From positions 19,372,903 to 19,436,902 of the forward strand of contig JARDVH010000157.1 in assembly GCA_030324005.1 (NCBI GenBank): DNA of 64,000 nt, given 5' to 3'. Below, one piece after another: positions 1 through 64,000 of the stretch (positions are counted from its first letter, which is position 1; every line of letters begins with the position of its first letter). Below the pieces are notes generated by a model that had not been told where the DNA came from, ran no database searches, and saw only the letters and a list, made by a program, of their open reading frames with translations. The stretch comes from Negaprion brevirostris. Taxonomy: Eukaryota. Position numbers and translations under genes: made by a program.

Positions 1-396
1 GACACTGAAGGATGACAGGATCAGACTGGTTGTGTTGATTGCTCAGTGAATTAGTTTGCTCAGCTTACTGCCTAATTTCATGTGTGAATAATGATTCCTT
101 GGGTTAGGGCCCAGATCATTCCTGTTGACCATGGAGCCATGCTCCAGCATAACTAAACACAGTGGGGAAGGATTTTTTAAACAGCTATCACTCGACCATT
201 CAAAATTCCCTGGCTGACAGGGTAATATTGGTAACTGACAAGCGACCTCAGTCACGTTCCAGGTATTTCCTAGCGGACATGTGTGGATCACTTGCTTTAC
301 TTCTCAGGATCATCTCATGAGCCATTCCATGTTTAACATTTTAATATAGACTGATGGTTTCACAGTGTCGTAATCTGTATGTACCTCATTCTCCAG

Positions 397-549
397 GACT
401 GTCATGTTCTGACATTCAGCAATTCAGGATCAGTCTCCGATCACCTTGTTCTCCATCCACAACTCGCCACTGGTAACTTTATCATTAAAGCAGTGTGGCT
501 GCCAGGATCACAGACAGAGCTTGCAATTATAACAGCAGATTTTGTTAAG
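397..549 (+). CDS. UBR4: UBR4 exon w1 (DCHVLTFS...TADFVK)
   Basis: ctccag|GAC ... AAG|gtaagg; 153 nt, phase 0-0. Confidence 0.95.
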
Positions 550-3500
550 GTAAGGCTGGGGTAGCAGAGTAAAATCTTTTTGCTGCTCTGCATTTCTCTT
601 CCATCATCATGTTGTGCATCTCCATTTTGTAATGGAATGTATCTTGCTGAAAAGGCGTGTTCATTCCTATCTTGCATATGTTGGCCTTTGTTCTAGTGAC
701 TGGTGCCAAAGATGGAGAATAGAACTTTTCCTAATTGGGCCACCCTTTGTTGGCTTCAGGCACTCCTGGATCAAGCATAAAATGCATTCAGGTTGATCTG
801 TTTTCTGTGCACCCCACTGGCAGAAAAAGAGCCCTGACATGTCCCTGAATCCTTCTATGGTCTGCACAAACTTTCCTTATGTTGAATTCATGGAAAATTC
901 ATTTGCTGTAGACTATCCAAAAGCTGGGTTGTGACTCCTCAAACTCGTTTCTTTCAGGACTCTCGCAGCTTACAGTGAACGTATCTCCGCACTGTAATAG
1001 AACCAAGTTCCTGGAGTGGCAAGTGTACTAGTTGCTATGCCGTCTAGTACCCAAGGGGAGGAGGTTGAATATTTGTCACCCATTCTCATATTTCTGAGTG
1101 GCAGCATTGGACCAAAACTGTATTATTCTGCAAAGTAATAATTTACCATGATCTGAGACAAATGCAATATTAGGAACATATGGCATGTGGAAAAAAAAAA
1201 CATTCCATTAAATACTCGTCAAAACCCAAGTGTTGGCTCAGCTATCCTTAAATTGTGAAATATTGCAACACAAGCTGCTTCAGCTAAAACAAATGAAAAG
1301 TCAGGTGCATTTTGAAGTTCCTTCACCAGTTGTATCCTCACCTCTGCTCACAGGTTTATGACTTGTCCACTGATGCTTTGAGTCCGATGTACTATTTCCT
1401 TTTGCCGAGCTCAAAGATCCGCGACACAACGTTTTTGTTCAATGAGGAAGGGAAGAGTATCATTGTTATCATGTCTTCGGCTGGTTATATCTATACCCAA
1501 GTGATGGAAGAAGCAAGCAGTGCTCAGCACGGACCTTTCTACGTCACCAATGTGCTTGAAATCACACACGAGGATCTGAAGGTTTGTGGAGCATGTTTAA
1601 GTAGAGTTTTGTACAGTGTGTTCACTTTATGCAGGTATAACATTTTCTATCTTCTAGTTAGTGATGGCACCATGGAAGTCTTGTCCAATCGAACATCACT
1701 GTAACTGGAAAGTGATGAAACTCAGTTGCTAGAATGACTCGGCTAGGAATTAGAATTGGGTTGTCTGAGATAAGTAACTTAGGGCTGACAAGGAAAATAG
1801 CTTGCAGTCCTCACCTGGTCGCCTATGTGTGACTCCCAAGGCTACTAGAAATGAGCAGTAAATACTGTTTTACCATTCTCACCCACATCCTAACAAATTC
1901 TAATGCCCCCCAGTATTTTGGTTGCTAGGTTACTGATGCAGCTGTCATGAGCTTTGGCCTTAAAAACAAAAGTGAATTTATATGGTGCTTTTTATCACTT
2001 TGGAATGTTCCAAAGTNNNNNNNNNNCCTGTACAACTAATTAACCACCTTGTGAAGTGCAGCTGCTGTTGTAATGTGGGAAACATATAATATTGTCTGAC
2101 TTCACAAGCATCACAAACTTAGAATCATGTGTTGTATTTTCATAACCCAAATTAAAATATCAAACTTGGAAAAGGAAGGTGCTGATCATAAAGCTCTTCT
2201 AATAATCTTAGTACATATTGATAGCAGTGGCAATCAGTTATATTAAACAGCTATGTCCTGTTTAATGTAGAAATTATCTGGCGAGGCATCCTATTCTGAA
2301 CGTTCTTAGTTCATAGTTAGACAAGGATAGCTATCGCCTGAGAAACCTTTTGCTGCAGACGGTCCTTCAACCATTGAGCAAAAGTTCTAACCATAACTAA
2401 TGCTCCTCTTTTGTGTTGAGGATTGATCCATCAAGCTACCGAACCAAGCCCCTGCTTATCTTTGTTAGTGCCACATTGTTGAGCTACTTAGTCTGCAGAT
2501 TATTGTTTCCAATTAATCTGATGCACTAGTACACAAGGCCTTACAAACAGCACTTTTATAAGTAAATAAGACCAAAACATCGTTGTTGGAATACTGTCTT
2601 TTTATGGCAAAATGTGTAATATACACAAGTGCAAATAAATGTTTAGGTGCAACAGTGAACCTGTAGACAACTAAGAACATTTAAGATAGGTTAGGGAGAT
2701 GGTGATGGAAAAGAGGATCTAGGTGGGCTTGTTGGACCAAATGGCCATTTCTGTTTTAATTTCAACACAAGTATGTATAGTGGTGCTTAAGGTTACAGAA
2801 ATGTTTGTTTTCATTAACGGGTTTGCAGCAAAGGCCAACATTTGCCTTGTTGCCCTGAGAAGGTAGTGATTTAACAGGTTTGCTGTGTTACTTCAGAGGC
2901 AGATGAGAGTGAACAATATTGGTGTGGGACTGGAGTCACATCATCTAATAGCCACGTGTTCATTCTCACTGATATTACTTTTTATATTCCCAGATTTTTC
3001 AAACTTCAAACTGCCAAGGTGGGATTTAAATTAACTTTCTCTGTTTTCCTAGTCCTGGAACATAATCAGTCTGCTACCTGAAGCTGTTGTGATAGCAGCA
3101 CCTCAAGTGCAAATAAAAAATATATTGTGCATTAACTCATCATCAGATTGTTGTTTTCATTGCATTCTGTTCTATGTATACAGCTGAACATAGTTCTTTC
3201 TCCCATTCTTTCCAGGACAGCAATGGACAGGTTGCTGGTGGTGGTGTCTCTGTTTATTATTCCCATGTTCTGCAGATGCTGTTTTTTAGTTACAGCCAGG
3301 GCAAATCCTTTGCTGCCATGTTAAGTCGCACAACACTGGAAGTACAGCGCCTGTTCCCAATCAATCTGAAAAGGTAAGTGACACCTTGGGACTGTGCCTC
3401 AGGAGATGAGGGACAGATATTTCTTTTGTCAGCTTTGAGGAACTTGCTGTATCAGTTTTACATTTTACATTTTCTGAATAATGTGATTATGCTAATGATT

Positions 3501-6500
3501 AATTAGTCAAATACTAAGTGTCCCAGCAGAAATTGGTTTACAGAATGGTGGCAAAAAGCAAACTCAAGTCTGCCAGTGTCTGCACGGAGAACAGACAGGT
3601 TAAAGTTTCAGATACAGAATCTTGGCCAGAAATATCAACTTAGATGTTGTCTCCAGAGTTGTTTACAGCAATTGTATTTTGGACCATTGAGAATTAGTAC
3701 TGAGAGTGTCAGACAGTTTAAATCAACTCTACTTATTCATATCTCTCTCTCTCTCTCCTGTCTATCTTTGTCCTTTGCTTTTCTCTCTCTCCCTTCCTGC
3801 TTTCCCACGTTTTCCATTACCCCACTTTTCCTTACCCCTTTCTTACTTTCTTTCCCACTGCCCTCCTTTCCCATGATCTCCTCCCTGCTCTGCCCCCCCA
3901 TGGCCGCTACCTGCTCTCGCCTGCACCACCCCCCCCCGCCGNNNNNNNNNNNNNNNNNNNNNNNNNNNNNNNNNNNNNNNNNNNNNNNNNNNNNNNNNNN
4001 NNNNNNNNNNNNNNNNNNNNNNNNNNNNNNNNNNNNNNNNNCCGCTACCTGCTCTCTCCTGCACCACCCCCACCCTCCGTTTCCTGGTATCCGTCTGCTT
4101 CCATGATGGTTGCATCATTTTATTTATTAGTGTCGCAAGTAGGCTTACATTAACACTGCAATGAAGTTACTGTGAAAATCCCCTCATTGCCGCACTTGGA
4201 TACACTGAGGGAGAATTTAGCATGGCCAATGCACCTAACCAGCACATCTTTTAGACTGTGGGAGGAAACTGATGCACCCCAAGGAAACCCACTCTGACAC
4301 TGGGAGAACTGCTCTGGGCCCAACTCAGTCCCGCGGTGAGGGTCCTGCTGCCCAACATTAGCGTCAGGCCTGGGCTGCCCTTGGCTGGTGACCTCTGCGC
4401 TCGGCGGCTCCTCCATAGTGAGAGACCCAGAGCGGGTGGGGAGGAATAAAGCTTCCCCTGGGGAGATAGGGGGGCAGTAACAGGGGGACGGGAGCAGGAG
4501 ATTGAGAGAAATTCTCCGGGTGGTGGGAATCTGGAACTCTGTCTTAAAGGCTGCCAGAGAGAACTTGGGGTAAATGTCCATAANNNNNNNNNNCGCACAA
4601 GACAGCACGACACTATAATAGATAAGGTGGTTCAGGCAACATGATATTTGCCCTTTATTAACCAAAGCGTTGAATATAAGAGCTGGAAGATTGTGATGGA
4701 GCTGTCTAAGACACTGGTTAATCCACAGCTAAAACACTATGTGCAGTTCTGGTCACCACACTACAGGAAGGATGTGATTGTGCTGGAGAGGGTGCAGAGG
4801 AGATTCATCAGGATGTTGCCTGGATGGAACAATCCTTTAAGAAGAGAGACTGGTTAATCTGAGATTGTTTTTCTTGGAGCAGAGAAGACTGAGACTGGAA
4901 TGAGGTGTACGAGATTGAGAAGCACAGGTGGGAAGTAACTTTTCCCCTTGGTAAGGGACAGAAGATTTAAAGGATATTTAAGAAAGACTTTTTCATCCAG
5001 AGGTGTTGGGACTCTGTAAATCATGACCTGAAAGATTGATTGTGGTGGCAATGGTAAAAATCATTGTGGGATACAAGCCTATGGACCAAGTGCTGAAAAT
5101 GGAATTAGAATTATGGATAACACTGAATATGCAGACTCCACACAAACAGTGACTCAATCCAGGAATTGAACCTGGCGATGTGAGGCAGCAGTGCTAACCA
5201 CTGTGCCACTATCTTTTCAATCTGTGTTATTCACCAAATATGCTTCATATTTGTCTCCCTTTATTTTCCTCTCTGCAGTTCAAATGGTGGCAGTGGGAAA
5301 ACTGTTCCTGCCCTATGCCAGTGGTCAGAGGTGATGAACCATCCTGGCCTGGTCTGCTGTGTGCAACAGACCACTGGAATTCCACTTGTCATCATGGTCA
5401 AACCAGACACTTTCCTCATCCAGGAAATCAAAACTCTACCAGCCAAAGCCAAGGTCAGTCACCATCTCAGGGAACACAGACTTTTGACAAACTGATGCCT
5501 GAGATATGACTTCAACCCGTTAAGTGTTACTAATTGTAGATTTATTCTGAATCTATTTTTTGGATATATTCATATAATTCTCCATCAGCAAAATACACAA
5601 GCCTCTTATGCAATTTAGTGCAACTTATTTTCAGTTGGCTCAGTGTGACATAACAGTATCAGAACCAAGTCATCCTAAGAGAAATGTAATACCTAACCTG
5701 GGAATGAGAGACAGAACTGCAGATATTGCTATGTGTATTAATGAATTTGGACTGTTGAGCACCAAATCCAGACATAGCACTGCTCAACGATTACAATTTG
5801 TTCAATTCCTATACTGGCTTCAGATTCAGCTTTCTCATCTGCTTTCACTGCCTTACTGACCATTGGAACTGGTGACTCAGGGGAGTGGCTGACCTGAAGA
5901 TTGCAACTGCTGTTTTCACTGTTCAGACTGTAGTGAAGGAGGGATACCTCAGTCCCTCTAGAGCTGAGTAATTCAGTTGAACGTTGTCTGCTGATTTGCC
6001 TTCCCCAATCCTGTATTCTTTCCCTAAATTGAGAAGTAACAAAATAAAGTTAAAACAACAAATACTGGAAATACACAGCTGGAAAAAGGGAAGATAATAT
6101 TTCAGATGGGCCATTTCATCAATACTAACATAGGCAGATAGGAGAAACCTTTTTATATTTGCAAGGGTATTTTGGACTTGGAGGGAGTGCAGAGGAGGTT
6201 CACTAGGCTGGTACCGGAGATGAGGGGGTTGAGCTATGANNNNNNNNNNNNNNNNNNNNNNNNNNNNNNNNNNNNNNNNNNNNNNNNNNNNNNNNNNNNN
6301 NNNNNNNNNNNNNNNNNNNNNNNNNNNNNNNNNNNNNNNGATCTTATTGAATGGCGGGGCAGGCTCGAAGGGCTAGATGGCCTACTCCTGCTCCTATTTC
6401 TTATGTTCTTATGACTGCGTGAAAGGGGAGAATCATGATTAAAGGTCACAAGTGCAGAAATGCTAAGTTGTAAAGAGGAAACTGATCATATAATAGCTGG

Positions 6501-9500
6501 AAACAGAGTTTTCTGCACCCGTTTTCAGCTCCAATGGAGGATTACCAACTGAATTGTCAAATCAGTTCTTTCAGGATTTCTCTTGGTGATTCATTTTATT
6601 CGGTGAATGGCTGACCCATACAGAACAGGGAGGTATCAGGTTTAATTACTGCTGGGCTGTTTGAGTTTACTTGGTTTATACACAAGTTTACCTGGATTAG
6701 AGAGCGTGTAATCAACGCAAATTCCTAATCCTGATCACTGTCCACTGAGTGGCCATTGCTGAATGTCAAGAAGGGACAGATCGTGATTGTCTCAGATGCT
6801 CCTGTAATGAAGCAGATTGTTAGCATTCAGTGGGACTGGCATGTGAAAGTTAACAATTTACCAGAAGGCAACCGGTGCCCAGGTTCACATTTGGAGTGGA
6901 GACCTTGCATTTCTATGAAAAGGATATTATATGTACCAGTTGCCTCTTTTTGTAGTACTAGTTACGTCCATGCTTTGACCACTATTTGTGATTCTTCATT
7001 ACTTTGGACAGTCCTATAAAAAGGGTTCCTCTAGTTCAATTGCAAATAATTGATGCAAAGATAGAGAAAGCAAGGCATGAATTGCTTCAGGAGAGGTGGG
7101 AAAAATATAGAGTGATCTACTTTGTATTTTTTAATTTTACCAAATTTTCAGTATTCCAGTTTTAATGTGACTTCAAGTGCAGCCATTGTTCTGGACAGGT
7201 CGTTCAGCTGGTGGGTATATGAGCGTTGCCATCAGACAAAGAAATAAATATTGACATTCAAGCATAGTTACAGCTCTCGTGGGATATCTGTGTGTTACTT
7301 TGGAATGGATTGAAGACATTCTCTTAGGCGCACATTTCAGGGAGTGGACTGCGGAATCTTCACTATTCCCATTGTAGAGTGGGGGGGGTGGATCTCAAAT
7401 TTAGGAATTGCTAAATTGATTTCGAGGATCCAAGCAGGGTGATTTGTTATAAATGAAAGAAGATAAATTTGAATAATAACATTTACATTAGAATTAATAG
7501 TCATTTCCAGCAAGCACGCTTGGAGCATTCAACAGTAGAGAAATGGGAAAGATGAAAACAGTCAGATTAGCAAGTAAACAGAAGGCATTTGAAAGAGGTT
7601 TGTTTGTTCCTAGACTATGATATTCTTGTGTGCCCATCAACACCCTCCCAACACCTCTTTGTATTTTAGATCCAGGACATGGTTGCAATTCGTCACACAG
7701 CCAGCAATGACCAGCAAAGAACAACCATGATACTCTTGTGTGAGGATGGCAGCCTGCGAATCTACATGGCAAATGTCGAGAACACTTCCTATTGGCTACA
7801 GCCTTCGCTGCAGCCCAGCAGTGTCATCAGCATCTTGAAACCAGTCCGCAAGCGCAAAGCTGTGGCTGCCAGTAAGGTTCAACTCATAGAAATACCCTGC
7901 TTAGGTGAAAGGAGAAAGTAATAGTGAGAAAATATGAGTGTAGTGTATTTCGCATGGGAAATGTATCCTGGCTAAATCGTTCAATCTGTTCTCGAGCATA
8001 AAGTGAGGGGGCTGGTCCACTCTTCAGGACCTTTTAAAGTAATTCTTAGGGATTGAACTTTGCTTTTTTTGTGATGTTTTTACTGTTGAGTTACCAAGTC
8101 CAGTAATGTGTGAGAACAAAATTGATAAACACGGGTGAAAAATTGGAAATGCGCCTTTAGTTAATTATTGCGTCTGTCTACTGAAGCTATTTCCATCCCC
8201 TGTGCACTGCCGTCTTCAAATCCTCTCAGTCAGTTCTCCTTGTATCACCTGAGGCAAGTAAGGCGTAAGGCATGTTAAGAATTTTTCTAATCTCATTTCA
8301 AATGGATGGTGGTGCTGGGACTTAAGCTCCCATGACATTTAGCAGCTGCTTCCTGTAATAAGTCTTTGGAGGCAGAAGTCCCTTCATCAGAATTTCTTTA
8401 TTTACAATTCCAACAGCAGTACACAGAGTGCTATCCATCAGCGGTCTATCTTCGGGAATGCCAGAAGAGCTAACACTCCCAGTTAAATACAAGAAAAAAA
8501 CACCCTGATCGGCCCATCAATAGACTACTTAATCAGGGAGTTCATATTCCAATATGACTGAAGTCATTACACTTCCTTTCCAGTCTTCTGTATTCTTGAA
8601 ATTGGCTGTTATTGCATGCTATTGAGACCTTGTAATAAAAGACAGTGTTTATTTATTAGTCACAAGTACGCTTTCATTCACACTGCAGTGAAGTTAGTGA
8701 AAATCCTCTAGTTGCTACACTCTGGTGCCTGCAATATATTTGCAATATTTTATCCCATGATGTTTCCTCTTTACACACACACTTGCAACAGTCAGACTCC
8801 CTTTCAGATGCTAACTGTCAGAAATATACTGAAGGTCAATTAGTATCTGAAAGGGAGAGTTAGCATCATGTTTGAGGTCATCTCCTTCAACTGATGGATT
8901 CTCATTAGAACCAGACAGAATTATTTCATAAAATATGCATAAAAGTACTCCCGACAACATTAATCCCTTACAGCTAAGAATGTAATTTGTTTTGATTCAG
9001 AGATGCATATTTAGATATTTATAAACAAATACCAAACAATCCTACAAATCAGGTATATTTTGAAATGCATTTGCATTACTTATGAATTTTTGGCATTACA
9101 ATTATTGTTTCAGAATCCAACAATCTTAACAGCCTCCAGTGATCTGCAATTTGAGATAATTTTTGAACTGAATGCATTAATGTAGAGCCTATGCTTGGTA
9201 GTTTGAATTCTGAACAAAAAGTCCAGATAAAAGTGAAGTTTACTTTTTCTCAGTCGGAAACATTCATCGCATGTTAGAAGGTGCTCTTAGTAGCATCCTG
9301 AATAACTGACTAACTACTGATGGGCTTCTTTTCGTACCTCTGTTCACAGCAACCCGCACATCCAGTCAGGTAACCTTTCCAATTGATTTCTTTGAACACA
9401 ACCAGCAACTGACTGATGTTGAGTTTGGGGGGAACGATTTGCTCCAAGTGTACAACATGCAACAAATTAAACATCGACTGAACTCCACGGGCATGTATGT

Positions 9501-12500
9501 TGCCAGCACCAAGGTATGAGTCCATCAGCCAGCAAAAGCACCAACTTTTTTCAAAATATATTTTGCTCATTTTTGATCTGTTGCCAACTACTTGGCAAAC
9601 CTCATCCACCCTTCCAATATTTCCATGTTGCAGGAAGCATGAAAAGTGTAGACAGTGAATACTAGAAGGCACAGCACTTTGGTGACCAGTTGGTTCATCA
9701 GGCCTACAAAAGGGCTAATTAGTTTCACTCTCCTTTTCAAGTATATAACCAGTTCCCTATTGAAAGTTGCCATTAAATTTGGGTCGCGCTCCAGAACATC
9801 ATAACCAGCTGCGTAAAACAAAACAAAAATCTCCTCATTTTGCCTGTGGCAATTTGACAGTAGTATTAAATCTGTATTGTCTGGTTCCTTGCTCTTCTGC
9901 CAGTGGAAATAATTTCTTGATACATTCTTTGAATTTTCTTTTAGCAATATTTGGATTGATTGGTAAGGGAGAAAATTTGTGTGATTATCAACTACCAACG
10001 GAATGTAATGTGCAGATGCAGGCAGGTTTACTGAGGTTTGTAACATGTTGCGTATATTTGATGATAAATTGAAATGTTAATTTTACCAAGTATAATTGCA
10101 TCTGCAATTTTATTGCAATTTTGGACCTCTTTTCTAAAGGACGTTGTTCTCTGAGCCCATATCAATTCAAAGATGGGAAATCTGAGACTTAACATCTTTT
10201 TCTTTAAAGTTTTATTTATTAGTTACAAGTAGTCTTACATTAACACTGAAATGAAGTTACTGTGAAAATCCCCTAGCCGCCACACTCCGGTACCTGTCCG
10301 GCCACACTGAAGGAGAATTTAGCATGGTCAAATCACTCACCTAACCTGTACATCTTTGGACTGTGGTAGAAAACCGGACCACCTGGAGGAAACCCGTGCA
10401 GACACAGGGAGAATGTGCAAATTCCACAAAGACAGTGATCCAAGCTGGTAATTGAATGCAGGTCCCTGGTGCTGTGAGACAGCAATGCTAACCACTGTGC
10501 CGCCAATCTATGTTTCTTGTAGAAGGTAGAAAGAGGACCCCATACAGATTTTTAAATGTTAATTAAAAATTAAGGCAATGTAGATTGAATTAAGTTAGCT
10601 CCCAAAGCACAAGAACACAAGATTTGGAAATCTTAACCAGTATGGTCTTATCAAGACTGATGATTGGGAAATACCAAATGCCAAATTCACATTCTGGACA
10701 TTTCACTGATTGCTATCAGTGATGTGAGGAGATGATGTTTAAGGTTTCTTGCTGTGTAACTGGAGCTATTATTCACTTAGCAACTTGGATTGGACATATT
10801 GCAGTTGGTAATCTGAGAATAATAATTGTAGTTGACATGTATTGCTAGACATCTGTGTCCTTGCTATATTGCTTGCTGCAACCACTTTTTAATAAAAATC
10901 TTAAAAGTGCAACAGAAATACTGGGTTCTAATACACATGATGTCAACGGCAGCAGTTGTTGAGGATGTGATGAGATGAACTAAGTTTATCACAATATGCT
11001 TACTTATTGCAGCAGTTTCAATAGCTGAGTATCCAGAAAACTAAAGGTATCCAGAAAACTAAAGGCAACCTTCTTTTCATATAAGCATTTATGCACCTAC
11101 CATTTTGGCTCAGTCCATCTACTCAACTGCCACCTCAGGCAAAGTCTAGAGGGACCAAACATACATATACTAGTCTGAAATTTCCTTCCATCAACTGACT
11201 TGAGTTGCTGAGCTTTTTAGTCACTTCTCTCACATTTTATGGTTGTTTCCTTGTCTCTTCTCCATGTCTTATCATCTCAGTTGACTCACATGGCCTTCAC
11301 AGTACATGTCTCCCAGAAGGATCTGTGCTTTGTATTCTTGCAAAACTCTACTGGCTCATCACTCAGCAAATTAATTTTAAAAGTCCTTATCCTTGGTGAT
11401 TTTTTGCCAAATATTTGTGCAAACAATTCACGACTCCATTCTCGGTTTATTCCTTGTTCCACAGCCCCTGTATCTCATCATTATGGATATCTTTCACTCA
11501 TTGTACCTCAAACTTGTCTAAACATTGCCTTCCTGTTTTCAAAAGCTTCCTAAAAACTTTTCTCCTTGTTTTTCCAATGTCTGCAGTGAAGTGGACCAGG
11601 TTCCAATGTAGAGTAGCATATAACAGTAATAAGATTCTCATTTAGTTTATTGCTGTCATTTTAAATGTGTTTGCTGTGGGTTGGTATAAGAAGAATGGTT
11701 AATCCTCGGCTTGCATATCTTCCCCATTAGATGTCAATCTGTAACAGTGGACCAGAGGAAATTTAATAATTGGGCAATAGTCAGTAGATTTGCACTTGAT
11801 TTGATCTGCTTTGGTTGGTATTCAAATTCTCTACTTGGCTCTTTACAGCCAGGTGGATTTACAGTGGAAGGTGTCAACAACAATGCCACCATGGTAATGA
11901 CAGGGATGCGGATCCAGGTTGGGACACAGGCCATTGAGAGAGCACCATCATACATTGAGATTTTTGGCCGCACAATGCAACTGAACTTGACAAGAGCTCG
12001 TTGGTTTGATTACCCATTTACCCGCGAAGAAGCATTACAGGCTGATAAGAAACTAACTATTTTTGGTAAGTGTGAACTAGCCAGGAGAAATGCATGCAAT
12101 CCCAAATTTATAGAACATGTTGTCCTGTAGGAGTATCATAGCAATTTTTTTGCACTGACCAATCATGACCCTGTTGAGACAGGCCAGGGTTATGTATTTC
12201 TGTATTAATGTCCTGTAACTGTTGCATAATTGTTTAGCTCTCTGTCCCAGTTTTCTGAACTCAGCCTTGGAGTATGCAAGAAGTGTTAGGTATCTCTGCT
12301 GTTTGGGAATAAGTACATTGCTGTTCTCCCAGTCTAGACCTCTGGCAGAGATTTCGGACCAAACCACCTTTATTTCTTATGTGCTGGTGCATCTCTTTTG
12401 TTCTATTCAAGATCTCAATGTTATGTTTTCTCTTTTTTTTTCCCCTGGTCCTTGCAGTTGGTGCTTCAGTTGATCCAGCTGGGGTCACAATGGTAGATTC

Positions 12501-15500
12501 AATAAAAATCTATGGGAAAACCAAGGAGCAGTTTGGTTGGCCTGATGAACCTCCAGAGGATTTCCCATCGGCCTCAGTAAATAACGTCGCTGTTCCAAGT
12601 GTCAGCCAGAGTAACAGCACAGGAGAGGTGGACTCAGCCACTCCAACATCCACCAGCGGCTCTGTTCTCGAGAGGTAAGCACAAGCTGGAACTGCTTGAA
12701 GTTATGTGAACTGCTTACTAACTTCCTGCTCTTCAGTTGGTGAGGAACAAATGAAGAATGAAGTGCATAAAATTGACAGCATTGTAAATTAGATTCCATT
12801 GAATAATAAATGTTAAAGTACACTCTGCCCCAAGCTTTTGACTCCTAATGGAGAAAAATTGACAAGAATGATGATACAAAACAATTGTTTACATGAGAAA
12901 TGATCTTTTGTCCCTCTTGCAACATTTGTTCTGTAACCAAAATCTGGGCGTTTTGGAGTTTCTTCTTGCTGAACCATGTGTGGCTGTTGTGTGAAAAGCT
13001 TTTCATTACAGCATGATCTCAGATTGTGTCCTGAGCTTGCCGTTTCTGCACAGGTGGATTCATATGTTTCTCATGTTCCAAAATACAGTTGAATTGGAAA
13101 GTATTTAGATGTATAAAGATAACCATTTCTTCCTACTCCTTTCATTTTTTTCCTGTGTTGTGTTTACAACCCTGGGCACGTCTGTCCTAATCTCTGCCAT
13201 GAATGCTGTTTTTGAATTCCCTGTATCCATTCTTATGTATATATTGTGGCTATTACTCCAGATCAGAGCCCTTTTTTATGTTTTGCACCATTCTCTCTAT
13301 TTTTCTCTTTACCCCTTTCAGACTTGTCTATCCTGTTTTCTTCTCCATCCTGTCATGTCACTTTACATTTGCTCCCCTAATTGATAACTTTCTCTGCTTC
13401 CCTACTCTTTTGCCTCTGCTGCAGACTTGAATGTCTTGAATAAACATTCAGCTACTCCCTATGCCTCTCTTGGCATCCTCAGAAGGGCCATTGCAGACTT
13501 TGTGCAGGCAGCAATCCCAGCTGCCTCATCCTCTTAGAACAAAGATAATTACAGCACAGGAACAGACCCTTCGGCCTTCCAAGCCTGCACCGACCATGCT
13601 GCCAAACTCAGCTCGCAACCTACTCACCCAATATGTTGGTTGGGTACTAACTTCACCCACCCCTCTTTTCTGCTTGCCTATCCAGCACAGCCCCTTGAAT
13701 TCTGTTAACACATCAACAATTACCAAAAACCATCCCTTTTGAATGTTTGCATTTGATATTATACTTTTGAAATCTATTTCTACATCCAAGCTAAATTCTG
13801 CACCCTCTCATTTCCTTCTCTATATATAGTATGCTTTATCTGTACAGCGTGCAAGAAACTATACTTTTCACTGTATACTAATACATGTGACAGTAATAAA
13901 TCAAATCAAAAATTTGGTTTAGTATTGACATCATCTTGCCTTTCACCAAANNNNNNNNNNNNNNNNNNNNNNNNNNNNNNNNNNNNNNNNNNNNNNNNNN
14001 NNNNNNNNNNNNNNNNNNNNNNNNNNNNNNNNNNNNNNNNNNNNNNNNNNNNNNNNNNNNNNNNNNNNNNNNNNNNNNNNNNNNNNNNNNNNNNNNNNNN
14101 NNNNNNNNNNNNNNNNNNNNNNNNNNNNNNNNNNNNNNNNNNNNNNNNNNNNNNNNNNNNNNNNNNNNNNNNNNNNNNNNNNNNNNNNNNNNNNNNNNNN
14201 NNNNNNNNNNNNNNNNNNNNACATAAGCTTTTCTCCTGTTTTATACTCACTTAACCTTGTGGCCTCTTCACTTGATCACTTATAAGAATACGGTCAGAAA
14301 TGTTCTCGTATTCTTCACCTTACTCCCTTTCAATCCTCAGTACCTTCTGCACCTGCTTCTGTAAAATAAACTACCCAAAATTACAAATGCACTTACAAAG
14401 TCCCAGTTGCCTAGACTTAGGATTTCCATTTGCCATAATATTTCTGCAGCTGTCAATTTGCTCAGCCATTCCCTCAACTCTATCTTCTGATGCCCTTGTG
14501 CCCAGAAAGCTGCCTCATCCTGGTCCATCCTCTGGTATGGTCCCATCTTGGCTCCCAAGAGCCGAATTTGTGCATATCTGGTGGCTAACTGCATTAGCAA
14601 TCCATCCATCGAGCTAGACCACATCATGTGCAATTAGGTCTCTTTCATCTCCACCAAAACTGCTCATAATTCCTGGATCATCTTGGACAGCAAAGACAAT
14701 TAATGCTTATTTTCTACATGATCATACATCTGTTTAAGTCCCTGCCATGTATTCCTTTTACTCTCTCCTTCACTGTCATCTCCCATTAACTATCCTTCCT
14801 CTCTAGCCTTGAATCAGCATCTTTCCTTAGTCTCTCTCCTTTCTCCCCTCTCCAAACTCATCTTGTGCATGGGACCTACTTCCTTGATCTCATCATAGTA
14901 AACTGCTAATTACCCAACTGTTCTTCCTGCTTCCAGTGTTAGCCACCATTGTAATTGGTTCCTTTTCTGCTGGTATTGTTCCCTTCAAAACTGTCAACCC
15001 CTACAAGGCAGCCACTCTCAACTTCTTTGACTTTGCAAGCTACTGCTCCGTTTTCAGCCTCCCTTTTGATTCCTTAAATGTTCTATTGCCTCTCAAATCC
15101 GTGCCAGACTTTCCACACTCGAATCTCTCAACTCTGCAGTCCACAGCAACAAAACAGACCAAATCAAATTGACAAATAATCTCTATGACTGTCTATTTTA
15201 CATTCTTGATCTGCCTACAGTCATTGACATTGCTGACAACAGCAATCTCCTTGAATACCTCTCGACCCATGTCCTTTTAGTGTCCTCTGTTCACCTCCCC
15301 GACTTAGCTTCATTTATGACTAGCTTAACATTGCCAAAAGGTCTCCTACAAAGGTTGCTCTTTGCATTTTCTCAGTGTTTGCTCCAGTGTCCTCCAAGGA
15401 ATGATCATTGATTTTATCTACATGTTACCCCATCATTATATCATCCAACTGTNNNNNNNNNNNNNNNNNNNNNNNNNNNNNNNNNNNNNNNNNNNNNNNN

Positions 15501-18500
15501 NNNNNNNNNNNNNNNNNNNNNNNNNNNNNNNNNNNNNNNNNNNNNNNNNNNNCCAACTGTATTAATGCTAACAATAGCCACCTCTATGTTTCTCAACTTC
15601 TTCACTGTTTTTCTGTTATTGGACTGCTTGCCCAAAACCCAGACAGCTACAGTTTCCTTCAACAAAACATGGTGACCCAAAACCATGTCGGTGGCAACAC
15701 CACAAATTCCATATCCTTACCATTGATTCCATCCTCCCTCCCCCGCCACTACCTCTGGTTGGACTGTTTGCAGTTGTGACATCCTATTTAAACCTGAGCT
15801 GATCATTTGATCCTCATCCAAAAAACCACCTCTGCAATGTGCTTTCATCCACACCTAGCTCAAACCCTGTTACTCAAATCCTTATCCATTTCTTTGAACT
15901 ATNNNNNNNNNNGCTGTGTGCTCTTGACGAGCCTCCTACTCTCTCCCCTCTGTAAATTTACTTTGCACCAAGACTGCTCACCAATCTCTTCTGGGCCCAC
16001 TGATCTAAGCTGGCCAATGCCTCAAAATTTTCAGCCACAAGTTTAAATCCCTGCAAGACTTTTACCTGTAATCTACTACAAACCTTCCCTTTGCATCACT
16101 GCCCCTTCAACCCCAAAATCTGCTTTGACCTGGGCCTCGTGCATCTACTCACCCTCACTTTGGCTCACTTTGACAGTTGTGCTTTCAGGCACGTAGACCT
16201 AATGCCATGGAACTCCATCCCTAAACTCTTTCATCTCTCCCCCTGTTACAATCATTCCAGAAAATCCCTCTTTTTCGTTTCACGTTATCTCATCTTTTGG
16301 AATGGAGGTTAAATTGGTGGCATAGTGGGAATATCACTAAACAAGTCATCCAGAGGTCCAGATGAATGTTCTGGGGAAAATGGGTTCAAATTCCACCACG
16401 ACAGCTGGTGGAATTTAAAAATCAATTAATAAAATCTGAAATTGAAAGCCAGTTTCAGTAATGATCATGAAACTTGATTGCTGTAAAAACCCATCTGGTT
16501 CACTAATGTCCTTTAGGGAAGGAGAGCTTCCATCCTTACCTGGTCTGGCTTACACGTGTCTCCAGGTCTACAGTAATGTACTTGTCTCTTAAATGCCCTC
16601 TGGAATGGCCTATTAAACCACTCAGTTGAAGGACTGGCGCACATCTCATGAAAGAATAGGGGGGAAAAAATGACTGATTCTAGCTCTGCCCAGCACTGTG
16701 GGTTTTTTATGTTTAAGGCACCATAGAAAGGCACTTTGTTGAATCAAGGAAAAAGATTGAGTAAACTTAAGGATAAGAGGATCTCTTACTTAAGACCCTA
16801 TGAGGTGTGTAAAATTATGCTTTTTTTTATGTTGAGCTGATGGACTTTATGGTCTTGCTCAAAGCATTGATAGCTTAACATCAATTCCAGATGTTTAAAG
16901 AAAACTGATCAATTTAAAATGGCAAGTTTTGAATTACAAATAGTGTGTTTACACTTGGAGAACAGATACAAGGAATTGGAGTTTAAGGAAAACCAGATCT
17001 TTAAATGTTGAGACAAGAGTGGAGGAAGGGAAAGTGAGGGTAATCTGACAGCTCAAGTTGTCAGTGGCAAGCACTCAGAACAAATGGATATGTTTCCTGA
17101 GTATTTTCAGCCTGTCAGGTATTGCTGTCAGTGGTTTTGAATGTTTCAGGGTTTTTCTGAATGGTAACAAGTTCTACACTAATCCTATACGCTCGGACTG
17201 GAAACCAGACGATGCTTTTTAAAACCCCAGTATTCTTCTCCATTTGAAATTGAAATCTCCCAAGGGGTTTCCCCCACAACCTGCTTATCTTGGTTGTGAA
17301 CATGTTTGTGTGCTTACTGACTCAATTTCCACAATTGCAAGCAGTGCATTGAATGGGATCATGTAGGAATAAAATCTGAGAACTGCAAGTAATCCATCTC
17401 CACCAGGCTTGCCATCCTTCTGAGAGGATTCTGTGCTGATGGCCAAATGTTCACAGCAATCTCATTGCATGACCCATCACATCCTCTGTGTGCAGGTTCT
17501 GCATGCCTGGCTGCTCGTCTTCTCTTTCAGTTTCTTTTTCTAAAGTGGTAAAAGGATTGTGTTTACTTTATTTAAAGTTCTCACGTGGTTTTCTTTTCTG
17601 TTGTTCCCTGAAAGTTGTGAGGCTGAATCCCTAAGCTCCTTAGACCGGTTAGTATCCCGCCTTTCTCTTTATCCTATTCTCTCTTATGTTTGTGTCTGTG
17701 TTTGTGGCATCTCAGTATTTAAAACAACAGTAACCACGCATAATATTGTCATTTGAACTGAAGACTCTTCAAAATAATACTGAACCCAGGAAATATGTTT
17801 AAATCCATGAAATCATCTTAAGTCATATCAGACATCTTGTATGGATAGACCTCAAATTTCCCATCAATGTGGAACTATGAATAACTTACTGGGCAATTGA
17901 ACTCTGCAACAATATCTCCAGATTGCATGTATTTGTTTTTTAAAGCTGTCAGTATTTTGGTTCTTTTATCTCTTGAGAGGTTATATTGGCAAGTGCTTTT
18001 AGAGTAAATTAAGTTGGTGAGCTTTATTCATCAACAGCAACTTGTATTTATGTAGCACCTTTAACATGGTGAAATGTCCCATGGTGCTTCACAGGACGGT
18101 GGTCAAACAAAATTTGACATTAAGCAGGCATTGAGCAGATGACCAAAAACCTGACCAAACAGGTTGGTCTTAGCAGATACCTTAAAGGAAGAGAGAGACA
18201 TAACGAGCTGGGAAGGTTAGAGAGGGAATTCCATAGTTTTGGGCCTTGGAAGATGGAAGACCCCAATGGTGGAGCAATTAAAATTGGATCTGCATAAAAG
18301 GCCAGAATTGGAGATGTGCAGATAAAGTTTTGTTTTTGATGTGAATGGTTTGAATATGAGTTCAGAAGTGAAATCTTCATAATTTTGCACAGTGCCAGAA
18401 TAAATGGAAGAGCATGTAATGAGAGAGAAGTCTATCAGATTCAGAAGGATTTTGACATTACAGTTAAATTAGTAACATGGGAGAGGACTTTAAATGTGGA

Positions 18501-21500
18501 TAAGAATAAAATGAGAACAAGGATCCAAAGGGGGAAATGCTAAATGGAAGAGTGGAGCAGTGAGCTGATACAATTACAGTGACTCACTATATTAAACCAT
18601 CAGTATAGTCATTTGTTGCAGGACTAGAGGGATTTTGTAGAGGGATATTGATGTATATGGCATTAATTAGACTCCCATCTGAAATACTTGTGTTACCTGA
18701 TCATCAGAATGCTTGTGTTGCCCTTTCAGCGATCAGGGATGAATAACAAAGCTTATGTCCAGTTGATCTTGTTGAGATTTTGAAGATTGTGACTAGAACT
18801 GAATAATGTGGTACAGGGTCAGCATGGAAAACCTTCAGTATGATAAAGGATTCAAGTACTATTTGAAGAAGTAATATCAATGGGTTTAGGAACTTAGAAG
18901 GAATTGAATGATATAGCAACAACGTGAATTGTTGGACTTGATCTTTTGGGCATGGATTTATTATAATTTTTGCTTTTGACTTTCGTCCATCCATATCCCA
19001 ATGTTGTCTGCTGGATTTCAAGTTTATAAAGCTTTGTCTGTAATCCTTCAGAACTGTTTCCATTCACTCAAAATCCATTTGCCTCCCTCCTTTGTCACTG
19101 TTGCAATTTTGATTTACATTGGAAGTCATTGTCTGAAGCTCTGAATTATCCCTCTCGGCTTAAGTTGTATAATGTTATAATAATCACATTCATTTAACTT
19201 TTCTAAGTATTAATTTGTACTATTAATGTTCTTGTATACAGTTACGATCCTTTGTTCAAAAACAAAACTATTTATGATGTGTGCTTCACCTGCAAGGCTG
19301 CCTTTATTTTCCCTGAGTTGAGTTTGAACTCAACAAAAATTTTAATCTGAAATGGCTTTTTAAATATGCTGTTAAGAAATGGTGCGCAGGCCCTTAGTTA
19401 TAAGAAGTAAATTAACCATTTGAGCCTTGGAGGAAAATATTGGTAATTCTGGTCTTAAGTACTGAACGTGTTCCAATTTTGGAGACATTCTTTCCATCTT
19501 CTGTGAGAGCAACCAAAGAATAGAATTATCCTAGAAATATTACTTGTTGGTTTAGGAAGTATCAAAGCCCTTTTATCAGTAAGAAACTCTCCTCCCTCTA
19601 CCATTAATGAGTTCAGCAATTGAAAATCATGTTTCTCTTTGTCTTTAGGCTGGTGGTGAGCTCAATGGAAGTGCTGGAAAGCTGCTTTGCTGTTGGATCC
19701 TCAACTGAAAAGGTAACCTTATTTGCCTTTGTGATATGGGGGAAGGGAGAGAAAGGGTTTGCGCTCTTTACTTGCTTAGTAATTAGTGAGGAAGGGCTGT
19801 TTGCTAGAAATTTCTTTTGATTTCTCATTTTCCAAATGTTCTATTTGAGGATATGTAGAGAACGAGTTACTCAGTGTAAAATCTGAGAACATATAAATTT
19901 ACCTTTTAAATGTTTACTGACTATATCTGTCCTCTCACAGGAAAAGAATAAACAGACAGCATTGGAACTGGCCACCACATTGCTGTCAATGCCAACTCCA
20001 TCCACTGTTCAGCAGCAAACAAAGGGGCTGCTGGCGAGTCTGCACAGTAGCCGTGGCAGTTATCACAATCACAAGGTAACGTGTGCTGATTAACTGCTTT
20101 TCACACACTTATGTGGAACCAATCTGTGTTAACACTAGTGGCGTCTGCAAGGCTATGTATTTATTATGGGGCTGAGAAGTGGAAACTTCACTGCTACAGT
20201 TTCACTGGTTTTGAAGAGCACAAGCCAGATAGTGACTGAGCTACAATGTTTAATGCATTTACAGCATGCTCGGAGCAGTACCAGGCGCACTGGGCTGGTC
20301 AGAAGCTGACTTACTTTCAGATTGTTGATGGAATCAGCTAAGCTTTCATGCCAAAATCTGTTCTGGCTTTCCCATTTGATTCTTCAACTCAGCAAGAAAA
20401 TATATGCCATCATGTATAAGAGAAGATGCTGCAACAAGAGATACTTTGTTCTGCAAGTACTCTGGTGCTGTTTATAATACCAGAAAAGGATTGTGTGAAA
20501 GTGTAGCAGGCATTCAACTGGTTTGTAATGTACGAGTCACATAATTATACTATCCTCAGCAAGATGTGCTCAAATAGTTCTCTTTGTCTGATCAGGATCA
20601 AGCTCTGCTGAATAATGCTGTGCAGATTCTGAATACTTGGAACAAGGATGGTCGTGACCTTGATCCAGAAGTATTCCAGCGGCTGATAATCACAGCACGT
20701 TCCATTGCAATGATGCGACCCAATAACCTCGTGCACTTCACAGAGGTGAAAGCACCACAAACGGATAAAGGTGAGCAAATTCAGAAAATACTGGAAGTAT
20801 CCCAACAGCCTGTTGTATCAATAAAGAGAATGGATGAACATAGAACAGTACAGCACAGTACAGGCCCTTCGGCCCTCAATGTTGTGCTGAGCTATGTCCA
20901 AACCCAAGATCAAGCTATCCACTCCCTATCATTCTGGTGTGCTCCATGTACCTATCCAATAACCACTTGAAAGTTCCTAAAGACTCCGCTATCACTGCAG
21001 GCAGTACATTCCACGCCCCAATCACTGAGTAAAGAATCTAACTCGGACATCTTTCCTGTGTCTCCCACCATGAACCTTGTAGTTATGCCACCTAGTAACA
21101 GCTACATCCACCTGAAAAAATAGTCTCTGCATGTCCACTCTATCAATCCCTCTCATCATCTTATAAACCTTTATTAAGTTGCCTCTCATCCTCCTCCACT
21201 CTACAGAGAAAAGCCCCAGCTCCCTTAACCTTTCCTCATAAGACCTACCCTCCAAACCAGGCAGCATCTTGGTAAATCTCCTCTGTACGCTCTCCAGTGC
21301 TTCCACGTATTCCTTATAGTGAGGTGACCAGAACAGCACACAGTATTCTAAATGTGGTCTCACCAAGGTCCGGTATAGTTGCAGCATAACCCACAGCTCT
21401 TCAGCTCAAACCCCCTGTTCATAAGTGCTATAAGCCTTCTTCATGGCTCTATCCACTTGGGTGGCAACCTTCAGAGATCTGTGGATATGAACCCCAAGAT

Positions 21501-24500
21501 CTCTCTGTTCCTCCATGTTCCTCAGAACCCTGCCGTTGGTCCTGCAATCCACATTCAAGTTTGTCCTACCAAAATGAATCACCTCGCACTCGTCAGGGTT
21601 AAACTCCATCTGCCACTAGTGTTCTGAGTATAGGCACTGCATCAGGATTCGAATAAAACAAGATAGTATTGTAGAAGGGGAAAGACAGAAGCAGATATCA
21701 AAAACTAGAGGGGTTAAATGTCCAGCCAAATTGGTTTTGAAAAGGTGACAAGACACCAAAAGCTAATAGATCATATTCAGTCATCATTCCAGTATTTGAG
21801 CGAAAAGATAGAGGACAAAATGATACAAACTTCGCTAGAGAAGGGAAAAGTTTCTGAACACAGCACATGCATGTATCCAGACCGATGTGGATGCAGGTGC
21901 CCACACTTGTAAACACACACATGCGTGGACACACAGAACACTGAAAAAGTAAAATTTAAAAACTGAAAGTGCAGGATTAATGCTAAATAAAAATGCTAAC
22001 AATTAGGCAACATTCAACTGAGCGAAGATAGTCAACGTGCCAGTTACAGATTCCCATCAAAACTATGTCATATAAAAACAGGAGCAGAGTATTTAGTCCT
22101 ATGAGCCTGTTCCACTATTCTGTTAGGTCTCAGCTGATTTATAATTCAACTCCATTTACCCACCTTTGATCCATATCTTTTGATATCCTTGCAGAATAAA
22201 ATCTGTCTAACTCTGTTTTGAAAATTCTAACAGGCCCAACATCCAGAGGCTTGGGTTGTGAGTTTCAGGTTGTTATTACTCCCTGTATGGGAGGGAGGTG
22301 TGGAAACCAGTGATTTCACTCCAGAGTGCCCCAGATGTAGTCTAAGTACCTTAATTAGATATCTGCTTAATTGTCTAAACTCAAGGGACTATTAACCAAG
22401 TTTTTGCAACGTTTCGTCTTATTTAACCCATCAAGACCTGGTACCCTTCTGGTAAATCTGTATCCAACCCCAGGCCAGTAAATCTTTGCTGAGGTTAGCA
22501 TCCCAAAGCAGGGCTTTGTACAACTGAAGTATCGCTGCCTCCAGCCCCCGATTTGCTGATTCCCTTTTTATGCCCTGCGCTAGCTTTTGGGTGAAATTCT
22601 CGTGAACAGATTGCAGGAAGTACATTTAATGTTTGTTAGGGAGGAAATGTTTGGGGCTTTGAACAGTGCTGTAGGAAGAGGTTAAGGAATAGATTTGCAA
22701 TATGTTTGGCAGCTGACCGTTGGGCTGGGAGTATGACCAAGTTTCCTTGAAGGATAATCTATCTGGACAGGAGAATAAAAATGTGTTTAATGTGGGACTG
22801 TTATAGTTAATGGAAATGGTAGGAGTGAGGTAATTAATGTAAAGGAGGTGAAGGTAGGAGGATGTCATAGTACAATACATAATACGCTTAATCTTAGATT
22901 GTCATTGTCTTGCATTAGTTGATCTCGCCAAGTGCAAGCAGATTTTGTATGTCTCTATTCCACTGTGGACCAGTTACAAATAAGATAGTAATGCTTTGTT
23001 CATGTGTGCTCTGCCTGCTGATGTTTTCTTGACAGTTTTTGTCAGTGATGGTTTGTGAATACCTTCCACTTATAGGGATAGGTTAAGGAGACAGATCCTC
23101 AGTCTGCTGGAACAGGAATTGAACTGTTTTGTTGACACTATTCTGAGCCACATTCCAGCCATTTAGCCAACTGAGCTGACAGATAATCAGGATATTTCAG
23201 CAAGATCCAGACACTTGAATAAGCTACATTTACTATTCATCAGTTCAAATTCTTATCTTGGTTCCAGTAAAACTATATTCAAAATGAATGTTTACCATTC
23301 ATCCAGCAGCATCTGTTAACCATTCTGAATCCACAGTAGCAGGATTGCGTAATGCTGACTGTTGGTAATGAATTTTTAATCTTTACAATGATGTAATATC
23401 TGCTACTGGGTGGGTGAATAATCTGCCAAGACTGAAGTCTGGTCTTGTGTATAGATTAAACAAAAACAGATTTGATAAATCACTTTCAGCAGAGAAGTGT
23501 TCCTTATACTGACTGAAGGTTACCATGCATGGGGAGTTAAACAATCAGCATTGTGCTGATTGTGCTGTTAGAGCATTGCATCTTGTTGGAGTGCTGGGCA
23601 GTTAATCTGAGTATTTGTATGTGAATATTAGTGCAGATCAAGACAAATGACAGGGTTTCATGTGAACATTTTCAACCAATAGCTGAATACACTTCACAGT
23701 GGTTATTTTGTTGGACTTGTGATGCCAGAAGCCCGGACTAATAATCTAGAGACATGAGTTCACATTCCGCCATGGTATTCTGTAATTTGAACTGATTTTT
23801 AAAAATCTTAAAATAAAAGGCTAATATCAGTTTTGGTAACCACGAAGCTACTGGATTGATGTAAACATTCAACTGGTTCACAAACGCTGACCTTTATGTG
23901 GCTCCAAAGCAACTGGATGAAACTTAACTCCCTTCTGAAATGATCTAACAAGCCACTCTGTTGTAGCACACAGCTACAAAGAAGTATGATAAAACATAAA
24001 TTGCCTACCTGACAGCACCGTGGGAGCATACTCACTACAACAACTTCAGCGACTCAAGAATGCAGCTCACCGCCGCTTTCTCAAGGGCAATGAGAGCTGC
24101 ACAATAAATGCTGCCTTTGTTAGTTATGGCCACAACCTTTGAAGAAACAAAAATAGGGTGAGGCAGATACTCTGGAGTACCAGATTTAAAACCTGTTGTA
24201 TTCTACCTAAAGCCAATTATCCTTTATCCTTTCTTTAGAAGGAGCAGATGAAAGAGATCAAACCCACAGGAATGCAGAAGTTGAAGGTTGCAGTTTTATT
24301 ATGCAATTAGTCACTCATTTCTGGAGGCTCCATGCTTCCAAACCTAAGAATGCATTCCTGGCTCCTGCCTGCTTGCCTGGTAAGACAAACAATTAACAGA
24401 ATGACTACATGTTTATTTAGTGCATCAGTAAAGTAACACGCAATAATTTGGACAAAATATAACGAAGTAAGATCCTAGCCACCAATCAAATATAAGTTTT

Positions 24501-27500
24501 AAAACTGGAGCCAGAATTCTAACAGAACATAGTTGTCTATGCTGTTTTTGTGAAAGCAACATAAATGGTTCACATTGTCTAAATGATAAGAATACTATTT
24601 AAGATTGTTTTGATTTGTAAGTAGTGACAAAAAGATATCAGATATTTTCTCAGGAAAATAAATATTGTGATTAGCCTTTTTACAGTGTGAGTGCTGAGTG
24701 TTAGCAACATAGAGAAGTAACTTTTCAAATACCTACAATAACAAAATGTTCCAAGGAACATCTTAAAGCAATTTTTTTCAATAAATATCTATTCTGTACC
24801 TCACTGCTTCATCTGCTTTACTTGTGCTGATGATTGTTAAAAAAGATTTAGTTGAAGAAAATATCCTTCAGTAATGTTTTTACTGGGTCTTCAATCTTCT
24901 GTACAGGTCTGACTCACATTGAGGCAACAGTGAATGCGCTAATTGACATTATTCATGGATATTGTACCTGTGAGCTGGACTACATTAACGCTGCTGCAAA
25001 AGTTTATATGCAGATGCTGCTATGTCCCGTAAGTCCCTCTGTTTTAACAGATTTTTTTATTGTGATCAATGTTATAACTACATTTTGTGACCAATGAACA
25101 ACATTTTTAATATTGTTAAGGAATGAGAGTCAGCGTGCATATATACACTAGTGTTATGCAGTTGTGAAATGGTTTTTATATTGATGCTAGTTCCCTTTGT
25201 GAAGGGGCAGTATCTGTGTCTTCACTTGGCACTTGCTTGTGTTTGGATCTCAATAATTCTGAGTTGTTTTTTCCTCAGGACCAGTCAGTGAGTTTTGCCT
25301 GTAAACAGGCACTAATTCGTGTATTGAGACCACGGAGCAAGCGTAGACATGTCACACTGCCATCTCCTCCTCGCAGCAACACCCCAATGGGTAAGGAACA
25401 AGAGATCTGAACAATGCCCAACAAAATGCAGTGATGCATTGTATCTTGAAATGTCTGGTTACAAACACTGTTAATGTTCACAAAAACGATGGATATACCG
25501 ATTCCCTTTTACAAGCTTTGAAATCTGTACAAAGTTGTACTGTTTAAAGGACAAAAATTACACCCTTTGTGATAATTAAAAATGTATTTTTCACCTCGTG
25601 TCTTCCCTGCCTGAATAAAGGCAGTGGAGAACTATGCTTACAATCATCATTACATAAAACTTTGAATCAATCACTGTTAGGAGTAGGAATTCTAATGCGT
25701 TGTGTATATTTTGTACCAGGATATTGTCATATTGATATATACATCAATGTGTAAAAATTGCCCAGGACACCAGCGAATTTCAGTGTACATGCATTGCACA
25801 CTTGAGGTTTCCCTGTTCGCATGATTTTGCATTGAAGTGTAAATGTTACTTGAACTCAAGCCCATACTGATTCCAAGTCAGTGACCACAGAACATTAAAC
25901 AAAAAAAAGAAAATGTTGGAAAATCTCAGGTCTGGCAACATCTGTAAGGAGAGAAAAGAGTTGACATTTTAAGCCCAGATGACCCTTTGTCAAACTTTGA
26001 TGCTGCCAGGCCTGCTGAGATTTTCTAGCATTTTCTCACTTGGTTTCAAATTCCAGCATGCGCAGTAATTTGCTTTTATCCAGTTTTTTTACCACAGAAC
26101 ATTAGTTTGCAGTACAAATGATTTTAGTCTAAAGATCTGTCTCCATTTGTTTTTCAGGTGATAAAGATGATGATGATGATGATGCTGAGGATAAAATGCA
26201 ACCATCGGGAATGGCAGGCAATGAAAATATCCGTCAAGAGAGTCAGGAACAAAGTGAAGTGGATCATGGAGACTTTGAGATGGTGGTAAGCACTTTGTAA
26301 AGATCTGCAATGTCTTGTTGTGGAGCCTTTTACCTCGGATGGTGATGGCTAACACAAGGGGACATAGCTTTAAATTAAGGGGTGGTTATAGGACGGATGT
26401 CAGAGGTAGGTCCTTTACTCAGAGGGTAGTAAGGTCGTGGAATGCCCTGCCTGCAGCTGTTGTGGACTCGCCAACTTTAAGGGCGTTCAAATGGTCAGTG
26501 GATAGGCATATGGNNNNNNNNNNNNNNNNNNNNNNNNNNNNNNNNNNNNNNNNNNNNNNNNNNNNNNNNNNNNNNNNNNNNNNNNNNNNNNNNNNNNNNN
26601 NNNNNNNNNNNNNATTGGTTCCACTGGTCGGCGCAACATCGAGGGCCGAAGGGCCTGTACTGCGCTGTAATGTTCTATGTTCTAAAAGATGAGAAGAAAA
26701 GGATAGATGTAGTTAGAGTTAACTCATAGAAACTTTTCATTGAATGGGGATTGAACAGGGATGGGGGAAGCTAAAATCACTTTACTACATCACACCTGTA
26801 ATACCGTCATCATAATACATGTTACTGCAGTTCCTAGTTAGTGAAACTGAAGATGAGTTAAGTAGCCAAACTGTAAAATGTACTGATGAGTTTTGATCAG
26901 CAGCAGTTTTAGTAAAGTTTGCATTTGTAAATCTCCTGCTGCTTTTTTTTGATCTGCTTATGACATCATTTTCCCGTCTTTCCCAGTCGGAATCAATGGT
27001 TTTGGAGTCGGCTGAAAATGTAACAAATGGAAACCCTTCTCCTCTGGAGGCACTGCTGGCGGGAGCAGAGGGCTTCCCACCAATGTTGGACATCCCTCCA
27101 GATGCAGATGATGAGACGATGGTGGAACTGGCCATAGCCCTTAGCCTGCAGCAAGATCAGCAAGGTACAGTACAATGTTTCTGATTCATCCAGATCTGCA
27201 GCATTATGAATTAGGGAGCAATGGGATACTTGGGATCTGCACAGACAATTTTTGCTGACTTGCAAAGAACTGAACAGAATGAAGAAAGATTCCTAAAATC
27301 CTTTTCTTTAATAGTTTTTACAAAAAAATTCAGAGTGTTAGAAGCCAAAACAAGAAAAATGAGAAAAGCTCCCTCAGCTCATCCGTCTTGTTTAAAACCT
27401 GGATTCAGACAGAAAATACACAGAAGGCCTGTGAGAGAGAACAGATAGGTTAATGTTTCAGATGGTGACACTTTGTCAGAGCCAGGCAGCTCAGATTCAG

Positions 27501-30500
27501 CATGTGTCATTCGGGGTTGTTACTTTGACTTAGTTTATGTAATCTCTACTTTGGTGAGACTGAACTTGTAGATCTGGTGAATTTGAAACCTATGAAATGC
27601 AGTTCGCTGACTGGGTGCAGCCAGTCTGGATTTTAGAGATGCTGTTCCAGCTATGTAATTGAATATTTTATTGATTTTTGAAACATATTCTGGATTCTGT
27701 AAAGCAGGCAATGTGATTCTGCTTACGTAAACACAAGCTCAGCATCTTGTTGTTATGCCTGCTGATTGAATGCAGGGGTCATGAATCAGATTTCTGTTGA
27801 TTTTTATCTTTAATAGGTAGCAGCAGCAGTGCACTGGGTCTACAGAGCCTCGGACTATCTGGACAGGCACCCAGCTCCTCCTCATTGGATGCAGGAACGC
27901 TGTCTGATACCACAGCCTCAGGTAACTATAATGGCTAAATCTGGTATGGGTCTTTAGAAAGAAAATGTTTGTCTGATTGGGTCTTCATGGTATCAGTTGT
28001 TGTTGGACAGTGTTGACGATTCAGGGTGGCCATTTTAAGCTGGTTCTGTGGTGCTGTGGAGTTGTAGTTACAAATTGTATTGCAAATTAAATAAAATGAA
28101 GTTGTAGTGCAATTCAATACAGTTAAAGATATTGGGTGGAATTTTTTGGCTGCGCTCCCCCTAAAATCAGAAAATCCTGCCTGAGGTCAACAGACCTTTG
28201 CAAGCTCCATTCCCTGCCCACTACAGTTCCTGGGAAGACTCCCCCATTGTGTTAATACTCTTAGTTAGGGATATTGGATGCTAGCTCAGGTAGCTGAGCA
28301 TTGACTCTAACAAGAATTTTTAAGGTAAGCCATGGAGTCTTCACTTTAATTGCTTGTTTCGGCTAGCTCTCAAGTCAAGACAACATTTTCTGTGTCTGTA
28401 TGTGTAAAATGTGAAGTTCTGACAATTTTCAGTTTGGCAGGTGAAGACAATTGTTCCCAATTGATTTGCCTCACTTGAATTAAATTTCATGAATTAGAGC
28501 AATTGATAGGTTGTAGATAACTCCATAGCTCAGATGATTCCCCCCTCCTCCTTGGCTCGAAGGTGATAATGTGGCACTAATAACCTACAGGTGGAGACAG
28601 ATATGGAAAGTGATAAAGAACCAGCCACGGAAAAGTTAAGATTCTGACTTTACTATTTGGACACCTGCTTCATGAGAGGTGTTACATTGAGTAAAATGGG
28701 AACCAAGCATTTAAAATAAACACAGTTGAATAATTATAGCTAGAATTGTTTTGCAAGTTGCAAAGTCATGTATTTTCTTTGGAGCGGGAGTACCCTAAGC
28801 AAAATGATATGAATCTACACACGAGGAAATGTGCCATTTGGCCCATCCTGCCCGTGTTGGTGATTACCACTCCACCATAAGCAAATGTCAGTCTTGCATT
28901 TAGTCACCTTGCTCTTGTTTCCAGTCAACTCTTTAGACTATTTCTCCAGTCTAATCCTAAATGTTACAGCTGCTGCCCACATGAAGATGTTTATCCTGCT
29001 CGCTGTTCAAAATGTCTTGCATAGTGGCTCCTCATTTTTATGAAATCAAATTAAATTTGTATAGGCTCCCTGCTACCTCATGACTTGTATTATACACTTC
29101 TTGTGATAAAGCCTGGAATTTCATTAACTTCTGTTAAGGCTTAATCTGCCTGAAGTGCAACCTTTAATGACCTGTGAACCTCTACCCCTCCTGCAAATTC
29201 CTCTGCTCTTCCACAACATCTAGCCTGCATCTATACCTTTCAGTATAGTCACTTGATGTTAATTATATAGTTACAATCCCCAATAAATGAAACGAGGCAG
29301 TTTTTGAAAACTCATCTGTTTTGATGAGGACTGAGTTTAAATCACCACTATGCTCACTGTGTAAATGGCTTCTATTAGAGAGAGCTGAATGGAAATTAAG
29401 TGCTTAAATGTGCTGAACAGCCAGTCTGTGTGACAATGGGAGAAGTCAGTTTTGCAGACAAATTAAAGAATTTCTTAGTCACCAAGCAAAACTCTCTGTT
29501 CCCAAGTTCCTTTTGTCTTTTTCAGCAGTCATTAATTGTATGTCCAGGTGCTGAAGAATAAAACTTTCTTCTGTCTGTGGGTCTCATGTCTATGTGAGAA
29601 ACTTCTTGTTGTTTGATTAGCTGCTAGAAAGTTCCTGTACCTATAATGTCCTGCTTCTTAATTGTTGCGATATTGAAAAGCTGCTGAAGCCTGTGCCAAG
29701 CCCATGGTCTGCAGCTATGTTTGTCTCAAACGTCTGTGCTTGTGCTCACGGTTTGTAAATATGGTGTTTTTACCTGTAACAGCCGTTGCTATGCTTTTAG
29801 CTCCAGCCTCTGATGATGAAGGGAGCACAGCGGCAACAGATGGATCAACGCTGCGAACATCACCTGCGGAGCATGGTGGCAGTGTGGGGTCAGAGAGTGG
29901 GGGCAGTGCTGTTGACTCAGTTGCTGGAGAACACAGCGGTAAGCATTTGACCTAAATATGCAGTAAGGTGTTAACAGTTTAAAAATAAAATAGATGGAAG
30001 AGAAATTAGTTTAAAACTTTGCATTTTTGTAACTGATCCCTATGCGGTAGCACACACAATCCCTTTTTATCTTTAGAGCCAAGGCATTTAAGTGCATTCT
30101 AGTTGATTCATATTTTAAGAATATCTTGAGGATTGGAATATATTCTTTCACAACAGACCTTCACTTCACTACCTGTGGTTTACATACTCTGCAACCAGAG
30201 TTGCCTCAGCCATCTTACTGCAACTTCTGGTATTGTGTTATTTCAGGGATGACAGTAATGTGGAGACAACAGTATGCCACAATCAGCCTGAACAGGAATA
30301 GGGCCCGAGAAATAAATTAATCACACTTGTTATTACCTCACTGTTCTCAGGAAGAAATTATTGACACAAAATATATAATTGTGCAGTCATCAGTGCATGT
30401 AGCCATAATAACCCATAGTGGCGTATATATAAATACGCATCTATGCAAATGATCGTACGTATGTATAATATAGCGAGATACAGGTTAACATTTTTTAAAA

Positions 30501-33500
30501 ATCTATATAGTGTCTGGACGCAGTAGTGCGTATGGAGATACTACAGTTGAGGGACATCCTACAGGACCAGGCAGTGTCAGTTCCAGCACGGGAGCCATTA
30601 GTACCACAACTGGACAGCAAGAAGGAGAAGGGTCAGAAGGAGAAGGTGAAACAGAAGGTGACCTACATACGAGCAACAGGTGAGAAAATGCATTTTAATC
30701 TCAAAATTGTAAAGTTATTCTTCCAATTCAGGTGCAGTTTAAAACAGGTTAGATTTCCTCGGACCTTAACCAGAAGTTCAATGAAAAATTGTGTAAAGGG
30801 CTGGTGCTTGAGTAATCCCCTTTACTCCTTATCTCACAGGCTGCACATGGTGCGTCTGATGCTACTCGAGAGACTTTTACAGCATCTGCCACAGCTCCGT
30901 CACGTTGGTGGAGTTCGAGCCATCCCCTACATGCAGGTGAAAATTGTTTGTCCCAGCGGACTTTATCTGACTTATTTTACATTTCTAGGGTGATACAAAA
31001 CGTAGTTTTATGTTGGGTAGAAATTGGCATATTAGGTCCATTGGAGAGATAAGTGCTGAATGTATTGTGTTGTCATTTGGAGAAATTGCAGTGACACCAA
31101 GGATCAGAAATGGAAAAATGCTAAGTGCTTCATGTCTAGGGCTTGCTCTGGTTTTTGTTTCCCTTCCGTTACAAAGCCAATTAAAGGATGTGGATGCACT
31201 AAAACTGATGCAATCTGAGCTCGTATCATTGTCATTTTGTAGCATTGAACTCTTTATAATTTTAAACACACTGCATTTTCTTATACAACACTGATTAGTG
31301 ATTGTGTCTTGTACCCCTCATCTGCTTCATTTGGTCTTTGATCCCTTAAACATTAGCAACACACCTAACTTGTAACATAGAATGCAGTCCCGTCACTTAA
31401 GCCAGTTAAAACACTTCAAAATGAAGCATCTCTTAAAATAGAACTAACTAACTGTCTGGTGGAGTAGGTCAGGACTTGATCCTCCTTTTGAGTTTAGGGA
31501 AAGCTTCCAGTTCCAGCACACTTTGACGTCTCAGCTCCTTTTACAAGTATCAAAACATTCTACGGAACAAATGAATAGCCATCATAAAGGAAAATTAACA
31601 AATAACAACCATAAAGGAAATGCAGTTGACAAAAAAATCAGGGACCAGTTTTTGTGCTGTTGATCAGTTTGGAAATGTCTTTAATTTTGCACAGGCTTCA
31701 TGCGTTATTGACATTTTCTATGTACATTTCCTGTCATCCAAAAGGTAATCTTAATGCTGACTGCAGACCTGGATGGAGAAGATGAGAAAGATAAAGGAGC
31801 CTTGGACAACCTTCTGTCTCAACTCATTGCAGAACTGTGCATGGACAAGAAGGTACTGGGCCCTCAGCAGTCAATCTTCATGCGTTTTTCAGCATTTAAA
31901 AGTGAACCTTCTATTGATAAGCAGCTCCTAGGTTTGTGCAGGGCTGTTGTGGTGATCACATGGAGATATTACATAATAATTTGGACCCTTGAGTTCTCCC
32001 TTCTCCGACCCACATTCATGGCCCATCAAGTCTGCACCGACCGCAATCCCACCCAGGCCCTATCCCTAGAACTTGAAGTGACAGAGCAGAGTTTGTGTAG
32101 TATATATCCTAATGATTATTCAGGCTTAGAGGTTCATTGGTATCAATGAATCCCAATATTACAACACTTTGTTATATGTTAGCTATGTTGAGTGCACTAA
32201 TCCATTGAAATTTGCAAACTGCATCAGCTAGTCTCTGAGTAAAAATGCTGCTGTAGTCTATTATACTGAATGTTGTTACACATACATACTTGACACACAG
32301 CAACCCAAGCAGTTATGGGCAGACAAAGGGAATGAGTGCCCAAACAGCACCTTTCTTCACATTGTACGCTGTGGTGGTTATAATTCTGGACAAGCTCAGT
32401 GTTGTAGTTTCACAAAGGCAAGCTGTGGAATTGAATTCAAGACATCTTTAAATTTGTGGACAGGCACCAACAGAATAACCATGAAAGCTACTAGATTGTT
32501 CTAAAAAATCTAGATGGTTTCTGATGCCATTCAAGAAATGGAGGCCAACCTTTTTGTCTGGTCTGGCCCTCACACAACTTCAATCCCACACTACCTGGTT
32601 GACTCTTAATGTCCCCTGAAGTGACACAGCAAATCATCCGCAGTAAACAAGTGCTTTTAAAGTTAAGTGACAAGAAGAAAATGGGGACTATTACCACCTA
32701 GACTGCAGTAATTTAAGAGGAAATCCACCAGCACTGCCTCAGGGCAATTAGTGGCTTCCGGCAATTATAAATTTGCCGGTTTTGCATATATCTTGAGAAC
32801 CAATGGAGTCAAGAAATTCAGAATCTCTCTTACTGAATTGACTGTTTATAATTGTGTTGCTCAGGATGTTTCTAAGAAGAATGACCGCAGCCCACTCAAT
32901 GAAGTGCATTTGGTGATCATGAGGCTTCTCAGTGTTTTTATGTCCCGAACTAAATCAGGATCAAAATCCGCTTCTGAGGTAAGTGACTGATGAACAAACC
33001 TGTGCAAATCATTGCACGATTTCTGTTAGTGAAATAATTTTTAGCTGCTTTACTTATGGGGAGTGTATAAAATCTGTTTGTCCTTAAACAAAATGTAAGG
33101 ACTGTGGGGGGGGGGGGGCGAGAGAGAGACTGAAATCCTCAATCTCCTTTCCCTTCTGACTGTAATCAGCGTAATTTAATTTCTAAGGCTGCTGTGCGTC
33201 CCCAAACTGCTAGTCTGGGGTCAACAGCAGCAAACTTCCATAGATTTAAACAAGGGGTATTTTTTTTTCACACACTGCCCTTGAAAGGTCTATTGCTACG
33301 TCAATCACAAGACATTCTCAGGAAAGACATAATTAGAGACAGTAGTGGACTTCCACAAATACTAAAACCAAAAAGAATAGCTAGCAGTTTGGGTGTCTGA
33401 GAATATAATGAAAGGAGGAGGGAGATCTTCCCACTAGAACTGAAGTTCAGGTAGGTTCAGATAGCTAAGATCAAACCAGAAGGCTTCATTCAAAGTGAAG

Positions 33501-36500
33501 GCTATTCAGCCAATTGCATAGACAGGTCCTAATGGCTATTAACCAGAGGCCCTTTTTTTTTTTTACAGGTGACCTAGGAACTGTTCAAAAACTGGTTGGA
33601 GGAGGCTTCTAAAGAACTTTAAGCCCCTCTGGTCTTTAGAAAGCAAAATGACATGGCCATTCTTCGCCATTGTGGTGCGGTTAATACTGCATTACAGACT
33701 GCCCAGTCTCTTCCTGTTTTGTGGATAAAAAGATTTCAGTGTCAGAGAACAGTTTCATTCATATGATGAATGGCCATTAATACACAATGGAAGACAAATG
33801 ATGATCTTTCATTGTGCTGAAGGATTTTCACATGATCAAAAACCATTGATATACATTAGAAGGTAGATAGTGGTCTTATGCACTTCATTGTTGATAATCA
33901 ATCTCAATAGCTATCCTTTATTACCTGGCAGAGTCAGAGAATCAGTAAGTTTATTTTCCTTGTGTTTTGGAATAAGCCTTGACAGTAGCAGGCATGAAAT
34001 TCCACCGAAGAGTGTTATTTAAATGTGTCCAATCAAGAGAGCCCTCTGCCCATTATAATCAAATTTGGAACTTTCCAGTAAGCTTCCTAGGCTGTTGAAG
34101 TTGCAAAAGTCAGATGATTCTTTGGCAACCACCTTAATAGCTCATTAGGGTCCATTTTAAAAGGAACAGTTTTTTAAAAATGTAACATTTAATGCCTGGA
34201 CTGGTATGACAAAAGGAGCATAGATTTCCTGGAGGTTGCAAAAGTAATTATTATATTCCTTGCAGGCTTCCTCATTAATCTCCAATGCCACGGCCACTGC
34301 TTTGTTAAGTTCAGGAGCCATTGACTATTGCCTCCATGTTCTTAAATCACTGCTGGATTATTGGAAAACACAACAGGGTGAAGAAGAAGCTGTGGTAACA
34401 AGTCAGCTCCTGAAACCACACACTTCTTCATCGCCTCCAGACATGAGCCCATTCTTCCTGCGACAATATGTGAAGGTAAGGCTTTGTAATTAAATAGAAG
34501 GCACTGAAGTCGAGTATCAATAAAAAGACTGACATTATGCTTAGAGTATGGGAAATAAACTATTAGTTATAGATTTGCAACATGTTTGAAAAGCAGGGAA
34601 AATATATATATGTTTACATATTTGAGATAAAAGATAGAGTTTATGTGAATGTGGGGAGGGAAGAATACACATTTTTGCATCAAGTTAAATTTTGCAGCTG
34701 ACAGATATGTTAATTTTTATTGTGTTTGGTCCAATGGCACAAGTATTTAGGATTTTCTTTTTTAAAATCCTTCCTTAATATCTGCTGATTTTCAGGGTCA
34801 TGCTGCAGATGTATTTGAGGCGTACTCACAGCTCTTGACTGAAATGGTGCTGAGATTACCATACCAAATAAAGAAGATTGCTGATGCTAACTCTCGGGTC
34901 CCACCGCCTATCTTTGACCATTCTTGGTTCTATTTCCTGTCGGAAGTGAGTGCCTGATTCAGTGTTGCACTGCAACAGCAGCAGTTTGTGTTAGCATGTA
35001 TGTTTGTGCAGTTGCTGTGTTCCTTTAACAGTGAAAACTTGCTCTTGTTCCAGTACCTAATGATTCAGCAGACTCCCTTTGTTCGTCGTCAAGTTCGCAA
35101 GCTCTTGCTATTCATTTGCGGATCAAAGGAGAAGTACCGTCAGCTGCGAGATCTTCACACACTTGATTCACATGTCCGAGGAATTAAAAAACTGCTGGAG
35201 GAGCAGGGAATCCATTTGCGTGGTGGTGTGGTCACAGCTTCATCAGGATCTGCTCTGCAGTACGACACACTCATTAGCTTGGTAAGTTGATGCTTACTGC
35301 ACATAATCAGGGTTCTGAAATTTCTGCCTCACAGCAGACCACTAAGTCCTCAAAATTAGTCTGCTACTGTAAAAGTGTTTGTATTATTGAATAATAATTC
35401 AATATTATTTACAATATTGAATTAAGGGGTCTTTTTAGGTTTTTGTCTTGAACTTGCATTNNNNNNNNNNNNNNNNNNNNNNNNNNNNNNNNNNNNNNNN
35501 NNNNNNNNNNNNNNNNNNNNNNNNNNNNNNNNNTTTACCAGTGCATGTTTGTTACTCTTTGCTTTATTCAAAGTGATTAAATGTTAGTTGATCTCTTTGC
35601 CTCTTTCAGATGGAGCATCTAAAGGCCTGTGCCGAGATTGCCAGCCAACGGACAGTAAACTGGCAGAAATTCTGCCTCAAGGATGATTGTAAGTGTAACG
35701 TTCGCTAATTTCTCCAAGTTGCAAAGTTGGTGTGCGTACAAACAATTCATTGAACCTCAGTCTTAGACTCGCCTCTGTGTTCTGCTACAGTTTCAAGATC
35801 GACTAACTTTTTTTTTAAAAAAAGCAGCATTTTTCTTCTCATATATCCCAGATTCAAAGAAAACACACATCTGGACTTGGCTGACCTGTCACACACCTTC
35901 AAGCTAATGTAAAGACTGTGGGATCACTGCATCCCGATTATAATTGAATGGTACAAGACATGGACTGTGCACCAAATCTGTGCCAGTCTTTGCCATATAA
36001 GCCATCTTGTTTAATTCATATATCTCATGACCTTCAGTACTTTTTCAGGCAACTAATTTTCTTCTAAAACAATATATTAACTCTGCTGCTACAAAGATTT
36101 ATGCACAAAACCCCATTTAAAGCACCCACAATTTAACAAATGAATTTTAAATGAATTACAACATTCTCTCCACTAAGTGCATATTGACTGCCTCTTAGAA
36201 AACAACTACAAAACATTCTCATCATTTCAGCAGAAGAAATTTTTTGAACTTTGGTTGGATTAAGGTTTGTATTTATGCTGTAAGTAAATCAAGTAAACTT
36301 TTTATCTATGTTTGCCTCTTTCCTTCTTCTCCTCCTCCCCTCCAGCTGTTTTATATTTCCTGCTGCAGATTAGTTTTCTTGTGGATGAAGGAGTCTCCCC
36401 GGTTCTCCTCCAGTTGCTTTCATGTGCACTCTGTGGCAGTAAAGTGCTTTCGACAACATCGTCCAGCAGTACAGGGGGCACTGGGACAACTGCAACCTCC

Positions 36501-39500
36501 TCCAGCTCAGGGCAGACTGGGTCTCAGTCCAAATCCTCCAGCAAAAAGAGCAAGAAAGAGGAGCGAGAGAAGGAGAAAGATGGTATGCTAAAAGAACATT
36601 GTTAGAGTACAAACCATTGTTGGGAGAATTTTACTCTTATATGGACATTCGCATATACAATTAATTTTATAGTAAAATAAAAATATTGTTTAAAATAACT
36701 GTTAAAACAAATAAAAATGGAATTTAGATATTAGGTCAGAGAAAAAATCTACAGACTTGAACCTCAACCAGTAGTTGGGTTACTTATGGCTGCAGGTAAT
36801 GCCATGCATGAATTCTAGATTTTCCTTCAATGTCACTGATTTTAGAGTTCCTTTTAAAGAATGTGATAGTAAACAGTTAATATTTACATTTTTCCCCCGT
36901 GACAATCTGTTAAATAAAAATGTGACTGGGCAGTGGGTAAATTTGCTATCCTTTCAGTTTCTGAACCTGGGGTCAAAGCCAAATTCAAACTGTAGGGGGT
37001 CTGGACTGTTTTCTGCTGACAATGCTGCATGAAATTCTGAAGTCTGGTGTGCTCGATTTGTTTTGTAGTTATTACAGATCCACAAAACAATGGTCGCCAT
37101 GATTTAACAAAATTGGCAGCCATGCTGTAAAACGACAGGTTGACTGGTATAGGAAATGGAAACATTTACACTGGAAAACAATCAAGGTTCTTCCCAAGGC
37201 TAAGAACTTTGTTGAAAGAGACACATGCTATCCTCATGACAATGCTGCAATTGACCTGGGAATGCTTGATGGAACAGAGCTTTACTCTACATCTAACCTC
37301 TTTTGTAACCACCCTATGGTGTGGTTTATGGGACAGTGTTGCAAGTGCTTTACTCTATTTCTAACCCATGTTGAATCTATCTAGAAATGTTGCCATTTCT
37401 GAAGTACCCTGACTTGTCACCCTGTAAAGTATCCTAGCAAGATACAAAACTACATAAAATATTCCTACTGTACTAATGGGAGTAAACAAAATCAGACTAA
37501 ATCAACAACTGCGGCAGCATCTCAAGCCAAGATGCGGATATATCATTACTCTTTCTTGTCCTTTGGTCAAAACCTTGGAATGCCTTGTATTTTGGGTAGA
37601 TGTACATGATAGAATCAGCACCACCACAAGGAAGGAAGTGCATTGACTCAGCCCACCTAGGGGTGGGCCATTTATGTGCCCTTGTCAGTGATCTGAAAGC
37701 AAAACTCAAGTTCCTATCGTTCTGAACAGTAGAAATGCCATGCTCTCTCATGCCAGCTGATAACGTTTTCTCTATTGTTTTTGACAGAGAATACAAGCAG
37801 TCAGGAAGATCAACTCTGCACAGCTTTGGTCAATCAGTTGAATAAATTTGCTGACAAAGAAACTTTGATTCAGTTTTTGCGATGTTTCCTATTGGAATCG
37901 AACTCCTCGTCTGTGCGTTGGCAGGCTCACTGCCTTACTCTACACATCTATAGGTAAGTCAAGGGTCCATTTCATTTTTAAGAGGATAAACACCAACATG
38001 CACCGCTTAGGGCTAATGGCCTGTTAATGTCGTAATCTTAATGCAATCTGAACAGTTTAAGCAATGCATGGCTGAACTTAGAGCCCTGTGTAGGAAGGTA
38101 CAATAACAGCAGCTGAGAGAGGTCAATTGTGGAGGTGTTTCTGGGTTTATAGCCAACTAGACACAGTTCAATTTCAGTGTGACAAAGTTGTAGCAGTATT
38201 TTGAGACAGAACTCCAGTTATCTTCCACGGAAGGCTTGAAAAAGATATATGTATGGCAATTAACAACAAATACTAGGAGGTTTTCGAACATCACTATGTT
38301 GGATATCGCAGTGGCATAAATGGGAACAGAAAATTGCAAATGAACATTAACTGAGTGAGCAAAATTGGAAGATGGAACTCAATGTTGGGGCAATTTTTTA
38401 TATCGCTACTGACAATGCCAGCATTTGTTACCTATCCCTAATTGCCCTTGAGAATACAGTGGTGAACCAAAATCATTTGCAGTCCATCTGGTATGGTAAT
38501 CACACGATGTTTTAGAGAAGGAGTTCCAGGATTTTAACCCAATAACAATGAAAGAATATTGGAATATTGAAATATTTCCAAGTCAGGCTTGTGAGTGGCT
38601 TGGAGGGGAATTTTCAGGTGGTGATGATGTTCCTCTGCCTTTCCTGTCCTTGTCCTTCTAGGCTGCAGATGTAAAAGCTGTTGTTGAAGAACGCTTGGTG
38701 AGTTGCTGCAGTGCATCTCGTATATAGTGCACATATCTACCCATGTGCGTCAGTGAATGAATGTTCATTCTTTGGAAGTGTTGTTGGATGTGCTGCTGAT
38801 CCAGCCTTCAACAACCTCAATCATTTTCCTTTGTGATAGATATGACTACAACCAGTGTTGTTTTCTCCCCTTGATGTCAAGAGCAGTTACCCTTGTCTTT
38901 ATCCTGGACGTGTTCAGCCTCTTGAATGTTGATGGAGCAGCACTCTCAAGGCAAGTGGAGAGTAATCCATCACGTTCTTGACTTGTGCCTTGTAGATGGT
39001 GGGCAAGCTTTGAGAATCAGGAGATAAATTATTTGCAAATGAAGTCCCAATCTCTGACCTGCTTTTGTAGTTGCAATGTTTATACGGCTGATCTAGTTCA
39101 GTTCATGGTCAATGATAACGCCTCTGCACCCCACCTCAGGGTGCTAATGGTGGGTGATCCAGTAATGGCATTGGCACTGAATGTCAAAGAGCAATGGTTA
39201 GATTCTTTCTTGCTGGAGATGATCATTGCCTGGCACTTGTTTTGCATGAATGCTGCTTGTCATTTGTCAGCTCATGTCTGAATGTTGCCCAGGCCTTGCT
39301 GCATATGGACATGGACTACTTCAATATCTGAAGAGTTATGAGCAGTTCTGAACATTGCGCAAATATCAGTTGCCTCATAATGGAGTGAAGATTCATTGAT
39401 GAAGCAACTGAAGATGGTTAGGCCTGGAACACTACCTTGAGGAACACCTGTACTTCCCACAGTCCTGGGGCTGAAATGATTGGCCTCCAATAACCACAAT

Positions 39501-42500
39501 CATTTTCCTTTGTGATAGGTATGACTACAACCAGTGTTGAGTTTTCCCCTTGATGTCAAGGACAGTCTCATCTCCCTTCTTGAGTTTCAGCTGTTTTGTC
39601 TATGTTTGGGCCAAGGCTGTGTAGAAGTCGGGAGCCGAGTGGTCCTGTCGGAACCCAAACAGCGTCAGCATGCAGGTTATTTGGTGTGTAAGTGTCACTT
39701 GATTGCACTGTCACTGACACTTTTCATTACTTTGCTGATGATTGAGATGAGGCTGATTGGTTGCATACGGCCAGATTGGGTTTGTCTTTTTTTGTGTGGG
39801 TAAGAAATCGTAAGCAATTTTTCACATTATCAGATCGTACTAGTATTGGAGCTGGACTGGAACAGTATGTCTAGCTACAGTAGTTGTTTAATTGTCTACC
39901 ACCGTTTATGACTGGATGTGCCAGGACTACAGAACTTTTGATCTGACCCATTGGCTGTGGGATTGCTGAACTCTGTCTGTCACATGCTGCTTCCAGTGTT
40001 TTGCAAGTGTGAAGTCATGTTGTAGACGTTGACACGTAAGTTGTTTGTTGGAAGTGGGGTTTTGGTAGTTCCTGAATTTGGACTTACTGAACTACTTATA
40101 TGCTGAACATAAAATGTGAGTGCCAGTGTGCATGGGTGGCTGCCATTTTGAAACATTAAAAAATATAAAACTGATCATTCATATTAAATTAATTGTTAAC
40201 AAATGCCTTTAACCACAATGAAAGCATTTGAAAACCAATAAAATTCATTGGCTTTGGCATCCGATGAAAAGAATTCATGGAATTCCTTGAGACTTTTTGT
40301 CTATGGAGTCATCAGAAGCATCCCCCTTGGATCAAATGTGGTGCTTTCAGTTTCAGGATCATCTGTCCACAACAAATCATCTCACTCCATCCATTGAATT
40401 GGATAGTCCACACTTTTTGAGTGCTCTGATGACAGTTGTGCACTAATATCCCATTAGTTGATGACAAAACCACACAAGACATCAAGCATTTGTATTTCCA
40501 CCCTTTATGAAGGCTTATCCTCTCTCTCACAGGTGGGAGGAGGATTAACAACAGCCTGGATTTCTCTTCTCCGTATCCATCCATAAACAGACAGGTGCTC
40601 CGTTTATATGAAGATGATGTAGTGGCACTATCACCAGACTAGTAACCCAGAGGTCCAGGCTATGCACCGAAGAATGGCTGGTGGAATTTAAATTCAATTA
40701 ATAAAACCTGGAGTTGAAAGCTAGTCGCAGTAATGGTGACCATGAAACTATGGTGACTATCTGGATCACTAATGTCCTTTAGGAAAGGATATCTGCCAGC
40801 CTTACCTGGTTTGGCCTACATGTGACTCCAGAACCACAGCAATGTGGTTGACTCTGACTGCCCTCTGAAATGGCCTAGCAAGTCACTTAGTTCAAGGACA
40901 ATTGGGGATGAGCAACAACCACTGTCTTTCCAGTGATGCCCACATTTCGTGAAAGAATTTTTAAAAACTAGTGGCGTATTTTCCCCAATGATTAATTTTG
41001 GAGTGATCCAATCCCCTATTAATAAACCCACAGCAAATCTGAGATGAGAGTAGGTTTATCTTACACGCGTACGCAAAATGCAAGAAGAGGTTTTGCAACA
41101 TCAGTTCCTTTTGCACTTGGACATTAAAAGAGGGATAAGGAAAAGAAAAACGATACAGGGCAAGACCACGATTAACATCTCCTGAGTCCAGAATCACAAG
41201 TCCAACGGTGTCTCCCTTTAGAGGTTAGCGGGCTGAAACTTGCAGGGTGATCAGTCTTCCCAGAGTGGGTACTTCCATGATGGAAGAAGGCATGCAGAGA
41301 TGAATTTAATTTTGCAAACATTGATACAGGAGTTCTGATGTTTCCAGTAGTATACAGTGTGTAGATGAGTGCCAGGCAATTTACCTGGACAAAACTCTTT
41401 CTCCTGCTATCTCTTGGCTGACTGCCTGATACCAGTTCCATTCAGCAATATCATGTTGAACAACTTGGAGATGGTCATGTGGCATACCTCCCACCAGTTC
41501 ATCTGAGCTTTGGACAAAGGATGTATTTCTTTTAGGTCTGGAATCTCAGGATATTTAATATAGGAGTCGGCATCCCTTTTGTCCTTGCTGGCATACCATC
41601 TCCATGGCCAGAGTTCCTCCTTTGAAATGTAAAAGGTATTGGTGCATTTCTTTGGAATTTGATTTGCTGCTTTCACAAAGGGCATTAGTGCCTCTTTAAA
41701 GGCAAATAGGTCCCTGCTAGTTTCTGAAGGCAAGAAGTTTTGCAGTTTGAGTCAGGCTAGTCAGGCAGGTCAGTTTGTCCATTTTAAATATAAGATTTTG
41801 TAAAGTAGTCAGTCTGACACATTCTTTCCTTCCTGTCTTTTGGACGGGGCATCTCCATCAACCACCCATATATTCCTTTGGGCTTGAACACGAATGACTT
41901 GTTGAGGCACGCTTTCAAAGATTAAACTATTGATTTTAGAACCCCTAGTTTACTTGCAATTTTGGTGCTAACTCTCAGACAAATCTTGTTCTCCTTGTTT
42001 ATAGAACATAGAACACTACAGCACAAACAGGCCCTTCGGCCCACGAGTTGCGCCGATCACATCAACACCTACCANNNNNNNNNNNNNNNNNNNNNNNNNN
42101 NNNNNNNNNNNNNNNNNNNNNNNNNNNNNNNNNNNNNNNNNNNNNNNNNNNNNNNNNNNNNNNNNNNNNNNNNNNNNNNNNNNNNNNNNNNNNNNNNNNN
42201 NNNNNNNNNNNNNNNNNNNNNNNNNNNNNNCTCTCCTAATTTCCCTTTTAAGTTCCTTCCTACAGTCCTTATACTCCTCAAGATCTTTAACCTCTCCTAA
42301 TTCCCTGTGGCATAATGGGTACTTGTGTCATTATTGCTGATGAGATGAGGAGCTGGAATCTGATCATCTTAGCATCACAATGTTGCATTGTCTCTAAGCG
42401 ATCTTGGTCTGACAGCACCAGAGTGTCGTGACCTCTTGCGAGCTACTCCCAGTATAACCCTCTAATTTCATCTTTGACACCCCTTCTGCACTTGTAAAAC

Positions 42501-45500
42501 TGAACTCTAACTCTTCTAAACTGTCCTGCAACATTATGTATAGATACATATATAGATATATATAGATAGAGAGATATACATATCTCTCTCTATATCCTTT
42601 CCTTCTCCCCGACGTACCTTATGAACAGTATGTTTTGCCTGTATAGCATGCAAGGAACAATATCTTTCACTGTATCCCAATACACGAGATGGTAGTAACT
42701 TGAATCAAATTTTGATTCCACAAAGCAACTACACGATTAGCTTTTGTGCTGAAATCTCTGCCAGATCAAGGTTTACTTTGATCTGCTTAAGAGGGTATAT
42801 CCATGTTGCATTTCTAGTGATGATGAAACCTTTCTGACAATTTTCGAGGGCCAATTTCAGTACATGCTTCTCATAATCAGGCTAGTGCCTGGTCTCTTTT
42901 CTCATAAGAAACAGGAGCAGAATTAGGCCATTTGGCCCATTGGATCTGCCCTACCATTCAATCATTGCTGATAATTTTCTCATCCCCATTCTCCTGCCTT
43001 TTTCCCCATAACCTCTTTATTAATCAAGAACCTATCTATCTCTGCCTTAAAGACACTCAGTGACCTTGCCTCCATAGCCTTCTGCGGCAAAGAGTTCCAC
43101 AGATTCATCAATTGCTGGCTGAAGAAATTCCTCTTCTGTTTTAAAGGATCGTCCCTTTAGCCTGAAGTTGTGTCTTCTGGTTCTAATTTTTCCTACTAAT
43201 AGAAACATCCTCTCCACGTCCACTCTATCCAGGGCCTCACAATATCCTGTAAGTTTCAATAAGATCCCTCCTCATGGTGCATTTGGTCATGCAAGTCTTC
43301 AGGGCGGGTTCCTCCTCCTCCTCCTGTCCTTGCAGTTTTTTTTCTTTCACACCAAATTTTCTCACTGCCGCACAATCACTCGATGAGTTATCAAATGTTG
43401 CAACTTTTAGTTTCATACTACTTGTGTTTTGTCGGAAGACTCATTTTTGTTTGTTGCTTGCAATGTGGGATCTGGTTTGAGTGGGTGTGCCTTGAAACCC
43501 CACTCACCTTTGCAACCCATTCTGTATTGCCTGCTGGATCCCTTGCATCCAGTCATAAGGTAAAACTTGTATTTGAGGGACCAAAAGTTAAGGCTGACCA
43601 CCAGTGTAAGTTTATCATGTTGTGGCTGAAAATATGCTGAGTATATGCAAAAAATGGATTTTTTTTTAGGGTTGGGGGAAAATGGGATCATCTTTTACCC
43701 CACAATTTATGGTAATTGTTTCATTGCCCAGCACCATTTACGAGTGGATGTGACAGGACTGCAGAGTTTTTACCTGATCCGTGTTTGTAAAATTGCTTGA
43801 CTCTGTTGCATGCTGTTCCCCTGTCTGGCAAATCTAAAGTCATCTACTTTAAACCCACGGTAGACAAATCAGAGTATTTTGTAAATGGCAAGAAAGATTT
43901 AGAATCTAAGTACAGAATTACTAAATATTAGTGGGCAGATAGGAAAAAAATAACTCAGCAAGTTTAAATGGTATGTTGGACTTTGCCTGCAATACAATGA
44001 GGTGAAAGCTGTGCTTAGCTGTGCAGCATCTGGTTAGACCCCCTTGGTGAAGCCCAAGGGCTTCAGGATTGGGTTGCCACAGATGTTGCAGGGACTCGTC
44101 AGAGAGTGAAGTCCAGGACTGGGACATGTGTGGAGTCAGCAGCAACGGGAAAGAGGGGAATTGTGTGGAGAGTCAGATCAAGAGCTGGTTGGTGGGAATA
44201 GGGGGGCATTGGAATGGGGGTACTGAGGAGGTTGAGAACAGGGGACATGAAGTAGATGTGATGTCAGGTATGCCATGGAAACCCACTACCTCATGGTGGT
44301 GATTTGATTCATTGTCCATACCTATATTTTTTGATTTGTTGTGATTAGGAGCTCTGGCAAATCACAGCAAGAGCTGTTGCTGGACCTGATGTGGTCAATT
44401 TGGCCGGAGCTTCCAGCTTATGGACGCAAAGCTGCACAATTTGTTGATCTGCTGGGATATTTCTCGCTCAAGACTCCACAGACTGAAAAAAAGGTAAGAA
44501 AATGTCAATAAACTGTGGCTGACTGACGACTGTTATATGATAATTGTTGTAGAGATTTTGGTTGCTTTGCAAGTTCCTGTTGGTGCTGAATACAACTTGT
44601 TGCCTTTGTTCTCATCCTAGCTGAAAGAATATTCACACAAAGCAGTCGAGATTCTTCGTACTCAGAACCATATTCTCACCAACCACCCCAACTCCAACAT
44701 TTATAAGTGAGTAATATATTTGTTTAAACGTCTGTCCTTTGACATAAGTGAGCATATGTCTATCTCTAGAACTGTTGAAGAGGTGCTGCAGTGTACTTTT
44801 ATGCTGCTTAAATAATTCATAATGTTCCTATTTTTTCTGCTTTTGTTTTGTTCCAGCATGCTGTCTGGTCTAGTCGAGTTTGATGGCTATTACCTAGAAA
44901 GTGATCCATGTCTTGTCTGTAATAACCCCGAGGTACCATTCACTGTAAGTATAGAAGTACACCTGGCTCAGTATGTGCCTGACATTGCAATAAGCTCTAC
45001 TGTTAAGTTTTATCCTTTCCTCTGGAAAGTTGTTCCTTGAGGATGTAAAGACTTGTGGTTCTCTGTCATTGTTAGCAGTTTCTTCCACGAGTAATATTGT
45101 TTAGTCATACAAAGAACAACCCAGCACGGGAAACAGGCCCTTCGGCCCAACGAGCCCGCGCCGCCATTTCAACAAAGCATTTTCNNNNNNNNNNNNNNNN
45201 NNNNNNNNNNNNNNNNNNNNNNNNNNNNNNNNNNNNNNNNNNNNNNNNNNNNNNNNNNNNNNNNNNNNNNNNNNNNNNNNNNNNACTTTGTCAAACGCCT
45301 TACTGAAATCCATATAGATGACATCAACGGCTCGTCCATCGTCAACCATTTTTGTCACCTCATCAAAAAATTCTACCAGATTCGTAAGGCAATCTGCTCA
45401 GTTACTTCTCAGGTGGTTTTGAAAGAAACCAATTGTATAGCTTTCTGTTGATATGGTCTGTACCAGTTAAATCAGCATGTTAACAATACCATTTCACAGA

Positions 45501-48500
45501 AACCCCCCACTTCCTGATGATTGAGTGATGTCCCTTTTGGGTAAAGCGGCTTCCCAGAATAATGTTTTCATCAGAGAGGTCAATAGTTGAAACTGGCCGA
45601 AGGAATGAATCTCACACTGAACTGTTAGTTGCCTCGGTACATTTGGTTTTCTTTTCTTGTGTACTTTGTCCACGTGAATTAAAGCTACCAAAATTTTATC
45701 TCTTCTTCAGAATATTAAACTTTCATCAATCAAGGTAGACACACGCTACACGACCACGCAGCAAGTGGTGAAACTGATTGGCAGTCACACCATCAGCAAA
45801 GTGACTGTGAAGATTGGAGATCTAAAACGCACTAAGATGGTTCGCACCATCAACCTGTACTACAACAACAGAACCGTGCAAGCTATTGTAGAACTAAAAA
45901 ATAAGTGAGTATCTGGCAATGACATTAATGTCCTTATAAATGATGATCGATGAATATTTAGTCTTAACCTTTCCATAAGCAGTCTGTGCAGTTTGCATAT
46001 TGATTCTGACTGAATTATTGTGTGCTCGGGCTATATTAATGAATATCACCTTGCCACCCTATACTTTGAGATGAAAGTTTTTTACATGATTGTCAGCTTT
46101 GATTTGGTGGTAGCGCTCTCATCCCTGAGTTTGGGGGTTGCGGGCCCCATTCCTCAAACTTGAGCGCACAATCTGGGCTGACGCTCTAGTACAGTACTGA
46201 GGGAACATGGGCTATTAGAAATGCTTTCTCTCCGATGAGACGTGAAACCATCTGNNNNNNNNNNTGCGCTCTCGTGGACATACAGGATCCCATTACACTA
46301 TTCAAAAAAGATCATGGGAGTTTTCCTGTTGTCCTGGCCAATGTTTATCCCTTAGCCCACATCACTAAGTCAAATGCCTGGCTGTTTATTTCGTTGTTGT
46401 TTGTGGGTTTTGTCATGCATACATTGGATACATCATTTCCCCAGCAGTGACGACACTTCATAATTGGCTGTGAAGTGCTTTGAGACATTGAGTCTCAAAA
46501 AGGCTGTCATAATTACAAATTCTTTCTTGATTGGGAAACACAGCCAGAAGGTAGTATTTGCCTTTTCTGCTTGATCATTTCAGGTGATTTTAATAGCAAC
46601 AGGATAATGGGATACTTTAAATTTTACAGTTTATAATGTGACTGAAGTTGAACATTGTGATTTTTGCCTCACCAACTAAGTGACCATCTCTCCTTAGGCC
46701 TGCTCGTTGGCACAAAGCTAAAAAAGTCCAATTAACACCAGGTCAGACTGAAGTGAAGATCGACCTCCCGCTCCCCATTGTAGCATCTAACCTCATGATT
46801 GAGTTTGCTGACTTTTATGAGAATTACCAGGCATCAACAGAAACCTTGCAATGTCCACGCTGCAGTGCATCTGTTCCTGCCAATCCAGGCGTTTGTGGTA
46901 ACTGCGGGGAGAACGTGTATCAGTGTCACAAATGCAGGTGAGTGGGGATTGTGGACAGTTGATGCTATGATAAAATGAGACTAAACAGCAACAGAACAAA
47001 ACTACACTTTATTGTAGAGTTTAGAGATTTCTCTCAGATAGTGCTCTGACTATATGACATTTGGATGGTATTAATGTATTTTACTGGCAATCACTGCTCT
47101 ACGATTTGTAACAAATCTCCCTTCGTGGTCCTTCTAAATTGGGGCAACATGATGGCACAGTGGTTAATACTGCTGCCTCTCAGTGCCAGGGACCTGGGTT
47201 CGATTCCCAGCTTGGGTCACTGTCTGTGTGGAGTCTACATGTTCTCCCTCTGACTACGTGGGTTTCCTCCAGCTGCTCCAGTTTCCTCCCCCAGTCCAAA
47301 AGACGTGTTGGTAAGGTGATTGGCCATGCTAAATGTGCCTTAGTGTCAGGGAGATTAGCAGGATGAATACGTGGGGTTACAGGGATAGGGTGTGGGTGGG
47401 ATTATTACCAGTGCACGTTTGATGGGCGGAACAGCCTCCTTCTGCAATGTAGGTGTTCTAGGATTCTATGAAATTATGTAACTCACAATCCAGTAGTTAA
47501 GTTTCTTCAATATTGTTGGGGCATACTCCTCCAGGCAAGTGTATCACACTGGGTTAGGAGCGAATTGCTAACCTCAGAATCCTAATCTCTGATCTGCTTT
47601 TTAGTCACAGTGATTATGTAGCTAACCCAGTTCAGATTTTGGTCTGCAGTAACCCCAAGGACACTGTCTTTGTTTGCGTTGAGTTGACTTGATTTGACTC
47701 CGAAGTTTGTTGAAAAACTGAATTCTGACTCGAGAGTGATCTTGCTTTCATTTGCTGTTGAGTCTTTTGACTTGCAAGGCAAACATCTTGAGCAAATTCT
47801 GTTCATTGTGAGTAATTCGGCTTTGTCTTTACAGGTCTATTAACTATGATGAAAAAGATCCATTTCTGTGTAATGCCTGTGGATTCTGCAAATACGCCCG
47901 GTTTGATTTCATGCTGCATGCCAAGCCATGCTGTGCAGTGGATCCGATTGAAAATGAAGAGGACAGAAAGAAGGTGAAGTTGCCTGGGGAAATATTCTCA
48001 TTCAGTTTCTGACTTTTCCAGTAACTAATGCCCTTTCGCTTTGATGTACAAAATTTTGGGAATGTCTGGTTAAGAACTCAGTGGACTCCAGCCCTTCTGA
48101 TACATTTTGTCTTTCTGTTGTTTAAATCGCTGTGCTGTCATTTTTTCTAACATTGTGTTTTGGTTTTTGTCCTGCAGGCAGTCACAAACATAAACACTTT
48201 GTTGGATAAAGCTGATCGTGTTTATCATCAGCTGATGGGACACAGGCCACAGCTTGAAACTTTGTTGGTGAAAGTCAGTGAAGCAGCTCCTGAGAAACCA
48301 CAGGTAAAGGGTGTGTTGCTCTGGTTGGGTGACAGTTAGCACAACAACTTGCCCATTTACATCCCTTTAGTCATGAATGGAATCTCAGCCACACGTCACA
48401 GAAATATTCAGAGAAGCAGACACAACAAAGTGGCAACTAAAAACTGCGCTGAATAGATGTGATTAAAGATTACTTTTAAAGGTAGAGAGGAATGGATGGA

Positions 48501-51500
48501 CAAAGGGATCAAGGGAGTTCCAATGTCAGAAATATTTCCCTAGAATAAGAATGTGAAATAAGCTATGCCTGGGATGTCTAGCAATTATTGTGTCTATTCC
48601 GTGATTAAGTGATGAAGATTAATTTACCCCATTCAGTTCTTTACATTTGACAGCTACGATTTTGAGTTAATTTACATTCACTGTTTGACATATGCCTGGG
48701 ATTCTGATTCTTCAGAATTATATTTTCAAGTCTGTTGTGTTCAGTTTCTGATTCCATTTCACAGCATGACCAGCACAAGTGGAGGCTATTTAGCCCAAAG
48801 CCACAATGCCAACTCTCCAAAAGCTTTCTGTCTAATTAATCTGAATCCACTGCTCTTTCCCCATACTCTGCAAATGACTTGTTTGTATCCAGTTCCCTTT
48901 GGACGGTCCATATAGAATCTTCCAGTGTATTCCAGATCTCGCCAACTCATTGTGTAACAGAAGATTCTGCTTAGTTGCATTTGGAGCTTTTTGCCTATCT
49001 GTGTGCTCTGGTTATCAACATCCTGCCAGGAGAAACAGTTTCTCCCCCATCTACTTTTAACAAATTCCAATGCTGTATTAAACACTTGAACTTTCTTTGC
49101 TTTAAGAACATTCCCAGACTCTCCATGTGTAACTTAAGTCCCTCAATCCTGGTACCACTTGAGTAAATCCCCACTGCACACTACCCTTGATATCTTCCTA
49201 AAGTGTGCTCAGAATTGGCCACAGTACTTCACTGGGACCAAACTAATGACTTTTAATGGTTCAATATAACTCCTTTGTACTTATATTCTGTTTATAAATC
49301 CATGCATCCTATCTTTCTTTTTATTAGCTGTGGGAATGGGTTGCATTTTGAAGAACAAAAAATTATCCTAAGTCATTGTTCTCTCCTATTTCTCAGGATG
49401 ATACCAGTGGTGTTGCTGGAATCAGTTCTACAGCAGCAAGTGTGAATCGCTACATCCAGCAGCTGGCTCAGGAATATTGTGGAGATTGTAAGACATCCTT
49501 CGATGAGTTGTCCAAAATCATTCAGGTAGAAAAATCTGAAGAAATATAAAGTTTGTCCAACATGTGTAAGACTTAACAAGCATAACATAACTGGAAGCTG
49601 TGGACAGGATGAACATAGTTAATTTGTTTTGTTACTGTGTTGGTTGAATGTCTGGGTGTAAAAATGTGCATAATTTTTGAACTCCCATTTAAATAAAGGA
49701 TTAATTGGGTTGTGTGACTCTAATAGAACAGTTCGAACATTTTACTTATTTTGCAGAAAGTCTTGGCTTCACGGAAGGAACTGCTGGAATATGATCTTCA
49801 TCAACGAGAAGCTGCAACNNNNNNNNNNNNNNNNNNNNNNNNNNNNNNNNNNNNNNNNNNNNNNNNNNNNNNNNNNNNNNNNNNNNNNNNNNNNNNNNNN
49901 NNNNNNNNNNNNNNNNNNNNNNNNNNNNNNNNNNNNNNNNNNNNNNNNNNNNNNNNNNNNNNNNNNNNNNNNNNNNNNNNNNNNNNNNNNNNNNNNNNNN
50001 NNNNNNNNNNNNNNNTCCGAGAGCTGTTCGATTATATCCTGCGGCGTGGTACTGCCTCAATGAGAGAGGAAGTCAGACAACTGATGTGCTTGCTGACTAG
50101 GTATGTAGGGGGGAGGGTCAGCTCTTTGACTAATATTAAAGGGCAGTGTTTCTGCAATCAATACATGAAATCAATAGTCAGTGTTTTCTGTGTCTGGGTT
50201 GTATCTGTTAGAATATTTAACAATCTTTTCTGGAACTATAGTTTCAGAAGGTAGACAAGTGCAGTGCTGCATCCAGACCAAATATGCATCTAAAATAGGT
50301 TGACTTTCCTTTTTCTCTTCCCTTTCTGTGTCTCTTTCTCCGTTACTCTTCCTATCAGATGTGTTTGATTATGCTGCAGACTGAACCCTGCTCTTAGTAG
50401 CCTACAGCACAGGGTTGATGTCAAATCAGAAGACTGGAGTNNNNNNNNNNAAGAGTCATTGTGAGGGTTAAGACTTTCAGTAGCAACATTCTTTATGTTA
50501 TTGTTTCCCCTCATCAGTCGTACGCAGAATATCTAATTTCAAAAAATGTTTGGAGAATGCTGCAAACACCACCTTGAAACAGGAATGTCCAAATCTGTGC
50601 CCTGTCCCTGCCACCTACGTAAAGTACTGTATATCAATGTACGAAGACAGCAGGATTGCCTAATGCAAGGCTGGAGACAGACAGGAGGCAACTGCATCCA
50701 TTGCTGTGCTTTGCATCTTGTCGCCTCTATGTAAGGCATCAAAATGTTGCTACCAGCTTCGTTTTAATGAGGTGAATCGAGGATGAACATCAGAGTTTTC
50801 TTTAAAAATGATCTGAAAGATAATCATGGCCAGCCTCCAAAGTAATGTAAACCCTGGAATTTAAAGGTGTATTACTTAAAACAAAGAGCCTGACTCGGTG
50901 CTGCCCTGCCCCTCTTGCATTTCCATCAGTGATATTTTATGTGCTGTCCACCTCTAGCCTGAAGGGGATGAAGAACCTGCTGCTGTAAATTTAATGGATT
51001 TTGCTCAGCCTTGCTCCACCTCCATTCCGAGCATATCCCCAGAGAAAGCATAGGTATATTCAACAACAGCCTTCAGTAGTCTAAGATCTCAGCCAGAAGA
51101 AGTTGACTTTTAAATCCAAGTTTTTCATTTTTGAAGTTAGTTGAGTTAAAAGGCTCAGGAACAGCTCCAGATTGAGAGTCTGTGAAATCATTGGAACTTT
51201 CTTTTAAAACATTTTATCATTTCAGTTTGATTAGTTACTGGACCTGAACAGTGTATCAGAGAGAAATCCTGTCATTATTGAACTTAATATGGAAATTGTC
51301 TGTATTCTCACTGGAGAACATTGCTTTGTAGCTTACCTGATTTAAATGTAAGTACAACAGAAAGTGGACAAAGCAGGATCAACTAGGAATGTTGTCAGAC
51401 TAACATTTCACCTGGTAGCGTTTTCTACATTGGTTAACATTTAAATGGAAGCTTCAAAAGAACAAATTTTAACATAGTAAAGGATGCGGAATGCTTCACG

Positions 51501-54500
51501 GCAGCATTACCAAATAAAATTTAAGTATTAATGCGGGTGACTAAAAGCTTGGTCAAAGGGGTAGGTTTTTAAGAAGCATCTTAAAGGAGGAGAGGCAGAG
51601 AAGCCTATGGACTAGGCAACTACAAAAATGCTTACCAATTGTAGAATAGTGGGAATTGGGAATATGTACGCAACCAAATTTGAAGAGCGGAAATATCTGA
51701 GGGCTGGAGAAGGTTTCAGAGATTGGGAAGTTGGGGATGAGGCCAAGGAAGGATTTGAATACCTGGGTGAAACTTTTGAAATTAAGGCTTTGCTGGACCT
51801 GGAGCCAAGCTAGAGCAGATAGTACAGGGGCGATAGTTCAGAGGAACTTGGTGTGAGTAATAATATGGGAATAGGAAATTAAGGTTGCAATCAGTTTATC
51901 TCAGCTTCAGACAGTGGCTAGAGAGGAGGAGGATGTTGCATCTTATTTGTGCTCAGCATATTCCAAAGCCCTTCACAGACAATAAATTACATTTGAAGTG
52001 TAGTTGCTGTTGTTATGCCAAACAAACAATGCAGCTAATTTGCACAGAGCAAATTCCAACCAGTGACCAACTGAAATTAAAACACAAATGCTGGAAATAC
52101 TTAGGAGGTCAGATAGAATATGTGGAGAGATAAGCAGAATTAATATTTCATGTTGATGACACTTCAGCTGACCTTGTCAGAAGTAACCAATTTATTTGAT
52201 TTTGTTAAGTTGAGTGCTTGTTGCATGGAGGCAAGATCACCAAAATCATTTGTTGCTGCTCCTTAAATAGTGCTAGTGGATGTTTTATGTCTATCTACCT
52301 TGTTAGGCTGATAGCCTTATTTATCGTAGTGTAAAACAGTGAATGGCATTACTCCTTCACTGCTGCACTGAAATGCCAGCCAAGATTATGGACTGAAGTC
52401 CTGGTTTGGGACTTGAACCCCACAATCTTTTGATTCTGTGGCAACAGTGCTATCAGCTGAGCCTAGCTGATGTTCAATACATTTGCTGGAAGCTGTTAAC
52501 TTGCTTAGTTATTGGATTGTTACTCCATTTACATAACCATCATATTTTGCTCTTTACTTACAGAGACAACCCAGAGGCAACACAGCAAATGAACGACCTA
52601 ATTATTGCCAAGGTTTCAACTGCACTGAAAGGACACTGGGCCAATCCTGACCTGGTGAGTATAAGGGTTTGGGCCTGCAGTTGAAGACAAAGGAATAGTG
52701 CTTGCCATTGTTCTCAAAAAGCTGCCTGCAAAGTCTTCTCGGACTTTAGAGCACAATGTCACTTTAACTTGCATTCCCTACATATGATCTATGACATCCA
52801 GCATTGATCAGCTAGTCAAGTTGAAGAATTCAAAGAATAGGAAAGCAGGAACTATAAATCACATTTAAATCATTGTAGAGAAATAAAGACTGAGGCATAC
52901 ATATTGCTTTAAGGGAGAAATGTAAATATTAGAGTCCAAACTTTATCGTTTTTTTAAACATTTCCAGTTTTTAAATATACATAGTAAAAGATTTAATTCA
53001 TTTTTCAAGACTGGAGAGCAGAAACAATAATTGTAGCCTAGTGCCAATATTCCCTCTTAATTTGCTTTGCTGTGCATGACCAGTTTATTTCAGTGCATGG
53101 TACGTTTATGTATTACAAAATAGATATATATTAAAATACAGCACACTGCGGTATTTTACAGGCAGGAACATTGAGCAGAGTGTGTGGTACCTTTCTGGTT
53201 GTGCATGCAACAAAGCTTAAGCTTAAAAACTCAACTTACTCCTGGCTTAAGTTTTCATTGGGCTTACAATGAAAATAGTGTTTAAACTATTGAAGATCAC
53301 AACATATAAGTAGCTGATAATTAATTCCATCTGTAAAGAGTAGCAATGCAGCCAGTGGGGGAGAAGGGCATCATTGACAGCAACTCTCAGATGTCTGCAT
53401 TTAACTGTGCTTATGTCAGATGGTGCTGTCAGTATTGGGACTTGCAAATTCCAAGCCAGTGGGTTTCCTCTTTTTTGGCTTAATCAGCGATTTCTGTGCT
53501 TTTAGAAGTTCTTCCGTGTTTTGTTGAAAATAATTTGCATATCACAATGTAAAATCTGCAACATGAAACTAGGCAATTAGNNNNNNNNNNTAGGCAGTGT
53601 TCTAAAACATAATTTAACTTTTTTTTCCAAAATATTACTTGACATTTTGAAGAGTGGTAATTTGATGCCAGGCACGGTGGCGTGCGCCTGTTATCCGGCT
53701 ACTCGGAGGCTGAGGCTACCGGATCGCTTGCAGTCAGGGGTTCTGGGCTACTAGCGGACTGTGCTGATCGGGCATCCGCATTAAGTTCAGCATCTATATG
53801 GTGCTCTGGGGGAACCTCGGATCATCAGGTGGGATAAAGAGGGGTAATTTGATGCAGTTTGGTTAATACACCCAGAAATTAGTACTGAATAAGAAGTATT
53901 TTAGTCAGTGTCGGTCTACAACCTATAAGTAACCCAATTTTAAATTACTTCTAAAAAAAATGAAGTTATTTGTTCTTCATATTAGGGTACTGTGGTCAGC
54001 TTCTTTGTAGATTTGTTTAAAAAATATATACATTCAAAGCTTTTAAAACATTCTTGTCTGTGTTCTTGAACCTCAAAGGACTAGCTTAACTTGAGATTTC
54101 TCAAGCAAGTGCTGTTATGGGAACCTAGGAGGTTAATTCATTCTGTTAGGTGGTATGGGTAGTTTTTTAGGCAAGGTTGTTCTCTTTTGGTGTCTTTTTT
54201 TCCTTAAACTGGTTTAAATGATTGTGGAAACCTGAACCTAATATGTGATTGAATTCTGCAATTTTTGCTTGGGTTACACTGATTTCAGGCAAAATGCACC
54301 AAGAAAAACAGCACAGTTGAGTGGAAACTGTATCTCCATTGTGAACCAGCTGGTAGCTCCCCTGTGACAACCAGACACCATGACTTATGGTATGGTGCAA
54401 TATAATTCCTTGAGGTTTCACATTTGATGCCATGTTCAGTGCTGAGACGACTGATCACAACTGGAGCAAAAAGGTTTATTTAATCTTTATATACCTGCTG

Positions 54501-57500
54501 AGGGAGGGGACTATAAGCCAGGATTTTGATTCCTTGTTGCTGTTCCATAACTCTGCTGAGAAGAGCAGGGGAGAAAATGTAAGGCTTTAATGTTGGTACA
54601 GATGATGCAACACGTTAGCACAGAATTGGAATTATCCTGTGTTCTGGAGGCTCCACTTAAAGAACACTGGGCCAATCTGATCAATTTAAAGGCTGAGTGA
54701 GTGGGTAAGAACATGGCAAATAAAGATAATATAGGGGAGTGTGAAGTAAATCGCTTGTTGGAAAAAAACAGAGAAACAGAGTATATTTTAATGGTGACAA
54801 AATGGGAAATGGAACTCAAAGAATTCTGCGTTCAGGTACAGTAAAGATTTAGAAAAGCAAATAGTATGTTGGCCATTATTACAAAAGAATTGGGATATCT
54901 TACCATAATACTATAGGAACTTGGTGAGACCACACCTGGAATACTGAGTACAAATTTAATTTCCTTACCCAAGGAAAGATTTATTTGCCTTAGGAGGAGC
55001 GCTAGAAGGGTCACTAGACTGATTCCTGGGATTAAAGGATTGTCTTCTCAGGAGAAATTGAATAGGCTGGACCTATATTTCCTAGAATTTAAAAGAATGA
55101 GAGGCAATCTTGTTGAAACATGTAAAATTCTTCAGGATCTTGACAGGATGGATGCTAAAAGGATGTTTTCCCTGGTTGGGCAGTCCTGAAGTAATTTCTG
55201 GATTGTCCAGCCTCTGTGATTCTATTTTTAAAAAACATTTAGACAGTTACATGAGTAGGATGGGTATAGAGCTTTAAAAAAAGACGATATGAAGAAGTTG
55301 GGCCAAAGGACTGTTTCCATGCCATAAACCTCTATGATCCTATAAATAGGGTTCATCTTAGAATAAGATCATGATCATTTAGGAATGAGATGAGAAATTT
55401 CTTCAGTTTCTTCAAATTTTCTACTCCACTGAGCAGTAGATGCTCTGTATGTTCAAAACCAAGGTTGATAGTTTTTTGGGTACAAAAAGAATTAGGGATA
55501 CGGAAAAACTGTGGGAAGGTGGAATTGAGATTGATTAGCAGAGCAGGTTTGAGGAACGAATGGCCTATTTCTGTTCCCATTCCTAATGTTTCTTATATTC
55601 CAAAGTGACTTCTTAAAAATAGACAACCACTTGCTCTATTGGAGTACAGTAGTTAGATTCTTAGCAAATTGGCAAAGTAGCATTCAAAAGTTTTTTAAAA
55701 GTACCTAAAAGAAACAGCTTAACTTACAGTGCCTCTTCCATGACTGCACGCATGAGCAATTAGCAGAGCCTCTCTGGCAATTAGTTCAGCCTGTCTTTCC
55801 GTGGGCATTTGGTGAAGACAGGCTTGAGCTTGCCTGTGCGGTGTTTAATACCCTCTTAACATACAAGTTCAATATTTGAATATTTTGGGGAAAATTGCTT
55901 GAGGAAGTGGATGAGTGAGATACCTTTGAGATGCAAGATGGTTACCACCACCCACTTAACTACACCAAACTCAAAAAAAACTTCTGGAGAAGAAAATTGG
56001 GGAAGATACGTGAGAGTATTGGTTAAACATAAATAAAAACAAACATGTATTCACACTCACTTTCTGGCAATTTCTTGCTTACGTATTCTTGCACATCGTC
56101 ATAGGCTGTCAAACCCGTCCTCATGCCCCACCTTCTCACATGTACTTTCACTCTCATTAACATTTTGCCTCTCTCTGAATTTTGTATGTTTATTTCTACT
56201 TTCAGGCTAGTAGTCTTCAGTATGAGATGTTGTTGTTGACTGATTCAATTTCAAAAGAAGATGCATGCTGGGAGCTGAGACTTCGATGTGGTAAGCTTAA
56301 CTCAGTGTGAAATTATTTAATAAAACTCTCAATAGCAAGCAATCTCATTTTCTAAGTTATAATGAAACATTGTCTTCAACAATTATTTTCATTATAAAAC
56401 ATAAAAATCTACGGAAAATTAGTTTATATCAATTCAAAACTGCATTGTTGCTAGACCACATAAATTTTGAATTACTGCATTGTGTCCCGATTTGTTTTTC
56501 CATCCATAGCTCTGAGTCTGTATCTGATGGCTGTGAATATTAAGACCCCAGTGGTTGTTGAGAACATCACTCTGATGTGTCTGCGTATTCTACAACGACT
56601 GATTAAACCACCTGCCCCAACCAGTAAGAAAAACAAGGTGAGCCCGCTTACTGGTGATGAATACACTTACGCAACCTATCTGCTCTCTGATCTAACACAT
56701 TGATCTGGTTGCTTCTCTCTCTGTCTTGTTTATCACTATGCTCGCTCTCTTCTGCAGGACACCTCTGTTGATACACTTACAACTGTCAAACCCTATAGCA
56801 ATGAGATACATGCGCAGGCTCAAGCATGGCTCAAGAAGGATCCCAAAGCATCATATGAGGCTTGGAAGAAGTGTCTGCCTGCCAGAGGTAGAGACAACCT
56901 TCATTCATGATTTCTGATTTTAGCATGTTTACAGGTTTTAATGGTCCATCTCTAGGTTGGTGTGTATGTACAAAGAGTTACCACACCTGATGAGTAGAAA
57001 TGCTTTTTTCATATTGTTATATATTATCAACAGGAATCTGAGGTGATTTGGAATACTATAGTGTTTATCTGTGCTGCAGAATCATAAGAACATAAGAAAT
57101 AGGAGCAGGAGTAGGCCATCTAGCCCTTTGAGCCTGCACTGCCACTCAACAAGATCATGACTGATCTGAAGTGGGACAGTTCGGCTTTCCCACTTTCTCC
57201 CCATANNNNNNNNNNNNNNNNNNNNNNNNNNNNNNNNNNNNNNNNNNNNNNNNNNNNNNNNNNNNNNNNNNNNNNNNNNNNNNNNNNNNNNNNNNNNNNN
57301 NNNNNGAGGCTGGGCCCTCTAGTTCTGATTAGTAATCCTAAAACTAAATGGCTTACTGTGCACAAGATTTCCACAATAAAACTTTAGTGGCTTCATTTTC
57401 TCTAGCAGTAGGAGAGAGTAACTGACTTATTCGTTCATTTAAATAATCTCTATGGAGTGAAGTGGTTTACTGAGTTCTTCCTCCTTTCTTTGATCTTCTT

Positions 57501-60500
57501 TTCCCCTGCTGTAGGATTCAGCAGATAATCACTGCCAAGTCTCTGTCAGCACTGCTTTTGATGCAGCTGGTAGTGAATATATTTTAAAAGGCTCAAATTA
57601 CTTGTGACAACAGGTCACCCACTTGGCAGCACCTATTGATGGTGTGCCTGAGATCAGAAGCACATTGATCGGAACTTGCTAGCAAGAATTGCCATTTCAC
57701 TGCAGTATTTGGAAAGCCCACACACAGCGCCATTGTTATCTTAATTTGCATAATGGACCATTGCCCTTGCTCAGTTGACTTTGATCGAATGTGATGTGAC
57801 ATGTGCTTGAGCATATTGGATCCTGTAACAAACTGTGAGAGTAGGGGTGCAAGCCAGCACCAAGTTGTGCAGTTCCAGGCAATATACTGAACCTGACTAA
57901 GTGACTTGGGCTGCTCTACTTCATTTTAAGAAACACAAAACAAGTATTGACAAATTATGCAGAATCAGGTCCTTGCACAGCAAAATATTGTGAACGAAAT
58001 AGATGATGAAATGATGGATTCATTTTGAATCATTCCTCTGGATTGAAGTCCATTAGTTAATTCTTTTGTGCATAGATGAAAGCTTTGTGATAACACAGTG
58101 ATTGATTTGTGACTCATTTCCAACTCCCAAACAGCTTTGGACACTGAAGGAAAAACGCCAAGTAAAACTGAGCTACGACACCTCTATCTGATGGAGAAGT
58201 ACGCTTGGAAATGGAAACAATTCCTGAGCAAACGTGGAAAAAGGAATTCGCCATTAGACCTCAAACTAGGACATAATAACTGGCTTAGACAGGTAATGGG
58301 CAAAGATGGTAACACAAGAGGATAGAAGTATAAGAGCAAGACTGGCATGGGCCATTTACAGCAAAGATTTACCACCCATTATCTTCGATATGAGTGTTTA
58401 GATGTAACTAGCATATTCAATTTTTTCCTACCCTCACATACTGAGTGAACTTCTCCCCGGGGAAAAGAGAAGTTGGCCAGCAATAGTCTTTATACAGGAC
58501 GTTTTGTTCAGAAGGAGCATAAACATCAGCAGAAGCCAGGTGGGCAGACTGACCTGTTNNNNNNNNNNNNNNNNNNNNNNNNNNNNNNNNNNNNNNNNNN
58601 NNNNNNNNNNNNNNNNNNNNNNNNNNNNNNNNNNNNNNNNNNNNNNNNNNNNNNNNNNAGGTGGGCAGAATGACCTGTTTCTGTGCTGTAAATTCCATGT
58701 AATCTACTATTTTCTTCATTTTGTAGAGAGACTAAGACTGGAATTCTGATGTTGGATGCCCTGCACCATTGCCAGTGATAAGAGAATTTGGTGCTCAGCA
58801 GAACCGGAGAATCCAGCCATTGTTTTTGTTCAGTACAGTAATTGCAATCCTGCACGAATGGGTGTTCACAGGGAGAATCTAGCATTTGAACAATGCAGCA
58901 TCATTGACTCATATCTTTAAGATATGATTATAGGTTAATTATAATTCAAATCGGTCCCTGCAAATTTAGTGCTGTGCCCTCTTGTCCACTTGCTTGTGAT
59001 TACTTCCTCACATTGCTATATGTGGGAACTTCACAAAGGCGAAGACTTGGGCATCAAGCAGCAGGTGGAGGAACCTATGGGCTGGGAAGGAGGAACTGAA
59101 AGTGCAGAGAAAATTTTAGGGACACTTCTGAAATGGAGGAGGAAGAAAGCAATGGAAAGTCTGATAGAATGATACACCAGGAAGAGGACATTCATCAGTA
59201 TGTCTTTGCTGATTCTTTGAAGGGGCTATCCAGTTAGCCCCACTATCCCCGTAGCGTTGCAATTTTTTCCCTTGTCCTTTCTATCCAATCCTCTTTCAAA
59301 AATTACCATTGAATCTGCTTTTGCCACAGTCTCAGGCAGTGCATTCCTGATCATAATACGTTTCCAAGTGAGCTTTGAAGAGATTTCAAGAGGGTAGGAG
59401 TTCTGACTCCTGAGGAACAGCAGAAGGCCTGAGTTGGAAAATGTGGCTGAACAATTCACAGAGAACAATGGGCAAAGCCACAGCGACGTTTGCAGACAAA
59501 ATTCCTAGTGTTGATTTTCTGGGACTTGACAAGATTCTGGAATTTGGGGTCAAAGATGGTGGGTTACTGGGAGGGAGTATGGACCTGAGTTCTAGATTAG
59601 CAAAGGTTTGTGAAGGTGGGAAGAGTGTGAGGTAATTATTTCAGAATAATATGGTTGTGGTTTATGATTTCAGCAATGATGGGGGTGAGATCAGGTGCAA
59701 GCAATCAGTGTTGTGGAGGTTGTCTGAACCAGTTATTGTGAGACAGGGATTGAGATCAAAATGAAAGACGTCACTATTGTAAAACTGTGCATAATTTTTT
59801 AAAAATGATGCAAGATTCCTGAATCCAGGCATGTATTTGTCATAATTAAAATGAGAGTCACAGTCACCTTTCCTGCTGTGGCCCCTAATAGCAATTGTTT
59901 TGCTTCATGTGAACTAATTCATCTGGAAGGAACAGGTTCTTCACATATTGCCAATCCTTTGCAATATGCTTCTAATCCTACTCCTAACATTGTCACAGAA
60001 TTCAACAGCAATTCTGCACTTGTTCACTCCCCGCTGAGTGGGTGGCCAAGGCTCTGTCTCCCTCACCAGTTGGGTGTCTTTGGAGTCTCCCCCCCTCCCC
60101 AGGCTAGGTAGCTGAGCCCACCCCTCTCTCCCCTGCTGGGTGGATGTGTGTAAGTCCCCTTCCCTGCTGACTGGGCAGCTGAGGAACCTAAAATTAATGG
60201 TCTCGCCTGTTTTCTGCTGTTCTAAAATCATTGTTCCATTATGAGTGGCACACAAGCCATCTGACTTTGCTGTTTTTCAGGTCCTGTTCACTCCTGCAAC
60301 ACAAGCTGCACGGCAGGCTGCCTGTACAATTGTGGAGGCACTTACCACCATCCCAAGCCGCAAGCAACAAGTTCTTGATCTTCTTACCAGGTATGTTTCT
60401 TTCAGCAATCCAGTTCTAGCCAGTTGGTGATATTTGTCAATATTAAACATCTGTGATTTTTGATTTGTATTCTGATCAGGTATCCAAGTTCCCTAATGTC

Positions 60501-63500
60501 TGTGAAAAGATTTGTGCAAGTTGGAGCAAGGGCAGATCAGCTTCATCAGGCACTGTGAACTTATCCATGAAACAAATTTGCACTTGTAAATCCTTAGAGA
60601 AGGAAAGTGTAAAGGGGATATGATTTTATTGCAAGTAAATTGGACTTTTAACAATAGATAGTCTTGGCAGATATTTCTTCAGTGTTTTATATGAATATTA
60701 TTTTTCTTGTCAACATGTTATTCGTTCTGCTGGTATGTCAATTGCACGACATGTTCTTTAGCAATAAAAACTGAAAGGCTGGAAATACACAGCAGGTTGT
60801 GATAACATATCATTTTGGGTCTGTGACATTTCATCAGATCTGGGAAAAGTTAGAGATGTAATAGATTACAAACAAGGGGTGGGTTGGATTGGGGTTTGGC
60901 AGGGGGCTGGCAGAGCAGTTGCTCTAAAGTCACACCTCCAAGAAAACATCACAGCCTAGGATTGTGCATTTTCACTAATGCTAACCCCATTTGTTGATCA
61001 ATGAGCAGCCTTAAAGACTCAGTGTTCATAGGTGGAACCACTGGGACACCTGCTCAATATTAAAATGGTACTTTACAATTTCAGCTTTGTTTTTGTATTG
61101 TCAGTTACCTGGATGAGCTGAGTGTTGCTGGTGAGTGTGCAGCTGAATACCTTGCACTCTATCAGAAACTCATCAAACCGCCTCATTGGAAGATCTACCT
61201 GGCAGCCCGGGGAGTACTGCCATACATCGGAAACCTGATCACAAAGGTCTGTCTTTGCTTCCATTCCAAAACAAATCAGAAAACCCTCAGGTGGTACAAT
61301 TCTTTTCCGTAACATTATGTCATGATTTGCACAGCCGTTTGTCCCCACCCTGCTTAATGTCCCAATTAATTGGCTTCAGCCCAAACTTCAGAGTGAGGAA
61401 ATGTTTACCAGTGTTTCTCACTCCCACACCATGAGCTATTCAAGTGTGTCTGGTTGGCATTCGCTGCGAAACTAATTACTTGTTAATCCCTCGGGAGTCT
61501 ATTGCATTATTTGGGTTCATTAGCTCCTAGACAGGTTTAAAGCAGATGTGCACAACCAATATGCTGACAACACTGGTTTAGGTCAGTTGTAATGGGCAGG
61601 GTGACATTTCAGAATTGTCATTTTGTACCTGTCTGAAGGTTCGGGATATGAGCTGTAGTCTGAGGAAGTAGATGGGTGCGTGATTGATATTTTAGGCATT
61701 GGGTTAATTGAATCTCTACCTTCCATTGTTTTAGGGTGGCATTTTATTGGAATATCATTGTCAGCAACGTCTGTTATTGGGCAATACTACCCCCATTGAA
61801 ATGTCAGACTTTTTACAGGGGCATTAGACACCTTCAAAGGGTTCAATCCCAGTTATCAAAATTTTCCTGTTTAAGTACTGTGGGAACAGAGTTTGCAGTA
61901 ACTTCATTACAGAAGTTGCATAGAGCAGAATCCCAACCGTGCAGAAGGAGGCAATTTGGCCCATGGAGTCTGCACTGACCACAATCCCACCCAGGCCCTA
62001 TCCCTGTAACCCTGCATATTTACCCTGCTAATCCCCAGCACTAAGGGTCAATTTACTTTGGCCAATCAGCCTAACCTGTACATCTTTGGACTGTGGGAAG
62101 AAACCAGAGGAAACCCACAGAGACGCATGCAAATTCAACATAGACACCCGATGCCGGAATTGAACCCGGGTCCCTGGATTCTCTGGCCACGCGCGCCCAA
62201 GACCAGAAATTCCCACCTGAGCTCAGTGGATCTTTAAATCGTCCGCCAAATTTTCTGTCTTGCCCACTGTGATTCCTGTGGCAGGCGAGACAAGCGAATT
62301 TCAGCCTGTGTAGTTGGGTGTTGGTATGAAATAGAAATTGCCACGAATTTTACATGAAATATGTGTTCTCCCTGTTTGACTGAGCAATACCTTGTCGTCT
62401 ACGGTCTTCATTTAATCATGAATCTCCTCCATTAACTTTAAAGGAAGCTAAATCTTACTGTTAAAAATCAAAAGGAAAAATGCTGGAAATACTCGACCAG
62501 CCAAACAGCATCTGTAGAGAGAGAACTAAAGTTAATATACCAGGCCATAACCTTTTCTCGGAGCTTCAGGGTTGTTCTTTTCATTGTATTACTTATTTTT
62601 CCTTATTAATGTAAATCTAATTTTCCCAGTCCCGTTCAAAATTCTTCAGTATTCAAGAGATCATCTGTTCATTTGTTTATGTTGCCATTAAGGTATATGA
62701 ATGTGTTCTTTTTCATAGTTAGATCTTTACCACTAATTCTGTACAGAACAAAAGGCAACAGTGATTGAGACAAACTAAAAATTCTCATTCAGGAGGACAG
62801 CAGGAATCCTGTTAAGGAGCAACAAGGTGTAGTCCAATTGCATAGCAAGTTAGTCTTTTGCATTACTGAGCACCATCATTTGTTTCTGCTGAGTTCACTG
62901 GTTTTAGCCTGCTGTTAGATTCCTGATTGCTATTCACTGACTCCTATTGGAGAACATGTGTAGATGTCAAGTGAGGACAGAATATGGCTTAGCTGTGTTG
63001 ACTTCCATTGTAGAATAACCACACTGTAAAGCCACCCTAATGAAAATTGTCCATTTGAATGAAATACTAGACGGTGACCAGAGCCTGGGTCGTTCAAGGT
63101 GTCACCATTTTCTTGAGAAATCAAAGAATAGCAGTCTTTTCATCGCTGAATCATCTTTGCCCACTGTGTCTGAGTCCGTCAGTTATAATTCTCCTGCCAC
63201 CTGATTTGTGTTTTAGGAAATTGCCCATTTACTGGCACTGGAGGAGGCAACACTTAGCACTGACCTTCAGCAGGGATATGCATTGAAAAGTCTGACAGGT
63301 GAGATGTACATTTGAGTGTTACAGATCAGCGTTGCACACTACCTACCAATAAATAATTTCATGTATTTTCCAAATTCACTGTTTTTGCTGCCATTTCAGC
63401 ACTGCTTTCATCTTTTGTGGAAGTGGAATCGATAAAACGTCACTTCAAGAGTCGCTTGGTGGGCACAGTGCTGAATGGCTACTTGTGTCTGCGAAAACTG

Positions 63501-63573
63501 GTGGTTCAGCGAACAAAACTGATCGATGAAACACAAGACATGTTGCTGGAGATGTTGGAGGACATGACAACAG
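397..63573 (+). CDS. UBR4: UBR4 (E3/E4 ubiquitin ligase p600), internal multi-exon portion; 46 constitutive exons, about 2320 aa, both ends outside window
   Basis: Spliced translation closely matches vertebrate UBR4 as recalled (e.g. DCHVLTFS...[29 protein letters not shown]; [31 protein letters not shown]; [27 protein letters not shown]). All introns are GT-AG and phases chain without a frameshift. Confidence 0.98.
1354..1581 (+). CDS. UBR4: UBR4 exon w2 ([11 protein letters not shown]...THEDLK)
   Basis: cacag|GTT ... AAG|gtttgt; 228 nt. Confidence 0.95.
3216..3373 (+). CDS. UBR4: UBR4 exon w3 ([10 protein letters not shown]...FPINLK)
   Basis: tccag|GAC ... AG|gtaagt; 158 nt, ends phase 2. 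Confidence 0.95.
4116..4290 (-). mobile_element. 5'-truncated V-SINE, same tail type as 10206-10504
   Basis: ttattagtgtcgcaagtaggcttacattaacactgcaatgaagttactgtgaaaatcccc shared with the 10206 and 8646-8731 copies. Confidence 0.75.
4600..5115 (+). mobile_element. CR1 LINE 3' fragment
   Basis: ORF ...[39 protein letters not shown]. Confidence 0.85.
5279..5453 (+). CDS. UBR4: UBR4 exon w4 ([18 protein letters not shown]...LPAKAK)
   Basis: ctgcag|T ... AAG|gtcagt; 175 nt. Confidence 0.95.
6172..6413 (+). mobile_element. CR1 LINE 3' fragment spanning an N gap
   Basis: [20 protein letters not shown]; tail ggcctactcctgctcctatttcttatgttcttatg. Confidence 0.85.
7670..7871 (+). CDS. UBR4: UBR4 exon w5 (IQDMVAIRH...KRKAVAA)
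   Basis: ttttag|ATC ... A|gtaagg; 202 nt, ends phase 1. Confidence 0.93.
9350..9513 (+). CDS. UBR4: UBR4 exon w6 ([16 protein letters not shown]...YVASTK)
   Basis: tcacag|CA ... AAG|gtatga; 164 nt. Confidence 0.95.
10206..10504 (-). mobile_element. V-SINE with alternative (non-CR1) 3' tail
   Basis: Reverse strand has a GGCGGCACAGTGGTTAGCATTGCTG head and V domain, then a tail ending ...ACTTGTAACTAATAAATAAAA. Confidence 0.8.
11029..11064 (+). repeat. Perfect 18-bp tandem duplication
   Basis: GTATCCAGAAAACTAAAG x2. Confidence 0.9.
11849..12065 (+). CDS. UBR4: UBR4 exon w7 (PGGFTVE...DKKLTIF)
   Basis: ttacag|CCA ... G|gtaagt; 217 nt. Confidence 0.95.
12458..12674 (+). CDS. UBR4: UBR4 exon w8 (GASVDPAGV...SGSVLE)
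   Basis: ttgcag|TT ... AG|gtaagc; 217 nt, ends phase 2. Confidence 0.95.
13795..13910 (+). mobile_element. Rex1/Babar-like LINE 3' tail (second copy at about 42460-42712)
   Basis: ctgtacagcgtgcaagaaactatacttttcactgtatactaatacatgtgacagtaataaatcaaatc; similar text at 42630-42710. Confidence 0.55.
14300..16280 (+). mobile_element. Highly decayed L2 LINE
   Basis: CT-rich; [17 protein letters not shown] resembles the L2 RT motif LLDLSAAFDTVDH; ends with tggaactccatccctaaactctt. Confidence 0.6.
17615..17647 (+). CDS. UBR4: UBR4 candidate alternative 33-nt microexon (inserts [11 protein letters not shown] before R)
   Basis: ttttcttttctgttgttccctgaaag|TTGTGAGGCTGAATCCCTAAGCTCCTTAGACCG|gttagt. Phase 2-2 matches the host intron and there is no stop; resembles the mammalian isoform insert SSETESLTKLD as I recall it. 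Confidence 0.8.
18034..18320 (-). mobile_element. L2 LINE 3' end (similar fragment at about 51460-51870)
   Basis: caacttgtatttatgtagcacctttaac...cttaaaggaagagagag...agggaattcca. Confidence 0.65.
19649..19712 (+). CDS. UBR4: UBR4 exon w9 ([21 protein letters not shown])
   Basis: ctttag|G ... AAG|gtaacc; 64 nt. Confidence 0.95.
19941..20075 (+). CDS. UBR4: UBR4 exon w10 ([12 protein letters not shown]...SYHNHK)
   Basis: tcacag|GAA ... AAG|gtaacg; 135 nt. Confidence 0.95.
20596..20770 (+). CDS. UBR4: UBR4 exon w11 (DQALLNNAV...APQTDK)
   Basis: gatcag|GAT ... G|gtgagc; 175 nt. Confidence 0.95.
20836..21615 (-). mobile_element. CR1 (HER1-like) LINE 3' fragment
   Basis: Minus ORFs [24 protein letters not shown]...[12 protein letters not shown] and [14 protein letters not shown]; 3' tail ...TTCTATGTTC. 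Confidence 0.92.
24239..24379 (+). CDS. UBR4: UBR4 exon w12 (EGADERDQ...FLAPACLP)
   Basis: ctttag|AA ... G|gtaaga; 141 nt. Confidence 0.93.
24907..25028 (+). CDS. UBR4: UBR4 exon w13 ([10 protein letters not shown]...QMLLCP)
   Basis: gtacag|GT ... CCC|gtaagt; 122 nt. Confidence 0.95.
25279..25390 (+). CDS. UBR4: UBR4 exon w14 ([10 protein letters not shown]...RSNTPM)
   Basis: cctcag|GAC ... G|gtaagg; 112 nt. Confidence 0.95.
25897..26080. mobile_element. Penelope-like element terminal-repeat relic forming an inverted repeat
   Basis: agaaaatgttggaaaatctcaggtctggcaacatc (25908-25942) pairs with gatgctgccaggcctgctgagattttctagcattttct (25999-26036). Family copies at about 6050, 27340, 52075, 60765 and 62465. 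Confidence 0.6.
26158..26285 (+). CDS. UBR4: UBR4 exon w15 ([13 protein letters not shown]...GDFEMV)
   Basis: tttcag|GT ... GTG|gtaagc; 128 nt. Confidence 0.95.
26318..26684 (+). mobile_element. CR1 LINE 3' fragment
   Basis: [34 protein letters not shown]; tail ...gggcctgtactgcgctgtaatgttctatgttct. Confidence 0.88.
26987..27164 (+). CDS. UBR4: UBR4 exon w16 (SESMVLE...[13 protein letters not shown])
   Basis: tcccag|TCG ... G|gtacag; 178 nt. Confidence 0.95.
27817..27921 (+). CDS. UBR4: UBR4 exon w17 ([12 protein letters not shown]...SDTTAS)
   Basis: taatag|GT ... G|gtaact; 105 nt, phase 1-1. Confidence 0.93.
29801..29938 (+). CDS. UBR4: UBR4 exon w18 ([10 protein letters not shown]...VAGEHS)
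   Basis: ttttag|CT ... G|gtaagc; 138 nt. Confidence 0.94.
30511..30679 (+). CDS. UBR4: UBR4 exon w19 ([10 protein letters not shown]...DLHTSN)
   Basis: atatag|TG ... AG|gtgaga; 169 nt. Confidence 0.94.
30840..30936 (+). CDS. UBR4: UBR4 exon w20 ([10 protein letters not shown]...AIPYMQ)
   Basis: tcacag|G ... CAG|gtgaaa; 97 nt. Confidence 0.95.
31745..31852 (+). CDS. UBR4: UBR4 exon w21 ([11 protein letters not shown]...LCMDKK)
   Basis: ccaaaag|GTA ... AAG|gtactg; 108 nt. Confidence 0.94.
32865..32978 (+). CDS. UBR4: UBR4 exon w22 (DVSKKNDRS...SKSASE)
   Basis: gctcag|GAT ... GAG|gtaagt; 114 nt. Confidence 0.95.
34266..34475 (+). CDS. UBR4: UBR4 exon w23 (ASSLISNAT...LRQYVK)
   Basis: ttgcag|GCT ... 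AAG|gtaagg; 210 nt. Confidence 0.95.
34796..34945 (+). CDS. UBR4: UBR4 exon w24 ([10 protein letters not shown]...FYFLSE)
   Basis: tttcag|GGT ... GAA|gtgagt; 150 nt. Confidence 0.95.
35054..35281 (+). CDS. UBR4: UBR4 exon w25 ([10 protein letters not shown]...YDTLISL)
   Basis: ttccag|TAC ... TTG|gtaagt; 228 nt. Confidence 0.95.
35610..35688 (+). CDS. UBR4: UBR4 exon w26 (MEHLKACAE...FCLKDD)
   Basis: tttcag|ATG ... T|gtaagt; 79 nt. Confidence 0.95.
36346..36582 (+). CDS. UBR4: UBR4 exon w27 (SVLYFLLQ...REKEKD)
   Basis: ctccag|CT ... G|gtatgc; 237 nt. Confidence 0.95.
37788..37953 (+). CDS. UBR4: UBR4 exon w28 ([11 protein letters not shown]...LTLHIY)
   Basis: tgacag|AG ... AG|gtaagt; 166 nt. 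Confidence 0.94.
38395..40020 (-). mobile_element. Decayed CR1-clade LINE (RT and 3' end)
   Basis: Minus ORF ...[19 protein letters not shown]...MQQGLGNIQ (RT motif); 3' end ttctcaagggcaattagggataggtaacaaatgctggc. Confidence 0.75.
40030..40600 (-). mobile_element. pogo/POGK-like DNA transposase C-terminal relic
   Basis: Minus strand with frameshift: [11 protein letters not shown] (40418-40386) then DDLLWTDD, matching the pogo-type DDE_1 tail FKKCGISNxxDGSEDDxLW. Confidence 0.55.
40615..40965 (+). mobile_element. tRNA-derived shark SINE (unnamed by me) with a CR1-clade tail; further copies at about 16315-16655, 23690-24150, 32370-32800 (+) and 2820-3080 (-)
   Basis: Shared core: ...gctggtggaatttaaa...tcactaatgtcctttagg(g/a)aagga...ccttacctggt(c/t)tggc(c/t)taca(t/c)gtg...tgccctctg(a/g)aatggccta. 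Confidence 0.7.
42902..43272 (-). mobile_element. CR1 LINE 3' fragment
   Basis: Minus [36 protein letters not shown]; tail cataagaaacaggagcag on + strand. Confidence 0.85.
44349..44493 (+). CDS. UBR4: UBR4 exon w29 ([10 protein letters not shown]...PQTEKK)
   Basis: gattag|G ... AAG|gtaaga; 145 nt. Confidence 0.95.
44621..44706 (+). CDS. UBR4: UBR4 exon w30 (LKEYSHKAV...PNSNIY)
   Basis: tcctag|CTG ... AA|gtgagt; 86 nt. Confidence 0.95.
44857..44944 (+). CDS. UBR4: UBR4 exon w31 ([29 protein letters not shown])
   Basis: ttccag|C ... ACT|gtaagt; 88 nt. Confidence 0.95.
45711..45904 (+). CDS. UBR4: UBR4 exon w32 ([13 protein letters not shown]...VELKN)
   Basis: cttcag|AAT ... AA|gtgagt; 194 nt. 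Confidence 0.95.
46093..46528 (+). mobile_element. SacSINE1-like DeuSINE
   Basis: tRNA-like head, Deu-domain motifs (GATGAGACGTGAAACC, GATCCCATTACACTATT, TGTCCTGGCCAAT) and an L2-like tail (gtgaagtgctttgagac...aaaggct). Confidence 0.7.
46698..46937 (+). CDS. UBR4: UBR4 exon w33 (PARWHKAKK...Cys-rich CPRC/CGNC/CHKC)
   Basis: ccttag|G ... AG|gtgagt; 240 nt. Confidence 0.96.
47141..47470 (+). mobile_element. Full-length HE1-like V-SINE (tRNA head, V domain, CR1-type tail)
   Basis: A box TGGCACAGTGG, B box GGTTCGATTCC, V-domain GTGGGTTTCCTCC...TTCCTCCC, tail ending TTCTATG; AAATT on both sides (possible TSD). Confidence 0.85.
47835..47973 (+). CDS. UBR4: UBR4 exon w34 ([15 protein letters not shown]...EDRKK)
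   Basis: ttacag|G ... AAG|gtgaag; 139 nt. Confidence 0.95.
48178..48303 (+). CDS. UBR4: UBR4 exon w35 (AVTNINTLL...APEKPQ)
   Basis: ctgcag|GCA ... CAG|gtaaag; 126 nt. Confidence 0.95.
49397..49525 (+). CDS. UBR4: UBR4 exon w36 (DDTSGVAG...LSKIIQ)
   Basis: tctcag|GAT ... CAG|gtagaa; 129 nt. Confidence 0.95.
49757..50100 (+). CDS. UBR4: UBR4 exon w37 ([10 protein letters not shown]...[197 N]...QLMCLLT)
   Basis: ttgcag|AAA ... AG|gtatgt; 344 nt; the internal N run 49819-50015 keeps frame. Confidence 0.9.
51940..52465 (-). mobile_element. Degenerate SacSINE1-like element interrupted by a Penelope-type fragment (about 52075-52190)
   Basis: gggacttgaaccccacaatc...agtgctatcagctgagcc head on the reverse strand; ccaaagcccttcacag...gaagtgtagttgctgttg tail. 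Confidence 0.55.
52564..52654 (+). CDS. UBR4: UBR4 exon w38 (DNPEATQQM...WANPDL)
   Basis: ttacag|A ... CTG|gtgagt; 91 nt. Confidence 0.95.
53667..53845 (+). pseudogene. 3'-truncated 7SL (SRP) RNA retropseudogene, about nt 1-180, with target-site duplication
   Basis: GCCAGGCACGGTGGCGTGCGCCTG...GAGGCTGAGGC...GGATCGCTTG...GATCGGGCATCCGCATTAAGTTCAGCATCTATATGGTG...GAGGGGT is colinear with the 5' part of 7SL, including the S domain. Direct repeat GGTAATTTGAT at 53656-53666 and 53843-53853. Confidence 0.92.
54655..55596 (+). mobile_element. Decayed CR1 LINE fragment with a nested second CR1 3' end (about 55190-55343)
   Basis: RT C-terminal remnants (ttggtgagaccacacctggaatactg; ttcactagact-like; gatgctaaaaggatgtttt); two tails (...ctctatgatcctata and ...ttcctaatgtttcttat). 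Confidence 0.75.
56206..56290 (+). CDS. UBR4: UBR4 exon w39 (ASSLQYEML...WELRLRC)
   Basis: tttcag|GCT ... G|gtaagc; 85 nt. Confidence 0.95.
56510..56637 (+). CDS. UBR4: UBR4 exon w40 (ALSLYLMAV...TSKKNK)
   Basis: ccatag|CT ... AAG|gtgagc; 128 nt. Confidence 0.95.
56758..56887 (+). CDS. UBR4: UBR4 exon w41 ([11 protein letters not shown]...KCLPAR)
   Basis: ctgcag|GAC ... G|gtagag; 130 nt. Confidence 0.94.
58135..58292 (+). CDS. UBR4: UBR4 exon w42, includes the basic amphipathic calmodulin-binding segment ([16 protein letters not shown])
   Basis: aaacag|CT ... CAG|gtaatg; 158 nt. Calmodulin binding is inferred from mammalian p600. Confidence 0.94.
60281..60390 (+). CDS. UBR4: UBR4 exon w43 ([12 protein letters not shown]...VLDLLT)
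   Basis: tttcag|GTC ... AG|gtatgt; 110 nt. Confidence 0.95.
61105..61246 (+). CDS. UBR4: UBR4 exon w44 ([11 protein letters not shown]...GNLITK)
   Basis: tgtcag|T ... AAG|gtctgt; 142 nt. Confidence 0.95.
61919..62177 (-). mobile_element. HE1-like V-SINE with CR1-type tail
   Basis: Reverse complement aligns by eye to the 47141 copy (B box, V domain, ...ccttctgcacggttgggattctgctctatg tail). Confidence 0.8.
63217..63298 (+). CDS. UBR4: UBR4 exon w45 ([10 protein letters not shown]...ALKSLT)
   Basis: ttttag|GAA ... G|gtgaga; 82 nt. Confidence 0.95.
63400..63573 (+). CDS. UBR4: UBR4 exon w46 ([11 protein letters not shown]...LEDMTT)
   Basis: tttcag|CA ... G|gtaata; 174 nt. Confidence 0.95.
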
Positions 63574-63814
63574 GTAATAGTAAAGCACATTCAAACTTCC
63601 TTAAACTTGAGCTCTACTCGCATTTAAAGGGGAACCAAAGTTTTTAGTACTTTTTTCAGAGTGTTCCCTGTCTCTCTCACTTTAAGATAAATATAATTAT
63701 GTCTTTTCTCTAATTGGTAGAGCATACTTTCTGTCGGTTGGTTTGGATGCCTGCTCTGGTGATCTGAATTATTGTGCATGCCCTGTGTTAGCTGTGGTCT
63801 AGTGGATTCAAATC

Positions 63815-64000
63815 TTGCTGAGTCAGAGGTTGTGGGTTCAAGTCCTGCTCAAGGGATTTGAGCATGCTGTCTAGCCTGACAATTCCCAGTGCAGGAATGA
63901 GGGAGTGCTACATTTTATGGATGTGCTGTCTTTTCGATAAGACATTAAACCCAGGACCTGTCTGGCCTTTCATGTGCCGTTGGAAGAGTGAGAGCGTTCT
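63815..64000 (+). mobile_element. SacSINE1-like DeuSINE 5' part
   Basis: gagtcagaggttgtgggttcaagtcc head; gagggagtgct...gtgctgtcttttcgataagacattaaacc Deu-domain start. Confidence 0.65.

What the first reader, a model, noticed from the sequence alone, without database searches (positions are those of the whole stretch)
17615..17647. Hidden 33-nt in-frame microexon in a 7-kb UBR4 intron, possibly conserved from shark to mammals
Seen: a pyrimidine-rich acceptor ending aag, 33 nt with no stop, and a donor CG|gttagt. Phase 2-2 matches the host intron (12675-19648), so inclusion gives ...[21 protein letters not shown]. From memory, predicted mammalian UBR4 isoforms carry VLE-SSETESLTKLD-RLVVSS at this same junction, while the canonical protein lacks it. 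Inference: a regulated cassette exon retained since the jawed-vertebrate ancestor, inserting a Ser/acidic peptide in a linker of the ligase. Gene predictors often miss exons this small.
Basis: partly seen in the sequence, partly recalled or inferred. Interest (0 to 1): 0.72.

Follow-up and report, generated by a model that had tools for sequence, protein, structure and literature searches.

The report
UBR4 optional mini-exon, likely invented twice
A 33-base optional exon in the gene for the giant protein-disposal enzyme UBR4 is present here and in database gene models from sharks to apes; it is predicted to lengthen a flexible tether by 11 amino acids, and ants and wasps carry an unrelated optional insert at the same spot, likely evolved separately.

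Summary
Confirmed. 17615-17647 is a 33-nt AG/GT, phase 2-2, frame-keeping exon of shark UBR4. It is not hidden: 56 of 136 jawed-vertebrate UBR4 proteins examined carry the 11-residue insert, 69 skip it; models from 10 shark and ray species include it. Six of 8 related-shark RNA contig sets bridge the junction; all skip, none shows inclusion. A Parkinson preprint measured the orthologous human event (primers flank this junction) but calls it a stop-codon exon, which the primate protein models contradict. AlphaFold places it at the end of the disordered tether between the KCMF1-binding DOC1 domain and the helical scaffold: inclusion adds 11 residues and swaps the helix cap. Two observations go further. 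The exon, not the canonical junction, carries the ancestral cap (18 of 18 outgroups). Hymenopteran UBR4 has an unrelated optional 8-11-residue insert at the same codon, both forms in 6 of 17 species. Function and tissue pattern are untested. The scan found this exon before on another genome (e1-9529749). Interest 0.5.

The parts
12458..12674 (+).
   Evidence: equals human 2406-2476; spliced in RNA contigs
12675..19648 (+). Host phase-2 intron (6974 nt, GT..AG), removed whole in the skipped form
   Evidence: joint 12672-19647 (cut +2) in 6 of 8 laid runs
17466..17471 (+). TGCATG (RBFOX-type motif, recalled assignment), 149 nt upstream of the exon
   Evidence: function untested
17500..17505 (+). 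TGCATG, 115 nt upstream of the exon
   Evidence: function untested
17576..17614 (+). 3' splice-site region: an upstream AG (17576-17577), candidate branch point CTCAC (17580-17584), pyrimidine tract, acceptor AG (17613-17614). 17579-17608 translates to the same 10 residues that a bamboo-shark model adds through the upstream AG
   Evidence: (P0144); branch point is by recalled consensus only
17615..17647 (+). 33-nt phase 2-2 cassette exon; 17616-17645 reads [10 protein letters not shown]; last five residues form the predicted cap and first turn of the next helix
17648..17653 (+). Donor GTTAGT, followed by a CU-rich and UG-rich stretch
17924..17929 (+). TGCATG, 277 nt downstream of the exon
   Evidence: function untested
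19649..19712 (+). Downstream UBR4 exon (64 nt): first helix of the scaffold segment after DOC1

Best explanation
This is a 33-nt in-frame optional exon of UBR4, shared by jawed vertebrates, whose inclusion is predicted to lengthen by 11 residues the disordered tether between the KCMF1-binding DOC1 domain and the helical scaffold, which would likely retune the reach of the mobile substrate-binding module without changing the scaffold. Shown: the exon, its frame, its orthologues in protein databases, the skipped splice in shark RNA contigs. Predicted: both forms start the same helix through a Ser/Thr-x-x-Glu/Asp cap; on inclusion the exon supplies the cap and the old cap melts into the tether. 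Inferred from alignment: the exon holds the ancestral cap, so the skipped 'canonical' junction is the derived one; Hymenoptera gained a mirror-image optional insert at the same codon. Inferred and weaker: skipping is the default and inclusion is high in neural cells, set by RBFOX-type rather than SRRM4-type elements. Untested: any effect on substrate choice or stress-response silencing.
For: Orthology: 56 of 136 gnathostome proteins carry the 11-residue insert, with L7 and D11 in 56 of 56 and E5 in 55 of 56; 12 of 18 chondrichthyan proteins, from 10 species, include it. Both forms occur in one species in Mobula birostris, gar, bichir, Paramormyrops, junco and Ascaphus. Skipped splice in 6 of 8 laid runs. 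[quoted passage not shown] Structure: helix starts at residue 190 (skipped) or 201 (included), and the pLDDT<50 stretch grows from 151-187 to 151-196; the preceding beta-sandwich matches APC10/DOC1 and UBR4 cryo-EM chains. The KCMF1-DOC1-UBR module is flexibly attached and shifts on substrate binding (PMC12286842); the KCMF1-binding deletion 2333-2498 spans this junction (PMC10881396). Ancestral cap: 18 of 18 outgroups are closer to the exon's last five residues than to the upstream exon's (mean BLOSUM 13.8 vs 2.4); 17 of 22 further placed invertebrates too, the 5 exceptions being the hymenopteran long forms. Hymenoptera: 25 long and 17 short forms among 42 proteins of 17 species, both in 6 species; insert unrelated to the vertebrate exon (shuffle p 0.23). 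TGCATG: 3 within 300 nt, against at most 1 around each of 40 other exon hits, Poisson p 0.002 before correcting for 8 motifs tried.
Against: No contig that bridges the junction includes the exon (0 of 6; contigs drop minor forms, tissue unknown, species related rather than the same). Inclusion in sharks rests on RefSeq models whose read support I could not see. The Parkinson preprint says the human exon holds a premature stop. The tether is already about 37-45 residues and disordered, and its length ranges 39-55 among invertebrates, so 11 more may change little. The AlphaFold models have pTM 0.42-0.44 and do not place DOC1 against the scaffold. Only skipped forms were listed for marsupials (6 of 6 proteins, 2 species), coelacanth (3 of 3) and Callorhinchus (3 of 3); loss or missed annotation cannot be told apart. 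Upstream RBFOX sites usually repress (recalled), so the direction of control is unclear. Intron positions outside this shark were not seen; the insect event is inferred from proteins alone.
Confidence: 0.6

Rival explanations
1. The exon matters through its own sequence, not tether length: the restored Leu-Ser/Thr-x-Leu-Asp cap packs on the scaffold and stabilises the helix, or the Ser/Thr/acidic stretch is a phosphorylation or binding site.
For: L7 and D11 are invariant in 56 of 56 inserts and E5 in 55 of 56; the same cap is kept from coral to hagfish. The Leu before the cap is replaced by Gly in the skipped form (55 of 56).
Against: Both forms are predicted to start the helix equally well. 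The insect insert has the opposite arrangement (it displaces the ancestral cap) and unrelated sequence but near-equal length, which points to length. No phosphosite data were seen.
Confidence: 0.22
2. The exon is real and conserved but nearly neutral: an old phase-2 intron at a tolerant loop-helix boundary where both forms work alike and short in-frame inserts arise easily.
For: Tether length varies 39-55 residues among invertebrates; only the skipped form was seen in 6 bridging contigs; no inclusion form listed for marsupials, coelacanth or Callorhinchus; independent inserts at one tolerant site need no shared function.
Against: Exact 11-residue length in all 56 inserts counted across jawed vertebrates; the 3' splice-site region encodes the same 10 residues in two shark orders; clustering of TGCATG; large PSI shifts in human neural cells.
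Confidence: 0.13
3. It is a poison exon that lowers UBR4 by nonsense-mediated decay, as the Parkinson preprint states for the human event.
For: Statement in 10.1101/2024.02.28.582420. In this shark, use of the upstream AG would give a 70-nt exon with TGA at 17609-17611, so a minor stop-bearing variant is possible.
Against: Primate, rodent and other mammalian models read through the insert to full length (lemur XP_045404520.1, 5186 aa); the exon is open in phase 2 and shows a stop only if read from its first base, a likely source of the claim (inference; human DNA not seen). The ALS preprint ties the exon to a UniProt protein entry.
Confidence: 0.05

Closest known systems
Human UBR4 'exon 50 of 108' microexon, chr1:19148626-19150575 (bioRxiv 10.1101/2024.02.28.582420; earlier version PMC12424998)
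   Same: Same intron: the RT-PCR primers map to residues 56 and 107 of human fragment P0018, around the junction at 91/92. Cassette exon, included in neural-lineage cells, skipped more in Parkinson mutant lines.
   Different: The preprint calls it stop-bearing; database proteins and this shark exon are in frame. In the passages read it gives no conservation or structural reading.
[quoted passage not shown]
   Same: Likely the same human exon (by numbering); inclusion rises from day 10 to 30 in TDP-43 M337V spinal motor neurons.
   Different: No length, frame, evolution or function given in the passages read.
RefSeq/GenBank UBR4 isoform models of sharks, rays, fish and tetrapods (e.g. XP_072334305.1, XP_072101555.1, PNJ27160.1)
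   Same: Same 11-residue insert at the same junction.
   Different: This shark has Ala at insert position 4, where 0 of 56 database inserts do. The models are automatic annotation without study.
SRRM3/4 (eMIC)-dependent neural microexons, e.g. the DAAM1 linker-extending microexon (PMC12056172, listing abstract only)
   Same: Short, frame-keeping, conserved in vertebrates, extends a linker, probably neural-enriched.
   Different: 33 nt exceeds the 3-27 nt definition (abstracts); no UGC within 100 nt of the acceptor; not found in the zebrafish conserved-microexon supplements.
Same-position fly/mouse alternative exons in spg, EndoB, unc-13 and unc-104 (PMC8797185)
   Same: Short alternative exons at equivalent positions in insects and vertebrates, read as mostly convergent.
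   Different: poe/UBR4 is not in that paper's text or its one held supplement; here the insect lineage is Hymenoptera, eMIC dependence is unknown, and the two inserts sit on opposite sides of the ancestral cap.

Membership tests
Conserved frame-preserving cassette exon | Canonical AG/GT ends, length 3n, matching phase, no stop | tested here: met
Conserved frame-preserving cassette exon | Orthologous segment at the same junction in distant species | tested here: met
   56 of 136 gnathostome proteins; sharks to primates
Conserved frame-preserving cassette exon | Skipped form exists as RNA | tested here: met
   6 of 8 laid contig sets from related sharks join 12674 to 19649
Conserved frame-preserving cassette exon | Included form exists as RNA in this lineage | tested here: inconclusive
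   0 of 6 bridging contigs include it, but contigs drop minor forms; RefSeq models of 10 shark and ray species include it; human RT-PCR reported
SRRM3/4 (eMIC)-dependent neural microexon | Length 3-27 nt | tested here: not met
   33 nt; definition from abstracts
SRRM3/4 (eMIC)-dependent neural microexon | UGC motif close upstream of the 3' splice site (recalled feature) | tested here: not met
   nearest UGC is 103 nt upstream
SRRM3/4 (eMIC)-dependent neural microexon | Neural-specific inclusion that depends on SRRM3/4 | not testable with these tools
   no ubr4 row in 12 supplement files of PMC12626424; only an unrelated Alt5 event in 12 of 19 files of PMC7935315
RBFOX-regulated exon | TGCATG enriched near the exon | tested here: met
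   3 within 300 nt; at most 1 around each of 40 other exon hits; p 0.002 uncorrected for 8 motifs
RBFOX-regulated exon | Motifs conserved across species and inclusion changes on RBFOX loss | not testable with these tools
   no other vertebrate genome DNA available for this stretch
Poison (NMD) exon | In-frame stop or frameshift on inclusion | tested here: not met
   open frame here and full-length proteins with the insert; human DNA itself not seen
Convergent same-position alternative exons (insect vs vertebrate) | Alternative inserts at the same codon in both lineages | tested here: met
   alignment; both forms in 6 of 17 hymenopteran species
Convergent same-position alternative exons (insect vs vertebrate) | No sequence homology, and absent from intervening lineages | tested here: inconclusive
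   shuffle p 0.23; one form only in 8 of 8 Lycorma, 9 of 9 cockroach/termite and 7 of 7 Acropora proteins; sampling thin, no amphioxus, lamprey, tunicate or fly rows
Convergent same-position alternative exons (insect vs vertebrate) | The insect insert is a separate cassette exon at an orthologous intron | not testable with these tools
   no insect genomic DNA; an alternative acceptor would give the same proteins

The most novel reading that the evidence does not exclude
The tether between UBR4's DOC1/KCMF1 module and its scaffold is a splicing-controlled length dial invented twice with mirror-image design: jawed vertebrates moved the ancestral helix cap onto an optional 33-nt exon and built a spare cap upstream, while ants, wasps and sawflies kept the cap and added an optional 8-11-residue piece with a spare cap downstream. 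Neurons would run a long-tether UBR4/SIFI complex that differs from the short form of the solved human structures, and the skipping seen in Parkinson lines would change substrate handling rather than UBR4 amount.
Probability: 0.3. Interest if true: 0.72.

Novelty: new member of a known kind. Interest (0 to 1): 0.5.

Why it matters
UBR4 is the core of the SIFI ligase that silences the mitochondrial stress response, and its mutations cause ataxia and early dementia (PMC12286842). The human chains in the PDB are 4781-5205 residues with this junction at the canonical position, and the structure papers I searched do not mention isoforms or splicing. A preprint reports that control midbrain-lineage cells mostly include an exon at this junction and Parkinson lines skip it, and reads this as a stop-codon switch. 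If the exon is in frame, as the cross-species data indicate, that disease observation means a change of protein form next to the KCMF1-binding domain, and can be tested with one 11-residue insertion. The likely parallel insert in Hymenoptera would add a case to a short list of same-position convergent alternative exons and suggests that the length of this tether is under selection.

Tried and rejected
Sequencing runs: no RNA holder listed on record (18 runs, 12 guessed RNA, shares 0.06-0.10). I laid 8 of those 12; X7 and X11 do not bridge the junction; no record lay on 17615-17647 in any of the 8, which contigs cannot turn into absence. Origin by tandem duplication of the upstream exon's end: only borderline (column-shuffle p 0.046), not adopted. 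Homology of insect and vertebrate inserts: not supported (p 0.23). SRRM4, QKI, NOVA, MBNL, PTB and CELF motif counts showed nothing as clear as TGCATG. No tandem, direct or inverted repeat of 25 nt or more in 11700-21000. One copy of the exon region in the genome. A search from the hagfish protein listed no lamprey, amphioxus or tunicate UBR4 among the best 120 of 157 hits. Literature: searches gave no paper on the conservation, structure or insect parallel of this exon; hits PMC5538435, PMC7397853 and PMC6429586 name UBR4 only in a reference; PMC12397408 concerns other isoforms; PMC4390143 is not held; no ubr4 in the one held supplement of PMC12868881. VastDB could not be consulted and may well list the event. 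Earlier-finding look-ups by place and for the insect angle returned nothing.

Full report
Observation. The window holds part of a shark UBR4 gene; about 40 exon hits are found with close relatives. The exon 12458-12674 equals human residues 2406-2476 and ends two bases into an Arg codon; the next constitutive exon starts at 19649. Inside this 6974-nt intron, 17615-17647 has a pyrimidine tract, acceptor AG, 33 nt and donor CCG|GTTAGT. Inclusion keeps the frame and adds 11 residues; only this phase is open. Of 168 open in-frame AG..GT segments of 9-51 nt in the intron, 6 pass a crude splice-site filter and this one ranks first. The region is single-copy in the genome.

Conservation. Of 136 jawed-vertebrate proteins gathered carry an 11-residue insert at this junction and 69 skip it. 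The other 11 are: 6 without the anchor motif (one is not UBR4), 3 aberrant models, and 2 with a variant insert. Insert positions L7 and D11 are invariant in 56 of 56. Among 18 chondrichthyan proteins 12 include it, from 10 shark and ray species; only skipped forms were listed for Mustelus, Hemiscyllium and Callorhinchus. Both forms occur within Mobula birostris, gar, bichir, Paramormyrops, junco and Ascaphus, though some skipped models may simply have missed the exon. Marsupial (6 of 6) and coelacanth (3 of 3) proteins listed lack it. So the exon dates to the jawed-vertebrate ancestor and is already in automatic annotation. A bamboo-shark model extends the exon through an upstream AG, and its 10 extra residues equal the translation of window 17579-17608: the 3' splice-site region is conserved between shark orders. 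In this genome that extension is one base longer and would meet TGA at 17609-17611.

RNA. One search listed 18 runs, 12 of them guessed RNA; I laid 8 of the 12. Six have a contig that joins 12674 to 19649 with GT..AG ends, from four coded organisms and four studies; record coordinates leave exactly the 64 nt of the downstream exon, so all six skip. The contigs differ from the window at up to 7 bases per exon, so they come from related sharks; tissues are unknown and contigs drop minor forms. The skipped form is thus shown; inclusion in sharks rests on RefSeq models.

Human data in print. bioRxiv 10.1101/2024.02.28.582420 (passages and section 13 read; supplements closed) reports a UBR4 'microexon (exon 50 of 108)' at chr1:19148626-19150575, mostly included in control midbrain-lineage cells and skipped more in Parkinson mutant lines, and says it contains a premature stop. 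The primers in the supplement of its earlier version (PMC12424998, rows read) translate to residues on either side of our junction, so it is the orthologous intron; delta-PSI was -0.35 in a GBA1 line. The stop claim conflicts with full-length mammalian models that carry the insert. [quoted passage not shown] Together these suggest neural-enriched inclusion (about 0.6, inferred).

Regulation. There is no UGC within 100 nt of the acceptor and the exon is longer than 27 nt, so it fails two SRRM3/4-microexon features. Three of the four TGCATG in the intron lie within 300 nt of the exon (-149, -115, +277); none of 40 other exon hits has more than one (p 0.002 before correcting for 8 motifs). RBFOX control is a lead, not a result.

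Structure. Two AlphaFold2 models of 345-residue fragments from close shark proteins, each with a 31-row alignment, give a beta-sandwich, a disordered tether and a helical segment (mean pLDDT 70-71, pTM 0.42-0.44). Foldseek matches UBR4 cryo-EM chains and APC10/DOC1. In the skipped form the helix starts at residue 190, after Ser189; in the included form at 201, after Ser200 inside the exon. Both starts fit the Ser/Thr-x-x-Glu/Asp capping box (recalled motif), and the old cap joins the low-confidence tether. In PMC12286842 (passages) DOC1, the UBR box and the KCMF1 N-terminus form a flexibly attached module that shifts on substrate binding; 10.1101/2024.12.18.629163 (passages) describes the same appendage; the KCMF1-binding deletion 2333-2498 of PMC10881396 (passages) spans our junction. 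I commit to tether length as the most likely mechanism; its functional effect is untested.

Which form is ancestral. In 18 of 18 non-gnathostome proteins (hagfish, starfish, ribbon worm, molluscs, insects; two same-species duplicates dropped) the five residues before the helix are closer to the exon's end than to the upstream exon's end (mean BLOSUM 13.8 vs 2.4). Of 25 more invertebrates, 22 could be placed and 17 agree, coral included. Tether length in outgroups (median 45) is nearer the skipped form (47) than the included one (58). So vertebrates kept the old cap on the optional exon and evolved a second cap upstream. A duplication origin is only borderline (p 0.046).

The insect parallel. 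The 5 exceptions were all Hymenoptera. Among 42 hymenopteran proteins from 17 species, 25 have an extra 8-11 residues and 17 do not; six species have both (Neodiprion fabricii, Fopius, Diachasmimorpha, Odontomachus, Nasonia, Pseudomyrmex). The insert falls at the same Lys/Arg codon as the vertebrate intron, comes after the ancestral cap rather than containing it, and is unrelated in sequence to the vertebrate exon (p 0.23). Lycorma (8 of 8), cockroach and termites (9 of 9) and Acropora (7 of 7) show one form. These are automatic models, no insect DNA was seen, and an alternative acceptor would give the same proteins. Same-position exons in insects and vertebrates are known but rare: four cases in PMC8797185, which does not mention poe or UBR4 (passages and one supplement). 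My searches found no report of this parallel; VastDB and closed supplements may hold more.

Verdict. As a conserved cassette exon it is ordinary and the scan met it before on another genome. What lifts it is the conflict with a published stop-codon reading, the ancestral-cap polarity and the likely independent insert in Hymenoptera. Confidence: real conserved exon about 0.97; alternative use about 0.93; tether mechanism as stated 0.6. Novelty: new member of a known kind. Interest 0.5.

Noticed in passing
P0195, P0208/P0214, P0192/P0218, P0222/P0224, P0230/P0231, P0243/P0197, P0252/P0139 (hymenopteran UBR4/poe): Optional 8-11-residue insert at the same codon as the vertebrate exon, unrelated in sequence, both forms in 6 of 17 species.
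   Followed up: partly
window 17576-17614: An upstream AG used in a Chiloscyllium plagiosum model (P0144) extends the exon by 36 nt in frame; here the extension is 37 nt and meets TGA at 17609-17611, a possible minor stop-bearing variant.
   Followed up: partly
window 7872-7904: A second 33-nt in-frame option: a downstream alternative donor (GT at 7905) adds 11 residues just before the DOC1 domain in the Mustelus X5 model; 10 other proteins shown lack it and 2 had no anchor. It would lengthen the linker on the other side of DOC1.
   Followed up: partly
P0063, P0064, P0066-P0068, P0072 (marsupials); P0081, P0159, P0160 (coelacanth); P0101, P0156, P0157 (Callorhinchus): Only skipped forms listed, including Vombatus isoforms X1-X4; possible lineage loss or missed annotation.
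   Followed up: no
window 17622-17624: Insert position 4 is Ala here; 0 of 56 database inserts have Ala (45 Thr, 8 Pro, 3 Ser). Lineage change or assembly error.
   Followed up: no
window about 13536-13910 and 16380-16630: High-copy repeats inside the host intron, hit by thousands of RNA contigs of related sharks; probably retroelement fragments.
   Followed up: no
P0161 in the cluster of P0047: An EMC1 protein clusters with mammalian UBR4, probably through a fused gene model of the neighbouring genes; it was left out of the counts as having no anchor.
   Followed up: no
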